Shown: in pieces, positions 1 through 64,000 of the stretch
Layout of the letters: each line of letters opens with the position of its first letter
How positions within the stretch are numbered: the stretch's first letter is position 1
From: Blastocatellia bacterium
GTDB lineage: Bacteria > Acidobacteriota > Blastocatellia > UBA7656 > JADIYM01
NCBI GenBank assembly: GCA_021463145.1
Contig: JAJTWZ010000005.1
Coordinates: forward strand, 54,152-118,151
Reading direction: 5' to 3'
Length of the DNA: 64,000 bases
Program-made: the position numbers and the translations under genes
The notes under the pieces: model-generated
The model's input: only the letters and a program-made list of their open reading frames with translations
Told to the model about the DNA's origin: nothing
The model's database searches: none

Positions 1-26
1 GATACCCGTGCCGTTCGGTCAGTCGA

Positions 27-3000
27 TCACGCTGCGCGACGATCAACGCCCTGCCGGCGGCGCCGGCGAAGGAGAAGCCCCATTGGCAGCAGAAGCGGGA
101 GAAAATCGTATGCGGTGCCGAAAGGCTTCGAAGCCCGAACCGGACCGCTCCCGGCCGGGACCGAAGCCTGCTCTTCGGGATCGTCCAGCGTCTGGCCGGC
201 GGCTTGCGCCGGTCCCGGCGGAGTGTCGCTGACGGTGTAGGGCTTTCCGGTCACCGAACTGATGTACAGCCGGCGCATCTCGGCCAGGTTGAACGGACGG
301 GCGCCCCGGCGTCCGAATACCGCGAGCTGGTTGCCGCTCTCGTCGACCGCCCGATCCCGGTCGAGTCCTTCGGAGACCTGGACCGCAGGGCCGCGAGTCT
401 TCTTCGTCGCGATGAGCCGCGGCGTAAGCGGGGGTGCGTAACCGTAGATGCCTGGCGTGTCTTCGCTCGACGTGAGCTGAACGACTCGCAGGCCGTTCTT
501 TCCGTCGGCCACGTAGGCGAACATGCTGTTGTTCGTCATGCCGATCTTCACGTCTCGCGTGTCGTTCATTTCGCCTTCGGCGTTGAAGAAGAGCCCGGGC
601 ATCCACGAAGGAGCCGATGGTCTGGTCGGCGATTCGATGTCGACTATTGCCATTCCCTGAGCGCCCGACGCGACGAACGCATAGGTACGCGAGATGTAGA
701 CGTTCCTCGCGTCGGCGATCTTCACGACGGCGTCGTCGAGCAGTTGCGGGTCGGTCATATCGGTCAGGTCCACGACCCGCAGGCCGTCGGCGCAAGCGAC
801 GAAGGCGTAGCGGAACTGGATCGCGACCGATCGCGGCTCGCGAATCGGCAGCACCTTGATCACCTTCGGATCGGGACGCAGTTGTGCGTCGTAGCGGGCG
901 ATGTCGAGGATCACGAGTCCCTTGTCGGTGCACATGTAAGCGTACTGCCCCGCCAGGATGATGTTCGACGCCCCATCAAGCACGCCGTCGGGATTGAAAT
1001 GATCCTTCCCGTCCGCGAATTCCTGCCGATGAAGGAAATTGTTCTCGGGATCGCCGTCCAGCAGTGTGGCCGCCACGGTCATCACGAGGCCTTCCTTCTT
1101 GTCCGAGATATAAAGGAACGCGTAGAGAGGATGGATCGGTTGCGGGTCATATCCAACCGCGGGCAATGGCTCTCCAGCCATGCGCGCAAGCCGCATCTTG
1201 ATGGCATCCGCCGCGTTCACCCGATAGACGGCTTCGCCGTTCTCGGGCAGGTGGCGGCGGTAGTGATGGCTGAGCGGCGTCTTCGTGATCTCGAGAAGGC
1301 TCGCCGTCGGGTCCACACCGAGGGTCGTGGGCGATGCCACCGCCGTCGCGTACTCGGTGTCGACGTAGAGCCGTTGACCGATCGGAGAAACGATCGACGA
1401 GGAGATGCGCTGGGCGAACAGTTTGTCGTCGACGCGCGAGATATCGTAGACGCGCATGCCTCCCTTGCCGTTCGCGACGTAGACGTACTCTCCGCGCACC
1501 TGCAGGCCCAGCGATTCGTTGCCGATGCCAGGACGGTGCGAGTACGACTCGCCGAGCTTGCGGCCGCCGTCCACGAAGTCGTCGTACTCCTCGGGGAACG
1601 CCTGCTTGTGCAGCGAACTGCCGAAGACCGCTTGCGGTTCGGAGCGCTCCGTGACCGCGATAGCCTCGAAGCCACCGCCCTCCTCCGCCACGTAGGCGAG
1701 ACGGCCGACGAAATTCGCAGCATTGGCTCCCTGCAGCGTCAACTGAGCAAGCACCGCGTTGTTGTCGTTCTCCTTCGAGACGTGGCAATCGCTGCAGAGC
1801 TTCGTCTCGCCCTTTCCTCGAACCGTATGCGGTACGTAAGAGCTGAAAGCCTGCCCTGAATACCCCTCGGCCGAGATCGTCTGCTGCTGGGAGTAGAACC
1901 ACTCGCGGTTGATGGTCTGGGAACTGACGAGGATTGCGCACGACGAACGGATCGGTCCGACCCGGTTGCCAGAGACGACGCCGTCACGTCCGAGCATGTA
2001 GACGTCGTCGCGCAGCGTCTGGAAGTTGTAGTTCGTCCAGTTACGGCTGTCGGTGCCCTCGTTGTGGAGCATCGGCTCGCGCTTGTTGGCGCGCATCGGG
2101 AGGTGACAGCCGAAGCACGCGGTCGTCCACGACGTGTGGCACGCAAAGCAGGTCATCTCGCTGTCGGGATGCGCAACCTTGTCGTCGCTCGCAGTCGGGT
2201 CGCCCCACGTCTGGTTGTCGATCTGAACCGTCTTCGCGTACGAGGAAAGTTCGTTGTAGTCGTCCGGCCGCTTCTCGTTCTTCACGACCGTGTCACGCGT
2301 CTGTTTGACTCGCCACCACTTGGCCGGATCCGTGTAGGAAGCCTGGATGATTTCGCCCTTGTAGAGCTGGACGTTCGTCGTGTTGCCGTTCCGCGGAATC
2401 TTCTCGCCCGGCTTCACGTCCTTGGCGAGCCGTTGGAAGATCGGAACCTCGCGATCCTTCCCGTCGACCTTGAACTTCGTCTTCATGCGGGTCAGGTCGC
2501 GGCCTCGCTTGCCGGCCTTGTCGGTCTCTGCCGCCGGGCCCGAAGTCCGGAGCGTCGCAACCTTGTCCATCGTCCCGTGGCAGTCGATGCAATCGATCTC
2601 GATCGCCGCGCGCACTTCGGAATGCAGATTGCCCGTGCCGTGGCCATCGCCCGAGAAGTGACAGTCCACGCACTGCATTCCCATCTCGAGATGGATGTCC
2701 TGCATGTGCACCGGGACTCCGTCCTTGAGCATCGGCAGCCCCGTAGCCGGGTCCGCTTCGGGATACATGGCCGCCGCGAGGGACTCGCCGTCCACCTTGG
2801 GCACGATCTTGCCACTGTGGTCGAGGTAGTTGCCGTGCCGGTCAACCTTGAAGACCGCCCGATAGACCCAGCCGTGACCGTGGAAGTCGCCGAACTGCGT
2901 CTTGGTCAGGTTCTTGTTGATCTCGCCACCCGGCTTGCCGACGTCCGCGAGGAAATCGACATCCCCCCATTTGCCGCGCTGGGCAGACTCTTCAGGGTTA

Positions 3001-4352
3001 CGCCGGTTGATCGCCTGTCGCGCCTCCTCGGAGAGCTTCTTGACCTTGTCGGGGTACATCTGCTTGCCGTCGGTTTCGTTGTCCCACCAGGTCATTCCGT
3101 AGTAGGTCGCAACCATGTTCGTGCCGGGGTGGATGTGGCAGACCATGCACGAACTCGACGGTATGTTGTTGGTGAGGATGTGCCGGATCGGATGGCCCGG
3201 TTCGTTGGCGGTTTCGGGGCGGCCGATCATCGGGTCGGTCGTCCGCGTCGTGCCGCGGTTGTCGCCGTCCGTCCTGAAATTGCTCAGCGGCACGACCGCG
3301 CTGTGCGACGTCTGCCGGTCGTTGAAGTACGTCACGTGGCACGCCGTGCAGCCGCTCGAGCGGAAGTCGCCTGGCTGGTCGTTCGTTCCGAGGAAGTTGA
3401 GCGTCGGATCGAGCAGTCTGGTCTTCTGCAGTCCCAGGAAGACGGGATCCGTGCGGTTCGCGGTGCCAAGTCCTCGCAGGCTCTGGCGATCCTCGCCGTG
3501 TTCGAACACTCGAAGGATGTTGCCCGGTTGCGTGATTTCCCAACGCGGAAGCGGATCGAGATACGGCACGATTCCACGAAGCATTAGGCTCATCCAGGCG
3601 GAGTCTTCGGTCACCCGGTTCTCCTCGGTCGGATAGAGCCGCTCGGGCTGTCCTTCTGCCGTGTAGCTTTCGCCGAACCGTGCGTTCTTCAGGTGGAAGC
3701 CGCCGTTGTTGTAGAGGGCGGCCTCCCACAGGAGGGCCCCGTGCTTCATCATGCTCGTGTCGACCAGGCCGACTTCCTTTTCGTGGCAACCGGCGGTTCC
3801 GCACGTCCGGCCGGCGACTCGCAGGTCGCCCGGGTTGACGAACTGTATGAACTCGACACTCTCGCGGTTCGTCCCGGCGGTCATGCGGATCGGATTTGCC
3901 GATCCGTTCGCATCTTCGTTGCCGTACCAGGCTTCGGGATCCTTCGGCTGGACGTGCGCCTTTCGCTTCGCCTCTTCGAACGCCTTGTCGCCGATCTTCG
4001 AGCCCTCGGGCTTCATCACCTCGAACCCGCCGCCGTGGCAGTCCGCGCAGCCGATGTTGTCGGGCCCGAACGGGTGCATCGAGTACGGCTCGCTCTCCTT
4101 GTCGAAGCCGTGGCAACTGACGCATCCGGCGCTCTTGCGGTCGGCTTCCGTCTGCTTCTGCCCGGAGTCGAAGGATCCCTTTGGAATCACTTTCTGGGGA
4201 GGCTTGGCCGGCTCGGCCTGCTTCGCCGCGGCCGGCGCCGCCGCCGGTTCCTGTGGCGCCGCAACGGACGAGCCGCTTCCTGAAGCAATTGCAACGAGCG
4301 CGAAGGCCACGAACGACCCTGCTACGACGATACGCTTCGTTTCGGTGATCAT
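27..4352 (-). CDS. Large multiheme cytochrome c with C-terminal LVIVD-repeat beta-propeller and C-terminal hydrophobic/poly-Arg tail
   Basis: N-terminal signal/TM segment; 9 CxxCH motifs (CVSCH, CADCH, CTACH, CMVCH, CVDCH, CIDCH, CFACH, CFGCH, CSDCH) plus CGTAGCH; about 7 LVIVD-type repeats (e.g. YVYVANGKGGMRVYDIS, YAFVACADGLRVVDLT); ends YDFLPLLLPMGLLLRRRRRQ; SD GAGGA before ATG 4352. Confidence 0.88.
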   Translation of the reverse strand: MITETKRIVVAGSFVAFALVAIASGSGSSVAAPQEPAAAPAAAKQAEPAKPPQKVIPKGSFDSGQKQTEADRKSAGCVSCHGFDKESEPYSMHPFGPDNIGCADCHGGGFEVMKPEGSKIGDKAFEEAKRKAHVQPKDPEAWYGNEDANGSANPIRMTAGTNRESVEFIQFVNPGDLRVAGRTCGTAGCHEKEVGLVDTSMMKHGALLWEAALYNNGGFHLKNARFGESYTAEGQPERLYPTEENRVTEDSAWMSLMLRGIVPYLDPLPRWEITQPGNILRVFEHGEDRQSLRGLGTANRTDPVFLGLQKTRLLDPTLNFLGTNDQPGDFRSSGCTACHVTYFNDRQTSHSAVVPLSNFRTDGDNRGTTRTTDPMIGRPETANEPGHPIRHILTNNIPSSSCMVCHIHPGTNMVATYYGMTWWDNETDGKQMYPDKVKKLSEEARQAINRRNPEESAQRGKWGDVDFLADVGKPGGEINKNLTKTQFGDFHGHGWVYRAVFKVDRHGNYLDHSGKIVPKVDGESLAAAMYPEADPATGLPMLKDGVPVHMQDIHLEMGMQCVDCHFSGDGHGTGNLHSEVRAAIEIDCIDCHGTMDKVATLRTSGPAAETDKAGKRGRDLTRMKTKFKVDGKDREVPIFQRLAKDVKPGEKIPRNGNTTNVQLYKGEIIQASYTDPAKWWRVKQTRDTVVKNEKRPDDYNELSSYAKTVQIDNQTWGDPTASDDKVAHPDSEMTCFACHTSWTTACFGCHLPMRANKREPMLHNEGTDSRNWTNYNFQTLRDDVYMLGRDGVVSGNRVGPIRSSCAILVSSQTINREWFYSQQQTISAEGYSGQAFSSYVPHTVRGKGETKLCSDCHVSKENDNNAVLAQLTLQGANAANFVGRLAYVAEEGGGFEAIAVTERSEPQAVFGSSLHKQAFPEEYDDFVDGGRKLGESYSHRPGIGNESLGLQVRGEYVYVANGKGGMRVYDISRVDDKLFAQRISSSIVSPIGQRLYVDTEYATAVASPTTLGVDPTASLLEITKTPLSHHYRRHLPENGEAVYRVNAADAIKMRLARMAGEPLPAVGYDPQPIHPLYAFLYISDKKEGLVMTVAATLLDGDPENNFLHRQEFADGKDHFNPDGVLDGASNIILAGQYAYMCTDKGLVILDIARYDAQLRPDPKVIKVLPIREPRSVAIQFRYAFVACADGLRVVDLTDMTDPQLLDDAVVKIADARNVYISRTYAFVASGAQGMAIVDIESPTRPSAPSWMPGLFFNAEGEMNDTRDVKIGMTNNSMFAYVADGKNGLRVVQLTSSEDTPGIYGYAPPLTPRLIATKKTRGPAVQVSEGLDRDRAVDESGNQLAVFGRRGARPFNLAEMRRLYISSVTGKPYTVSDTPPGPAQAAGQTLDDPEEQASVPAGSGPVRASKPFGTAYDFLPLLLPMGLLLRRRRRQGVDRRAA

Positions 4353-4394
4353 AGTTCCTCGGTCACTGCTGGAAGGGAACCCTGTCGGGATCGA

Positions 4395-6491
4395 TCAGTA
4401 CGCGAACTTCACGGCGAGGAAGCCCGAATAGATCGTTGGCGACGTATAAATGTCCTTGAGGCCCTGGCCCGGCACGAGGACCGAAAGGCCGCCGAGAATG
4501 ATGAACTGCTCGTTCAGATACGGCCGGTACTGGAAGCCGGCGCTGTAATCCCAGCCAATCTCCTTGCGGATCGTCTGCTGGAAGAGCGTCTGCTGGATCG
4601 ACTCGGGCCTGTGGAACCTCAGGTAGTTCACGTTGAAGGTCGTCAGCAGCTTCGGCGTGAGCTTCGCGTCGGCTCCGGCGGACGCGATGTAGATACCCGG
4701 ATTGACGTAGTTCGCCTGCCCCTGCTCCTTGCTGCTGCGCAGGCTGGGGATGAGGCTCGCCGGATTCATCAAGGCGACGTTCGAGCCAGTCAACCGAATG
4801 GATTCGCGATTCCAGAAGCTCACGCCGATCGGAATCGGCGGATTGATGAGCACGCGGTCCTGATTCGTGTTCGACGGATTCACGACGAACCCCGCACCGC
4901 CGCCGGCAAAGTTCACGTTGTCGAAGATCGAGTCGAAGCCGCGGGCGACCGAGTCGCGCGGGTTCGCATCGCCCGAGGACCAGAAAAAGGACGCCTTCGG
5001 CCTGAGCCAGTCGCGATCCATCGAGATCTCGAGCGCGGCCATCTGCGCGTTGACGTGGACCGGACGGCCGGCGATCGGGTTGTGGCTGTCGTTTCCAAGC
5101 GCCCAATAGAATGCGTGACTGACGCCGAACCGGCCGATATGTCCATCGCTCGACGTGCCAAGGTAGGCCACGTTCAGATTGTGCGGCGTGAAATCGCCGA
5201 TGGCCGCCGGGCGGACGAGGAAGCCGTTGTCGTCGAACTTGAAATTGCCGCCGCCTTCGTTGTCGTTCTTGCCGGCGCGGTCGTGGTTGTAATGGAGACT
5301 GACGCCGGCGTTCCAACCGTGGAAGAGGAAGTCCTGCCGGTACAGGTTCGCGATGTAGACGCTCTGGTTGCGCCAGTGGAACGTGTTGAGTCCCGAATTC
5401 GTGTCCTTCTCGAGCATCTCGAAGTACGCGAGGTTGTACTGGATCCTGTTGCTGTCGAGAGTTCCGAACAGCCGCACGCCCGGTTCCTCGTCCGAAAAGA
5501 TGAACCCGCGGAAATCGCTGGTGAACCTCTGGATGCCTACGCGAACCGAATTGAAGTCGTAGTTCGGGCTCTTGCCGCCTTCGCCGTCCTTGCGAGGCAG
5601 GAACGGAAGCAAACGCGGGTTGTCGGCCAGCTTCATTTCGAAGTAGGCCTCCTGCAGCGAGACGTGGCCGTCGCCTCGTGTCTTCCCCCGGCGGATGTCG
5701 ACGTTGAGCAGACCGACTTCCTCGGTGTGAACGTAGTTGTAGTTGAAACCCGCCGTGACCTTGATCTCCCACTGGACCGGAGCGAACGTCGTGTCGCCCT
5801 TGAAGAGGCTGATGCCGGCGCGCCAGTTGTGGGCCATTGCGAACTGTTCGCCGCGGCCGAAGAACTCGCGGCTGCCAGGCCGCGCGGAGCTCACGCTGCT
5901 GGGGCTCGGCACGCGCTTTCCGAAGAAGGCGCTCGTCGAGTCGAGCGTGAGGTTCATGAAGATGTCGTTGCCCTTTATCGGGTAATCGCCCTTCAGTTGA
6001 TTCTGATGGTAGGGGTCGCGCAGGCGGCCGTGCTCGTGGCGAGTGTCCTCGGGAAATCCGAAGCGCCAGCGATCCGGCCGGGGTATTCCGCGTCCGTCCT
6101 CGTCGGGATCGTCGGCCTCGACCGTGGAAGGGCCGGTGTGGCCAGGCGGGTGACCCTCGGAACCGGGACCGGTCGCGCGCTTCGCCGGGTCGTAGTGACC
6201 CTCGCCGGCGTGTCCGCCCTCGGTGCCGTGACCGGCCTTCTGATCCGCGCCGTGCTCTTTCTGACCGCCATCGGCCGCTTCAGAGTGCTTCGCGTCCTCT
6301 GACTGTTTCGCGTCAGCGGCGGGCTTTTGCGCGCCCTTCTCCTGCTTCGACGCTGCCGCGTCGTGACCTTCCCTTGCCGCAGGTGCGGCAGTTCCGTCCT
6401 GCGCAGACGCAAGAACGTTACGAGACGTAGCGGGAAGGACAAGGAGAATGGTCGCCGAAAGCAGGAGCGTTCGTGTACGCGTCCAACACAT
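4395..6491 (-). CDS. Predicted outer-membrane beta-barrel (porin-like) protein with His/Gly-rich N-terminal linker
   Basis: Signal peptide from ATG 6491 (MCWTRTRTLLLSATILLVLPA...ASAQD); amphipathic aromatic-rich beta strands; C-terminus GFLAVKFAY is BAM beta-signal-like; 42 bp upstream of the cytochrome on the same strand. Start uncertain (ORF is open to 6536). Confidence 0.72.
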   Translation of the reverse strand: MCWTRTRTLLLSATILLVLPATSRNVLASAQDGTAAPAAREGHDAAASKQEKGAQKPAADAKQSEDAKHSEAADGGQKEHGADQKAGHGTEGGHAGEGHYDPAKRATGPGSEGHPPGHTGPSTVEADDPDEDGRGIPRPDRWRFGFPEDTRHEHGRLRDPYHQNQLKGDYPIKGNDIFMNLTLDSTSAFFGKRVPSPSSVSSARPGSREFFGRGEQFAMAHNWRAGISLFKGDTTFAPVQWEIKVTAGFNYNYVHTEEVGLLNVDIRRGKTRGDGHVSLQEAYFEMKLADNPRLLPFLPRKDGEGGKSPNYDFNSVRVGIQRFTSDFRGFIFSDEEPGVRLFGTLDSNRIQYNLAYFEMLEKDTNSGLNTFHWRNQSVYIANLYRQDFLFHGWNAGVSLHYNHDRAGKNDNEGGGNFKFDDNGFLVRPAAIGDFTPHNLNVAYLGTSSDGHIGRFGVSHAFYWALGNDSHNPIAGRPVHVNAQMAALEISMDRDWLRPKASFFWSSGDANPRDSVARGFDSIFDNVNFAGGGAGFVVNPSNTNQDRVLINPPIPIGVSFWNRESIRLTGSNVALMNPASLIPSLRSSKEQGQANYVNPGIYIASAGADAKLTPKLLTTFNVNYLRFHRPESIQQTLFQQTIRKEIGWDYSAGFQYRPYLNEQFIILGGLSVLVPGQGLKDIYTSPTIYSGFLAVKFAY

Positions 6492-6866
6492 CGTCGTGAT
6501 CCTCGGGTTCGCGAGAGTCAGTCGTCTGGAATGCACCGGTCCGTGGCGAGTGCCAGGTGGCTCGACAAAATGTGAATGCGTCCGAAGAGATTGCCTCCGC
6601 GGTGCGCGTTCCGATCTGGGGTGACGAAAACACGAGGCCTGGCTTCGGTGGGTACGAAGCGGGGCGACGTTGAATGCAGCTTAAAAAGCGCCGAAGTAAC
6701 CGTATTGGTTAGAACGTGGGATGGAAATAGCACAGCGACCGGAGAGAGTCAACGAGCGCGGACTGCAGTTTCGCCTGATGGACACAAATCCGATGCAAGG
6801 TCCTCCCGGCGATTCGCCCGCGATCGTCAATGGACGGCTTGTGGACTGTGCGCTAACTTGTCGCTC

Positions 6867-7829
6867 ATGAAGGTTTCATTCGTCTCGAGCCCCGACTTCC
6901 GCCGCCACCAGAACGGATCGTACGAAAGCGGGCTCTACCATCCGGAAATTCCGGACCGGCTCGACGCCATCGAGAACAGATTGCATCGCCTCGGTCTTTG
7001 GGACGAACTGGAGATCGTCGAGCCGATGCCTGCCACTGCCGGGCAGCTCGGCAGCGTCCACGACCTCGACTATGTGACGTACGTCGAACGGGCGTGCGAG
7101 GAAGGGCCGCTGTCGCTCGACTACGACACCGGCGTGGTCAGGGAGAGCTTCCTCGCGGCAACCCTTGCCGCAGGTGGCGCCTGCCAGGCAGTCGATCTCG
7201 TCATGAGCGATGCGGCGGACGCGGTCTTCTGCGCGGTGCGCCCGCCGGGCCATCACGCGGAGCGAGACGCTGCGATGGGCTTCTGCCTCTTCAACAACGT
7301 CGCGGTTGCCGCGGAACACGCGAGACGAGCGCACGGCCTGGAGCGCGTCGCGATACTCGACTGGGACGTTCATCACGGCAACGGCACTCAGCACACTTTC
7401 GAGCACGACCCCGGGGTCTTCTATCTGTCGATCCACCAGTTTCCGCATTACCCGGGAACCGGCGATGCGACGGAACGCGGACTTGGCGCCGGAGAGGGTG
7501 CGACTCTGAATGTGCCGATGGGCGCCGGCACCGGAGACAGCGAGTGGATCGCGGCGCTCGAAGGACCGATGACGCGGGCGATCGACGAGTTCAAGCCCGA
7601 GATCGTATTGCTGTCGGCCGGCTTCGACGCGCACGCCGAGGATCCGCTCTCGTCGACACTCGTGTCCGAGGCCGGCTACAGGACGATGACCGAGATCGTC
7701 GTCGACTGGGCGGCGCGCCATTCGAATTGCCGCCTCGTCAGCATGCTCGAAGGCGGATACAACCTGAACGCTCTTGCGCGCTCAGTCGAAACGCACGTGT
7801 CGACACTGAGGCGGGCGAGCGGACGGTAG
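6867..7829 (+). CDS. Histone deacetylase-family (AcuC/acetylpolyamine amidohydrolase-like) Zn hydrolase
   Basis: HPE, RPPGHHA, GFCLFNN, DWDVHHGNGT, SAGFDAH, LEGGY motifs; ATG 6867. Confidence 0.93.
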   Translation: MKVSFVSSPDFRRHQNGSYESGLYHPEIPDRLDAIENRLHRLGLWDELEIVEPMPATAGQLGSVHDLDYVTYVERACEEGPLSLDYDTGVVRESFLAATLAAGGACQAVDLVMSDAADAVFCAVRPPGHHAERDAAMGFCLFNNVAVAAEHARRAHGLERVAILDWDVHHGNGTQHTFEHDPGVFYLSIHQFPHYPGTGDATERGLGAGEGATLNVPMGAGTGDSEWIAALEGPMTRAIDEFKPEIVLLSAGFDAHAEDPLSSTLVSEAGYRTMTEIVVDWAARHSNCRLVSMLEGGYNLNALARSVETHVSTLRRASGR

Positions 7830-8018
7830 GCAGGCGGATCTCGTCCTGGATTGCCCTGTACTCGAGAACCGGCGCTCCGGCGGACTGCGGATCGGCCCGG
7901 GTTGGATGGCGTCGCCGAGGCCTGGACACCGTCGACTAACGCCTGACAGCCCTGCTGTGGCAGAATCCCGAAGATTCCTTTCTACATTGCAAGCCGCGCC
8001 TCGTGAGGTCTGTTCGTA

Positions 8019-8417
8019 ATGATTCCCGCACCCGTCGATGCCGGAGCAGAAGAAGTCGTAGTCAATGCGGTCCTCTGGCTCAAGCTGGGGGTCGAAGCGC
8101 TCGGCGCCCTGGTCATCGGCCTCGGTCTGGTCGCGGCCGTTGTCACGTTCGCACGGGCGTACACATCGCCCGTCATCCACGACTTCGATCAGGTTCGGCT
8201 GACACTCGCTAGATACCTGGCGCTCGGACTCGAATTCCAGCTTGGCGCCGACATCCTCTCCACTGCGGTGGCGCCAAGCTGGGACATGATCGGCAAGCTC
8301 GGAGCGATCGCCGTGCTGCGGACGGCACTCAACTACTTCCTCAGAAGCGAGATGGAACACGCCGGCAACCACGCCGCGGCCACACCCTCCGGGGATGGAG
8401 GTGAGGCCAGCGAGTGA
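8019..8417 (+). CDS. DUF1622-family small membrane protein
   Basis: RLTLARYLALGLEFQLGADILSTAVAPSW...LGAIAVLRTALNYFL signature; 3 hydrophobic segments. Confidence 0.85.
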   Translation: MIPAPVDAGAEEVVVNAVLWLKLGVEALGALVIGLGLVAAVVTFARAYTSPVIHDFDQVRLTLARYLALGLEFQLGADILSTAVAPSWDMIGKLGAIAVLRTALNYFLRSEMEHAGNHAAATPSGDGGEASE

Positions 8418-8513
8418 GCGCCGGCGCGGTGGCTCGGGGATTCGCATGCGACCGCGCCCGTTCGGATTGCCGCCATCGGCGCGACGGCCGGGACGATCGC
8501 CCTCGTGGGTTCC

Positions 8514-10223
8514 TCACGGATTTCCGTCAGTCACCGCCCCCGTGTCGCTTCCCGAGACCGTGCGCGCGTACTTTCCGAGCACGCCCCGGACCGGCGTCAC
8601 TGGCGGAACCCACTCGCCGCGCCTGCGCGCGAGCTCGCCTTCGTCCACCCCGAGCTCGAGGCGATTTTCCCCGAGATCGATCGTGATTCGGTCTCCGTCT
8701 CGCACTAGTGCAATCGGCCCCCCCGCCGCGGCCTCGGGCGCAACGTGGCCGACGACGAGACCGTGCGTCCCTCCCGAGAACCTTCCGTCGGTCACGAGGC
8801 CGACCGAAGAGCCGAGTCCCGCGCCGACCAGCGCCGACGTGACGGCGAGCATCTCTCGCATGCCCGGTCCGCCCCTTGGTCCCTCGTAGCGGATCACGAG
8901 CACGGACCCTGACTCGACCGTTCCGTCGAGCACCGCGCGAAGGCACGCCTCTTCACTGTCGAACACGCGGGCAGGCCCGGCGATCGACGAGCGCTCGACC
9001 CCGCTCGTCTTCGCCAGGGCACCCGCTGGCGCCAGACTGCCCCGCAGCACGGCCAGGTGACCGGCGGGCGAGATCGGGCGATCCCACGGGCGGATCACCT
9101 CCTGATCCGCGGACGGCGTCTCCGGGACGTGAGCGAGCACCTCTTCAAGAGTCTCGCCGGTGACAGTCATTGCGGATCCGTCGATGGCGCCGTTGGAGAG
9201 GAGGATCTTCATCACCTGCGGCACGCCTCCCGCGCGGTGAAGGTCGACGGTGACGAACCGGCCCGACGGCTTGAGGTCGCACAGCACGGGAACCCGGCGC
9301 CGGACACGCTCGATGTCGTCGAGCACGAGGTCGACGCCTGCCGCGTGCGCGACCGCCAGCAGATGCAGCACCGCATTTGTCGAGCCTCCCAGCGCCATCA
9401 CAACGGCGATCGCGTTCTCGAAGGCCGCGCGCGTGAAAAGCCGGCTCGGGAGGACGTTCCTTTCGATCGCAACGGCCAGCGCTTCGGCCGACCGCGCCGC
9501 GCTCTCGAGTTTCTCGTCGTCCTCGGCAGCCATGGTCGACGAGTAGGGCAGGCTCAGGCCCATAGCCTCGCACACGGCGGACATCGTGTTCGCCGTGAAC
9601 ATCCCGCCGCAGGCGCCGAAGCCAGGACACGCGTGGCGCTCCACTTCCTCGACCTCGCACTGTCCGATTTTTCCGGCCGAGTGGGCGCCAACGGCCTCGA
9701 ACGCACTCACGACTGTCAGTTCGCAGCCGTCGAGCCGGCCTGGCTTGATCGTCCCTCCATAGACGAACACGGACGGCACGTCGAGCCGGGCGATCGCGAT
9801 CATCGCACCCGGCATGTTCTTGTCGCATCCGCCGATTGCCAGCAGCCCGTCCACGCTCTGCGCCCGGCAGACGGTCTCGATCGAGTCGGCGATGACCTCG
9901 CGAGACACGAGCGAATACCGCATGCCGTCCGTTCCCATCGAGATTCCGTCGCTCACCGTAATCGTCCCGAATAACTGGGGCATCGCGCCGGCTTCGCCGA
10001 GCGCCCGCCGGCACCGGTCCGCCAGCCGGTCGAGCCCGGCGTTGCAGGGCGTGAGCGTGCTGAATCCGTTCGCGACGGCGACGATCGGCTTATCGAAATC
10101 CGCGTCGGCGAAGCCAACCGCGCGCAGCATCGCGCGGCTCGCCGTGCGTTCTACACCCGCGGTTATCGCCGAACTCCTGCGATTGAAAGCACCGGGCACT
10201 TCTTCTTTTGACATCGTCGACAT
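8514..10223 (-). CDS. ilvD: Dihydroxy-acid dehydratase
   Basis: [53 protein letters not shown]; ATG 10223 overlaps the ilvA stop (TAATG). Confidence 0.95.
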
Positions 10224-11254
10224 TACTGAGGCCTCCCGCCGATTTCCTGGCTTGGCATAGTCGCCGGACCCGTCCGCAGCGACCTGATCTCCGGCAGCGG
10301 CGCGTTGCCGCCACAGAGCACGAGCACGACGTGGCCACCTGGCGCGAAGCGGCGCCTGAGTTTCCACGCCGCCGACAGCGTGCAGGAAGCGGCGGGCTCC
10401 GTGAGCACCTTCGCGCGTTCGAGGATCTCCCACAGATCGCGAATCGTATCGGCGTCGGAAACGACCACGACATCGTCGACGAATCGCTGCGCGAGCCGCA
10501 GCGTGCGCTCGGAGACAGCCGCGACGGCAAGCGTCCTGGCGATCGTATCCACACGCCGCAGCCGCTCCACGCGTCCCGCCGCGAGCGACCGCGTCATCGA
10601 AGCCGCGCCTTCTGTCTCGACGCCCCAGAGCCTGGAATCCGGACGGCGCAGCTTGAGCGCTGCGCCGACGCCACCTGCCAGCCCGCCGCCTCCAATGCTG
10701 ACGATCACGTCGGTGACCTCCGGCAGGTCTTCGACGATCTCCAGACCGATGGTGCCCTGTCCGGCGATCACGAGCGGGTCGTCGAAGGGATGTATGCATA
10801 CGAACCCGGCGCGCTCCAGGCGAGCCGCTTCGGCGAAGGCGTCGTCGAGCGACGCATGAAACGCCACTTCCGCACCGTAACCTCGAGTCGCCTCGACATA
10901 GTTCGGCGGCGTCGCCTCGGGCATGAGGATGCGTGCGCGCGTTCCGAGCGCGCGGGCAGCGTAGGCAACAGCCTGCGCGTGGTTGCCGCCGCTGACCGCC
11001 ACGACACCGCGTGCGCGCTCGGACCGGGTCAGCCCGAGCATCCGGTTGAATGCGCCGCGCACCTTGAAGGCGCCCGTCTTCTGAAAGAGCTCGAGCTTGA
11101 GGTAGACGTTCGTCCCGAGCCGGTCGCTGAGCGACGCGCTTCGAACCAGTGGCGTGCGGCGAACGTGGGGCGCAATCGCCAGGGCCGCCTCCTCGATATC
11201 CTCGAGGGTGACGAACGCGTCGCGACTCGCCGCCTCCACGGCCGGCAGGCTCAC
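10223..11254 (-). CDS. ilvA: PLP-dependent threonine/serine dehydratase, short form without ACT domain
   Basis: [45 protein letters not shown]; context within the ilv operon. Confidence 0.85.
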
Positions 11255-11535
11255 GACTCCACCTCGCTTCGCTGCTTCATTTCCGAAAGCGCCGCCAGAG
11301 TGGTGTGGCGCTCTCCGAGAAGCCGCGTCGCGTGGGTGTACATCGTGCGGCCCGCGTCGGTCAGGACGCGCTTCGAGCGATCCGAGCGGTCGAAGAGCGA
11401 AACGCCGATCTCACCCTCCAGCTTCCGCAATGCGATGCTGACGGCGGGCGGGGTGCGCCGCACGCGGCGGGCGGCTCTCTGAACGCTGCCTTCCTCGACG
11501 GCCGCGACGAACATCTCGAGTTGCATGAATTCCAT
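11251..11535 (-). CDS. LysR-family wHTH-only mini-regulator (94 aa, no effector-binding domain)
   Basis: [56 protein letters not shown] is the LysR HTH signature; SD AAGGA; stop overlaps the ilvA start (GTGA). Confidence 0.85.
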
Positions 11536-11546
11536 GTATCGATTCC

Positions 11547-12509
11547 TTACTTCGCCCGAGCGCCGGCCGGCGCGCATACGTCGAGCGTCGCGACGGGCGC
11601 GAGCCAACTCGCATACCTGGGCTGCCGCGCGGTTACAGCCAACCGGAAGACCTCCTGAATGCGCGCCGTCAGCGGACCCGGCAACGTGCAACTGATCGGC
11701 TCGCCGTCGAGTTCGGCGATCGGGGCAATCTCGGCGGCGGTTCCGGTAAGAAACGCCTCGTCCGCCTCGCGAAGCTCCGAAAGCTGGAAGCTGCGCACCT
11801 CCACGTCGATGCCGAGGTCGCGAGCGATGCGGATGACGGAGTCCCGGGTGATACCGAGAAGGATGGGGCTCTCGGACCCGTTCGTCACGAGCCGCCCGTT
11901 GCGCACGAAGAAGACGTTCTCTCCAGCGGCCTCCGCTACCTCGCCCGCCGTGGACAGCAGGATGGCCTCGTCGAACCCACGCGCCCTGGCTTCGCGGACC
12001 GCGAGCAGCGAGTTCGTGTAATGTCCGCAGGCTTTCGCATTCGGCGGCAATGCCGAGGCCGGAAACTTGCGCCACGGGCTGACCGTCACGCGGATCCCCT
12101 CCGTGAGCGACCGTTCGCCGTGAAGTGCGGCCCAGGGCCACGCAAGCACGGCGACTTCGACAGGACAGCCGGCAGCGTCGAGACCCAGCACGTTCGACCC
12201 GAGCCAGCAGACCGGACGGACGTAGCAGGCCCGCAAGCCATTTGCCCGTATCGTCTCCAAGACGGCCTCGGCCATTTCCCCTCGGGTGAATGGAATATCG
12301 AAGCCATATGTGGCAGCCGAAGCGAACAGCCGCTCGATGTGGTCGTCGAGCCTGAAGACGGCAGGCCCGTCGCCGGTGTCGTAGCAGCGGATTCCCTCGA
12401 ACACGCCGCTGCCGTAGTGAAGTCCGTGCGCCGAGATATGAGCCGAAGACTCGCGCCAGTTCACGAGCTCTCCGTTCATCCAGACCTGAAGCGATCCATC
12501 GAAAGCCAT
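11547..12509 (-). CDS. ilvE: Branched-chain amino acid aminotransferase
   Basis: HGLHYGSGVFEGIR, FRLDDH, AKACGHY, EAAGENVF, LLGITR, EAFLTGTAAE. Confidence 0.95.
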   Translation of the reverse strand: MAFDGSLQVWMNGELVNWRESSAHISAHGLHYGSGVFEGIRCYDTGDGPAVFRLDDHIERLFASAATYGFDIPFTRGEMAEAVLETIRANGLRACYVRPVCWLGSNVLGLDAAGCPVEVAVLAWPWAALHGERSLTEGIRVTVSPWRKFPASALPPNAKACGHYTNSLLAVREARARGFDEAILLSTAGEVAEAAGENVFFVRNGRLVTNGSESPILLGITRDSVIRIARDLGIDVEVRSFQLSELREADEAFLTGTAAEIAPIAELDGEPISCTLPGPLTARIQEVFRLAVTARQPRYASWLAPVATLDVCAPAGARAK

Positions 12510-12524
12510 CTGCTCTCCACCTCC

Positions 12525-13862
12525 TCAGTTTCTTGCCCGGTCGACCAGGCGTCTCTCCTCGAGCCAGGGCATCATCGACCGCAGGCGCCGGCCCACGCCC
12601 TCGAGCGAGTGCTCGGACGCGGCGGCCTCGAGCGCCGTGAACCGCGCCCCGCCGGCCTCGCACTCGGCCATCCATTCGTCGGCGAATGCTCCCGACCGGA
12701 TCTCGTCGAGCACGTCCCGCATTCGCTCGCGAACGCGATCGTCCACGAGGCGCGGACCGCGGGTCAGATCGCCGTACTCGGCGGTGTTCGAAACCGAATA
12801 GCGCATGTTGGCGAGACCGCCTTCGTAGACGAGATCCACGATGAGCTTGAGTTCGTGGAGGCACTCGAAGTAGGCCATCTCGGGAGCGTAGCCGGCCTCG
12901 ACCAGCGTCTCGTATCCGGCTACCACGAGGGCGCTCACGCCTCCGCACAGCACGGCCTGCTCACCGAAGAGATCCGTCTCGGTCTCTTCGCGGAACGACG
13001 TCTCGAGGATCGCGGCGCGGCCGCCCCCGATGCCGGCAGCGTACGCAAGCGCAACGTCTCGCGTGTCGCCAGAAGGATCCTGGTGGATCGCGACGAGGCA
13101 TGGCACGCCACGACCCTGGGTAAACTCGTACCTTTCGAGGTGGCCTGGCGCCTTCGGTGCAACCATGAAGACGTTCGTCTCCGGGGGCGGCACGACCTTC
13201 GCGAAATGGATGGCGAAGCCGTGCGAGAAGCCCAGGTATCCGCCGGGACGAAGGTTCGGTGCCACCGCGTCGGCGTAGACCTGCGGCATCCTTTCGTCCG
13301 GAACGAGCATTACGACGACCTCGGCCCGGGCAGCGGCGTCGCCCGGTTCGAGCACGGTGAATCCGGCGTTCTCGGCCTTTGCCCACGATGGACTGTCCGG
13401 CCTCAGCCCGACTACCACGTCGAAGCCCGAATCGCGTAGGTTGTTCGCCTGCGCAAATCCCTGGGACCCGTACCCGATCACCGCGATGGTGCGAGTCTCG
13501 AGGGGTTCCCTGCCGATGTCGCTGTCTCTGTAGATTCGCATTCGACTGTCCTCCCGATTGTTGTTCTTGCGTTGGGATCCCGATTCGGCAACGAGGCCCG
13601 CGGCCGGCGGCCCGTCGAACTCGACCAGGGTGGCGGCGGGGCGCACGGCCACTTCGACGACCCGGACTTGCGACGCAAGGAGCCTGCAAAGCCGCTCGGC
13701 CTGCCGGTCGTCGCACTCGGTCAGGATGTCGATATGCATCAGGTCGCCGCGTTTTACGGCCGTGACGCCCACCAGCGGGTATCCCCGCCCGCTGCAGAGG
13801 CCGACGATGCGCGGCAGTTCGCCGAAGCGGTCGTCGGCGACGATCGAGAAAAGTTGTTTCAT
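12525..13862 (-). CDS. ilvC: In-frame ACT-domain (IlvH/IlvN-like, 13862-13542) plus ketol-acid reductoisomerase (internal ATG 13541)
   Basis: IlvC motifs [46 protein letters not shown]; the 107 upstream codons resemble the AHAS small-subunit ACT domain with no intervening stop; strong SD GGGAGG before ATG 13541. Confidence 0.9.
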
Positions 13863-15601
13863 GAGAGCACCATCTCCTGCGGTGCCGCGCCGGGCGGGAC
13901 CATTGGGAACACGTTTTCCTCGGGGTCCACGAGGATGTCCATGACGACGACTCCGGGGCGCGAGAGGCCCTCTTCGAGCACCCCGGCGAGATCTTCGGGA
14001 CGGGTCGCGCGAAGTCCCGTGGCTCCATATGCCTCGGCCAGTTTCACGAAGTCGGGATTGCCGTCCATCGCGACTGCCGAGTAGACCCCTTCATAGAAGA
14101 TCTGCTGCCACTGGCGGACCATTCCCAGATAGGAGTTGTTCATTACGACGACCTTCGTGTTCGTCCCGTACAGAACCGCCGTCGAGAGCTCCTGGGCGGT
14201 CATCTGGAATCCCCCGTCGCCCACGAATGCGATGACGAGCTCGTCTGGCCGGCCGATCTGCGCGCCGATCGCGGCCGGGAGGCCGAAGCCCATCGTCCCG
14301 AGCCCCCCGGACGTGAGTGACTGACGCGGCTCTCCGAACCGGTAGTACTGAGCCAGCCACATCTGGTGCTGCCCTACGTCGGTCGCGACGATCGCCCTGC
14401 CATCGGTGATCCTCTGCAGCTCTTCGCAGAGCTGCTGCGGCTTGATGACGTTCGCGGACGGCTCGTAGCGGAGCGGCGCGAAGTCCTTCCATTCCTGGAT
14501 CCGCTCCCACCAGCCGGACAGGCGGCCCTCGGCGGACTCCACGCCGGAAGTCGCGGCGAGCAGACCTCGAAGGGCGTCGCGTGCATCGGCAACGAGCCCA
14601 ACGTGAGGTCTGACGATCTTGCCGACCGACGCCGGATCGACGTCGATGTGGACGACCTCCGCCTTAGGCGCGAACTTGTTTACGAGACCCGTGACCCGGT
14701 CGTCGAAGCGGGCGCCGACCGATACGAGCAGATCGGCCTCCGATACTGCCATGTTCGCCCAGTACGTTCCGTGCATGCCGAGCATTCCAAGGCAGAGCGG
14801 ATGGCCCGCGGGAAAGGCGCCGAGGCCCATCAGCGTGGGCGTCACCGGAATGTCTAACCGCTCCGCGAGCGCCAGCAACTCCACTGCGGCATCCGCGTGA
14901 ACGACGCCGCCGCCTACGTAGAGCACCGGCCGGCGCGCCGCGACGAGTTTCTCCGCGACGCGGCGCAAAACTGACGGGTCCGGCCTGCCGCTCGAGCGAA
15001 ACCGCAGCGAAGGCGCCCAACCGGATGACGAACGCGTCGCCTTGTCGGCCGTGACGTCCTTGGGAATGTCGATGAGGACCGGGCCCGGCCGGCCGGAAGT
15101 GGCCACGTGGAACGCTTCGTGGACGATGTCGTCCAGGTCGCGAACGTCCCTGACGATGTAGCTGTACTTGGTGCACGGCCGGGTGATGCCGACCGTGTCG
15201 ACTTCCTGGAACGCGTCGGAGCCGATCATCGGCCTGGGAACTTGGCCGGTGATGACGACCAGAGGTGTCGAGTCGCAGTAGGCATTCGCAATTCCGGTGA
15301 CGGCGTTCGTCGCGCCAGGCCCGGAAGTAACGAGAACCACGCCGGGCTTGCCCGTCGCCTTCGCGTATCCCTCGGCCATGTGGACCGCGCCCTGCTCGTG
15401 ACGTACCAGGACGTGATTCAACTCGGCTCGCATAGCAGCGAGTTCGTCGTAGACGTGAAGCACGGCTCCGCCCGGGTATCCGAAGACGGTGTCGACGCCT
15501 TCGGAGACGAGCGCCTCGCACAGGAGGCGGGCGCCGCGGACGAGTTCCCTTTCGGACGCCGCCAGTCCCGCGGCGATTGGCTGTGATGCGGATGCTGTCA
15601 T
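13859..15601 (-). CDS. ilvB: Acetolactate synthase large subunit
   Basis: [52 protein letters not shown]; SD GGAG before ATG 15601. Confidence 0.95.
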
Positions 15602-15617
15602 TGACCCTTCTCTCCAC

Positions 15618-15659
15618 AAAAAAAGAAAAAGGCCGCCCCCCTTTTACGGGTGACGGCCT
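15618..15659 (-). terminator. Intrinsic terminator of the ilv attenuator
   Basis: Minus strand AGGCCGTCACCCGTAAAAGGGGGGCGGCCTTTTTCTTTTTTT is a GC hairpin followed by a U-tract, just upstream of the ilvB SD. Confidence 0.9.
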
Positions 15660-15693
15660 GTGCATACACGAAGTGTTCGCTAAAGTGTGGCCG

Positions 15694-15852
15694 TCACCCG
15701 GTGGGACTCGCTACGATGAGCCCGCTAATGGCGATGACTACTACTACAGCGACCGGGACAACGAGCGAGACGGCGGCGCCGCCGCGGACGAAGCGTGGAG
15801 CTTCGCCGGACAGGGCGCGGTCGATCGGACTCGTTTGCAGGTTGCGTTCCAT
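15694..15852 (-). CDS. ilvL: ilv operon leader (attenuator) peptide, 52 aa
   Basis: Manual translation MERNLQTSPIDRALSGEAPRFVRGGAAVSLVVPVAVVVVIAISGLIVASPTG*; Val/Ile/Leu run; stop lies inside the antiterminator strand CGGGTGACGGCC. Not in the ORF track; exact start is uncertain. Confidence 0.85.
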   Translation of the reverse strand: MERNLQTSPIDRALSGEAPRFVRGGAAVSLVVPVAVVVVIAISGLIVASPTG

Positions 15853-15881
15853 TGCTTGCGCGGCGATTGCGCCGGACGACC

Positions 15882-15946
15882 GTTATACCAGCGAACCGGT
15901 GGCAATAGGCAAGTTAATAGTTTTTACGAGGTGGCAATGTCATTGC
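15882..15946 (-). promoter_or_regulatory. Putative ilv promoter (extended -10 TGGTATAAC), LysR-type T-N11-A box and palindrome
   Basis: TATAAC at 15887-15882 preceded by TGG; AT-rich TTAATAGTTTTTA at 15914-15926; GCAATG-T-CATTGC at 15934-15946. Confidence 0.45.
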
Positions 15947-15976
15947 GTGACTGCCGCGTAGAGCCGATCGGGCCCG

Positions 15977-17956
15977 CTACGGATCCACCGCGATGAACTG
16001 TGCATTCACCCATCCCGCCTTGCCCCCTGCGCTCCGCACGCGGAACCAGGTCTTCTCTCCTGACGTCACGTCGCGTTTGAAGACGTACCCACGAATCGTC
16101 CGTCCGCGATCGGTGGTCTCGACGTAGAAGGAGTCGCCCGCATCTCGCAGGATGATCACCCCGCGCCCGCTTGGCAGTGTAGACGGAGAGCCCGCCGAAT
16201 CGCCGCTGAACCGCGCTTCGCGGGCGATCACGCCTTCGTTCGCGTTCGTGTTCTCCTGCTCGGCGAGGACTTCGACGCGCTCCCCCGAATCGAGCAATCC
16301 GACCGCGGCGCCGCGAATGCTCGGCGAGTCGCGCACCGTCACTTTCGACGAAGTGACCCGCCCCGTCCGCGTGCCGCCACCGGTGTTCCGATTCTCGTTC
16401 GGAACGGCCGTGTTCGTGTTCCGATTCGCCGCTGTGTTCTCGTTCTTGACGGGCGGTAGCAGGACGTTCGAGCTTGGAGGAACGCCGGTATTCGTGTTCG
16501 TCAGGGGATCGATGCCGCCCTTGCCGCCACTCACGTCCGAATTGGAATTGGGGACGCCGCTTCCGGCGCGGTCCGCCGTGAACCGCTCGATAGCGTACTT
16601 CGCCCCGATCCCGAGTCCGACTCCGATCGCAAGCAGCACCACGCCCACCAGCACTTTCAATACGGCCGGCATCCCGGACTTCGCCGCCTCGGGTGGCGCC
16701 TGCTGCGGTACGGTGCGCCCCGGCATCTCCATCGCCGTTGGCGCATAGACGGGCTGCGGAGGATAAGCGGGCCCGCCGTGAAGGTGCCCCAGCGGCGAGC
16801 CCTCCTGCAGATGCGCAAGCGGAGATGGCGACGGACTCGAAGGAGCCGGCGGAGTCGTGGCCGACGTCGAGACCTGGGCGACCGGAACCGTCATCGGCGC
16901 CGGCGCAAGCGGCATTGCCTCGGTCGACTGCGGCGACGCATTTGCCGCGCGAACGGCAGTTGAAAGCTCCTTCGCGAATTCGCCGGCGGACTGCTGCCTC
17001 GCCTCCGGCTTTTTCTGGAGCGCCCGCATCACGACCGACTCGACCGCCTGTGGAATCGACGGATTCCGGGCGCTCGGCGGCGGCGGAAGCTCGCTGACGT
17101 GAAGGGCGACGACTTCGGCGGAGTGCCTGGCGTAGAACGGCACGCTACCCGTCAGCATCTCGTAGAGGATTATCCCGAGGCTGTATATGTCGGAACGAGA
17201 ATCGACCTCGCGGCCACGGCACTGCTCGGGCGACATGTAGGCGGGGGTCCCGATGACGGTTCCGGCTTGCGTCAACGTTGCGGAGGTCGTCGACAGGTCT
17301 CGCAGCTTCGCGATCCCGAAGTCGAGCACCTTCACCCTGTATCCATTCCCGGTGGATCGGACGAGGATGTTCTCGGGCTTCAGGTCCCGATGGACGATGT
17401 CGCGCTGATGAGCTTCGTCCAGCGCCGAGCAGATCTGGTCGAGAAGTTCGGACGCCAGGGAGAGCGACAGTTTTCCGCGACGTTCGATGAGCGCTCGAAG
17501 ATCCTCTCCGTCGGCAAGCTCCATCACGAGGTAGACCGAATCGGCGGCGCCCACTCCGAAGTCGTAGATCGCCACGACGTTAGGATGTTTGAGCCTCGCC
17601 GCGGCCTGGGCCTCGCGCCGGAACCGCTCGATCGCGTTCGGATCGTGCATCGTCTCGGTATGCAGGATCTTTATGGCCACCGAATCGCCGATGAGCAGAC
17701 GCGTAGCCCGATAGACGCACCCCATGCCGCCCTCGCCGAGCAGGGCGTCGAGCCGGTACTTGCCTTCGATCGTGCGCCCGATCCGTGAGTTTGCGGCGAA
17801 CGTAGGGCCTGCGGCGGCCCACTCGTCCCGCGCGCCAACGGGCGACTGTGCGGAGGGGGCGGACGCGCCGCAACGGGGGCAGAACCTGGCCCCGTCGACA
17901 ATCTGCGTTCCACACGCGGTGCAGGTCATGAGGAAATCCCGGCGATCGGTGTCCAC
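15977..17956 (-). CDS. Membrane Ser/Thr protein kinase (zinc ribbon, kinase, Pro-rich linker, TM, SH3b-like domain)
   Basis: CTAC..CPRC; LGEGGMG, VAIK, HRDLKPEN, DFG, GTPAYMSPE; TM VLVGVVLLAIGVGLGIG; C-terminal VTVRDSPS...GWVNAQFI. Start may be ATG 17929. Confidence 0.9.
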   Translation of the reverse strand: MDTDRRDFLMTCTACGTQIVDGARFCPRCGASAPSAQSPVGARDEWAAAGPTFAANSRIGRTIEGKYRLDALLGEGGMGCVYRATRLLIGDSVAIKILHTETMHDPNAIERFRREAQAAARLKHPNVVAIYDFGVGAADSVYLVMELADGEDLRALIERRGKLSLSLASELLDQICSALDEAHQRDIVHRDLKPENILVRSTGNGYRVKVLDFGIAKLRDLSTTSATLTQAGTVIGTPAYMSPEQCRGREVDSRSDIYSLGIILYEMLTGSVPFYARHSAEVVALHVSELPPPPSARNPSIPQAVESVVMRALQKKPEARQQSAGEFAKELSTAVRAANASPQSTEAMPLAPAPMTVPVAQVSTSATTPPAPSSPSPSPLAHLQEGSPLGHLHGGPAYPPQPVYAPTAMEMPGRTVPQQAPPEAAKSGMPAVLKVLVGVVLLAIGVGLGIGAKYAIERFTADRAGSGVPNSNSDVSGGKGGIDPLTNTNTGVPPSSNVLLPPVKNENTAANRNTNTAVPNENRNTGGGTRTGRVTSSKVTVRDSPSIRGAAVGLLDSGERVEVLAEQENTNANEGVIAREARFSGDSAGSPSTLPSGRGVIILRDAGDSFYVETTDRGRTIRGYVFKRDVTSGEKTWFRVRSAGGKAGWVNAQFIAVDP

Positions 17957-18149
17957 AGGCTACGGTCCACACGGTGTCGAGTCAATCGGCGCTCGCCGGC
18001 GCGTGACGCCCTGGAGTCACGCCCACTCGACTTTCCGGAGGCGCAGTGTGCGGCCGCGGAGCGATCGAGGCAATATCCGCGGGTCGCGCGCAGGCGAGTC
18101 CGCGACCACGGAGCGGTCGATGTAATAGAAGACGCCAACAGGCCCTGCC

Positions 18150-18178
18150 TTGACGGGTCAGAGCCGCGAGACTAGCCT
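18150..18178 (+). promoter_or_regulatory. Putative sigma70 promoter
   Basis: TTGACG-17 nt-TAGCCT, 38 bp upstream of ATG 18217. Confidence 0.5.
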
Positions 18179-18216
18179 TTGCGCGACAGGCAACGCCTTC
18201 GCAACGTACCGAGTTC

Positions 18217-19146
18217 ATGCAGTTACGCCGTCCCGTCCTCGTCCGATCCGCGCTCTGCGTTGCCGCCCTCGCTGCACTCGCCGTGTTCGGAACCCGGTTC
18301 GTCCAGTCACGCTGGGAGCAGAATTCAAAGATGGAAGTTGCCGGAGACCCCGCCAGCTCCGAAATGCCCGTCGCGACCACGGCAGGTGAGCGGGGATCCG
18401 CCTCGAGCCTCGCGACGCTTCTCGGATCCAACATCGCGATCGATCGCAACGATCCGGTACAGATGCGGATTCTTGCCGACTACGGCTCCGTGTTCGTGAC
18501 CACGGCCGTCCCGCCGCCTACCGTCGTGTTCTCTGGCGACGAGCAGGTACGTCTCTGGCAGTCGAGCGTGGAGGTTTCGCGCGAGTCGCTCGGCGGCACG
18601 ACGATCGAATTGCAGTCGCCGGCGATGTCCGCCCTTCTCGAGGCTCGCGCCGAAGCAAAAGCCGCTCAGCTCGACATCACCCCGAGGGGAGCCGACGGCG
18701 CTCGCCGCAGCTACGAAGACACTGTCCGCCTGTGGACGAGCCGCGTCGACCCGGCGCTCGATCACTGGGTAACGCGTAAGAAGCTGACCGTCGAAGACCG
18801 GACCCGCATCCGGTCGTTGACTCCGCGCGACCAGATTCCCGAAGTCCTCGCCCTCGAGAAACGCGGCGTCTTTTTCAGTACCGGCTTCGACAAGTCGATT
18901 CTCTACTCCGTTGCGGCGCCGGGCACGTCGCAGCATCTGTCGATGCTTGCCCTCGACGTGGCGCAGTTCGAGAACGCGGAGGTCCGCAGGATCCTCGCAC
19001 GGCACGGATGGTTCCAGACTGTCGTGAGCGACCTGCCGCATTTCACCTATCTCGGCGTCGCCGAGGACAAGCTCGTGACGCTCGGCCTCAAGAAGGTCTC
19101 GAGTGGCGGCCGCATCTTCTGGATTCCGGACATGTCGTTACTCTGA
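18217..19146 (+). CDS. Membrane-anchored M15 (VanY-like) D,D-carboxypeptidase-family peptidase
   Basis: N-terminal TM; R(S)Y, APGTSQHLSMLALDV (SxHxxxxAxD) and DLPHF motifs. Confidence 0.75.
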   Translation: MQLRRPVLVRSALCVAALAALAVFGTRFVQSRWEQNSKMEVAGDPASSEMPVATTAGERGSASSLATLLGSNIAIDRNDPVQMRILADYGSVFVTTAVPPPTVVFSGDEQVRLWQSSVEVSRESLGGTTIELQSPAMSALLEARAEAKAAQLDITPRGADGARRSYEDTVRLWTSRVDPALDHWVTRKKLTVEDRTRIRSLTPRDQIPEVLALEKRGVFFSTGFDKSILYSVAAPGTSQHLSMLALDVAQFENAEVRRILARHGWFQTVVSDLPHFTYLGVAEDKLVTLGLKKVSSGGRIFWIPDMSLL

Positions 19147-19152
19147 GCTGCC

Positions 19153-19887
19153 ATGGAACTCGAGACAATCCAATTCGACGAGCAGGGGCTTGTGCCAACC
19201 GTTGTCCAGGATCACGCAACGGGCGACGTTCTCATGGTGGCGTGGATGAACGCCGAAAGCCTGGCAAGGACGCTGCAGACCGGAGAAACGTGGTTCTGGA
19301 GCCGCTCGCGATCGGAACTCTGGAACAAGGGCGCGTCGTCGGGAAACCGGCAGCGCGTGGTAGAGCTCCGGCTCGATTGCGACGGCGATACGCTGCTGGT
19401 CAGGGTTCATCGTGACGGACCGGCGTGCCACACGGGCGAAGATTCCTGCTTCTACAGACCGCTTGCCGGCCCGACGCCGCACGCGAACGGTTCGAGCCAG
19501 ATAGTCGCGGCCACGGCCGCGCGGGAACGCACGGTTTCCGTCGTCGACGTCGAATCGATGGAAGTCGGAATCCTGCTCAACGATCTCTCCACGCTCATCA
19601 GACTGCGCGAGGCGGAGCGGCCCGAAAATTCCTACACGACTTACCTTTTTAACAGCGGGCTCGACAAGATACTCAAGAAGGTTGGAGAAGAGGCCACCGA
19701 GACCGTCATCGCGGCAAAAAACGGCTCGTCGCGCGAACTGACGTCCGAGCTGGCCGATCTCTTCTACCATCTGCTCGTCCTGATGGTGGAGCGAGGCATC
19801 GGACTCACCGACGTATGCCGCGAGCTCGCGGGGCGGGCCGGAAGACGGCCAGATCCTAAGTACGGCGTCACGGCGCGGGAGAACTGA
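19153..19887 (+). CDS. hisIE: Bifunctional phosphoribosyl-AMP cyclohydrolase / phosphoribosyl-ATP pyrophosphatase
   Basis: WSRSR..LWNKG, DCDGD, ACHTG..SCF; [17 protein letters not shown]. Confidence 0.95.
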
Positions 19888-19888
19888 G

Positions 19889-21397
19889 ATGGAGAACTTC
19901 TCGGACGGTACCCGCCGCCAGCGCACCTCGCCGGCCACCTACGAGGCTTTCCTCGAGCTGTGCCGCCTCGGCACCGTCGTGCCCGTCGTCAAGCGCGTCA
20001 CCGCCGATCTGATGACGCCGGTTTCCGCGTTCCTCAAGATTGCCGGACGCGCATCGCACGCGTTCCTTCTCGAGTCGGTCGAAGGCGGAGAGAAGGTCGC
20101 GCGCTATTCGTTCCTCGGCACACAGCCGCACATGCTGCTCCACTGCCGGGACGGTAAGGTCTGGGTGGAGGAAAACGGCGAGCGGCGCGAGGAAGACACC
20201 CCGCCACTGATCGCCATGCGCCGGCACGCGGGACGGTTCGTGCCGGTGAAGGTCGACGACCTTCCTCCGTTCTCGGGCGGCGCGGTTGGCTTCATGGGTT
20301 ACGGCGCGATCCACTGGTTCGAGAAGCTGCCGGACCGGCATCCGAACGAGACCGGCGTCGACGATGCGATCATGGCGTTCTTCGCGACCCTGGTTGCATT
20401 CGACCACGCCAGGCAGGAGATGGTCATCGTCTCGAACGTCTTCACGGAAGGCCGCAAGGAAGGCCTCGAGGCCGAATACCAGACGGCGCTCGACCGCATC
20501 GCGGAGATCGAGGCGATGCTCGAAGACCACGTCGATGTACCGCCGGATTACGAGGGCGAAAGGAACCGCACACGGTCGAACTTCCGTCGCGAGGACTTCG
20601 AAGCCGCTGTCGAACGCGCCAAGGAATACATCGCGGCCGGCGATATCTTCCAGGTCGTGCTCTCGCAGCGCATCGAGATCACAATGGGCGTGCACCCGTT
20701 CCAGGTGTATCGCGCGCTTCGCATCGTCAACCCGTCGCCGTACATGTTCTATCTGAAGCTCGGCGACACGACGTTGCTGGGAGCCTCGCCGGAAATGCTC
20801 GTTCGCTGCACTGGCCGGCGTGTTGACTACCGCCCGATCGCCGGAACCCGGCCACGGGGGGCGACCGACGTCGAGGACATGCTGCTCGGCGAGGAACTGC
20901 GCACGGACGAGAAGGAAACGGCCGAGCACATCATGCTCGTCGACCTCGGACGCAACGACCTTGGACGCGTATGCGACTACGGCAGCGTCGAAGTCACGGA
21001 ACTCATGACTGTCGAACGCTACAGCCACGTCATGCACCTCGTTTCGGGCATCAAAGGCCGGCTCCGCGCGGGCAGCGACCGGTTCGATGCGCTCGCGGCG
21101 TGTTTTCCGGCGGGGACGGTCTCCGGCGCGCCGAAACTGCGCGCGATGCAGATAATCGACGAGCTCGAGCCTGATCATCGAAGCGTCTACTCGGGCACGG
21201 TGTTCTACGTCGATTACACGGGCAATCTCGATTCGTGCATCGCGATCCGCACTCTGCTCGTGACCAACGGCAAGGCATACCTCCAGGTCGGCGCTGGAAT
21301 CGTCGCCGACTCGCAGGCAACCAACGAATACATCGAGACGATCAACAAGGCGAGAGCGATTATGCGCGCCATCGAACTGGCCGAGGAGGGACTGTGA
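19889..21397 (+). CDS. trpE: Anthranilate synthase component I
   Basis: LLESVEGG, GDIFQVVLSQR, NPSPYM, SPE, PIAGTR, EHIMLVDLGRND, FPAGTVSGAPK. Confidence 0.93.
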   Translation: MENFSDGTRRQRTSPATYEAFLELCRLGTVVPVVKRVTADLMTPVSAFLKIAGRASHAFLLESVEGGEKVARYSFLGTQPHMLLHCRDGKVWVEENGERREEDTPPLIAMRRHAGRFVPVKVDDLPPFSGGAVGFMGYGAIHWFEKLPDRHPNETGVDDAIMAFFATLVAFDHARQEMVIVSNVFTEGRKEGLEAEYQTALDRIAEIEAMLEDHVDVPPDYEGERNRTRSNFRREDFEAAVERAKEYIAAGDIFQVVLSQRIEITMGVHPFQVYRALRIVNPSPYMFYLKLGDTTLLGASPEMLVRCTGRRVDYRPIAGTRPRGATDVEDMLLGEELRTDEKETAEHIMLVDLGRNDLGRVCDYGSVEVTELMTVERYSHVMHLVSGIKGRLRAGSDRFDALAACFPAGTVSGAPKLRAMQIIDELEPDHRSVYSGTVFYVDYTGNLDSCIAIRTLLVTNGKAYLQVGAGIVADSQATNEYIETINKARAIMRAIELAEEGL

Positions 21398-22500
21398 TCG
21401 CACGACACTCCGGGTCTCGCATCGCGGCCGTCGGCCTCGCCGCGGCCTTGCTCATCGCCTTCGCGCCGTCCGTCGTGCGCGCTCAGCAGGACGCGACGAA
21501 ACTCGAAGCGTTCGTCGAGACGTCGAAGGGCGCGATCACGCTCCGGTTCTTCCCGGCCGAAGCGCCGCGCCACGTCGCTCACTTCATCGAAACGGCGAGC
21601 AAGGGCGGATTCGACGGAACGACGTTCCATCGGGCCATTCCGTACGCGATCGTTCAGGGTGGCGATCCGCTCTCGAAGGATCCCAGGAAGAAGCCGCAAT
21701 ACGGAACTGGCGGACTGAAACTCCTTCCGGACGAGACCAGTGCGATCAAGCATCTCGCCGGAGCCGTCTCTGCCGTAATGCTCGTGGATGCGGCGGGCGC
21801 GCCGATTCCTGGAAGTTCGGGCACCCAGTTCTTCATCTGCGATACCTGGCAGCAGCAACTGGACGGGAAGTTTTCCGTGTTCGCCTGGGTGGTGGACGGA
21901 ATGGACGTCGTGCGCCAGATCTCGGCACTTCCACGCATCGGCGACCGGATCGAGGAGCGCGTCACGATCACGAAGGTGACAATCCGCCCGGTGTCGCCCC
22001 CGGATCCGGAGATCGGAACTTTGAGGGTACGGCTCGACACGACGGCGGGCGAGATGGTGTGGGATCTGTTGCCGACCGCGCCCGAGAACGCGCGCAACTT
22101 CGTGCGGCTCGCCCGGTCCGGGTACTACGACGGAGCTACGATTTACCGCGCGATCGCGGGCCTGCTGATCCAGGGCGCGTCGGCGGAAGGCTGGCCCGCC
22201 GACAGTCCCAATCGCAAGCGCAGTTTCAGCATCTGGAACGTTCCCGACGAGTTCACCGCAGAGGTTCCGTTCGAACGTGGCATCGTCGGAATGGCGCACA
22301 GCGCAGCGGCCAACAGCGCGAACGTGCATTTTTTCGTGCTCGTGAACCGCGCCGCGAACCTCGACGGGAAGTACACGCCGTTTGCGAAGGTCGTGAGCGG
22401 CATCGAGATCGCCGAAGCGCTCTCCAGGCAGCCGGCGGTCGAAGAGAAACTGACGGCGCCGGTGACGATCCGCAAAGTGACGATCGAAAAGCGGCCGTAG
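21394..22500 (+). CDS. Exported tandem cyclophilin-type peptidyl-prolyl isomerase
   Basis: Signal peptide from GTG 21394 (overlaps trpE stop); two domains FDGTTFHR..QGGD..QFFI..LDGKFSVFA and YYDGATIYR..GMA..FFV..LDGKYTPFA. Confidence 0.88.
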   Translation: MIARHSGSRIAAVGLAAALLIAFAPSVVRAQQDATKLEAFVETSKGAITLRFFPAEAPRHVAHFIETASKGGFDGTTFHRAIPYAIVQGGDPLSKDPRKKPQYGTGGLKLLPDETSAIKHLAGAVSAVMLVDAAGAPIPGSSGTQFFICDTWQQQLDGKFSVFAWVVDGMDVVRQISALPRIGDRIEERVTITKVTIRPVSPPDPEIGTLRVRLDTTAGEMVWDLLPTAPENARNFVRLARSGYYDGATIYRAIAGLLIQGASAEGWPADSPNRKRSFSIWNVPDEFTAEVPFERGIVGMAHSAAANSANVHFFVLVNRAANLDGKYTPFAKVVSGIEIAEALSRQPAVEEKLTAPVTIRKVTIEKRP

Positions 22501-22614
22501 CGGGACGATCGGAGCCGGGAGCGATGGCAACCGGGTAAGAACGCGGCCCGCTCTTCGTGGCTGCATCCTGGTGTCCGGTCGCGCCGCACCGGAGCGCCCT
22601 CCGGCCACGAATCG

Positions 22615-22818
22615 TCAGCGGCCGCGCGCCACTTCGCGCCACTTCGCCCGGAGCAGGTCCGCCTGGAACCGCGCTTCCGCCGCGCGACGTTCGTGCTTGA
22701 GCGCGCGCTTCCATTGACGTACCGCCTCACGGCTCGATCGCGCCATCAAGATGAATATCTGCGTGGTCGCAGCGCCGAGAATCGCCAGTCCAGCTATGGT
22801 GAGTATGTTCTGCCACAC
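22615..22818 (-). CDS. Small single-TM hypothetical protein (67 aa)
   Basis: SD AGGAGG before GTG 22818; hydrophobic N-terminus, basic helical tail. Confidence 0.55.
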   Translation of the reverse strand: MWQNILTIAGLAILGAATTQIFILMARSSREAVRQWKRALKHERRAAEARFQADLLRAKWREVARGR

Positions 22819-23008
22819 GACGGCCACCTCCTGAATGGCGGCCGCTACTGCGAACCGCGTGCCAGTCAACTCGGCCGGCAATTTCAGGGAAATGGCGCAC
22901 GATGCCCCGACTTTCTTCACCTGTCGTGAAGAAAATCCTCACTCTCGAGCGCGGCTGGCTGGATCGAAGAGCCGTCAATCACGCGCCGCGCCGCTCACCT
23001 GGAAACGT

Positions 23009-23524
23009 CTAGCGCTCCCGCTCTTCGACCACTGGAGAAGCGTAGTCTCCCAGACGCGATGTCGTGTGCTCGACGACGCTGCCCACCGGATGCCGATACG
23101 AAGGAGCTGGCAGCGCAGCCTGTTGCGCCGGCGAAGAAACGGCGGCAGACGTCGTGACGGAAGGCGCAAGTGGCGAGCCCTTCCTGCCCGACAGGAGCCC
23201 CAGCAACATCCGGATGATCATGACAAGGCCGAAAACGCCGAATCCCGCCGCGAAGAAGATCACCGGCACTATCGCGCCTCCAATCTGCGGCGCAAGGATG
23301 TCGGACAGGGCCAGCACAGCGCCAAAGATCGTCACGAATCCGACGACTCCGATGATCGCCACGACGGAGAGAACCCCGCCAACGTGGCGTGGTCCAATAA
23401 GCGACGACGTGTCCTGCCCTAACGGCTGCGTGAGCGCCGTCCTGAGCACTTCCAGATTCGCTCCGCACCTGCTGCAGTAGCGCGTCGTGTCCAGATTTTG
23501 CGTGCCGCAGTCTATGCAGTGCAT
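23009..23524 (-). CDS. Zinc-ribbon two-TM membrane protein
   Basis: MHCIDCG..YCSRCG; two hydrophobic helices; C-terminal SVVEHTT motif; SD GGAGG. Confidence 0.75.
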   Translation of the reverse strand: MHCIDCGTQNLDTTRYCSRCGANLEVLRTALTQPLGQDTSSLIGPRHVGGVLSVVAIIGVVGFVTIFGAVLALSDILAPQIGGAIVPVIFFAAGFGVFGLVMIIRMLLGLLSGRKGSPLAPSVTTSAAVSSPAQQAALPAPSYRHPVGSVVEHTTSRLGDYASPVVEERER

Positions 23525-23673
23525 GGTAGAGGAACCTCCGGCTGGAGCCTGCTGATCGTCAGAAGCGCTCCTACGCTTTGCGGAGACCATAGGTTCAACC
23601 CGGCGTGCTGTCAAACCATGCGTCCCCGGCCGCTTTGCGTTCCCGGCGGATGTGGATTTAGGATCACGCGGAC

Positions 23674-24258
23674 ATGCTGCTCGTCATAGACAACTACGAT
23701 TCGTTCACCTACAACCTCGTCCAGTATCTCGGCGAACTGCGGGCCGATCCGCACGTGGTGCGCAACGACGCCATCGGTCTCGAGGAGATCGCAATCAAGG
23801 CGCCCTCGCACATCCTCATCTCGCCTGGACCCGGCACGCCGGAAAAGGCAGGCATCTGCCTCGACATCGTTCTGACATTTGCGAAGACGACGCCGATACT
23901 GGGGGTCTGCCTCGGCCATCAGGCGATCGGACAGGCATATGGAGCCAAGGTCGTCCGGGCGCCGTACCTGATGCACGGCAAGACCAGCGAAATCTGTCAC
24001 GATGGCAACTCCATCTTCGAGGGCTTGCCCTACCGCTTTCCGGCGACGCGATATCACTCGCTGGTCGTCGACCGAGAGTCGATTCCCGATTGCCTCGAGG
24101 TCTCGGCGACTACGCCCGACGGTGTCGTAATGGGCCTCCGACATCGCGAGTACCCCTGCGAAGGCGTTCAGTTCCACCCCGAGTCCATCATGACGGCGCA
24201 CGGCAAGCAGATGTTGACGAACTTCCTGAAGCGCACGGGGACCGGCCCGCTCGCGTGA
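23674..24258 (+). CDS. trpG: Anthranilate synthase component II (glutamine amidotransferase)
   Basis: [34 protein letters not shown]. Confidence 0.93.
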
Positions 24259-25283
24259 TTTCCGTTCTGCTTGCACGGCTGGCCGCGCGCGAGGATCTGA
24301 CTCGCGAGGAAGCGGCGAATCTAGTCGCGTGCCTCGTCGACGAATCCGTATCGGAAGCTCAGGTGGGAGCGGCACTCGTCGCGCTTTCCATGAAGGGCGA
24401 GACCGTGGATGAGCTCGCCGGTCTCGCCGAAGCTCTTCGCGAACGGGCAATTCCGGTCCGCACGCGCCACAGCCTGTTTCTCGACACCGCCGGCACCGGA
24501 GGCGACGGTTCGGGGACGTTCAACATTTCGACGACGGCCGCCTTCGTCATTGCGGCCGCCGGGCTGCCGGTGGCGAAGCACGGCAACCGGGCTGCTTCGT
24601 CGCGGTCGGGCAGTGCCGACGTTCTCGCGGCCCTCGGCGTTTCGATCGATGCGGACGCCGACACGGCCGGCGCGTGCCTGGACGACATCGGGATCTGCTT
24701 CATGTTTGCTCCGCACTTCCATTCCGCAACGCGCCGTGTCGCGCAGGTTCGCCGCGAACTGGGCATACGGACCGCGTTCAACCTGCTCGGGCCGCTTACG
24801 AATCCGGCTCGCGCGCCGCGACAGATAATCGGGGTTGGAGCCGCTTCCGCGGTCGGCCGGATGGCGGAAGTCGCAGCGAGGCTCGGGACCGAACGGGCGT
24901 GGATACTTCACGGGGACGGACTTGACGAGCTGTCGATCAGCGGACCCACAACGGTAGCCGAAGTTCGCGACGGTGCGATTACGGGCGTACGGGAAGTCTG
25001 CCCCGAGGACGCCGGCCTGCGGCGCGCGTCGGCTGACTCCTGCGCCGGTGGCACTCCGGAAGAGAACGCGGCCGTGCTCGAGGCGATCCTCGACGGCCGG
25101 ATCCGCGACGCGCGACGCGACATCACCGTGCTGAATGCCGCCGCCGGCCTCGTCGTCGGAGATATCGAGAACACGCTCTCCGGCGCCGCGCGCCGCGCCG
25201 AAGCCGCAATCGATTCGGGCGCCGCCCGCCGTCTGCTCGACGCCCAACGCCAGTGGCGTAGAGATCGGAGCCGCGAGCGATAA
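24255..25283 (+). CDS. trpD: Anthranilate phosphoribosyltransferase
   Basis: [37 protein letters not shown]; GTG 24255 overlaps trpG stop. Confidence 0.93.
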
Positions 25284-25389
25284 GGACCGGGTCGAGGCTC
25301 TGTAACGCCACGGCACCCGTATCTGCTGACGACCCGGACGCCATCCCTCCCGGCTCCGATCGTTCCACTGCGCTACAATCGGCTGCGCA

Positions 25390-27264
25390 ATGCTCGCGGA
25401 AGGGACGGTTCTCCAGAATCGCTACACCATCCTGCGCCACCTTGCCTCGGGAGGCATGGGCGCGGTGTACATCGCCAGGGACGGCAGGTTTCGGAACACC
25501 GTCGCCGTCAAGCAGGCCTTCTTCACGAGCGGCGATTCCGCTCACGCGTTCGAACGAGAAGCGCGGCTGCTGCGAAACCTCCGTCATCCTGCGCTTCCAG
25601 GCGTCATCGACTTCTTCGAGGAAGAAGGATCCTCTTACCTCGTCATGGACTATGTCGAAGGAGACGACCTCTGGGTCATCCTTCGCCATCGCCGCGACAA
25701 CGGTCTCGGTCCGTTCCCTCACGGCGCGGTGGTTTCGTGGGGAGACCAGGTTCTCGACGCGCTCGAGTTCCTCCATCGACACGACCCACCCATCCTCCAT
25801 CGCGACATCAAGCCTCAGAACCTGAAGCTCACGACGGACGGACGCGTCATCCTTCTCGACTTCGGATTGTCGAAGGGTGCCGCGGGCGAGATGTCCAGAA
25901 CGGTCAACGACGAGAGCCTGTCTGGATTTACGCCGAGTTACTCGTCGCCGGAGCAGATGCGAGGGGAAGGCACGACCGTCAGAAGCGACCTCTTCTCGCT
26001 CGCGGCGACGATGTACCACCTCCTGACCGGCTCCAAGCCCGTGGATGCGAACAGGCGCAGGATCGGGGAGAGCAAGTCCGGAACGGATCCCGTCGAACCG
26101 GTCGATGCACTCAATCCATCGGTTCCGGCGAAGCTAGCCCGCGTCATCGAGCGAGCAATGCAACTCGATCCAGCCGCGCGTTTCGCTTCGGCCGACGACA
26201 TGCGCCAGGCTCTTGCGGAAGCGCTGCCCGACCCGGACGAGATGTTGCGCGTGCTCGAGGACGTAATGGAGCAGATTCCCGAGCCTCCCCTTGCTCCCGG
26301 CGCCGACGAGCTCGCAACAGTGCAACCCGGCGCCTCGGGCGGCACGAAACGTCCTGGCCAACCGGATGGCGGCGCATCCCCTGTCATCGCTGCGCTGAAC
26401 GAAGACAGACGAAGGCTCGAGATGCGAATGTGGATCGCCGTTGGCATCGCCGTGGTTGCACTCGTCCTGTCGACAGGCCTGTTGCTGCGGTGGCTGCAAT
26501 ACAAGCCTCTGATCGACGAACAGATCGCCGCGTCGGAAACCAACGCGCGCGGGACACGGCCGGAGGGTGCGTCCGGCGGCCCGGCGAACCTTACCGTTGA
26601 CCTCGGCGACGGCGCGTCGATCACGATGGTGAGAGTCCCGGCCGGCTCGTTCGTAATGGGGTCCCAGACCGCCGACAGCGACGAACGGCCGCCGCATCGC
26701 GTTACGATCGTGGGCGCGTTCGACATCTCCACCTGCGAGATCACGCAGGCGCAGTGGCTGCGCCTCATGCCTGCCAATCCTTCGCCGACTGCAGGTGCGG
26801 ACCTGCCCGTTTCGAATGTTTCCTGGGTAGAAGCACAGCAGTTCGTCGACGCACTGAACAAGTTGGCGGGCGGCGCGCATTTCCGCCTTCCGACCGAGGC
26901 CGAGTGGGAGTATGCGTGCCGCGCCGGTACGACGGGCGACTACGCTGGGGACCTCGATGCGATGGCGTGGCACGCCGGAACGTCAGGCGATCGTGTCCAG
27001 CCAGCCGGCAAGCGAGCGCCCAATGCGTGGGGCGTCTTCGACATGCACGGCAACGTCTGGGAGTGGTGCTCGGACGTCTACGGTCCGTATCCAAAGGGTG
27101 ACGTCACCGATCCCACCGGTCCGGCCGTTGGCCCGTACCGAGTCGTCCGGGGCGGTGCATTCGACGAACCTGGCGAGGGTTGCCGGTCGTCGAACCGCAA
27201 CCTCGAGCCCGGCGGCAAGCGTGACGCAACGATCGGCCTTCGGATCGTGCGCGTCGCGCCGTGA
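25390..27264 (+). CDS. Ser/Thr kinase with TM and C-terminal FGE-sulfatase (SUMF1/C-lectin fold) domain
   Basis: GGMGAVY, HRDIKPQN, DFG; TM; RLPTEAEWEYACRAG, DMHGNVWEWC, RVVRGGAF, IGLRIVR. Confidence 0.92.
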   Translation: MLAEGTVLQNRYTILRHLASGGMGAVYIARDGRFRNTVAVKQAFFTSGDSAHAFEREARLLRNLRHPALPGVIDFFEEEGSSYLVMDYVEGDDLWVILRHRRDNGLGPFPHGAVVSWGDQVLDALEFLHRHDPPILHRDIKPQNLKLTTDGRVILLDFGLSKGAAGEMSRTVNDESLSGFTPSYSSPEQMRGEGTTVRSDLFSLAATMYHLLTGSKPVDANRRRIGESKSGTDPVEPVDALNPSVPAKLARVIERAMQLDPAARFASADDMRQALAEALPDPDEMLRVLEDVMEQIPEPPLAPGADELATVQPGASGGTKRPGQPDGGASPVIAALNEDRRRLEMRMWIAVGIAVVALVLSTGLLLRWLQYKPLIDEQIAASETNARGTRPEGASGGPANLTVDLGDGASITMVRVPAGSFVMGSQTADSDERPPHRVTIVGAFDISTCEITQAQWLRLMPANPSPTAGADLPVSNVSWVEAQQFVDALNKLAGGAHFRLPTEAEWEYACRAGTTGDYAGDLDAMAWHAGTSGDRVQPAGKRAPNAWGVFDMHGNVWEWCSDVYGPYPKGDVTDPTGPAVGPYRVVRGGAFDEPGEGCRSSNRNLEPGGKRDATIGLRIVRVAP

Positions 27265-27494
27265 CGGGATCCGGATTGCGGTTCGCTTGCTGGGTGTATG
27301 CCGGCACGTGCCGGAAAGGCGCGCGATTGGTGAGCGTGCCCAGGCCGGACGGTCACGGCTCCGGATCACCGTAGATGACGCTGGCGAAGTCGCGCGTGGT
27401 GAGTGTCAGCGGGTACGCGGTCCGCGGCCGAATCGATTCCCGGTGAGTGGCGGCGTCGCCCGGGGCCCGACCCTTCCGGTATCCTACCGGGGCG

Positions 27495-28292
27495 ATGCGA
27501 CCAACAGCCGGAGCCGACATTCTTCGTCAGATCCTCGAGCGGAAGGCCGAGCGCCTCGACGCCGCGCGCCGCAATCGCCCGCTCGCCGACCTCGAACGGG
27601 CGATCGCAGACGGACGTCCCCACGCGTCATCGAGTTTCGGCGAACGTCTCGCCCGGCCCGATACCGTGAACGTCATCGCCGAGGTGAAGCGACGGTCTCC
27701 GTCACGCGGCGTTATCCGCGACGACCTGGATCCTGTCGACGTGGCCGCTGCCTACGCCGAGTGCGCGGCGGCGATCTCCGTTCTCACCGAGGAAGACTTC
27801 TTCGGGGGCTCGCTCGACGTGCTGCGCGCCATCCGCGCTCGCGTCGACGTGCCCCTCCTGCGTAAGGACTTCCTCTTCGATCGCTACCAGCTTTTCGAGG
27901 CGGCGGAAGCCGGCGCAGACGCCATTCTACTCATCGCAGCCGCACTCGAGCCGTCGCTAATGGCCGACCTTCGTGACGAGGCCGTCTCGCTGGGCCTCGA
28001 CGTTCTCATCGAAGTACACAGCGCAGCCGAACTCGAGGCCGTGGTACACTGCGGACACTCGCTCATTGGCGTCAACAATCGTGATCTGTCGACGTTCGCG
28101 GTCGACCTCGAGACTTCGTACTCCCTGTCGAGGATCGCGCCTATCGATGCCATTCTCGTGAGCGAGAGCGGACTCGAATCGCGTGAGAAGATTGACGCAC
28201 TGCGGGAAGCCGGATTTCGGGCATTTCTAGTCGGAGAGCACCTGATGCGCTCCGAAGATCCAGGACTGGCCTTACGCGCCCTTGTCGAGTGA
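27495..28292 (+). CDS. trpC: Indole-3-glycerol phosphate synthase
   Basis: IAEVKRRSPS, SVLTE, LRKDF, GVNNRDL, SESG, LVGE. Confidence 0.95.
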   Translation: MRPTAGADILRQILERKAERLDAARRNRPLADLERAIADGRPHASSSFGERLARPDTVNVIAEVKRRSPSRGVIRDDLDPVDVAAAYAECAAAISVLTEEDFFGGSLDVLRAIRARVDVPLLRKDFLFDRYQLFEAAEAGADAILLIAAALEPSLMADLRDEAVSLGLDVLIEVHSAAELEAVVHCGHSLIGVNNRDLSTFAVDLETSYSLSRIAPIDAILVSESGLESREKIDALREAGFRAFLVGEHLMRSEDPGLALRALVE

Positions 28293-28298
28293 GTTCTG

Positions 28299-28979
28299 AT
28301 GGCAGTCAAGGTCAAGATCTGCGGCAACACGTCATACGAAGACGCGGCCTTTGCCCTGGACTGCGGGGCGGATGCCGTCGGCTTCGTCTTCTATGAGAAG
28401 AGCACGCGCCACGTCGCTCCGTCGACGGTAGCCGAGATCGCGCGCAAGCTGCCCCCGTTTGCGGTGAAGGTCGGCGTATTCGTCAACGAGTTCGACCTGG
28501 CAGTCGTGCGGTCGATCGCCGAGATGTGCCACCTGAACGTCATCCAGTTGCACGGCGGCGAATCTCCGGAGTATTGCTCGCGGCTCGCCGACTTCACCGT
28601 CGTCAAGGCCCTGCGAGTCAACGACGAGTTCGATCCTGCGCACGTTCGCGACTTTCCCGTGCCCGCGATCCTCCTTGATGCCTACGATGCCGACACCTAC
28701 GGCGGCACCGGCCGGCTTTTCGACTGGAACAAGGCAGTGGCGGCCAAACAGTACGCCTCCAGTCTCATCCTTGCCGGCGGACTCAATCCCGAAAACGTCG
28801 CACAGGCCATCAAGCTCGTGAAGCCTTACGGCATCGACGTCTGCAGCGGGGTCGAGACGAAGCCAGGGCAGAAGGACAAGCAGCTCGTCCGCTCCTTCCT
28901 GAACGAAGCCGAGAAGGCGAGAGGCGAGGCCGGAAAGACGGGATCGCTGCGCCAGGCGGGCGAGTGGTTCAGTGGGTAA
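28299..28979 (+). CDS. trpF: Phosphoribosylanthranilate isomerase
   Basis: VKICG, QLHG, LLD, GGTG..FDW, LAGGL, DVCSGVE. Confidence 0.95.
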   Translation: MAVKVKICGNTSYEDAAFALDCGADAVGFVFYEKSTRHVAPSTVAEIARKLPPFAVKVGVFVNEFDLAVVRSIAEMCHLNVIQLHGGESPEYCSRLADFTVVKALRVNDEFDPAHVRDFPVPAILLDAYDADTYGGTGRLFDWNKAVAAKQYASSLILAGGLNPENVAQAIKLVKPYGIDVCSGVETKPGQKDKQLVRSFLNEAEKARGEAGKTGSLRQAGEWFSG

Positions 28980-29015
28980 CGTCGCACCGGTGTGGCGCGT
29001 GAGAACGGTGTTGAG

Positions 29016-29633
29016 ATGACGGCGATCGGCGTGCTCATCTCGGGCCGCGGCTCGAACATGCTCGCGATCCTGGACGCGATAGATTCGGGACGGATTCCGG
29101 CTCGCGTCGAATGCGTCATCAGCAACGTGCCCGATGCACCCGGCCTCGGACACGCCCGCGAGCGCGGGCTCCACGCCATCGCGCTCGACCACCGCGGTCT
29201 CACGCGCGAAGCGCACGACCGTCGCATGCACGGAGCGCTCGCGGAACGAGGCGTCGACCTCGTTTGCCTGGCTGGCTACATGCGCCTACTCAGCCCGTTC
29301 TTCATCCGCAGCTTCCCGAACCGGATCCTCAATATCCACCCGTCGCTGCTGCCCGCCTTCCCCGGTCTCGCGGCCCAGCGACAGGCGCTCGACTACGGCG
29401 TCAAGGTTGCCGGCTGCACCGTCCACATCGTGGACGAAGAGCTCGATCACGGGCCGATCGTTCTGCAGCGCACCGTCGAAGTGCGCGATTCCGACACCGA
29501 GGCGTCGCTTGCCGAGCGAATACTCGCCGAAGAGCACATCGCCTATCCCGAGGCATTGCGGCTCTTCGCAACCGGACGAGTTCGCGTCGCCGGGCGCAAG
29601 GTCGTCCATACCGGCCCGCCGGCAGCCGGATGA
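29016..29633 (+). CDS. purN: Phosphoribosylglycinamide formyltransferase
   Basis: SGRGSN, LAGYMR, NIHPSLLP, GCTVH, LDHGPI. Confidence 0.95.
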   Translation: MTAIGVLISGRGSNMLAILDAIDSGRIPARVECVISNVPDAPGLGHARERGLHAIALDHRGLTREAHDRRMHGALAERGVDLVCLAGYMRLLSPFFIRSFPNRILNIHPSLLPAFPGLAAQRQALDYGVKVAGCTVHIVDEELDHGPIVLQRTVEVRDSDTEASLAERILAEEHIAYPEALRLFATGRVRVAGRKVVHTGPPAAG

Positions 29634-30775
29634 TGGCGCGCCCGTCGTTCGCCATCGTCGGAGGCGGACCGTCCGGCAGCGTAGCCGCGGCCGAACTCGC
29701 GAGCGCCGGTTTCGCGGTCACGCTCTTCGAACCGAAAGGAGCGTGGGAGAAACCTTGCGGCGGCGGCGTCACCACCAAGGCCCTGGAGCGTTACTCGTGG
29801 CTCCTCGACGATCCGTCCTGGCCGTCTCAGCCCATCGATCGGATTGCTTTGCTTTCTCCGGGAGGCCGGCGACTCGAGATGGAACTCGACCGGCCGTTCC
29901 GCATCTTCGACCGCCGACGGCTGAACGGGCTGTTGCTGGAGCGCGCGCGCAATGCCGGCGCTGACATCGCCGGCGAAGCCGTCTCGGCCTTCGAGCGTAC
30001 GAACTCGGGCTGGAAGGTCTCGACGCGCACGCGGTCGATCGATGCCGGGATTCTGGTTGGCGCCGACGGCGCCGGAAGCGTAGTGCGGCGCGACCTGGCC
30101 GGGCGTTTCCGTCCGGACGATGTCGCTCTCACCGTCGGCTACAACGCTCCACCCGCTGCCTCGCGTTCTCTTGCGACGGTCGAGATCGAATTCCCGCCGG
30201 GGCTGACCGGTTACGTGTGGGCGTTCCCTCGAACGGATCACGTCAACTTCGGCGTAATCAACCGGTTGAACGAACGGCCGGCGGCTGAACTGAAAGCGCT
30301 ACTCCACAACTTCATGGGGCGTTACTACGACGGTCCCATTCCCGAGACGGCCGAATTCTACGGCGCAAAGGTGCCGATGCTCGGGCACGGGGCCTGGCGG
30401 TCGGTGCGCGCGACCGGCGACGGATGGGCGCTCATCGGCGACGCGGCCGGGTTCGTGGATCCGATCACGGGCGAAGGAATCTACTTCGCGATCCGCTCGG
30501 GGGAACTGCTCGCCGGCAGCTTCGTGAACGGTACCGGGCTTGCCGAATACGACCGCGCCTGGTTCGAGGACTTCGGCGAAGACCTCGAAGTTGCGTCGAA
30601 GTATCTGGACCGCTTCTACCGCGGACGATTCCTCGGGGCACCGGTCATCGACCGGGCGGTGTGGTTCTCTGCACGCCACGCGGGCTTTCGTCGCGTGATG
30701 GCGCGAGCGCTCGGCGGCGAACAGAGCTACCTGACCCTCAAGCGGGACCTCGTGTCGAATGCGTTTCGCTTCTGA
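29630..30775 (+). CDS. Geranylgeranyl reductase-family FAD oxidoreductase
   Basis: IVGGGPSG, KPCGGG, GADG, GYVWAFP, IGDAAG..DPITGEGI; ATGA overlap with purN. Confidence 0.85.
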   Translation: MMARPSFAIVGGGPSGSVAAAELASAGFAVTLFEPKGAWEKPCGGGVTTKALERYSWLLDDPSWPSQPIDRIALLSPGGRRLEMELDRPFRIFDRRRLNGLLLERARNAGADIAGEAVSAFERTNSGWKVSTRTRSIDAGILVGADGAGSVVRRDLAGRFRPDDVALTVGYNAPPAASRSLATVEIEFPPGLTGYVWAFPRTDHVNFGVINRLNERPAAELKALLHNFMGRYYDGPIPETAEFYGAKVPMLGHGAWRSVRATGDGWALIGDAAGFVDPITGEGIYFAIRSGELLAGSFVNGTGLAEYDRAWFEDFGEDLEVASKYLDRFYRGRFLGAPVIDRAVWFSARHAGFRRVMARALGGEQSYLTLKRDLVSNAFRF

Positions 30776-30856
30776 TTTCCTCCCACTCTCTTCTCGTTGC
30801 CCCCGCGACTTTCGTATACTGGCCGTCGCGTCCGTTCGCCGGACGCTGGAGGGGCA

Positions 30857-31198
30857 ATGAGCCAGACTGGCGCCGATACCGCAGCGATACAGAAAGTTAT
30901 TCTTCGCGCAGCCGCCGCCGCAGTGAGCGGTGCACCGCTGCAGCGGTTCCCGAACGAGACAGCTGAAAGCGTCAACGATGCATTCGTTCAGGCCCTCGGG
31001 ATGATCTCGCGATCGGCCAGGCTCGAAGCCATCGTCGAAGCATCGAAGCCGATCGCGGCGCGACTGGCGTCGATGCCGATCGAGGGCGACAGCGAAAACG
31101 CCGAAGGATTCCGAAGCGACGTACAGCACCTTCTTGCTGCGATTGCCGCCCTGCACGCGTTCGATCATCGCGAAGCGGATCACACGATCACTGACTGA
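30857..31198 (+). CDS. Hypothetical helical protein
   Basis: SD GGAGG before ATG 30857; fills the gap with plausible composition. Confidence 0.55.
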   Translation: MSQTGADTAAIQKVILRAAAAAVSGAPLQRFPNETAESVNDAFVQALGMISRSARLEAIVEASKPIAARLASMPIEGDSENAEGFRSDVQHLLAAIAALHAFDHREADHTITD

Positions 31199-31235
31199 TC
31201 CGGTGTTGGCCGCGCCGTAACCCACGTTCCCGGGG

Positions 31236-32504
31236 CTACGGCTGATTCGGAGTTTTCCTGCTCGCCGTGGCCACGAGCTTCGCGAGCTGCTGCCCGGTCA
31301 GCGTGTCGGCAACCGATCTCGTGATGCGGTCGTGCTCGGTCTGAAGCACAGCTCCGACCTTCCGCAACTTGTCGCGCACTCCCGCCAACTCCATCGACTG
31401 CGGATCCCCTCCCTTCATCTGATCGCGCAACTCCTTCGCCTCCTGCCTCTCTTCCCGGGTGGCTCTGTTGAACCCGAAGAGCGCCTCGCGAAGCCGCGCC
31501 TGCTGCTGGGGCGTCACGTCGTCGAGTTCACGGATCCGCTCCGGCGTAAAGACGATCCCGCGCGGCGGCCCTGGCGCGCTCGCCGCCAGCTCATCGAGTT
31601 GGTCAGCCGTGAGCACCGTCTTCAACTCCTCGTACGCCTTTTCCTCGCGGGCGTTGACCCGCTGAGCTACCTCGCGCCGTTCGGATCGGCGCGATCCGGA
31701 ATCCGCCGCCGGCGGCAGGTCGCGATCGCCGTTGAGGGCCTTGAGCCGAGCCCTGTCAGCGCCATTCTCGTCTTCGAGGGCGGCATAGATCGCACGCACA
31801 CGGGCCTCCTGCTCGAGCGTTAGTGAAGGCAGCCTGAAGACGATCTTTTCGCGCAGTCCAACCATCTTCAGCGAGTCCGGCAGAAAGCGCTTCACTGCCA
31901 GCATCTGGTCCTGGGTGAGCAATGCTTCGGTCACCTCGAAGAGCGCCTGACGACGCTGGCGCTGGGCCGACCGTTCCTTCTCGCGCGCCTGCACGTCCGC
32001 CGGAGCCGCACCGGCGTCTCCACGACGGCGGCCGAACCCTCCAGAGTCAGCCGCTTCTTTGCGGGCCTCGCCGAGCAGGGAGCCGTAAATCGCGTCGAGT
32101 TTCGCGCGGCGGCCAGCCTCCAGGTCGGGGAGTGCCACGATCGCGTAATATACGATCTCCTCGACGGACAGCGGCCCGCGAGGCTCTTTCCGGGCGAGCT
32201 CGAGCTGTTCGGGCGTCACGACCGCCGTGATCCGGCGCTGCGCCTCGGCCATCGCAAAGGCCCTCTCTCGCCTGCCGGCGCCGTCGTCTCGAGCGTCCCG
32301 CATCTCGCGGATCAGCTCGACCTGCAGGGCGCTCATTCGAAGCCGCTGCTCCATCGTCAGCGTCCGCACTCTCCACACTTGTGACGGGGTGACGCCGGCT
32401 GGGCCGAACTGAGCTGCGCGCTCACGGAAGAACCGCTGTTTCGCCATGACCACAACCGGCGAAACGAGGAGGATGACGAGGAACCCGAAGACGATGCGTT
32501 TCAT
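31236..32504 (-). CDS. Exported alpha-helical protein with repeated LTxxQ (Spy/CpxP-like) motifs
   Basis: Signal peptide MKRIVFGFLVILLVSPVVVMA; motifs LTMEQ, VTPEQ, LTQDQ, LTLEQ, LTADQ, VTPQQ, LTGQQ. Confidence 0.65.
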   Translation of the reverse strand: MKRIVFGFLVILLVSPVVVMAKQRFFRERAAQFGPAGVTPSQVWRVRTLTMEQRLRMSALQVELIREMRDARDDGAGRRERAFAMAEAQRRITAVVTPEQLELARKEPRGPLSVEEIVYYAIVALPDLEAGRRAKLDAIYGSLLGEARKEAADSGGFGRRRGDAGAAPADVQAREKERSAQRQRRQALFEVTEALLTQDQMLAVKRFLPDSLKMVGLREKIVFRLPSLTLEQEARVRAIYAALEDENGADRARLKALNGDRDLPPAADSGSRRSERREVAQRVNAREEKAYEELKTVLTADQLDELAASAPGPPRGIVFTPERIRELDDVTPQQQARLREALFGFNRATREERQEAKELRDQMKGGDPQSMELAGVRDKLRKVGAVLQTEHDRITRSVADTLTGQQLAKLVATASRKTPNQP

Positions 32505-32671
32505 GACTACTCCCGTGTTGTCCGAAATCGCCGTGCACTGCGTACGGCAGTTGGAGCAAGAGCCCCGGGCTCACGCCGTTCCACGGATAGTCCGTGGCCG
32601 CTTCGTACGCCGCGAGCCGGAGCTCCTGATCGAACCGCCCACGCGACGGACCGGAGTCCGCCACGCACGGC

Positions 32672-33868
32672 TCAGAAAAGACCGAGCGGCGTGATGCCGC
32701 GAAACACAGCCGATGGATCGCCGCCGAGACAGTCGCGCACGATCCCGCCGAAAACAGATCGAAAATCCGTGGTGAACCGAAGGTTGCCGCTGTCGAGCGA
32801 CGTGAGCGACGGCGCTTCGCCGTGCAATCCGCCTCGCACTCCTTCCCCGATCACGAAGACCGGGCCAGCCGAGCCGTGATCGGTTCCACCGCCAAAGTTC
32901 TCCGCCGGCCGGCGCCCGAACTCCGAATAGACGACCGTCACGACCTTCCTGGCGAGCCCGCGGCGCTCGAGGTCCTGCTGGAACGCCGCAAATGCGCTCC
33001 CGACCTGGTTGAGCAGTTGCCGGTGCTTGCCCATCTGATTCACGTGAGTATCGAACCCACCGAACGAAATATGGAGGACTTCGACGCCGACGCCTGCCGC
33101 CAGCAACTCGGCAGCACGACGAAGGTCCGCCGACAGCTCTCCTGGCGGGTAGTTCACGGCGCTTTCGCCGCGCAGGCGCGAAATCGTCGTCGCGGCGTCG
33201 AGCGTCTCGATACCCGCCGCACCGACGACGTGCCTGGTTGCCGGCTGCTTCACATAAGCGGAGTACATCGCACGGATGGCGGCCTCGTTGGACGGCGGAC
33301 GGAAGCTCGCCGGATCGCTTACGGTGACGGCGGGCGACGACGACGATGCGAGGACGAGCGGAGGCTGTTCCTTGCTGAGCGCAACCGCGCGCAGTCCGCG
33401 TCCCGACGCCGACTCGTCGAGGTACCGGCCGATCCATCCCGACGCGCCGCCATTCGGATCGCCTGCTTCCCAGATCTCGGTCGCCCGAAAGTGCGAGAAG
33501 TCGGGATTCGGATAGCCGACACCCTGCACGACCGCAAGCTGGCCGCGCTCGTACAGTTTCCGAAAGCCGCCGAGTGCCGGATGGAACGCCATCCCCCGAT
33601 CGATCGAGAGAACGTCGGACTTCGCCAGCGCCAGCGCGGGCCGCAGCTTCGCGTAAGCGGGATCGCCGATCGGGACGACGGTGTTCAGTCCGTCGTTGCC
33701 ACCGGCGAGGTGGACCATGACAAGAGCCCGTCGCGCCGCCGGATCGAGTCCGGGATCAATGGCGGAGAGGCGGCCCCCCGCCTGCACGATCCGCGATCCC
33801 ACCACCGCGAACGCGGGAAGCGTGAAGAGACCTTTCACAACGCTTCGTCGATCGATTCGATTACTCAT
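32672..33868 (-). CDS. DUF1501-family Tat-exported protein
   Basis: DRRSVVK Tat-like motif; LAGGNDGLN, SHF, GGFDTH, SEFGR, GTDHG, DFRSV. Confidence 0.9.
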   Translation of the reverse strand: MSNRIDRRSVVKGLFTLPAFAVVGSRIVQAGGRLSAIDPGLDPAARRALVMVHLAGGNDGLNTVVPIGDPAYAKLRPALALAKSDVLSIDRGMAFHPALGGFRKLYERGQLAVVQGVGYPNPDFSHFRATEIWEAGDPNGGASGWIGRYLDESASGRGLRAVALSKEQPPLVLASSSSPAVTVSDPASFRPPSNEAAIRAMYSAYVKQPATRHVVGAAGIETLDAATTISRLRGESAVNYPPGELSADLRRAAELLAAGVGVEVLHISFGGFDTHVNQMGKHRQLLNQVGSAFAAFQQDLERRGLARKVVTVVYSEFGRRPAENFGGGTDHGSAGPVFVIGEGVRGGLHGEAPSLTSLDSGNLRFTTDFRSVFGGIVRDCLGGDPSAVFRGITPLGLF

Positions 33869-33881
33869 CGCAATGCTCCGG

Positions 33882-35072
33882 TCAATTCAACTGAAACTCA
33901 GGCGACGCGAGCGCCAGGGTGACACGATCCGCCGCGCCTGCGCTGGCAAGCACGCCGGCGACTTCGGCGGGCGTGCGGCCGTCGAACGCAAGGCCGATGG
34001 TTTCGTCAACTGCCCGGGCCTCGGCAGCGAGGCGCGCCGCGAATCGCATTCGCTCGAGCAGCGCGCCGGCCGACAGCCAGGCTCCCCCTCCGTCCCAACC
34101 CTTCACGGTCGGGGGCGCGAAAAGCGTCTGGCCCATTCGTCCCATCGATTCCACGGCCCAGGAAGGCGTCGCCCCGATGCCCGCAACCTTGAGGGCGCCG
34201 ACGACGAACTCCGCTGGGCTCTTTATCAGCGCCCGGTAGGAAGCATCCGACCGGAACGCCGGCGCGAGCAGGATGTGCCGGACCACGTCCGCTATCGAGC
34301 CCTTCGACTTCGTGAATACCGCAGCCGCCGCGGCGACATCCGATGCCTGCGGTTCAGGGTGAGAGAGGAAGGCCACGAGCTTTCGCGATATGAACCTGGC
34401 GCATTCAGGACGCGACGTGACGATCCGGACGATGTCGTCGCCGTCGAACGCCCCTGTTTCTCCCAGCACCGTTTTGGGTCCTGGATCGTGGTACTCCTGA
34501 CGAAACTTGAAAACGCCGCTCTCGGCGCCCCATCCCGTGAATGCGCGCGCCGCCTCGCGCACATCGCGCTCTGTGTAGTTCCCGCGGCCGATCGTGAACA
34601 ACTCCATCAGCTCGCGCGCATAGTTCTCGTTAGGTGCGCCCTTGCGATTCGAGTTCCCATCCAGCCATCGGATCATCGCCGGATCGCGACTTACACTTGC
34701 CACGAGCGCGGGAAACGTTCCGGCGCCTGCGGACCGGAACAACGCCACCTGCTTCCACATCAGCTTCGGGTCTTCGACCTTCCGGACCGAGGTCGCGAAG
34801 TGGCCGTGCCAGAACAGCGCGAGTTTCTCGGCGAGAGGCGAGGCGCTGGTTCGCATGCGGTCGACCCACGCCGCAGCGGCCGCGCCAGGTGCGTATACGC
34901 TGAATCCCGGCGGATCGGCAGATGGCGGTGCGGCCAGCCCGCTGACCAGGCGATCCACGGCCCGCTCGAAGCCGAGCGCGGCATACGAATCAAGTTCGGA
35001 TCGAGAAGGACCAAATCCCGTGCGGCGGAGAAGGTGTGCGATCTCGCGGGTTGATGTGGATTTCGACGTCAT
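33882..35072 (-). CDS. DUF1800-family protein
   Basis: HLLRRTGFG, FWHGHFATS, NENYARELMELFTIG, AARAFTGW, PPTVKGW, SPEFQ. Confidence 0.92.
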   Translation of the reverse strand: MTSKSTSTREIAHLLRRTGFGPSRSELDSYAALGFERAVDRLVSGLAAPPSADPPGFSVYAPGAAAAAWVDRMRTSASPLAEKLALFWHGHFATSVRKVEDPKLMWKQVALFRSAGAGTFPALVASVSRDPAMIRWLDGNSNRKGAPNENYARELMELFTIGRGNYTERDVREAARAFTGWGAESGVFKFRQEYHDPGPKTVLGETGAFDGDDIVRIVTSRPECARFISRKLVAFLSHPEPQASDVAAAAAVFTKSKGSIADVVRHILLAPAFRSDASYRALIKSPAEFVVGALKVAGIGATPSWAVESMGRMGQTLFAPPTVKGWDGGGAWLSAGALLERMRFAARLAAEARAVDETIGLAFDGRTPAEVAGVLASAGAADRVTLALASPEFQLN

Positions 35073-35150
35073 TCCCGGTGCCTCCCTGTTCCGGGGCTTC
35101 AGACGCCGAACGGAAAGAGAAAGTTTGGAGGCGAGCCGTACGTGATTCCT

Positions 35151-36023
35151 TTACCCGCCCTCGCCCTTTCCTCGCGACCAGTCCACCTCGGGCGCTTCGG
35201 TGTGCAGAACCCGCTGCTTCTCCAATTCCGCAATGCGGCGCGCGACGTAGTCGGCTTCCTCTGGCTCCTCGATTCGCCTGAGTGTCGCCACGGCCTCGTC
35301 GAACCGGAACATATCGGCGAAAGTCTCGCTCAGACTCTTGAGCGCCATGCGCCGCACCGCCGCGTCCGAGGTGGAAGCGATCACGCGCTCGTACAGGGGC
35401 ACCGCCACTTCGCCACGCGAACGCACCTTTGCAGCGATCGATGCGAGCCTGAGCAGCGCCTGCTCGGTCAGTTCGTCGTACGACGCGTTCTCGACGACCT
35501 TCGCGTACTCGATATCGGCCTGATCGTAGTCTTCGAGCCGGTAGTAGAGATCCGCGATAGTCGACCGAATCTTCCTCCAGCCGGGAGGATTCGGATGCTC
35601 GACGAGCAGCATCTCGTACTGCGCGATCGCTTCTCGCAGGTTCTTCAGCTCGACGTTCACCTCGGCCAGCCTCTCGCGCGCTTCATATGCCCCGGCGCCC
35701 GTCGGGAACGCCTCGAGGTAGGCCGCATAGTGTTTCCGCGCTTGTTCGTACTCCTTGAGGTTGTGGTAGTAGACGCCGGCCAGCGTGAATCGGGCGTCCG
35801 CCTCCTCGTCGCCGCCAGGGTTCGTAGCCAGGTACTCCTCGTACGCCTGCGCGGAGGCAACGTAATCCTGGTCGCGCCAGGCCTCGCGGGCTCGCGCGAG
35901 GGGCGGTTCGGCCGATGCCCCGCACCCCGCGTTGAGAGTTCCGAGGAGGATCAGGCCTGCGAGCACCGCGCCGGCGCGACGCCGGCCGGGCACGGGTTGG
36001 CCATCCCCTCTCCAAGTCCGCAT
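35151..36023 (-). CDS. TPR-repeat lipoprotein
   Basis: Lipobox-like LNAGC after a hydrophobic stretch; several TPR-like helices (A..Y...L..FP). Confidence 0.75.
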   Translation of the reverse strand: MRTWRGDGQPVPGRRRAGAVLAGLILLGTLNAGCGASAEPPLARAREAWRDQDYVASAQAYEEYLATNPGGDEEADARFTLAGVYYHNLKEYEQARKHYAAYLEAFPTGAGAYEARERLAEVNVELKNLREAIAQYEMLLVEHPNPPGWRKIRSTIADLYYRLEDYDQADIEYAKVVENASYDELTEQALLRLASIAAKVRSRGEVAVPLYERVIASTSDAAVRRMALKSLSETFADMFRFDEAVATLRRIEEPEEADYVARRIAELEKQRVLHTEAPEVDWSRGKGEGG

Positions 36024-36041
36024 CCGTTCCAGCTCCCCTCG

Positions 36042-38501
<2,460 letters not shown>

Positions 38502-38687
38502 GCGTTTGGGTGCCTTCCCTTGTTGGTGTCTCCGCGCCGGCGCGGGGCCGTAAGGCGGAGAGTTCGTCGTGGTTCCGAAGCGCCTGAGTTTACCCGATCG
38601 AGGGCCGAAACGGCAGTCGGAATGGACGCCTGGCGCCAACCCGGAAGCTTGCGTGCCCCGTTGCCGGTGGGGACAATACGCAGTCCA

Positions 38688-39356
38688 ATGTCAGACAGGC
38701 TCATCAGGATCCTGCGACCGGCCGCGCACGCGTGGACGCGCGCGTGCTATCGGATCGAATGCGAGGGCGTGGAGAACGTTCCGCTCACGGGGCCGGTCGT
38801 TCTGACACCGAACCACGTGACATATCTGGACCCGATCTGGGCGTCGGTCGGCATCGACAGGCGGATCTACTACATGGCGTGGGACGCGATTTTCCGGATC
38901 CCGTTGCTGTCGAGTCTCGTCCGTGCCTGTGGCGCGTTTCCCGTGAGACTGCAGGGTCACGACAAGGCCGCGATGCGCGAGGCACGGTGTCATCTGGCCG
39001 CCGGGCGCGCATTGATGGTCTTTCCGGAAGGCGGACGCACGACGACTCGCCAGTTGATGCCGTTCAAGGCCGGAGCCTTCCGTCTCGCTCTCGTGGCAGG
39101 CGTGCCGGTAGTGCCGGTGACCATAGACGGAGGATTCGATCTGTGGCCGCCAGGGACCATCTTCCCAAGGCCGTTTGGAAAGATCCGGATCGTGTACCAC
39201 CCCCCGATTCAGGTGGAAAAGGCGCCCGAGAATGCGGATTTCGCCGAGCTGCGGCACCGAGCGCGGGAACTGGCGGACGAGGCGCACGATGCGGTGGCGC
39301 GTTCCCTCGATCCGAGCCGCGTGCCGAGGCGGGCGCATGTGGAAGCCCGCGCGTAA
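38688..39356 (+). CDS. plsC: 1-acyl-sn-glycerol-3-phosphate acyltransferase family
   Basis: NHVTYLD (HxxxxD), FPEGGR, FKAGAF, VPVVP. Confidence 0.85.
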
Positions 39357-39552
39357 CTGGTGCGAGTCGAGAAGCTTCCGCCATCGGAGAGTGTTGCCTT
39401 TCTGAAGCGCCGGCGCTCTCCAGAAGGCGACGCACGGCCTTCCGCGTTGTAGCCAACTCGACGGCCTGCTTCGTTACTCCACGCACCTGGTCGCGCCCCG
39501 CGAGCCCGTTATGACCCTCCGCGTGCCCATCGGCCACGCTCCGAATCCGTGT

Positions 39553-40410
39553 CTACCCGCGTTCCGCCCTGGAAGGCGATCGGTTCTCGTCGTCCACGAT
39601 CTCGCGATAGACCTCTCGCTTCGGCAATCCTCGCTCTTTCGCGACGCGCTTCACTGCGTCCATTCGAGACACGCCCTCGGCCTCGAGTTCCGCCACCCGA
39701 TCGCGAATCGGCATCGTCTCGGCCTTCCGATCCGGCGCCTTGGCTCCTTCGACTACCACGACGAACTCTCCTCGACGCCGATCGGCCGCAAGGGCCGCCG
39801 CCACAGCCGCGATCGTCCCTCGCAGGGTCTCCTCGTGAACCTTGGTCAACTCGCGCGCGACGGCAACCTCTCGCGGTCCAAACGCCTCGGCCAGGTCTTC
39901 GAGCATCGCCCCGATTCTGTGCGGCGCCTCGTAGAACACGACGGTCTCGCGAACGCCCGCCAGTTCCTCCAGTCGCGCCCGTCGCGCACCTCGCTTCGCC
40001 GGCAGGAACCCGGCGAACAGGAACGCATCGGTCGCGAGCCCGGAAGCCGAAAGCGCGGCAATACACGCCGAAGCGCCCGGAACCGGCACCACGTCTATTC
40101 CCGCCGCCGCCGCCTCGCGGACGAGGCGGTATCCCGGATCGGAGATACACGGCGTCCCGGCGTCCGAAACCAGCGCAACCGAATCGCCGTCGAGCAGCCG
40201 GCTGACCAACTGGGCTGCCCGCGCCGTTTCGTTGTGCTCGTGATACGAAACGGCCGGCGTGGAGAGTCCGAGATGAGTAAGCAGTGCGCGCGTCCTGCGC
40301 GTGTCCTCGCAGGCCACAACCGTCACTTCACCGAGCACGCGGACCGCCCGGAGCGTCACATCCTCGAGGTTGCCGATCGGCGTCGCAACCACGTAGAGCG
40401 TGCCGCTCAA
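39553..40410 (-). CDS. rsmI: 16S rRNA C1402 2'-O-methyltransferase
   Basis: LYVVATPIGNLED, CEDTR, SDAGTPCISDPG, YEAPHR, RELTKVHE. Confidence 0.95.
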   Translation of the reverse strand: MSGTLYVVATPIGNLEDVTLRAVRVLGEVTVVACEDTRRTRALLTHLGLSTPAVSYHEHNETARAAQLVSRLLDGDSVALVSDAGTPCISDPGYRLVREAAAAGIDVVPVPGASACIAALSASGLATDAFLFAGFLPAKRGARRARLEELAGVRETVVFYEAPHRIGAMLEDLAEAFGPREVAVARELTKVHEETLRGTIAAVAAALAADRRRGEFVVVVEGAKAPDRKAETMPIRDRVAELEAEGVSRMDAVKRVAKERGLPKREVYREIVDDENRSPSRAERG

Positions 40411-40769
40411 CCCGAATCACCGAAGAGCGATCCAGGCCTGTAGCGCTCGCGCTTCCGGTAATCCTCGATCACCGACACCACACGGTTGGCATCGTCTCTC
40501 GGATTGTGGATTTCGTAGACCGCGCCGCTCACGAGCGAGATGCGGATGCTGAGCGAAAGAAACAACGTCTTCGGAGACCGAACCACGTGCGTCGCCCGGA
40601 CGCCGTCGAGATCGAACTCGAAAGCCGAGGCGTGCGCGAAGCGGTTGGGCTTCCAGGCGAGGCGGTAGTTCGTGACGGTCAGCTCCCCGCCCTCCCACCA
40701 TCCCGTGTCGGCCTTCGTGCGCAGCACTTCGAACTCGCCGGGATATGTCAACGAATCCGATTCCGTCAC
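40407..40769 (-). CDS. Hypothetical protein, PH/GRAM-like fold
   Basis: GGELTVTNYRLAW pattern; 4-nt overlaps with both neighbours. Confidence 0.6.
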   Translation of the reverse strand: MTESDSLTYPGEFEVLRTKADTGWWEGGELTVTNYRLAWKPNRFAHASAFEFDLDGVRATHVVRSPKTLFLSLSIRISLVSGAVYEIHNPRDDANRVVSVIEDYRKRERYRPGSLFGDSG

Positions 40770-41425
40770 GGCGGAGAGACAATGAAACGCGCTTCGGCGA
40801 GCGCCAGGGGCTCGGGCTCTCTGTCCCGGCTGCGACGGCTCCCGACGGCTTCAGCCGCGGCGACTCGGAGAGTGAGCGGCTGCGTGGAGACTCCCGCTTC
40901 GCGAACTGCGGCCGCGTTTAGCGAGACGGTGAGCGCGCCGGTGGATCCGGCGGCGTCTCCGGTGTTCAGGACGTTGCCGAACAGCCGGCGGTCTCCGTCG
41001 AGTACGGTCACCGAAAGCAATCCTGCTTTTCGTCCGTCTATCCCAGTAGACGCCAGCCCGAGCGACACGACCGCGCGCCCATCCGAGATCGGAACCGTAA
41101 CCGGGGCCTGGCCACCCGCCACGATTGGCGTGGCGCCCGGCGCCTCGCCCCACGATACCTTGGCGAACGCACTGTCGCGCTCCATCGCCGTCGCGTCCGC
41201 GACCATGGCACGTCGCACGTCCGCGTTGAATTCGGGTCTGGGCGCCGATTCCGGCTGAGAGAGCCCGTCCCAACTCCAGATCGTCAGTCCCACGATCGTA
41301 ACGAAGATCGCGAGTCCGCCGGTCACGGACAGAATCGCCTGTCGCGACCACGGTTCGAAGGCGAGATCGGGCGGCGGCGGAACGGGCCGGGGAGGCCGGC
41401 GCTTCGGAGGTGTCTTCTTCGGCAC
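40766..41425 (-). CDS. Hypothetical single-TM membrane protein
   Basis: Basic/Pro-rich N-terminus, one TM helix; TGCTAGAAT 7 nt upstream of GTG. Confidence 0.6.
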   Translation of the reverse strand: MPKKTPPKRRPPRPVPPPPDLAFEPWSRQAILSVTGGLAIFVTIVGLTIWSWDGLSQPESAPRPEFNADVRRAMVADATAMERDSAFAKVSWGEAPGATPIVAGGQAPVTVPISDGRAVVSLGLASTGIDGRKAGLLSVTVLDGDRRLFGNVLNTGDAAGSTGALTVSLNAAAVREAGVSTQPLTLRVAAAEAVGSRRSRDREPEPLALAEARFIVSPP

Positions 41426-41606
41426 GCCCGCGATTCTAGCACTGCACCAATCGGCCTGGACGCTCCGGGACGGTCTTTACCCGAGCGCAACCGGTCGAGG
41501 AGCCGTCGCACACCCCGCCGCCTTCACCGTCCCTGGCCCCTTGCCAACACCTGGGGACGTCCGGCGCCGGCCCTCGGCTGACGGTCCTGCTATCATCCAA
41601 AGCCAC

Positions 41607-43355
41607 ATGTCCGGGAGGCCCACCACTCTCGTCACGGATCCGGCCGCGCTCGCCTCGTGTTTCGAGACCCTTCGAAATCAGCCCGTCATCGGTCTCGATA
41701 CCGAGACCACGGGACTCGATCCCTTCACGAGCCGCGTGCGCCTGATCCAGTTTTCTACCCCGAACGACCTGTTCGTCATCGACTGTTTCGCATTCGAAGC
41801 GCTGCGCGACCGAGAGCTCGCCGACCTGCTCGAACAGCCCCGGCCCATCAAGATCCTCCACAACGCAAAGTTCGACGCCCGAATGCTGGAGCGGCACGCC
41901 GGCGCGCGGCTCCAGGGCGTTTTCGACACCTTTCTCGCGAGCCAGCTCATCGCCACCGGGGCTCACGGTGTCGGACATTCCCTGCGCGCCGTCGCGGACC
42001 GTCATCTGGGAGTCACACTGGACAAGCGCCAGCAGGCCAGCGACTGGAGCGGCGCCCTCAGCCGCGAGCAGATCGACTATGCGTCGGAGGACGTCCGCAT
42101 TCTCCTGCCCTTGCGTTCGAAGCTCGTCGAGAGGATCCGCGAACTCGGGCTGGTCGACGTGGCGAAGATCGAGTTCGACTGCGCCCCGGTCGTCGCGCGG
42201 ATGGAGAACGCCGGAATTTACATCGACCGCGATAAATGGGAAGTGCAGTGCGAGACGACCGAACGCGCGCACGCATTGCTCCGCGACCGTCTGGTGGAAG
42301 ACTTCGCCAGCGCGGTTCCGCAGATGTCGCTGTTCGGCAAAGCCGAGATCAACCTCGACTCACCGGCGCAGGTGCAGGACGCGCTGAACCGGCTCGGGAT
42401 TCCCGTCGAGGGAACGCGGGCGAGCGAGCTGCAGCACTACTCCAAGCACGAGATCGTCGCGCGACTGCTCGAATACCGGACGGTAGCCAAACAGTTGACG
42501 AGCTACGGCCGGTCGATGCTCGAGCACATTCACCCGGTCACGGGCCGGATCCACCCGCACTTCATCCAGATCGGCGCGACGTCGGGGCGCTTCAGCTGTA
42601 TGGACCCGAGCGTGCAGCAGATCCCAAATGCGCCCGAATACCGCGACTGCGTCCGCGCTCCGGAGGGCCGGATGCTCGTCGTAGCCGATTACTCGCAGAT
42701 CGAACTTCGAATTCTCGCGGACTGGTCGCAGGATACCGTCCTGATGAAGGCGTTCCAGTCCGGAGAGGACCTGCATCGCGTCACGGCCAGCCAGATGTTC
42801 GGCATTCCGCTCGATGACGTGTCGAAGACCGAACGGTCCGCCGCAAAGGCCCTGAATTTCGGGCTGATGTACGGGATGGGCGCGCAGGGCCTCGCAATGC
42901 GAATCGAGTCGACGGTCCAGGAAGCCGAGCGGCTCGTCCACAAGTACTTCTCCGCTTATCGGGGTGTCGAGCGATGGCTGCGCGATGCGGGCGAGCACGC
43001 GATCCGGGATCGGGAATCGCGCACACGGTCCGGGAGGCTCGTACGGTACGAGTTCGACGAGAGCGACCGCAGCCAGACGGCCGGAATCGCGAGGCTTGGA
43101 AAAAACGTGCCGATCCAGGGGACTAGCGCCGACATCACCAAGCTTGCAATGGTCGAGCTGGACCGCTCGCTTCACGGCACGGATGCATTCATCGTGAACA
43201 CGATCCACGACGAGCTCGTCGTGGAGTGCGACGAGTCCATCGCCGATGCCACGCGTGACTCGGTCGAGCGCGCGATGACCTGGGCGGGCAGGCAGTTCAT
43301 AAGCAGCATCCCGGTCGTCGTCGAGACGATGGTCTCGCAGGCGTGGAACAAATGA
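41607..43355 (+). CDS. Short family-A DNA polymerase (3'-5' exonuclease plus polymerase, no 5'-3' nuclease)
   Basis: ExoI DTETTG, ExoII HNAKFD, ExoIII YASED; motif A DYSQIELR, motif B RSAAKALNFGLMYG, motif C IHDEL; 582 aa. Confidence 0.92.
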   Translation: MSGRPTTLVTDPAALASCFETLRNQPVIGLDTETTGLDPFTSRVRLIQFSTPNDLFVIDCFAFEALRDRELADLLEQPRPIKILHNAKFDARMLERHAGARLQGVFDTFLASQLIATGAHGVGHSLRAVADRHLGVTLDKRQQASDWSGALSREQIDYASEDVRILLPLRSKLVERIRELGLVDVAKIEFDCAPVVARMENAGIYIDRDKWEVQCETTERAHALLRDRLVEDFASAVPQMSLFGKAEINLDSPAQVQDALNRLGIPVEGTRASELQHYSKHEIVARLLEYRTVAKQLTSYGRSMLEHIHPVTGRIHPHFIQIGATSGRFSCMDPSVQQIPNAPEYRDCVRAPEGRMLVVADYSQIELRILADWSQDTVLMKAFQSGEDLHRVTASQMFGIPLDDVSKTERSAAKALNFGLMYGMGAQGLAMRIESTVQEAERLVHKYFSAYRGVERWLRDAGEHAIRDRESRTRSGRLVRYEFDESDRSQTAGIARLGKNVPIQGTSADITKLAMVELDRSLHGTDAFIVNTIHDELVVECDESIADATRDSVERAMTWAGRQFISSIPVVVETMVSQAWNK

Positions 43356-43394
43356 GCCCGCCGCAACGGGGGCAAATCGAAAGGAGCGAAAACG

Positions 43395-44096
43395 ATGACG
43401 AACATCACGCGACGTAGTGCACTGCAATCGATGGCGATTGCGGGAACCGGTCTCGCTGTTGGCGTAACGGCGTCTGCGCAGGACGCGGCGACGAAACCGG
43501 CAACTGCCGGAATGAAAGTGCCGGCCTACTCGGCGGCCGTCTACAAACTCGACGACCTTGTCGGACTCAACAAGGATCTGCTCGAACAGCACTACAAGCT
43601 CTACACCGGCTACGTGAACAACACGAACAAGGCGAACGCGGCGCTGTCTGAGATGCTCGCCGCCGGCAAGGCCGATTCGGCGGAGTTCAACGAGTATCGC
43701 CGCCGGCTTGGCTTCGAGTACAACGGCATGCGTCTGCACGAGTACTACTTCGGCTGCATGAAGTCTGGCGGCTCGCCGGTCGACGCGAAGCTCAAGAAGG
43801 CCGTCGGGGACGTCTGGGGGTCGTGGGAGGCCTGGATGACGGACTTCGTTCGGACCGGGATGATGCGCGGCGTCGGCTGGTCGATTCTCTACCAGGATCC
43901 GATGAACGGCGCTCTTTCGCACCACTGGATCGGCGATCACGAGTACTTCCATCCCGCCGGTTTCTCGCCGATTCTCGTGATGGATGTCTGGGAGCACGCG
44001 TTCCTGCTCCAGTTCGGCGCCGGGGGCAGGAAGGCATACGTCGATGCATTCTTCAAGAACGTCGACTGGTCCATCGTCGGCAAGCGTTTGAAGTAG
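43395..44096 (+). CDS. Tat-exported Fe/Mn superoxide dismutase-family protein (ChrC-like)
   Basis: TRRSAL Tat signal; ligands in QHYKLY, HEYYF, DVWEHA; SD AAGGAG. Confidence 0.85.
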   Translation: MTNITRRSALQSMAIAGTGLAVGVTASAQDAATKPATAGMKVPAYSAAVYKLDDLVGLNKDLLEQHYKLYTGYVNNTNKANAALSEMLAAGKADSAEFNEYRRRLGFEYNGMRLHEYYFGCMKSGGSPVDAKLKKAVGDVWGSWEAWMTDFVRTGMMRGVGWSILYQDPMNGALSHHWIGDHEYFHPAGFSPILVMDVWEHAFLLQFGAGGRKAYVDAFFKNVDWSIVGKRLK

Positions 44097-44243
44097 TTCG
44101 GGGCGGAGAATGTGAACCGGTCCGTTCCTTAGAACTTCACTAGACATGATTTAGGAGGTGCTAAAGATCTAGGCGCACGGCAGGTCCCAGGATGTGAGTG
44201 TGAGGGTGGAGCCCTCACGACATTCACTTCGGAGGAACTCGCC

Positions 44244-45878
44244 ATGACTCGCATTTCAAGGGCCTCGCTCGGCATCGCGTTGTTGACGGCGCTGGGCTGC
44301 GGCCTTCCCGCTTCCGCACGATCTGCCTCGGCGCAGGTCGTTAACGTATCGATCAATCCGGTCACGTCGGGCGAACGCTGCGACTACGACGGCGACGGCA
44401 TCGACGATCTCGTCGTCGGATCGCCCGGCGAGAGTATCGGCATAGCACCGTTCACATTTCCGATACTGGACGCCGGGCAGATCAACGCCCTTTACGGCAC
44501 GACGTCCGGGCTTTCGTCGCAGGGCGATCAGGCGTTCGACATGCGCGACGCAGGCGTCCAGGGAACTCCGGCGGATGGCGACAACTTTGGCGGGTCGCTC
44601 GCGTCCGGCGATTTCAACGGCGACGGATTCTCGGATCTGGCAATCGGAGCTCCACACATCGCCGAGATCTCAGGCCCGCTCGGTGGTCGCGTGAACGTTT
44701 TCTACGGCGATGCTGGCGGCCTGGATCGCAACCATGACCAGAGCTTCTCGCAGGACACCGCGGGCGTAGAAGACGACGCGGAACTTGGCGATCTCTTCGG
44801 ATTCGCGATCGCATCGGGCGACTTCAATGCCGACGGCAGAACGGACCTCGCAATTTCGGCGCCTGGCGAGTTCATAAATTCCATTGCGGGAACCGATCAC
44901 GGCGCGGTTCACATACTCTACGGTACCGCATCAGGACTGTCCGCTGCCGCGGATCAATTTTTCACCCAGAACTCGCCCGATATAGGCGACTCGGCAGAAT
45001 CGGGCGATCGGTTCGGCCACGCGCTGGCTACTGGCGATTTCAACGGCGACTTCGTTTCCGACCTCGCCATCGGCGTCCCGTTCGAGGACAACGGGGCGAC
45101 TCCCAACGAAGGCACCGTGCACGTTCTGTTCGGCGCAGCAAATGTCGGCCTGTCGGGAACCGGATCTCGTCAACTGCAGCGCCGTACAAGAATCGTCGCG
45201 GGCCTGCCCGACGACACGGGCTACCAGTTCGGATTCGCGCTCGCGGCCGGCGACACGGACGGGGACGGTTTCGACGACCTGGCTGTCGGGATGCCCGGCG
45301 ACGACACGAGCAGCGCAATCGACTCGGGCTCGGTCATGCTCTTCGAAGGCACGGCGACCGGAGCATTCACGCGATTCGCGGCGGTGATCAACGAGGAACC
45401 GAACGGAATCCAGGGTCTCGCCGAAACCGGCGACCGGTTCGGGGCTTCGCTGACGATTGCGAAGCTCGGCGCCGATGCCTTCGAGGATCTCGTCATCGGA
45501 GTGCCTGGCGACCGCGTCGGTTCACAGGACGGCGCCGGAAGCGTCCACGTATTCATGTCGAAATTCTTCGGCGTCGACCTCGGCGACCAGTTCGTGCTCA
45601 CACAGGAATTCCTGGACTCGGGCGCTGCGGAGGCCGGCGATGCGTTCGGTTCGGCTGTCTCGAACGGCGACTACAACGGCGACGGCTTCGACGACCTGGT
45701 CATTGGCGTGCCACTCGAAGACATCGGCATCGATACGGATTGCGGCGCCGTGCACGTCGTTTACTCGAGTCTCTCCGGTCCCATCACCGACGAAGGCGTA
45801 CAACTCTGGTCACAAGGCGCGTCGGGAATCGATGGCACGCGGAAGAGTCACGAGAGATTCGGCTCGGCGATGCGCTGA
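44244..45878 (+). CDS. Secreted FG-GAP (integrin-alpha-like) beta-propeller protein
   Basis: Signal peptide; about 7 repeats of FG..LA.GDFNGDG..DLAIGAP..G.V.V.YG. Confidence 0.9.
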   Translation: MTRISRASLGIALLTALGCGLPASARSASAQVVNVSINPVTSGERCDYDGDGIDDLVVGSPGESIGIAPFTFPILDAGQINALYGTTSGLSSQGDQAFDMRDAGVQGTPADGDNFGGSLASGDFNGDGFSDLAIGAPHIAEISGPLGGRVNVFYGDAGGLDRNHDQSFSQDTAGVEDDAELGDLFGFAIASGDFNADGRTDLAISAPGEFINSIAGTDHGAVHILYGTASGLSAAADQFFTQNSPDIGDSAESGDRFGHALATGDFNGDFVSDLAIGVPFEDNGATPNEGTVHVLFGAANVGLSGTGSRQLQRRTRIVAGLPDDTGYQFGFALAAGDTDGDGFDDLAVGMPGDDTSSAIDSGSVMLFEGTATGAFTRFAAVINEEPNGIQGLAETGDRFGASLTIAKLGADAFEDLVIGVPGDRVGSQDGAGSVHVFMSKFFGVDLGDQFVLTQEFLDSGAAEAGDAFGSAVSNGDYNGDGFDDLVIGVPLEDIGIDTDCGAVHVVYSSLSGPITDEGVQLWSQGASGIDGTRKSHERFGSAMR

Positions 45879-46157
45879 CCGAAAAGGGGAACTGGACGGG
45901 GTCAACGAATTTTCCCGAATGGTCCGCGGCGATTCCAGATTCCCGTCCAGATCCTCGGTTGTCAATTCCTGAACCGGCCTGGCCAGCCGAAAGGCCTGTT
46001 GCCGCATCATGCGTGGAGCGCGATAATCCCCCCGGTTCCCATCGCGCCAGGGCGACCCCCACTCTCCACTTCGAACACGGCGCCCGATCGGACCCGCACG
46101 CCGGAGGAGTCCCACACCTCTTCCGATCTATTCTGACGCCGCGACGAGGTCGCAAAT

Positions 46158-49100
46158 ATGAGCGTCGACTGGCATCGCGTAAAGGAACTGTTCAACGAGG
46201 CAGTGGACCTGCCGGCGGATGAGCGGGATGTCTTCCTGAGCACGGCGTGCGCGGGCAATGCAGCCCTGCGGTGCGAAATCGATGCACTGCTCGAGACCGA
46301 ATCGGTGGCTGCAGGAGTGCCGCCTGACCCTGAACCTGGAACCGGCGCGACGGCCACGGCCGATGCCGCCGAAATCTCGACCGAGCCCCGGGCCCGGCAG
46401 AATGTCATCTCGAGCGGCAAACTCCGGTTCTGTCCGCGCTGCAGCGGCCGGTTCTCGACGGCCGACACGATCTGCCCCGTCGACGGAGAATTGCTCGTCG
46501 AGGACCCTGAAGCGCTGGTCGATACGACGATCGACGGGCTTTACCACGTTACCAGGTTGATCGGCCGGGGCGGGTTCGGCGTCGTCTATCTGGCCCGCCA
46601 CGTCCTGCTCCGTGACATGGTGGCGATAAAAGTGCTGCCGAGCCATCTCAGTTCGGATCCCGAGCGCATCGAGCGGTTCCTGCGCGAGGGACAGGCGGCA
46701 CGCGCAATCAGCCATCCGAATCTCGTCACCGTGTACGACTTGCGAGCGACGAAGGACGGCCTGACCTTCATGGTGCAGGAGTTCGTCGAAGGACGTACCC
46801 TGCGTGACGAGCTTCAGTTGCGGGGCTCGTTCGCGCCGGCCGACGCCCTGACGATTCTCGACCCCATTGCGGCCGCCCTGGACGAAGCCCACGCTCACGG
46901 TATCGTCCATCGCGATCTGAAGCCCGACAACATCATGTTGAGCGTGTCCGGCGCCCGGCGATCGGCCAAATTGCTCGATCTCGGGATCGTGAAGCTCCAG
47001 GAGATCCTGTCGGAGCCGTCCGGCTCGAACCACGACGTCACGCACCCCGGCCATTTCATCGGCACTCCGTCTTACATGTCGCCCGAACAATGGGGAACGC
47101 CGCAGGCCGATGGCGGTCCGGATATCGACGGCCGCGCCGACGTGTACAGCCTGGGCGTCGTGATTTACGAAATGCTGAGCGGGCGACAACCGTTTCGCGG
47201 CCGGAATCTCAGCGAGATCCGGCGGGCACACCTGATCGACCCGCCGCCGAGGATCAGCGAATGGGATCCCACCCTGCCGCTCTCATTTTCGGAAACGCTC
47301 GCGCGGTCCATGGCCAAGTCGCGAGCGGATCGCCCCGCCTCGGCCGGCGCATTGCTGCTGGACTTGCGCAGGGCGCTTGGCGGCTCGGCGGCTTCCGAGC
47401 GGCCGAGCCATTCGGCAGGATCGCTGCCGACGCGAGAGATTCCGCCGACCGACGTTGCGACGACTCACGCCCTCGGCGAGACCGCGCGGGATCGCGGCGC
47501 CGCGAACTGGCGCGGCGCCAGGCTCGTCGCGGTTGCAGTCCTGGTCGCGGCGGTGCTCGGTGTCGCGCTGCTCGGCGCGTGGAGGTATTTGCAACCTCCG
47601 GAGAACGGCCCGTCGAAACCCCGCGTCGCGGATGCGGGCGAGCTCATCACGAACACGGGCAATGCGGTCGATGCGGCCATCTCGCCTGACGGAACGCGTG
47701 TCGCGACGGTGCTTCGCGCCGGGTCGAAGTACCAGTTGAACGTCGTGCACCTGCCCACCCGCGGAACACAGCCACTGGGCGAGCCGGTGGACGCGAGACT
47801 CTACGGCCTGACGTTCTCTCCCGATGGGAACTACCTGTACTTCGTCGAAGAGCCTCCGGTCTCGGGTCCAAGCACGCTTCAGAGGGTTTCGATCGGCGGA
47901 GGGACGCCGCAACGGGTGCTGACGGGGATCGAAAGCGCCATCGCGTTTTCACCGAAGGGCGACGAGATCGCGTTCGTGCGAGGCGGTTCGAGCGCGGGTG
48001 TGCGGGAGCTCGCGGTGGCCGCGGTCGACGGGACGAACGTCCACGCAATGGCGTCCACCGAAGGAACCCAGCTATTCGCACCGGAAGGCCCGGCCTGGTC
48101 GCCTGCTGGCGACCGGATCGCTTGCTCGGTAATGGATACCGGCAACGGATTCCGCGGATATGTCGGCATCGTAACTACGGCGGATGGGCTCCTCACACCT
48201 CTTACCGGACTCGACTGGTTCTATGTCGGCCGCGTGCAATGGCTCGCGGACGGCGAGCGGATCATCGTTTCCGCGGCGAAGGACTCGCTCGGCTCGATGC
48301 AGCTCTGGAGTGTAGCCTTTCCGTCCGGTGAGCTGGCGCCGGTGCGCGCCGATCTCAACAGTAACGACGGTGTCGGCGTCTCGGCCGACATGCGAACTCT
48401 CGTGACCGTCCGAACGAGCTTACCGACGAGCGTGTGGCAGCGATCGCTCTCCGAGTCTGGCGACGATCGTCCGCTGCCGCTCGGGACGACACGTTTCTAC
48501 GGCGTGTCGTGGACGGCGGATGGACGCCTGCTCTACTCGTCGGCGTCGGCCGGTTCGGCGGACGTCTGGATCGCCGACTCTGACGGTCGCAATGCCCGTC
48601 AACTGACATTCGAGGACTCTCTCGATCGCGACCCGGTGATGACAAGGGACGGCCGGTACATCTTCTATGCGTCGAACCGCGCGGGGACGTTCAATATCTG
48701 GAGGATGACCGCCGATGGAGCGGAGCATCGACAGATCACGTTCGGAACCGACGACGAGTTCCCGTCGTGCTCGCCGGACGGCAGGTTCATCGTCTACCAG
48801 ACCTTTGTGGACCTGGCGCCGCAGGTGTGGCGCGCTGGAATCGACGGCGGCGATCCGTCGAGGATTTGCGAGGCGCCCGCCAAATGGCCCGTGATCTCGC
48901 CGGACGGCTCGCGTGTCGCGTGCGCGCAACTCGACACGACTTCGATGACGTGGAAGGCGGCGGTCTTTCCTTTGTCCGGGGGCGGCCCTACGAGCGCATT
49001 CGATATCCCGATGTTGTCCGTTCCGCGATTCGAGTGGCAGCGAGTCCGGTGGTCTACAGATGGACTCTCGATCACCTACCTAGCGGATGAAAACGGAGGC

Positions 49101-49268
49101 AGTTCTCTCTACTCGATCGCACTCCTGGATGGCTCGCGGAACCTCGTTGCAACTTTCCAGCGTGACCAGGTACTCAGCTACGATGTCCGCGATCGGGTGA
49201 TGATCGCAACACGATCGCCAATGACGAGCGACATACTGCTCATCCGTGACTTTGCATTGGATCGGTGA
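46158..49268 (+). CDS. Ser/Thr kinase with TM and TolB/PD40-like beta-propellers
   Basis: IGRGGFG, HRDLKPDN, DLG, GTPSYMSPE; TM; many SPDG/WSP repeats; internal CPRC..CPVDG zinc ribbon. Confidence 0.9.
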   Translation: MSVDWHRVKELFNEAVDLPADERDVFLSTACAGNAALRCEIDALLETESVAAGVPPDPEPGTGATATADAAEISTEPRARQNVISSGKLRFCPRCSGRFSTADTICPVDGELLVEDPEALVDTTIDGLYHVTRLIGRGGFGVVYLARHVLLRDMVAIKVLPSHLSSDPERIERFLREGQAARAISHPNLVTVYDLRATKDGLTFMVQEFVEGRTLRDELQLRGSFAPADALTILDPIAAALDEAHAHGIVHRDLKPDNIMLSVSGARRSAKLLDLGIVKLQEILSEPSGSNHDVTHPGHFIGTPSYMSPEQWGTPQADGGPDIDGRADVYSLGVVIYEMLSGRQPFRGRNLSEIRRAHLIDPPPRISEWDPTLPLSFSETLARSMAKSRADRPASAGALLLDLRRALGGSAASERPSHSAGSLPTREIPPTDVATTHALGETARDRGAANWRGARLVAVAVLVAAVLGVALLGAWRYLQPPENGPSKPRVADAGELITNTGNAVDAAISPDGTRVATVLRAGSKYQLNVVHLPTRGTQPLGEPVDARLYGLTFSPDGNYLYFVEEPPVSGPSTLQRVSIGGGTPQRVLTGIESAIAFSPKGDEIAFVRGGSSAGVRELAVAAVDGTNVHAMASTEGTQLFAPEGPAWSPAGDRIACSVMDTGNGFRGYVGIVTTADGLLTPLTGLDWFYVGRVQWLADGERIIVSAAKDSLGSMQLWSVAFPSGELAPVRADLNSNDGVGVSADMRTLVTVRTSLPTSVWQRSLSESGDDRPLPLGTTRFYGVSWTADGRLLYSSASAGSADVWIADSDGRNARQLTFEDSLDRDPVMTRDGRYIFYASNRAGTFNIWRMTADGAEHRQITFGTDDEFPSCSPDGRFIVYQTFVDLAPQVWRAGIDGGDPSRICEAPAKWPVISPDGSRVACAQLDTTSMTWKAAVFPLSGGGPTSAFDIPMLSVPRFEWQRVRWSTDGLSITYLADENGGSSLYSIALLDGSRNLVATFQRDQVLSYDVRDRVMIATRSPMTSDILLIRDFALDR

Positions 49269-49286
49269 TGGTGCGGCTGGAAACGG

Positions 49287-49580
49287 TCAGGCTCCCGTGT
49301 CGTCCCCGCCCCCCGGCCAGTTCTCGGGCCGAACGCTCGGGCCGCTGCCATCGCGAAGGCACCATGGCGGACACTTCGGAAGCCTTTCGCCGGCGAGTAC
49401 CTCAGCGAATGCGGTGAGGATGCGTCCCTGGTCGTGCGCGCTTAGCGGGACCTTGCCCGTGGCCGGCAGGTCGGATAGTGACTTCGTCCCGGTCATCAAC
49501 GCGGCGAAGTTGTAGAGCGTCTCTTCGAGAAACGCCACGCGGGCCTGCAAGTCTTCGATCGGATCGGTGGGAGTCGTCAC
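49287..49580 (-). CDS. Hypothetical protein
   Basis: SD GAGGTG before GTG; coiled-coil-like N-terminus; no recognised family. Confidence 0.5.
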   Translation of the reverse strand: MTTPTDPIEDLQARVAFLEETLYNFAALMTGTKSLSDLPATGKVPLSAHDQGRILTAFAEVLAGERLPKCPPWCLRDGSGPSVRPENWPGGGDDTGA

Positions 49581-49717
49581 GATCTACACCTCTAGCTTCA
49601 CTTGAGTGGGCGGGGGCCGGCCCATAGTCGTCCAGCAGCGGCCGCGAGTCAACAGAATCGGTTTGAAATCGGGGGAATCGGAGGTCAACTTTCCCGCCGA
49701 GGTTCCGATCATGGGGC

Positions 49718-50146
49718 GTGAAATTTCCAACACTCTATTTCCCGAGCCGAGCGCGCTTCTGCTGCGACTGCGGCGAATCGCTGACGGACCGGAATCGGCC
49801 GCGGACCGGCGGGCCGCGATGCCGCGGTTGCCGGTCAATCGCCAACCCGCGTCCCGGGCTCGTCGCGGCACTTGTGCTTACAGCGGCCGCCGCGGCGGCG
49901 TTCGCGGCTGGCAGGTTCTTCGGGCCGATTGGGCCACCCGCGTATTCCACGGCGTCACCGCCGCACCTCGACGTGTCGAACGTGCCGGCGAACCCGGACG
50001 CGGCGCCGGAGCCGCCCGAACCGCCGTCGCCGTGCGGGGGCCGCACGCGAAAGGGAACGAAGTGCAAGCGGCTGGTCCGCGGCGGCGGCCGCTGCTGGCA
50101 GCACGGCGGCCCCCAACAAGGCAACAAGAGCCGGGACCACCAATAG
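49718..50146 (+). CDS. Zinc-ribbon / TM / C3H (HGGxSTG-like) small protein
   Basis: CCDC..CRGC; TM GLVAALVLTAAAAAAFAAG; CGGRTRKGTKCKR..GRCWQHGG. Confidence 0.6.
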   Translation: MKFPTLYFPSRARFCCDCGESLTDRNRPRTGGPRCRGCRSIANPRPGLVAALVLTAAAAAAFAAGRFFGPIGPPAYSTASPPHLDVSNVPANPDAAPEPPEPPSPCGGRTRKGTKCKRLVRGGGRCWQHGGPQQGNKSRDHQ

Positions 50147-50337
50147 CGGCCGGGTCCAGATCTGCTTCGGTCCATACCGGATGAACCGAGTTTCTACGCT
50201 GGTCCCGATCGTCAATACTCGACGGGCGGGCCGAAGACTGCTTCATCCCGCACGGACGCAACCACATCTCCACCCGGCCGCTATCGCTCCCGGCCCCGAT
50301 CTGGCAACCTAGACGCTCTGTTCGTCAGGAGGTCTTC

Positions 50338-51315
50338 GTGAGCCAGTCACCCGTCAGCGATTTCGTCCGCCATCACTTCCGGCACTTCAACGCCGCCGCG
50401 CTCATCGACGCGGCCGATGCCTACCGCCGGCACCTCGGCGGCGGCGGCAAGATGCTCGTCACTCTGGCCGGCGCGATGAGCACGGCCGAGCTCGGCCTGT
50501 CGCTCGCCGAGATGATCCGCCAGGACAAGGTCCACGCCATCTCGTGCACCGGCGCAAACCTCGAAGAAGACCTCTTCAATCTCGTTGCCCACGACTTCTA
50601 CGAGCGCGTCCCGCATTACCGCGACCTCACGCCGGACGACGAAGCCGCCCTGCTCGCCAGGCACATGAACCGAGTCACCGACACGTGCATTCCCGAAGAG
50701 GAGGCCATGCGCCGCCTCGAGTCCGCTCTCGTCGAGGTCTGGACTGCCGCCGACAGCGCTGGCGAACGGCATTTCCCGCACCAGTTCATGTACCAGGTGC
50801 TGCGCTCCGGCGTGCTCCGGGACTCGTATCAGATCGACCCGAAGGACTCGTGGATGATCGCCGCGGCCGAGAAGGACCTGCCGATGATCGTGCCCGGCTG
50901 GGAAGACTCGACCATGGGTAACATGTTCGCCGGACACGTGATCACCGGCGACGTGAAGAACGTCCACACCGTCCGCACCGGTATCGAGTACATGACGTGG
51001 CTCGCCGACTGGTACAGCGAGACCAGCGCCGGCCATTCGATCGGGTTCTTCCAGATCGGCGGCGGTATCGCTGGCGACTTCCCGATCTGCGTGGTGCCGA
51101 TGCTGCATCAGGACCTGGGGCGCACCGGCGTGCCTGTATGGGGATACTTCGCACAGATCTCGGATTCGACTACTAGCTACGGATCGTATTCGGGCGCCGT
51201 GCCGAACGAGAAGATCACGTGGGGGAAACTGGCGGCGGACACGCCGAAATTCATCGTCGAGTCGGACGCGTCGATCGTGGCCCCGCTGATCTTCGCGATG
51301 CTGCTCGGTTGGTAG
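50338..51315 (+). CDS. Deoxyhypusine synthase-family protein (bacterial, homospermidine synthase-like)
   Basis: LAGAMST, TGANLEED, NRVTD, GGG, GSYSGAVPNEKITWGK; SD AGGAGG. Confidence 0.9.
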   Translation: MSQSPVSDFVRHHFRHFNAAALIDAADAYRRHLGGGGKMLVTLAGAMSTAELGLSLAEMIRQDKVHAISCTGANLEEDLFNLVAHDFYERVPHYRDLTPDDEAALLARHMNRVTDTCIPEEEAMRRLESALVEVWTAADSAGERHFPHQFMYQVLRSGVLRDSYQIDPKDSWMIAAAEKDLPMIVPGWEDSTMGNMFAGHVITGDVKNVHTVRTGIEYMTWLADWYSETSAGHSIGFFQIGGGIAGDFPICVVPMLHQDLGRTGVPVWGYFAQISDSTTSYGSYSGAVPNEKITWGKLAADTPKFIVESDASIVAPLIFAMLLGW

Positions 51316-51425
51316 AATGCCGCGATGCCCTGTATTTCTCTTTTGTCGTCACGGGCGGTGCTCGGGCACGCCCAATGTGACCCGACGATATCCGGTCGAT
51401 CCCGATGTTTCTGGAGGCGAATGAA

Positions 51426-51857
51426 ATGAGATCCCGACTGACTGTCATTCCCGCACTCGTACTTTCGATGGCGTTTTGTGGTCTGTTTCCCGCGGCCGTA
51501 TCAGGCGGCGTTCCGTTCGAGGGTGAGCAGTTTCCGACGCCTGCGCTCAAGGCGTTCCACGATGCGATGCAGCCGCTGGTTCACGAGGCGGCGCCCGCGA
51601 AAGACGCTGCGCGGATCCGCGCGGCCGTGCCCGACCTCGACGCGAAGCGAAGCGCCATCCTGCGCGGTGGCACAGGCTCGGCCGCCGGAAAGGCGAAGCT
51701 CGATGTCGTTAAGTTGCTGGAGGCGTTCAACAGTTCGGTGACGAAGCTCGTCCAGGCGTCGAAGGGAAGCGGAAACGACGATGCCGTGCTCGCGGCGCTC
51801 GATTCGGTACATACGGCGTTCGAGGCGCTCGTCGCCGGGTATCCGGCGAAGGGCTAA
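51426..51857 (+). CDS. Secreted small helical-bundle protein; its 3' end is the IS target site
   Basis: Signal peptide; AFHDAMQPLVH..VHTAFEAL; last codon and TAA are supplied by the IS end. Confidence 0.7.
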   Translation: MRSRLTVIPALVLSMAFCGLFPAAVSGGVPFEGEQFPTPALKAFHDAMQPLVHEAAPAKDAARIRAAVPDLDAKRSAILRGGTGSAAGKAKLDVVKLLEAFNSSVTKLVQASKGSGNDDAVLAALDSVHTAFEALVAGYPAKG

Positions 51858-51881
51858 CCGACATTTGAAGTAGAAAAAGGG

Positions 51882-53237
51882 CTATAGCTCACCCTTCGCC
51901 AGCAGATTCGTCAGTGTAGAAATCGACGCTCCGAAGTCGAGCCAAAGCTGTTCCGGCTCCCGGTGAAGGCTGCCTGCGGGCAATCGGTACAGCACCCCGG
52001 GCTCCGTCATTCCATAGGTCGTGTTCACGCCCTGCGGAGCCCGGCGGGGGAGCTTCGTTCGAACCCGTACGTCCTTTCGAAAGAGCATCTTCGCCCGGAT
52101 CGCCCCGAACGAATAACCCCGGCCGGCCCGGTTCGCCTGGCGGACCAGGCCATTCAGGGCTTCTGTCGCCGCATTGGTTTCACGCACGTCGAAATAGTTG
52201 AAGATGCACGTCCCCCAGTTTCTGAATGCCGTCACGACTGGCTTGAAGGCCGCAGCCACTTCGCCCGAAGCCGGGAGTTGCGCCTTCCATGCGGCAAACG
52301 TCGCCTCTGCCTCCTCGCGGGTTGAACAGTCGTAGATGGCGTAGAACGCTTCCTTCAGTCGGTAGGTCTCGCCCAGGTTCGGGAAATTCACGATCCAGGT
52401 GTCGAGCTTGATCCGCTCGTCCATCTTCAACGCCTTCTCGCGTTTGGCCAGGATGCGCTTGTCGTAGCGGAGCGTTCGCCGCACGGCATCGCTCAGTTCC
52501 GTGCGAAGGGCGCGGCGGACCTTTTCCAAGGCGTCGTTGGCCATGCGGACGACGTGGAACTTGTCGATCACGATGATTGCGCGGCGGAAATACTTCCTGG
52601 CCAGGTCACGATAGGCAGGCCACATGTCGATGGCCACCACCTCGACCAGGTGCGGGTTGGGCATCTGGGAGATGTATGGCTCCAGGGTCGCCTTCGTTCG
52701 GTCGCGGATCATGTCGATGATCGTCCGCTTCTCCAGGTTCGTCAGCACCGCCCGCGACTTGCGGATCAGGTAGATTTCGTCCATCCCGAGCCAGCGCGGT
52801 GTCTCGACGCGGTAATCCTTCCCGAGTTGCTCGCTGTGTTTCTTGAACAGCCGCCGAACTGTGATCTCATTCAGGCCCGTCTCCTGGGCGACGCTCGCGA
52901 AGGTGCGCTTGATGGATTCCTTCATCACGTACTCGACCAGGCGAGTGGTGGCGTGGTGCGAGTCGTCCATTTCGAGCAAGTTCTGCATGAACGTGGCCTT
53001 GCAGCTTCGACACCGGTACCGCCTGCGGTTGACGATGATGATCGTCGCTTTCCCGAGCGTGGGTAGGTCGCGGTAACTTCGCACCTTTATCCCGTGCCCG
53101 TAGAAAGGCGGGTCTGCCCTGCAGACAGGACAGAATTCGGTGATGTTGTAGGTCGGCTCGGCCGTCACCCACCGGGCGTTTTCGTCCTCTTTAACCCTCA
53201 CAACGGTCCACTCAGGCAGGTGCAGAATGTTGGCCAT
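51882..53237 (-). CDS. ISL3-family DDE transposase
   Basis: CPVC..RRYRCRSC zinc finger, LGMDE, IDMWPAY, IDKFHVV, TNAATEALN..GRGYSF. Confidence 0.95.
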   Translation of the reverse strand: MANILHLPEWTVVRVKEDENARWVTAEPTYNITEFCPVCRADPPFYGHGIKVRSYRDLPTLGKATIIIVNRRRYRCRSCKATFMQNLLEMDDSHHATTRLVEYVMKESIKRTFASVAQETGLNEITVRRLFKKHSEQLGKDYRVETPRWLGMDEIYLIRKSRAVLTNLEKRTIIDMIRDRTKATLEPYISQMPNPHLVEVVAIDMWPAYRDLARKYFRRAIIVIDKFHVVRMANDALEKVRRALRTELSDAVRRTLRYDKRILAKREKALKMDERIKLDTWIVNFPNLGETYRLKEAFYAIYDCSTREEAEATFAAWKAQLPASGEVAAAFKPVVTAFRNWGTCIFNYFDVRETNAATEALNGLVRQANRAGRGYSFGAIRAKMLFRKDVRVRTKLPRRAPQGVNTTYGMTEPGVLYRLPAGSLHREPEQLWLDFGASISTLTNLLAKGEL

Positions 53238-53340
53238 GGGGCCGCATTCTACCCGCAATGTCGGAGTTCACCGAAAGGAGGGAGAGCCGCCATCAGGAGC
53301 CGGTCGGACCCGAGCCAAGGAGCGCCCCTGGCTCCGACGC

Positions 53341-53967
53341 TCAAGTCCCGAGACCGGTACCCCCTCGCTCGTCGGGCGTCGACTGGAGTTGTCGAATCAG
53401 CGCCCTCAACGGCGTCCGATCGATGCCCTCACGCGCTTGCCAGAGAACGTCTTCGAATCGCTTCAGGCGATCAAGGAGGGCTGCTTGCTCAGGTAACTGC
53501 GCGACCAACGCCGCACGCTCCACCAGGGTCGACATCGAGGCGAGACCTGACGCGAGCACGTCGATGAGGAGCGGCCAATCCTTGTCCCGACCAGCCATCA
53601 GCTTCGCCACGCACGTATCGTGAATCTCGGTGCAGAAGGCGACCGTGTGACCGTGCTCGTCCTTAAGCGGTTGAAGACGATCCTCCTATCCCGGCGGAAG
53701 CACCACGCTCGATCGCCCAAGAGCATCGGCGTGATAGCCCATGCGCTCCTGAAACGCGCTCAACACCCCGAGTTCCTGGCGCACCCGCATGAGGGCATCG
53801 ATTCCGGCGCCACCCAACAAGAAATCGCACTCGGTCGAACGCTCCACCGCGCCAGGGACCGACCGCGCCGCCGCGTACAGGGCTTGGGACCCTACGATGA
53901 TCGGAGTCTCAACTCCGGCAACGGCGCTAACGCGCCGCGTCAAGGAGATGACGTGCTCTTTCTTCAC
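53341..53967 (-). pseudogene. DUF6036-like nucleotidyltransferase (putative toxin) interrupted by an in-frame TAG at 53688-53686
   Basis: IIVGSQA..STECD (GS..DxD-like); the frame reads LPPG*EDRLQPLKDEHGHTVAFCTEIHDTCVAKLMAGRDKD, joining ORFs 53686-53967 and 53341-53610 in one frame. Confidence 0.8.
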
Positions 53968-54310
53968 ATTCCCTCATGAGTACGGCGCGCTCCTCGTCCG
54001 AAAGCAGGCCAGCGAAGGGACTCGACTGCCGCAACTGCTGTCCGCGATCCGAGTCCTGCGTGATGGCCGCCACGATCTCGTCGGGATCGCCACCCTCGAG
54101 GATTCGCTCCCACTCGCACAGCGCGCGCCGCTCGGTCTGGTCGAACGCCTCATTGCGCATCCACCGCGCGAGCGTTCGCCGCGCGTGATCGAGCGTCACG
54201 TGCGAATCACGGCAGATCCTGGCACTGACCTGGCGATGGTACGCCAGGGCGAAATCGTCCAGGAACTCGTGCGACTCGAGGTAGTGGGTGAGGTCCTGAA
54301 ACTGGCGCAT
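53927..54310 (-). CDS. Small helical protein, putative antitoxin/partner of the nucleotidyltransferase
   Basis: LAYHRQV..ARRTLARW..EWERIL..LRQSSPFAGLL..ER; overlaps the start of the downstream NTase; SD-like AAGG. Confidence 0.7.
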   Translation of the reverse strand: MRQFQDLTHYLESHEFLDDFALAYHRQVSARICRDSHVTLDHARRTLARWMRNEAFDQTERRALCEWERILEGGDPDEIVAAITQDSDRGQQLRQSSPFAGLLSDEERAVLMRECEERARHLLDAAR

Positions 54311-54340
54311 GCGGTGCCCTTTCCGAAGGTTACGCCCCTC

Positions 54341-54368
54341 ATTGTACACGAGCAATGTTCTATGCCAA
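54341..54368 (-). promoter_or_regulatory. Putative sigma70 promoter for the IS passenger operon
   Basis: TTGGCA-16 nt-TACAAT, 30 bp upstream of ATG 54310. Confidence 0.55.
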
Positions 54369-54535
54369 CACGAAATGTCGGTTTCATAGAATACCGTACG
54401 CGAGCAAGAATCTACATTTAATGTCGGAAAGCCCGGCGAAGTAGCGCCCTCGTGCGCGGCCCGAGGCGCCGCTCTGGTCGTTGCCGATTCGAGCGCGTTG
54501 CGCTTCCTCGACAGGGTTCCCCTCCCCACTCCCTC

Positions 54536-54592
54536 AAAGCGGCGCTTCACGCCGCACTCCAAGGTGCTTCACGCCGCACTCCAAGGCGCTTC
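54536..54592. repeat. REP-like hairpin with 22-bp tandem duplication
   Basis: AAAGCGGCG-CTTCA-CGCCGCACTCCAA hairpin; unit GGYGCTTCACGCCGCACTCCAA at 54541 and 54563, partial at 54585. Confidence 0.7.
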
Positions 54593-54659
54593 GCACCAGA
54601 GTCCTTGGGGGAGGGCGCGCCGGATTCGTCGTGGAACCGTCTGATATACTCGGCCGCCC

Positions 54660-56423
54660 ATGTCGCCGATGACGAACGCCCAGCGCATCCGCGGGTATTA
54701 CTCCAGATACAGGCGAGCCTTGGTGCTCGGCGGCCTCTCGGTCATCCTCTCCTACCTCGTCAAGCTCTCGGCCCCTTCGATCGTCAAGCTTGCAATCGAC
54801 GATCTTCGCGCCACGACCGAATCTGGCGCGACGATGCAGCGGCCGCTGGTCTGGTACGGGGCCGTCTTCCTCTCGATCATCCTCGTGCAGGGGCTCTTCC
54901 TGTATGCGCAACGATGGATCCTGATCGGAATGTCGCGCAACGTGGAGTACGACCTCCGCAACGACTTCTTCGCGCACCTCGAAAGGCTTTCGCAGTCGTT
55001 CTACGTAACGAATCGGACCGGCGACCTCATGGCTCGCGCCACGAACGACCTCGGCGCCGTCAGGATGATGATCGGCCCGGCTCTGATGTACGCACTAGGC
55101 ACGGCGACCGTCGTCGTCCTGGCGTTTCCTCTCATGCTGAACATCAGCGTGAGCCTCACGCTCCTGTCGCTCTGCACGCTGCCGTTCGTCTCGATTGCAA
55201 CGAAGTTCTTCGCCAAGCGCATCCACGACCGCTTCGAAAAGGTTCAGGAGGAGTTCTCCGCCATTACCGCCCGCGCGCAGGAGAATCTCGCCGGCGTGCG
55301 CGTCGTTCGCGCCTACGCGCGCGAAGACACCGAATCCGAAGCCTTCTCCGAGTTCAACCGCACGTTCGTGGATCGAAACCGCGCCATCGCAACGCTCCAG
55401 TCACTATTCCATCCCTGTCTGACGACGTTCACCGGTCTGGGATTCGCCGCAGTCGTCTGGTATGGCGGACACAAGGTCATCGCCGGCGACATCTCGCTCG
55501 GCCAGTTCGTCGAGTTCAACTTCTATCTGACGTACCTCATCTGGCCGACCATCGCTCTCGGGTGGGTCATCAATCTCTACCAGCGCGGCATGGCGTCCAT
55601 GGGACGCCTGAACAGCATCCTCAATACCGAACCGGAAATTGCCGACGCCCCTGGCGCAAGCGACACGGCCGTGCACGGAGCCATCGAGTTCCGCGAACTG
55701 ACGTTTACCTACCCCGGCGCGTCGAAGCCCGTGCTGTCGGACATTTCGCTGCGAATCGAAGCGGGAACCACGCTTGCCGTCGTCGGCCGGACCGGATCGG
55801 GCAAGTCGACGCTCGTCAATCTCATTCCGCGCCTCATCGACGCGGCGCCCGGAATGGTGCTCATTGACGGCCGGCCGATACAAGGCGTGTCGCTCGCGTC
55901 GCTCAGGGGCAGCATCGGCTACGTCCAGCAGGAGACCTTCCTCTTCTCCGACACCGTTGCCGGGAACATCGCTTTCGGCGTGCCCGGCGCTACCGGCGAT
56001 GCCGTCGAACTCGCCGCCGAACAGGCAGGACTCGCCCGCGACGTCGTGACGTTCCCGAAGGGTTTCGAGACGATGGTCGGCGAACGCGGCATTACGCTCT
56101 CGGGCGGACAGAAGCAGCGCACGGCCATCGCCCGCGCCCTGCTGCGCCAGCCGCGAATCCTCATCCTCGACGACGCGCTCTCGGCGGTCGACACCTACAC
56201 CGAGGAACGCATTCTCAAGCGACTGCGCGGCCTGATGCAGGACCGCACCAGCATCCTGGTCTCGCATCGCGTGTCGACCGTGAAGGAAGCCGACCTGATC
56301 GTCGTTCTCGAGGACGGACGCATCGCCGAGCGTGGCGCCCACGACGAGCTCCTCGCGCTCGGCGGCCTCTACGCCGACCTGCACGCCCGGCAGTTGCTCG
56401 AGGAAGAGCTCGCCGCGAGCTGA
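54660..56423 (+). CDS. ABC exporter half-transporter (MdlA/YheI-like)
   Basis: TM domain; [27 protein letters not shown] (degenerate Walker B). Confidence 0.93.
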
Positions 56424-56436
56424 GAGTCGAAGCCCC

Positions 56437-58257
56437 ATGAGCGACGAGACGACAAAGAACCCGCACGAAGAGGAAGCCCTTGGGAAAGCCTATGACGGCC
56501 GGCTCGCCCGCCGCCTGGCCGGATACCTTCGTCCCTATCGTGGCCGCGTCATGGCCGGTGTAGTGCTGCTGATGTTCGGCTCGCTCGTCGAGCTCGCGGG
56601 TCCACTGCTTACGGCAACGGCAGTCGACTGGTATATCCCGAAGCGCGACTACGCGGGGCTGAACCTGCTCGCCGCGGGCTATGTCGGGTGCCTGCTGCTC
56701 GCGTTCGGGCTGGCCGCCGCCAACACGTACCTGATGCAGATGCTCGGTCAGTACGTGCAGTACGACCTGCGGCAGCAGATCTTCGCCAAGCTGCAGCGAA
56801 TCGACGTCAGCTACTACGACCGGAATCCCGTCGGGCGGCTGATCACGAGATTGACGGGTGACGTCGACGCCTTGAACGAGTTGTTCACGTCCGGCTTCGT
56901 TGCGATCTTCGGCGACATCATCACCCTGTCGGCCATAACGATCGTCCTGTTCGTATTCGACTGGCGCCTCGCCTGCGTAACGCTGGTCATCCTGCCGGCG
57001 ATGCTGATGGTGACGGCCTGGTTCCGCCGCGGAGCGAGAGAGGGCTTCCGGAAGGTGCGGCTGCGAATTGCGCGCATCAATTCGTTCGTTCAGGAACACG
57101 TCTCCGGAATGTCGGTCGTGCAACTGTTCGGCCGCGAGAAGCTCGAGCTCGGCCGCTTCGATCGGATCAACGACGAGCACCGAGTCGCAAACATTGAAAC
57201 GATCTTCTACTACGCGGTCTTCTTCCCTGCGATAGAGGTCATTTCGTCGGCTGGAATCGCGCTGATCCTCTGGTACGGCGGCGGACGCGTCCTGACGAGC
57301 GCGATGACGCTAGGCGCGCTGATAGCCTTCATCCAGTACGCCCAGCGCTTCTATCAGCCGATCCGCGACCTGTCGGACAAGTACAACATCCTGCAGGCGG
57401 CGATGGCTGCATCGGAGCGCATTTTCAACCTGCTCGACGAGAAACCGGCTATAACTTCGCCGGAAAAACCGGCCGCGGTTGCGCCGCGGGCGCTCGGACG
57501 AATCGAGTTCCGCAACGTATGGTTCGCCTACAAGGGCGAAGACTGGGTACTGCGCGACGTATCGTTCACGGTCGAACCCGGCCAATCGGTCGGCGTCGTC
57601 GGACATACGGGCGCGGGCAAGACGACGCTCACGAACCTCCTGCTGCGGTTCTACGACATTCAGAAGGGCCAGATTCTGCTCGACGGAGTCGACGTGCGCG
57701 AGTACGAGCTGAACTCGCTGCGCCGCAATTTTTCGATCGTTCTCCAGGACGTGTACCTGTTCTCGGGATCTGTGCGTCACAACATCACCCTCGGCAACCC
57801 TGACATCCCTGACGAGCTTGTGCGGCGGTCCGCCGCCGAGGTTCACGCGGATTCGTTCATCCGCGAGCTGCCCGACGGCTACGACACGGCGATTCACGAG
57901 CGGGGAGCAGGCCTTTCGGTCGGCCAGAAGCAGCTCATTTCGTTCGCGCGTGCGCTGGCGTACGACCCGCCGATCCTCATCCTCGACGAGGCGACTTCTT
58001 CGATCGACAGCGAAACCGAACTTCTGATACGCGACGCCGTCGTACGGCTGATGGACGGCCGGACCAGCTTGATAGTGGCGCATCGGCTGTCGACCATTCA
58101 GCGGGTCGACAAAATCATGGTGATGCACAAAGGCGAACTGCGCGAGGAAGGCTCGCACCAGGAACTGCTTGCGAAGCGCGGGCTGTACTACCGCCTCTAC
58201 GAACTGCAGTACAGGGATCAGGAGATCGGCGATCGTGCGCCGGCAATGGGCGACTAG
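56437..58257 (+). CDS. ABC exporter half-transporter (MdlB/YheH-like)
   Basis: TM domain; [27 protein letters not shown]. Confidence 0.93.
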
Positions 58258-58459
58258 GCCCGCAGCCGGAACGATCGGAGCCTGGAGCGTTAGCGTCGGC
58301 GCGAACAGCCGATCCGTTCGCCTCGGCCGATTTTCACGCCATCAGGGGCCATTTCCGCCGAATGGTTCCGGTGCCCGCCCGGTCGCCATCGATCCCGGCT
58401 CCGATCTCGCATTGGACGTCACTATCCCGTGACCGACGGTCCGTGATTTACTGCCCGCT

Positions 58460-59482
58460 ATGTCAGCACCCGTCATCGCATCCATCGACCCTCGCGCGGG
58501 AGTCGAGGGCGGAGAGATCGTCATCGCTCCCAGGCAGTTCGAACCGCGCAATTGGAACGAGATCTCCGTCACGTTCGACGGTGTCGCCTCGCGCCCCCAG
58601 AGCGCTTCCGCTTCTCGCGTGGTCGCATCGGTGCCTGGCGGACTTTCCGGCCGGGTCAATCTCCGTATTGCCGACGGCGCCGGCACGAGCGACGCCATTG
58701 GGTTCGAGGTAGGAGCACGGCTCGCCGACAGCCTCCATCCGGTTGCGAACCCGGCGTTCGATCACGACAACGGCAACATCTTCACGACTCTGTCCGGAAC
58801 GCGCGGGCAGGAAGTTCCGGTCTCCGTCTACAAGGTCACGTCGAACGGAGAGTCGCAGCCGTTCCTTTCCGACATGACCAATCCCACCGGCCTGGCCTTC
58901 GACCCCGACGGTACGCTGTTCATCACGAGCCGGTACGACGGCGTCGTCTACCGTGTCACGCCTTTCAAGCAGGCCGAAGCCTTCGCTCGCAACCTCGGCG
59001 TTGCAACGGGAATCGCTTTCGATTCGAGCGGAGCAATGTTCGTCGGCGACCGGTCCGGTACGATCTATCGAGTCAGCGAGATCGGAGAACCGGAAGTATT
59101 CTCGACGCTGGAGCCGTCGATGGCCGCGTACCATCTGGCGTTCGGACCTGACGGCGCGCTCTTCGTGACCGGCCCGACGGCTTCCAGCTTCGATTCGGTC
59201 TACCGCATCGACGCCGACGGCAACGCCACGAACTATTTCACCGGCCTCGGGCGCCCACAGGGACTCGCTTTCGACGGCGACGGCAACCTGTTCGTAATCG
59301 CGAGCTATCGCGGACGGCGCGGCGTATTCCGCATCACGCCGGACGGCACCATCACGATGGAGGTAGCGGGGCCGTCGCTCGTCGGGATCTGCTTCGACGA
59401 CTCCGGGAACGCAATCCTGGCGGCCACGCGCGAGATTTACCGGGTGCAGCTCGGCGTGAAGCCCTACTGGCCGTTTACGTGA
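58460..59482 (+). CDS. IPT/TIG domain plus NHL/SMP-30-like beta-propeller protein
   Basis: N-terminal APVIASIDP..G Ig-like domain; repeats PTGLAFDPDG, TGIAFDSSG, LAFGPDG, PQGLAFDGDG. Confidence 0.75.
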   Translation: MSAPVIASIDPRAGVEGGEIVIAPRQFEPRNWNEISVTFDGVASRPQSASASRVVASVPGGLSGRVNLRIADGAGTSDAIGFEVGARLADSLHPVANPAFDHDNGNIFTTLSGTRGQEVPVSVYKVTSNGESQPFLSDMTNPTGLAFDPDGTLFITSRYDGVVYRVTPFKQAEAFARNLGVATGIAFDSSGAMFVGDRSGTIYRVSEIGEPEVFSTLEPSMAAYHLAFGPDGALFVTGPTASSFDSVYRIDADGNATNYFTGLGRPQGLAFDGDGNLFVIASYRGRRGVFRITPDGTITMEVAGPSLVGICFDDSGNAILAATREIYRVQLGVKPYWPFT

Positions 59483-60369
59483 TCGGCGGACTGATCGTCG
59501 ACAAACCGGAAGGATGGACGTCGCACGACGTGGTGGGGCGAATCCGGCGACTGGCGAACACGCGTCGCGTCGGCCACACCGGCACGCTCGATCCCTTCGC
59601 GACTGGGGTGCTCGTCGTGTGCGTCGGGCCGGCGACTCGATTGTCGCAACTCCTGGCCGGATGCGAGAAGCGGTACCGTGGCACGATCCGCCTTGGATGG
59701 GCCACGGACACTCAGGACAGGACGGGCACGGCCGCCGGCGAGATGACTGCTCCGGAGCGAATTCCCGACGATCCGGCCGTGCTCGCGGCTGCCGTTCGCG
59801 GATTGAACGGCGACATCGAGCAGCTCCCGCCAATGTATTCCGCTAAGAAAGTCGACGGGCGCGCGCTATACAAGCACGCGCGGGCCGGGCGCGAGATCGA
59901 GCGCACTGCCGTGCGTGTGCGGGTGGCGATGGACATAATCGGAACACCCCGTCGCCAGAACGAAGGCTGGGTGGACATCGACGTGGACGTCGTCTGCTCG
60001 GCGGGCACTTACGTGCGGACACTTGCGCACGACCTCGGCGAGGCGCTTGGCTGCGGCGCTCATCTGCTGGAATTGAGGCGCGTGCGCGTCGGGCGATTCA
60101 CGATCGACGAAGCGGCAACACTCGATGACCTGGCAGGAAGTGTCGCCAGCCGGCTGGTCGCGCCGGCCGACCTCGTTGCGCATCTGCCGCGGATCGACTT
60201 ACTGGAGATGGAACTCGCCCATATCGCGAACGGCCGCGCCGTCGGAGTGGATGGACGTGTCCCCGCCGCCGATGGCGAGGATGTGGCGCTGCTTTGCGAG
60301 GGACGCCTCGTCGCAATTGCGCGCATCGACGGCGCGCTGGCGCGGCCGCGAATCGTGCTCGAGCGATAG
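59479..60369 (+). CDS. truB: tRNA pseudouridine(55) synthase
   Basis: DKPEGWTSHD, GHTGTLDP, PPMYSAKK, CSAGTYVR. Confidence 0.95.
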   Translation: MIGGLIVDKPEGWTSHDVVGRIRRLANTRRVGHTGTLDPFATGVLVVCVGPATRLSQLLAGCEKRYRGTIRLGWATDTQDRTGTAAGEMTAPERIPDDPAVLAAAVRGLNGDIEQLPPMYSAKKVDGRALYKHARAGREIERTAVRVRVAMDIIGTPRRQNEGWVDIDVDVVCSAGTYVRTLAHDLGEALGCGAHLLELRRVRVGRFTIDEAATLDDLAGSVASRLVAPADLVAHLPRIDLLEMELAHIANGRAVGVDGRVPAADGEDVALLCEGRLVAIARIDGALARPRIVLER

Positions 60370-60874
60370 GACGACGGCGCCGTCCAGGTGTCCGCTTGCC
60401 TGGCACGCGACTGCTGTGTTGCCCGCTCGCTGAAGCCGGCCGGGCAAAGGACTTCCGAAGCGGCCCGGCCGATAGTTCCTCGCACGATCCCGGCGCCGAA
60501 GCGCCAGGCATTCTGCCGCATTGCGAGAAACGGCTGAAAGCCGGAAGGCACGCGGCGTTCACGCACGTTTCACTCGTGCTGAAGCACGGACAGACGCGCA
60601 CTCAGTTGCGCCGGCTCGCGGCGACGCGGTAGTGCAGCGGACTTCGAACAACCCGTCTGGCAACGCGTGCTATACTCGGAAACGTCATTGCTATCGAGAG
60701 CCTTCGACACTGCTCTCGTTGCTTTTTCCGACTGACGCGACCGGCGGTTCGGGCTGAACGCCCGCCCGAATCGCTCGAGAATTCGGCGATCGCCGCGGTT
60801 CGACTTTTTCGGTTCCATTGCGGGTGAACCGTGGCAAAGCACGCCCCCAGCGCGCCCGGTACGAGGTCACCGCC

Positions 60875-62800
60875 ATGGATGAGATCCGGCCGAACCTGTC
60901 CGACATGCTCGACGCCCATCGTCGCGAGCGCGAACAGCTCGCGTGGGAGGGCTCGTTCCGTGACTACTTCGAGCTCGTCACGCAGAATCCGCGCCTGGCC
61001 CAACTCTCCCACGCCCGCATCTCCGAGATGGTTCTCGCCGGGGGAGTCGACAAGATCAACGAGGGCTCGCGCGACGAGCTGCGCCGCTATCGCTTCTTCG
61101 CCGACGACCTGTACGGCATCGAGGAGTCGATCGAGCAGATCGTCGAGTACTTCAAGTCCGCCGCACAGCGCCTCGAAGTGCGCAAGCGAATCCTCCTGTT
61201 GATGGGTCCGGTCGGCGGCGGCAAGTCGACGATCGTCACGCTACTCAAGCGCGGGCTCGAGTCGTGGACGCGGCGGGCGGACGGCGCCGTCTTCGCCATC
61301 AAGGGCTGTCCTATGCGCGAAGAGCCGCTCCACCTCATCCCGCAGGAACTGCGCGCCGAGATCGAACGCCACTACGGCCTCTACATCGAGGGCGAGCTCT
61401 GCCCGCAGTGCCGCTACAGCCTCGAAAACACGTTCCACGGCCATCACGAAGACGTGCTGGTGGAACGCGTCGTGTTCTCCGAAAAGGACCGCGTCGGCAT
61501 CGGCACCTTCGCGCCGTCCGATCCCAAGAGCCAGGACCTTTCGGAGCTCACCGGCTCGATCGACCTGGCGACGATCGGCGAAGTCGGCGTCGAGTCCGAT
61601 CCCCGCGCGTACCGCTTCGACGGCGAGCTGAACGTCGCGAACCGGGGCCTCATGGAATTCATCGAGCTGCTGAAGTGCGACGAGCGCTTCCTCTATTCCC
61701 TGCTGACGCTATCGCAGGAACAGTCGATCAAGACCGGCCGCTTCGCGATGATCTACGCCGACGAAGTCATCGTTTCGCACACCAACGAGAACGAGTACAA
61801 CGCGTTTGCGGCGAACCGGAAGAGCGAAGCGCTGCAGGACCGGATCATCATGATCAAGGTCCCCTACAACCTGAAGGTCTCGCAGGAAGAGCGCATCTAC
61901 CGGAAACTGCTGCGGCAGTCCGATGGGCTGAACGCCGTCCATATCAGCCCTAACACCCTCAAGGTCGCCGCTGTCTTCGCCGTAATGACGCGGCTCGAGG
62001 AGCCGAAGCGCGCGAACATCGACATCGTGAAGAAGCTGAAGCTCTACGATGGCGAGGACGTCGAAGGCTTCAAGTCGAAGGACGTCCGTGAGCTTCGCGA
62101 AGAGACCGAACGCGAAGGCATGGACGGAATCTCGCCGCGCTACATCATCAATCGCCTCTCGGGCGCGCTCGTGCGCGACGGCGCGCGCTGCATCAATCCG
62201 ATCGACGCCCTGCGGGCGATCAAGAACGGCTTCGACCAGCACACGGGGATATCCGTCGAGCAGCGCGAGCGATACCTGAACCTCATCGCGACCGCCCGCC
62301 GCGAATACGACGAGATCGCGAAAAACGAGGTGCAACGCGCGTTCGTCTACAGCTTCGAGGAGATGGCGAAGCATATGTGCGAGAACTACCTCGACAACGT
62401 CGAGGCGTTCTGCAACAAGGACCGCCTGAAGGATCCGATCACCGAGGACGAGCTCGAACCGGACGAACGGCTCATGAGATCGATCGAGGAGCAGATCGGC
62501 GTGTCCGATACGTCCAAGAACACGTTCCGGCAGGAGATCCTCATCCGCATCTCTTCGTATGCGCGGAAGGGAAAACCGTTCGACTATCGGGCGCACGACC
62601 GTCTGCGTGAAGCAATCGAGAAGAAGATCTTCAGCGACCTGAAGGACGTCGTGAAGATCACGACGTCTACCAAGACGCCGGACGCGGACCAGGTGAGAAG
62701 GATCAACGAGGTCGTGGACCGGCTCGTCGACGAGCACGGCTATTGCAAGATCTGCGCGAACGAGTTGCTGACTTACGTGGGGTCATTGTTGTCGAGGTAG
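60875..62800 (+). CDS. prkA: PrkA/YeaG-family AAA+ serine protein kinase
   Basis: GPVGGGKS, CPMREEPL, ANRGLMEF, HTNE, EGMDGISPR. Confidence 0.93.
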   Translation: MDEIRPNLSDMLDAHRREREQLAWEGSFRDYFELVTQNPRLAQLSHARISEMVLAGGVDKINEGSRDELRRYRFFADDLYGIEESIEQIVEYFKSAAQRLEVRKRILLLMGPVGGGKSTIVTLLKRGLESWTRRADGAVFAIKGCPMREEPLHLIPQELRAEIERHYGLYIEGELCPQCRYSLENTFHGHHEDVLVERVVFSEKDRVGIGTFAPSDPKSQDLSELTGSIDLATIGEVGVESDPRAYRFDGELNVANRGLMEFIELLKCDERFLYSLLTLSQEQSIKTGRFAMIYADEVIVSHTNENEYNAFAANRKSEALQDRIIMIKVPYNLKVSQEERIYRKLLRQSDGLNAVHISPNTLKVAAVFAVMTRLEEPKRANIDIVKKLKLYDGEDVEGFKSKDVRELREETEREGMDGISPRYIINRLSGALVRDGARCINPIDALRAIKNGFDQHTGISVEQRERYLNLIATARREYDEIAKNEVQRAFVYSFEEMAKHMCENYLDNVEAFCNKDRLKDPITEDELEPDERLMRSIEEQIGVSDTSKNTFRQEILIRISSYARKGKPFDYRAHDRLREAIEKKIFSDLKDVVKITTSTKTPDADQVRRINEVVDRLVDEHGYCKICANELLTYVGSLLSR

Positions 62801-62965
62801 CAGTTGAATGAGCTCGCGCAACGGCGCGAGGGAGCAGTGGCAGGGACGGGCGCAACGCCGCGAGGCCGAGGGATCCGGGACGCCGATGGCGCCAGCGTCC
62901 GTCCGGCTCCAATTCGCCGGTGCGCCGTTACGCGACGGAACCTCTCGGACCGATCGAGGATTCAC

Positions 62966-64000
62966 ATGGGCGTTCAACGCAATGACTGGAGCCTCCAACG
63001 TAAGGGCCAGATCGACCAGGACCGCCACGCGGAGCGCGTTCGCGACGCCATTCGCCAGAACCTCGGCTCCATCGTCTCGAACGAGTCGATAATCCTCGCC
63101 GACGGCCAGAAGCGGGTGAAGGTCCCGATCCGTTCGCTCGACGAGTACAAGTTCCGTTTCGACCACCGCAAGCGGAAGCACGTGGCCCAGGGCGACGGAA
63201 AGACCTCTGTCGGCGACGTCGTGGGCCACGAACCGCAGCCTTCGCAGGGCGCTGGGCGGGGCCGCCGTGCCGGCGACCAGCCTGGCGTCGACTACTTCGA
63301 GGCCGACGTCGAACTCGACGAAATCGCGCGCCTCGTTTTCGAGGATCTCCATCTGCCCAACCTCCAGGAGAAGGCGAAGCGCGAGGTGCCGTCGCGCGCC
63401 ACCAGGTTCACCGAGATCCGCCGCACCGGCATCATGTCGAATCTCGACAAACGCAGGTCGCTCGTGGAGAACATCCGCCGCCAGGCGCGCGAAACCGGCC
63501 GCGCACACCTCGGACCGTTTCGCCCCGAGGACCTGCGCTACCGGACGTGGGAGGAGCAGCAGTCCTACGAGTCCAATGCAGTAGTCATCGCGATGATGGA
63601 CGTTTCGGGCTCGATGGGAGAGTTCAAGAAGTACGTCGCCCGTTCGTTCTACTTCTGGATGGTGCGATTCCTTCGCACGCGCTACGACAACGTCGAGATC
63701 GTGTTCATCAGCCACCACACCGAGGCCAGGGAGGTCACCGAAGAGCAGTTCTTCACGCAGGGCGAGTCCGGCGGCACCGTCGTCAGCTCGGCCTACCGTC
63801 TCGCGCTCGACGTAATCGCGTCCCGCTTTCCGCCGCGCGACTGGAACGTGTATCCATTTCACTTCTCGGACGGCGACAACTACTACTCAGACAACGACGA
63901 GGCTGTCAGGCTCGCCGACGAGCTCGCGTCTACATGCAATCTCTTCGGCTACGGAGAGATCGGCGACGAAGAGGGTCCGGGTTACCGCCGGCAGTCCGGC
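62966..64000 (+). CDS. YeaH/YhbH (DUF444) vWA-like protein, truncated by the window end
   Basis: ATG 62966 with SD GAGGA; MGVQRNDWSLQRKGQIDQDRH, MMDVSGSMG, ESGGT, FHFSDGDN; usual partner of prkA; not in the ORF track because there is no stop in the window. Confidence 0.9.
   Translation, partial: MGVQRNDWSLQRKGQIDQDRHAERVRDAIRQNLGSIVSNESIILADGQKRVKVPIRSLDEYKFRFDHRKRKHVAQGDGKTSVGDVVGHEPQPSQGAGRGRRAGDQPGVDYFEADVELDEIARLVFEDLHLPNLQEKAKREVPSRATRFTEIRRTGIMSNLDKRRSLVENIRRQARETGRAHLGPFRPEDLRYRTWEEQQSYESNAVVIAMMDVSGSMGEFKKYVARSFYFWMVRFLRTRYDNVEIVFISHHTEAREVTEEQFFTQGESGGTVVSSAYRLALDVIASRFPPRDWNVYPFHFSDGDNYYSDNDEAVRLADELASTCNLFGYGEIGDEEGPGYRRQSG

Follow-up and report, generated by a model that had tools for sequence, protein, structure and literature searches.

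Insertion sequences (IS) of the ISL3 family are defined by terminal inverted repeats of about 15-39 bp that begin with GG and by an 8-bp duplication of the target site. Some of them carry passengers: ISPpu12/ISPpu12a, ISPst2 and ISEc53 combine a Zn-ribbon/HTH/DDE transposase, GG-tipped repeats and an 8-bp duplication with non-transposition ORFs inside the repeats, and for ISPpu12a extra ORFs unrelated to transposition are reported between the repeats (PMC4133298). Toxin-antitoxin pairs are embedded in transposons of the Tn3 family, where a role in stabilising either the transposon or the replicon that bears it has been suggested; the families reported there include one HEPN-MNT pair, MNT being the only nucleotidyltransferase mentioned, and no DUF6036 protein (PMC7157771). 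Nucleotidyltransferase (NTase) toxins occur in the MenAT and AbiE systems, whose toxins (MenT1-4 and AbiEii) belong to DUF1814. Four motifs are described in DUF1814 NTases, motifs I and II being the GS motif and the acidic pair (PMC7450476), the MenAT1 toxin is bound directly by its antitoxin (PMC10435456, PMC11375011), and MenAT is associated with extension of the tRNA 3' end and with antitoxin-induced auto-phosphorylation of the toxin (PMC11375011).

The locus studied here shares the above traits of the passenger-carrying ISL3 elements. In the window, that is, the whole 64,000-nucleotide stretch of DNA from a sludge acidobacterium that was analysed, positions 51852-54433 form a single ISL3-family unit of 2,582 bp on the minus strand. 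As an earlier note on this DNA had claimed, its ends are 23-bp imperfect inverted repeats starting with GGCT: GGCTAACCGACATTTGAAGTAGA at 51852-51874 (plus strand), on the side of the 3' end of the transposase gene, and GGCTTTCCGACATTAAATGTAGA, read as the reverse complement, at 54411-54433 (minus strand), on the cargo side. The two are identical at 18 of 23 positions; the repeat search reports the pair as 24 nt at 79% because one flanking base is included. Outside them stand the two copies of the 8-bp target-site duplication announced in the same note, CGGCGAAG, at 51844-51851 and 54434-54441, with no mismatch between them. The core of the repeats, CCGACATT-N4-GTAGA, has three exact copies in the window where 0.04 were expected with one mismatch allowed, meaning that it is not a chance motif, and across the 5.28-Mb genome the exact core is found at only three places, every one within the ISL3 element. 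The third copy, CCGACATTGCGGGTAGA (53248-53264, minus strand), which came out of both the repeat search and the core-motif search, is internal; it precedes the ATG of the transposase gene by 10 nt, is oriented like the right repeat and lacks the GGCT tip. It is either what remains of one end of an ancestral IS of 1.4 kb or an internal site, bordering the cargo slot, to which the transposase binds.

The transposase gene (51882-53237, minus strand) is intact and encodes a protein of 451 aa with Zn-ribbon, HTH and DDE domains, which matches the Pfam families PF01610 (1.5e-55), PF14690 (5.8e-13) and PF13542 (2.1e-8). Against the ISL3 model NF033550 it scored 279.3 bits for a cut-off of 180, with model positions 2-369 of 370 covered. 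Together with the GG-tipped repeats and the 8-bp duplication, this type of transposase places the element in the ISL3 family, as had been proposed. Just past the transposase stop codon there is a terminator-like stem-loop (51876-51897, minus strand), by consensus match only, four such stem-loops being found where 1.9 were expected.

The element sits in the end of a small gene (51405-51857, plus strand) that encodes a protein of 150 aa with no Pfam family and with a hydrophobic N-terminus resembling, by eye, a signal peptide. The IS straddles the stop codon of this gene, whose frame now ends in ...PAKG-TAA instead of ...PAK-TAG, the new Gly codon and the new stop codon both being provided by the inverted repeat. 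Two genomes of the same genus (G001 and G002), which represent two species, showed the unoccupied site: homology to the window breaks exactly at 51851 and picks up again in the right flank, a single copy of CGGCGAAG is present, the IS and the passengers are both absent, and the target gene ends in ...PPK-TAG in G001 and in ...WPK-TAG in G002. The earlier note had held that its reading would be contradicted by relatives with the passengers, but not the IS, at this locus; among the same-genus genomes this arrangement did not occur. Since all 2,582 bp stand between the two copies of the duplication and the site is empty in two species of the genus, the data support that the passengers moved together with the IS as one unit. 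Thus, as in a transporter IS, two passenger genes lie inside the repeats of an element bounded over its entire length by the duplication and the empty sites. If the internal core copy is located where a cargo-less ISL3 element would end, and could suggest separate arrivals of a 1.4-kb IS (51852 to about 53272) and of the cassette, with 54411-54433 as a solo or chance repeat, we regard such a history as very improbable: the perfect duplication encloses 2,582 bp and not the 1.4-kb part, IS and cassette are both missing from the otherwise collinear site of the relatives, the internal copy has no GGCT tip, which is common to both true ends, and the genome has no copy of the core motif outside the element.

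The genome contains one copy of the element. It was also seen, at the same junctions, in contigs from four metagenome runs belonging to four studies, with the left junction bridged in four of the four runs and the right one in three. Sequence divergence reaches about 2%, and in three runs the left repeat shows changes at two positions otherwise common to both repeats. No empty site was found in the contigs of the four runs. The proposal that the insertion is fairly recent, which the earlier note drew from the intact duplication, is weakened by this single copy at one site, never empty in the four runs and up to about 2% divergent. No second insertion site was found in the genome or in the four runs, and current or repeated mobility of the element is therefore unproven.

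As previously described, the right repeat and the transposase gene enclose two overlapping passenger genes, which share the orientation of the latter. The first, passenger A (53927-54310, minus strand), is intact and encodes an all-helical protein of 127 aa, hereafter the partner, which is the predicted antitoxin and which has no family in Pfam, NCBIfam or PADLOC; when the 35 members of its alignment were scanned against Pfam, the best E-value (0.0034) was noise. Passenger B (53341-53967, minus strand) is a pseudogene of 208 codons for an NTase of the DUF6036 type, its start being overlapped by 41 nt by the end of the partner gene. With its stop codon read as X, this NTase scored 29.2 bits against PF19502 (DUF6036), for a gathering cut-off of 23.6, and 28.9 bits in the whole-genome search for that family, so that the DUF6036 label given earlier is confirmed. 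Upstream of passenger A, and still within the element, a sigma-70-like promoter (TTGGCA-16-TACAAT, 10/12; 54341-54368, minus strand) was recognised by consensus match only, as the sole such site in 2.7 kb where 0.7 were expected. None of the three element proteins was matched in PADLOC-DB 2.0 at E<=0.1.

The interruption of the NTase gene is a single in-frame TAG at codon 94 (53686-53688) and not a frameshift. It replaces a Trp that is invariant in 28 of 28 aligned sequences and cuts off D117, K122, R127, K129 and D130. An intact natural allele (P0001), 97% identical, has Trp at codon 94, while a second natural allele (P0015; runs X19 and X20) keeps TGG at this codon and bears an 8-nt deletion at 53639. 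This deletion is independent of the W94* lesion, and at least two separate inactivations of the toxin-like gene are therefore seen in nature. In the studied genome this gene is dead; the partner and the transposase are intact in the window. A second locus in the same genome, on contig C77, shows an intact partner gene next to what is left of an NTase, only about 55 residues. This asymmetric decay of the NTase comprises two or three lesions, a number too small to support statistics, and it could also have followed from selection being relaxed once a first loss had occurred.

The pair is widespread. PF19502 was found in 98 of 99 NTase homologues, and a partner homologue lies directly upstream of the NTase gene at 78 of 80 genome loci from at least 5 phyla; at the paired loci the genes overlap in most cases, commonly by 14-23 nt, and are separated by a small gap in a few. 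The partner family comprises 4,090 cluster representatives at E<=0.001. A transposase of the element's type was found near none of the 80 loci. Some partner relatives are fused to DNA-binding domains: an HTH is present in P0114, P0116 and P0117, 3 of 22 long representatives have an RHH, wHTH or HTH, and a conjugative plasmid of Hydrogenophaga encodes an Xre-HTH protein that contains the partner domain and whose gene overlaps a DUF6036 gene by 4 nt. In these longer relatives an N-terminal Xre-type HTH precedes the partner domain and the gene overlaps that of the NTase, which is the general type II architecture of Xre-HTH antitoxins with a C-terminal toxin-binding domain. In contrast to the Xre-HTH antitoxins, the IS-borne partner is a bare C-terminal domain without a DNA-binding domain, and the partner domain has no Pfam model.

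At the 27 loci whose flanking genes were examined, the neighbours are heterogeneous and the context is not conserved; most of the neighbours are housekeeping genes, which speaks against a toxin-antitoxin module. DUF6036 genes are moreover present in 48 plasmid records, of which 25 are conjugative. In type II toxin-antitoxin systems, too, two small neighbouring genes read in one direction stay together from taxon to taxon while their surroundings vary. The many ordinary metabolic and transport genes that adjoin the cassette, like the lack of a PADLOC match, would also suit a two-subunit enzyme made of the nucleotidyltransferase and a regulatory or specificity subunit, for example a small-molecule or antibiotic modifier carried as an adaptive cargo that later became dispensable. 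We consider such an enzyme unlikely: the unconserved context and the presence on plasmids argue against it, the Xre-HTH, RHH and wHTH fusions are a usual trait of antitoxins that regulate themselves but not of enzyme subunits, and on C77 as in the window the NTase has been lost and the partner retained.

The structure model of the NTase (pLDDT 92.6) has MenT1 as its closest fold (8an4_A, Z 9.5, rmsd 4.4, 165 aa), followed by MenT4 (6y56_A, Z 8.8, 187 aa), with MenT3/TglT (Z 8.0) and JHP933 also among the matches. These Z-scores are moderate and not decisive; indeed, ANT(2'') (Z 8.3), antitoxin AbiEi (Z 8.2) and LnuA (Z 7.1) score nearly the same as the MenT proteins, and the rank of ANT(2'') and LnuA among the best matches would be expected of an antibiotic-modifying enzyme. 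By Foldseek, the MenT fold was matched with E-values of 0.04-0.6 only. In sequence searches, the NTase had no match to AbiEii/DUF1814 in Pfam at E<=0.1, and the PDB profile search gave no MenT chain at E<=10, the best E being 0.17. As for the motifs, G26 is nearly invariant and S27, E46 and D48 are invariant in 28 of 28 sequences, which corresponds to motifs I and II; D117, K122, R127, K129 and D130 are likewise invariant in the alignment and are candidate counterparts of the K...R..(K/R)D pattern, which they resemble, of motif IV, one of the two C-terminal motifs (III and IV) specific to DUF1814. The NTase thus resembles those of the MenAT/AbiE systems in fold, GS motif and acidic ExD pair, and its gene is, as theirs, downstream of a small partner gene that it overlaps. 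It differs from MenT and AbiEii in belonging to PF19502 and not to DUF1814, and with 208 aa it is about as long as the MenT1 chain (195 residues), those of MenT3 and MenT4 being longer (about 290). By position only, S27 is a candidate phosphorylation acceptor.

The partner model has no clear structural relative (best Z 6.0, with YdaT) and is unlike the MenT partners listed in the fold search. When partner and NTase were modelled together, the complex scored 0.83 in three of three runs against 0.00 for the best control, the mark for this score being one that 116 of 157 solved complexes attain, as do 2 of 215 mismatched pairs; the runs had at least 96% of their contacts in common and the pLDDT of the partner was at least 84. 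The modelled interface involves E46, D48 and R127-K129 of the NTase and R94, P98 and F99 of the partner, these last three being among the invariant residues of the 35-sequence partner alignment (D18, W50, W67, R94, P98 and F99). Such a tight complex would equally suit an obligate heterodimeric enzyme, but in the model the partner covers the catalytic E46 and D48 and does not extend the active site.

Minimal nucleotidyltransferases act as antitoxins in HEPN-MNT pairs, and the polarity could be reversed here too, with the NTase modifying or neutralising a toxic helical partner as in MntA-HepT. An MNT antitoxin (8xeo) and MntA-HepT (6m6u) are indeed among the weak Foldseek rows, and in the complex model the conserved loop of the partner reaches the NTase active site as a substrate would. 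We nevertheless hold this polarity to be distinctly improbable, because the loss of an antitoxin with its toxin kept should not be tolerated and it is the NTase that is dead in the window and truncated on C77 beside an intact partner. The order of the genes, small then larger, and the DNA-binding fusions suit the small gene as the antitoxin; furthermore, the invariant His that an Rx4-6H HEPN motif calls for is absent from the alignment of 35 partner sequences, and the conserved loop offers no invariant Ser, Thr or Tyr acceptor.

We thus favour, with some reserve, the interpretation that the element is a single-copy, complete ISL3 transporter IS carrying a toxin-antitoxin-type module, an NTase toxin with its partner antitoxin, that is defused here. 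The toxin-antitoxin nature of the cassette, first suggested in the earlier note, is supported in silico by the pairing at 78 of 80 loci, the HTH-fused partners, the MenT-like fold and the predicted complex, and it is from such in silico evidence only that we infer toxicity, neutralisation and binding. By analogy with the ISL3 family, the transposase would recognise the terminal repeats through their core and would have moved the 2,582-bp unit into the last codons of the small gene, generating the 8-bp duplication. Flanked by the cargo-side repeat on one side and by the transposase gene on the other, the two passenger genes would form an operon served by a promoter-like site of its own, and the overlapping NTase gene, second in this operon, is probably translationally coupled to the partner gene. 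The NTase, whose modelled fold is closest to the tRNA-modifying MenT/AbiEii toxins, would be a growth-arresting enzyme, and the partner would be its cognate inhibitor, predicted to sit right on the catalytic cleft; it would represent an antitoxin family in which the longer members have an Xre-HTH, winged-HTH or RHH domain. Carried by a mobile element, a module of this kind would serve for addiction or stabilisation, or possibly for abortive infection; in the studied genome it would be defused by W94*, with partner and transposase intact.

If the toxin-antitoxin interpretation is true, a large branch and a new type of antitoxin would be added to the MenT/AbiEii nucleotidyltransferase toxins, an addiction module would be found on an insertion sequence rather than on a Tn3-type transposon or a plasmid, and the intact, W94* and 8-nt-deletion alleles at one fixed locus would constitute a natural experiment in the defusing of a module. 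We give roughly even chances to the wider reading that DUF6036 and its partner form a large undescribed family of NTase toxin-antitoxin or abortive-infection systems, with a new cleft-plugging antitoxin fold, of which this is an ISL3-captured addiction module repeatedly defused; sludge populations would then record an addiction module defused in the wild, its toxin lost and its antitoxin retained.

As in the Tn3-family transposons, a toxin-antitoxin-type pair here lies beside transposition genes; those elements have a resolvase and res sites, whereas the present one is a single-transposase IS. The ISL3 vehicle is ordinary, since cargo-carrying ISL3 elements are known, and it is the cargo that is new: the element differs from the known passenger-carrying ISL3 ISs in its DUF6036 pair and in the third repeat-core copy between cargo and transposase gene. 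No toxin-antitoxin cargo in an ISL3 element appeared in the titles and abstract openings of the literature matches listed, ISfinder lying outside this search, and DUF6036 was not found by name in a full-text literature search. As for the vehicle, the nearest database relative of the transposase, also of 451 aa, is 77% identical and the next ones at most 55%, so that by the usual ISfinder identity criteria the element would count as a new IS.

The ISL3-family element occupies 2,582 bp on the minus strand (positions 51852 to 54433). We confirmed at 51844 to 54441 the architecture described in the earlier note, with 23-bp inverted repeats, a perfect 8-bp target-site duplication, a transposase and two overlapping passenger genes, all co-oriented. 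The left inverted repeat (51852 to 51874) reads GGCTAACCGACATTTGAAGTAGA and the reverse complement of the right one (54411 to 54433) reads GGCTTTCCGACATTAAATGTAGA; they are imperfect, with 18 of their 23 positions identical (24 nt at 79% in the repeat-pair search). The perfect direct repeat CGGCGAAG flanks the element (51844 to 51851 and 54434 to 54441). The genes for the transposase (451 aa, 51882 to 53237), the nucleotidyltransferase (NTase, the predicted toxin; 208 codons, 53341 to 53967) and its partner (the predicted antitoxin; 127 aa, 53927 to 54310) all lie on the minus strand, the 3' end of the partner gene, with its stop codon, overlapping the NTase start by 41 nt. The G+C content of the element (0.59–0.66) is similar to that of its flanks and thus gives no compositional sign of foreign origin.

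The two terminal repeats have a core in common, CCGACATT-N4-GTAGA, of which there are three exact matches in the 64-kb window (compared with 0.04 expected when one mismatch is allowed). In the 5.28-Mb assembly the only exact matches are those three, all within the element; four one-mismatch sites elsewhere in the genome were attributed to chance, there being no transposase nearby. Located 10 nt ahead of the start codon (ATG) of the transposase gene, the third copy (53248 to 53264) is oriented like the cargo-side end, lacks the GGCT tip and forms the boundary of transposase and cargo; it putatively represents either what is left of an earlier end or an internal binding site for the transposase. 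A fourth, degenerate copy (54373 to 54381, CCGACATT followed by TCGTGTTGG) was observed some 46 nt inward from the cargo-side end, where it overlaps the −35 box of a promoter-like site. It is a candidate subterminal transposase-binding site that may couple cargo expression to the transposase.

The transposase matched PF01610 (1.5e-55) together with the ISL3 zinc ribbon and HTH domains in Pfam, and scored 279 bits against NF033550 (cut-off 180). The closest relatives in the databases share 77% identity with it (P0119, also of 451 aa, and P0123, partial), the following ones being at 55% and 52%, and no close relative was found at E≤1e-60 in a sample of 400 other genomes of the phylum. A single ISL3 relative was found in the same order (G023, 52% identical); it lacks both these repeats and the cargo and is therefore uninformative about an ancestral form without cargo. 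P0119 is encoded on a contig of 3,663 nt, and none of the NTase or partner homologues found comes from a contig of that size, a weak hint that its IS is devoid of cargo. According to PMC4133298, ISPpu12a is a known ISL3 element that, like the one studied here, bears passenger ORFs; passenger-bearing ISL3 elements are thus already known and our vehicle is a new member of that type. In the 15 of 124 papers listed by a literature search on ISL3, passenger genes and toxin-antitoxin (TA) systems, and in PMC7157771 and PMC4133298, no description of a TA cargo in an ISL3 element was seen.

Looking for other copies and empty sites, as the earlier note had proposed, we found the element in single copy in the assembly and an unoccupied site in two congeneric genomes, G001 and G002. 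In both of them DNA homology reaches position 51851 and then resumes in the right flank, the target being present once (...ccgccaaag-tag... in G001, ...ggccgaag-tag... in G002) with neither the IS nor the cassette. Among 40 relatives belonging to the same family and order, a protein search with the NTase gave no hit. The element was inserted into the last codons of a gene of 150 aa (51405 to 51857), which now ends in ...PAKG* and ended in ...PAK* before the insertion. Because of the duplication and of an in-frame TAA within the repeat the end of this gene is barely altered, and the insertion would be nearly neutral for it.

The stretch is present in 20 of the 24 public runs listed. These 20 come from 15 studies, and wherever an organism label is on record it is that of a sludge, bioreactor or biofilm metagenome; 10 of the 20 are marked as potential origins of the window DNA. 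Junctions were compared in contigs of four of the 24 runs, from four studies (X15, X16, X19 and X20). The left junction was bridged in all four and the right one in three, the listed contig pieces of X16 stopping short of spanning it. No joint skipping the element was seen in these four runs, in which Logan contigs drop rare variants, and no second insertion site was found there or in the genome. Divergence from the window reached about 2% (in X20, 30 differences over 1,300 nt and 38 over 1,701 nt). The insertion is thus specific to the species of the window, yet common to diverged strains, and not demonstrably recent; the earlier suggestion of a fairly recent insertion is weakened. In X15, X16 and X19 substitutions were found at 51854, 51871, 51877 and 51879, in or just inside the left repeat, and in X15 they are the sole differences within a contig piece of 974 nt. 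The changes at 51854 and 51871 affect positions that are otherwise identical in the two repeats (GGC becoming GGA at the tip, and GTAGA becoming GCAGA). This pattern suggests that the ends of the element are decaying in some lineages, and the substitutions may reflect IS end decay or immobilisation in those strains; any present-day mobility of the element is putative. The intergenic DNA to the right of the IS (54442 to 54675) contains a short repeat family, with tandem 22-mers GGCGCTTCACGCCGCACTCCAA and an imperfect palindrome, that recurs on many contigs of the same genome and of same-genus genomes (short matches, 75–98% identity). It reached 50–220x summed contig depth compared with about 5x for its flanks in four metagenome runs, and looks like a REP- or MITE-like element.

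As proposed in the earlier note, the NTase is of the DUF6036 type (PF19502, 29.2 bits for a cut-off of 23.6 in Pfam), and this domain is present in 98 of 99 NTase homologues. That the gene is interrupted also held, but the lesion is a nonsense codon and not a frameshift: a single reading frame covers all 208 codons and is broken only by one in-frame TAG, at codon 94 (53686 to 53688). TAG serves as a normal stop in this organism; the target gene originally ended in it. A natural allele, P0001, is intact and 97% identical, with Trp at codon 94, and in an alignment of 28 NTase sequences W94 is invariant, as are S27, Q28, E46, D48, D117, K122, R127, K129 and D130. The Trp of P0001 and the invariance of W94 thus indicate a TGG to TAG nonsense mutation in the window, W94*, which removes the C-terminal catalytic residues. 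In a second allele TGG is kept at codon 94 and 8 nt are deleted at 53639; it was seen as the protein P0015 and in contigs of X19 and X20. X15 did not differ from the window version over 53541 to 53998. Across the four runs the partner and transposase genes were free of reported indels, and the only other indel was a loss of 2 nt from the spacer, at 53280. A search of metagenome contigs with the intact allele as query, in which records close to the genome of the window may be missing, returned only two distant loci, with 32% identity across some 50 residues. Judged from its sequence, the module is already defused in the genome of the window. Apart from the nature of this lesion and the recency of the insertion, the earlier reading was largely right.

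The partner belongs to no Pfam, NCBIfam or PADLOC family. A 35-member profile of it retrieved 4,090 cluster representatives at E≤0.001, 2,060 of them at E≤1e-10. We collected 80 NTase loci from Acidobacteriota, Verrucomicrobiota, Planctomycetota, Pseudomonadota and Actinomycetota, and a partner relative was directly upstream of the NTase relative in 78; the genes overlap in most of these pairs, commonly by 14–23 nt, with a small gap in a few. The cargo is an uncharacterised, very widespread gene pair, and DUF6036 was mentioned in none of the papers of the full-text library searched. None of the 80 loci has a relative of the element's transposase within 4 kb. Only two cassettes look decayed (L061 and L056); apparent partner decay at L019–L021, L024, L029 and L053 was rejected, the tblastn stops being natural C-terminal stops read through. 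At L061, from another acidobacterial MAG (JANPJA010000110.1, 553 to 1457), the partner has a stop at the invariant Trp50 and the NTase a frameshift near codons 90–97.

For the genomic context, 94 of the 173 ORFs flanking 27 loci were scanned. The neighbours are heterogeneous, with genes that we labelled as mobile- or defence-type at 8 of the 27 loci (DDE transposase, HNH, ResIII, deaminase, AAA_13, DUF5615, DUF7687 with a D12 methylase, and nSTAND1); the majority of flanking genes at these 27 loci have housekeeping roles, which counts against a TA function. Plasmid records with DUF6036 genes number 48, of which 25 are conjugative; the phage collection gave no DUF6036 match at E≤1e-5. On an Acidiphilium multivorum plasmid (L114, NZ_CP041717.1, 2540 to 4572) an annotated AbiEii/AbiGii-family nucleotidyltransferase toxin gene is found about 0.7 kb downstream of a DUF6036 gene, so that two NTase-type modules are neighbours.

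The most likely reading of the cargo is a MenT-like nucleotidyltransferase toxin paired with an antitoxin of a new type. This reading, with the NTase as the toxin, is based on its modelled fold, the domains of partner relatives, the predicted complex and the loss of the enzyme where the partner is kept. Toxins of the MenT family extend tRNA 3' ends with nucleotides. The AlphaFold model of the NTase (pLDDT 92.6) is closest to MenT1 (Z 9.5, rmsd 4.4 over 165 residues), and next to MenT4 (Z 8.8), with MenT3/TglT (Z 8.0) and JHP933 also among the matches. ANT(2'') (Z 8.3), AbiEi (Z 8.2) and LnuA (Z 7.1) come close behind; in these model comparisons the Z-scores are moderate, with resistance enzymes and an antitoxin nearly equal, which argues against a TA function. 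Foldseek E-values were weak (0.04–0.6), and PDB profile searches found nothing (best E 0.17 for the NTase and 0.59 for the partner). The modelled fold resembles that of MenT/DUF1814 proteins, whereas neither Pfam nor PDB profiles linked the NTase sequence to DUF1814 or to solved MenT structures; this also speaks against a TA function, as does the lack of a PADLOC match. Four motifs are described in DUF1814 proteins (PMC7450476), and auto-phosphorylation of MenT1 is reported to be induced by MenA1 (PMC11375011). The modelled partner fold is without a clear relative, again a point against: the best Foldseek E-value was 1.6, the best VIA-align match (YdaT, Z 6.0) is no better than noise for helical proteins, and the ESM Atlas returned only clusters of hypothetical proteins.

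DNA-binding domains are found at the N-terminus of some partner relatives. P0117 has HTH_31 at residues 28–85 and the partner domain at 91–196 (hhalign 99%), P0114 and P0116 have an N-terminal DNA-binding HTH_17, and RHH, wHTH or HTH domains occur in 3 of 22 long representatives of the family. A conjugative plasmid of Hydrogenophaga encodes an Xre-HTH protein that includes the partner domain (hhalign 98.8%), and the gene for this protein shares 4 nt with a DUF6036 gene. The copy on the IS is devoid of such a domain, which counts against a TA function. The NTase–partner complex model reached 0.83 in each of three runs (the model's own confidence), compared with 0.00 for the best control; 116 of 157 solved complexes attained this value, whereas mismatched pairs did so in 2 of 215 cases. 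The runs have at least 96% of contacts in common, with a partner pLDDT of at least 84. In the modelled interface NTase residues 42–48, 67–87 and 127–129 face partner residues 88–112, and E46, D48 and R127–K129 of the NTase and the invariant R94, P98 and F99 of the partner are included.

A second, diverged cassette was found in the genome of the window, on contig C77 (L016, about 1500 to 2092 on the minus strand and 1001 to 1432 on the plus strand). Its partner homologue is intact (an ORF of 153 aa, E 1.1e-28 to the partner profile); its NTase remnant is homologous for the first 55 residues only and borders on an oppositely oriented PIN-domain (VapC-like) gene. Loss of the enzyme with retention of the partner is the outcome that a toxic enzyme would predict; the NTase lesions number two or three and carry no statistical weight. 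Further partner fragments with stop codons were observed on contigs C73 and C124, and an N-terminal NTase fragment on C116.
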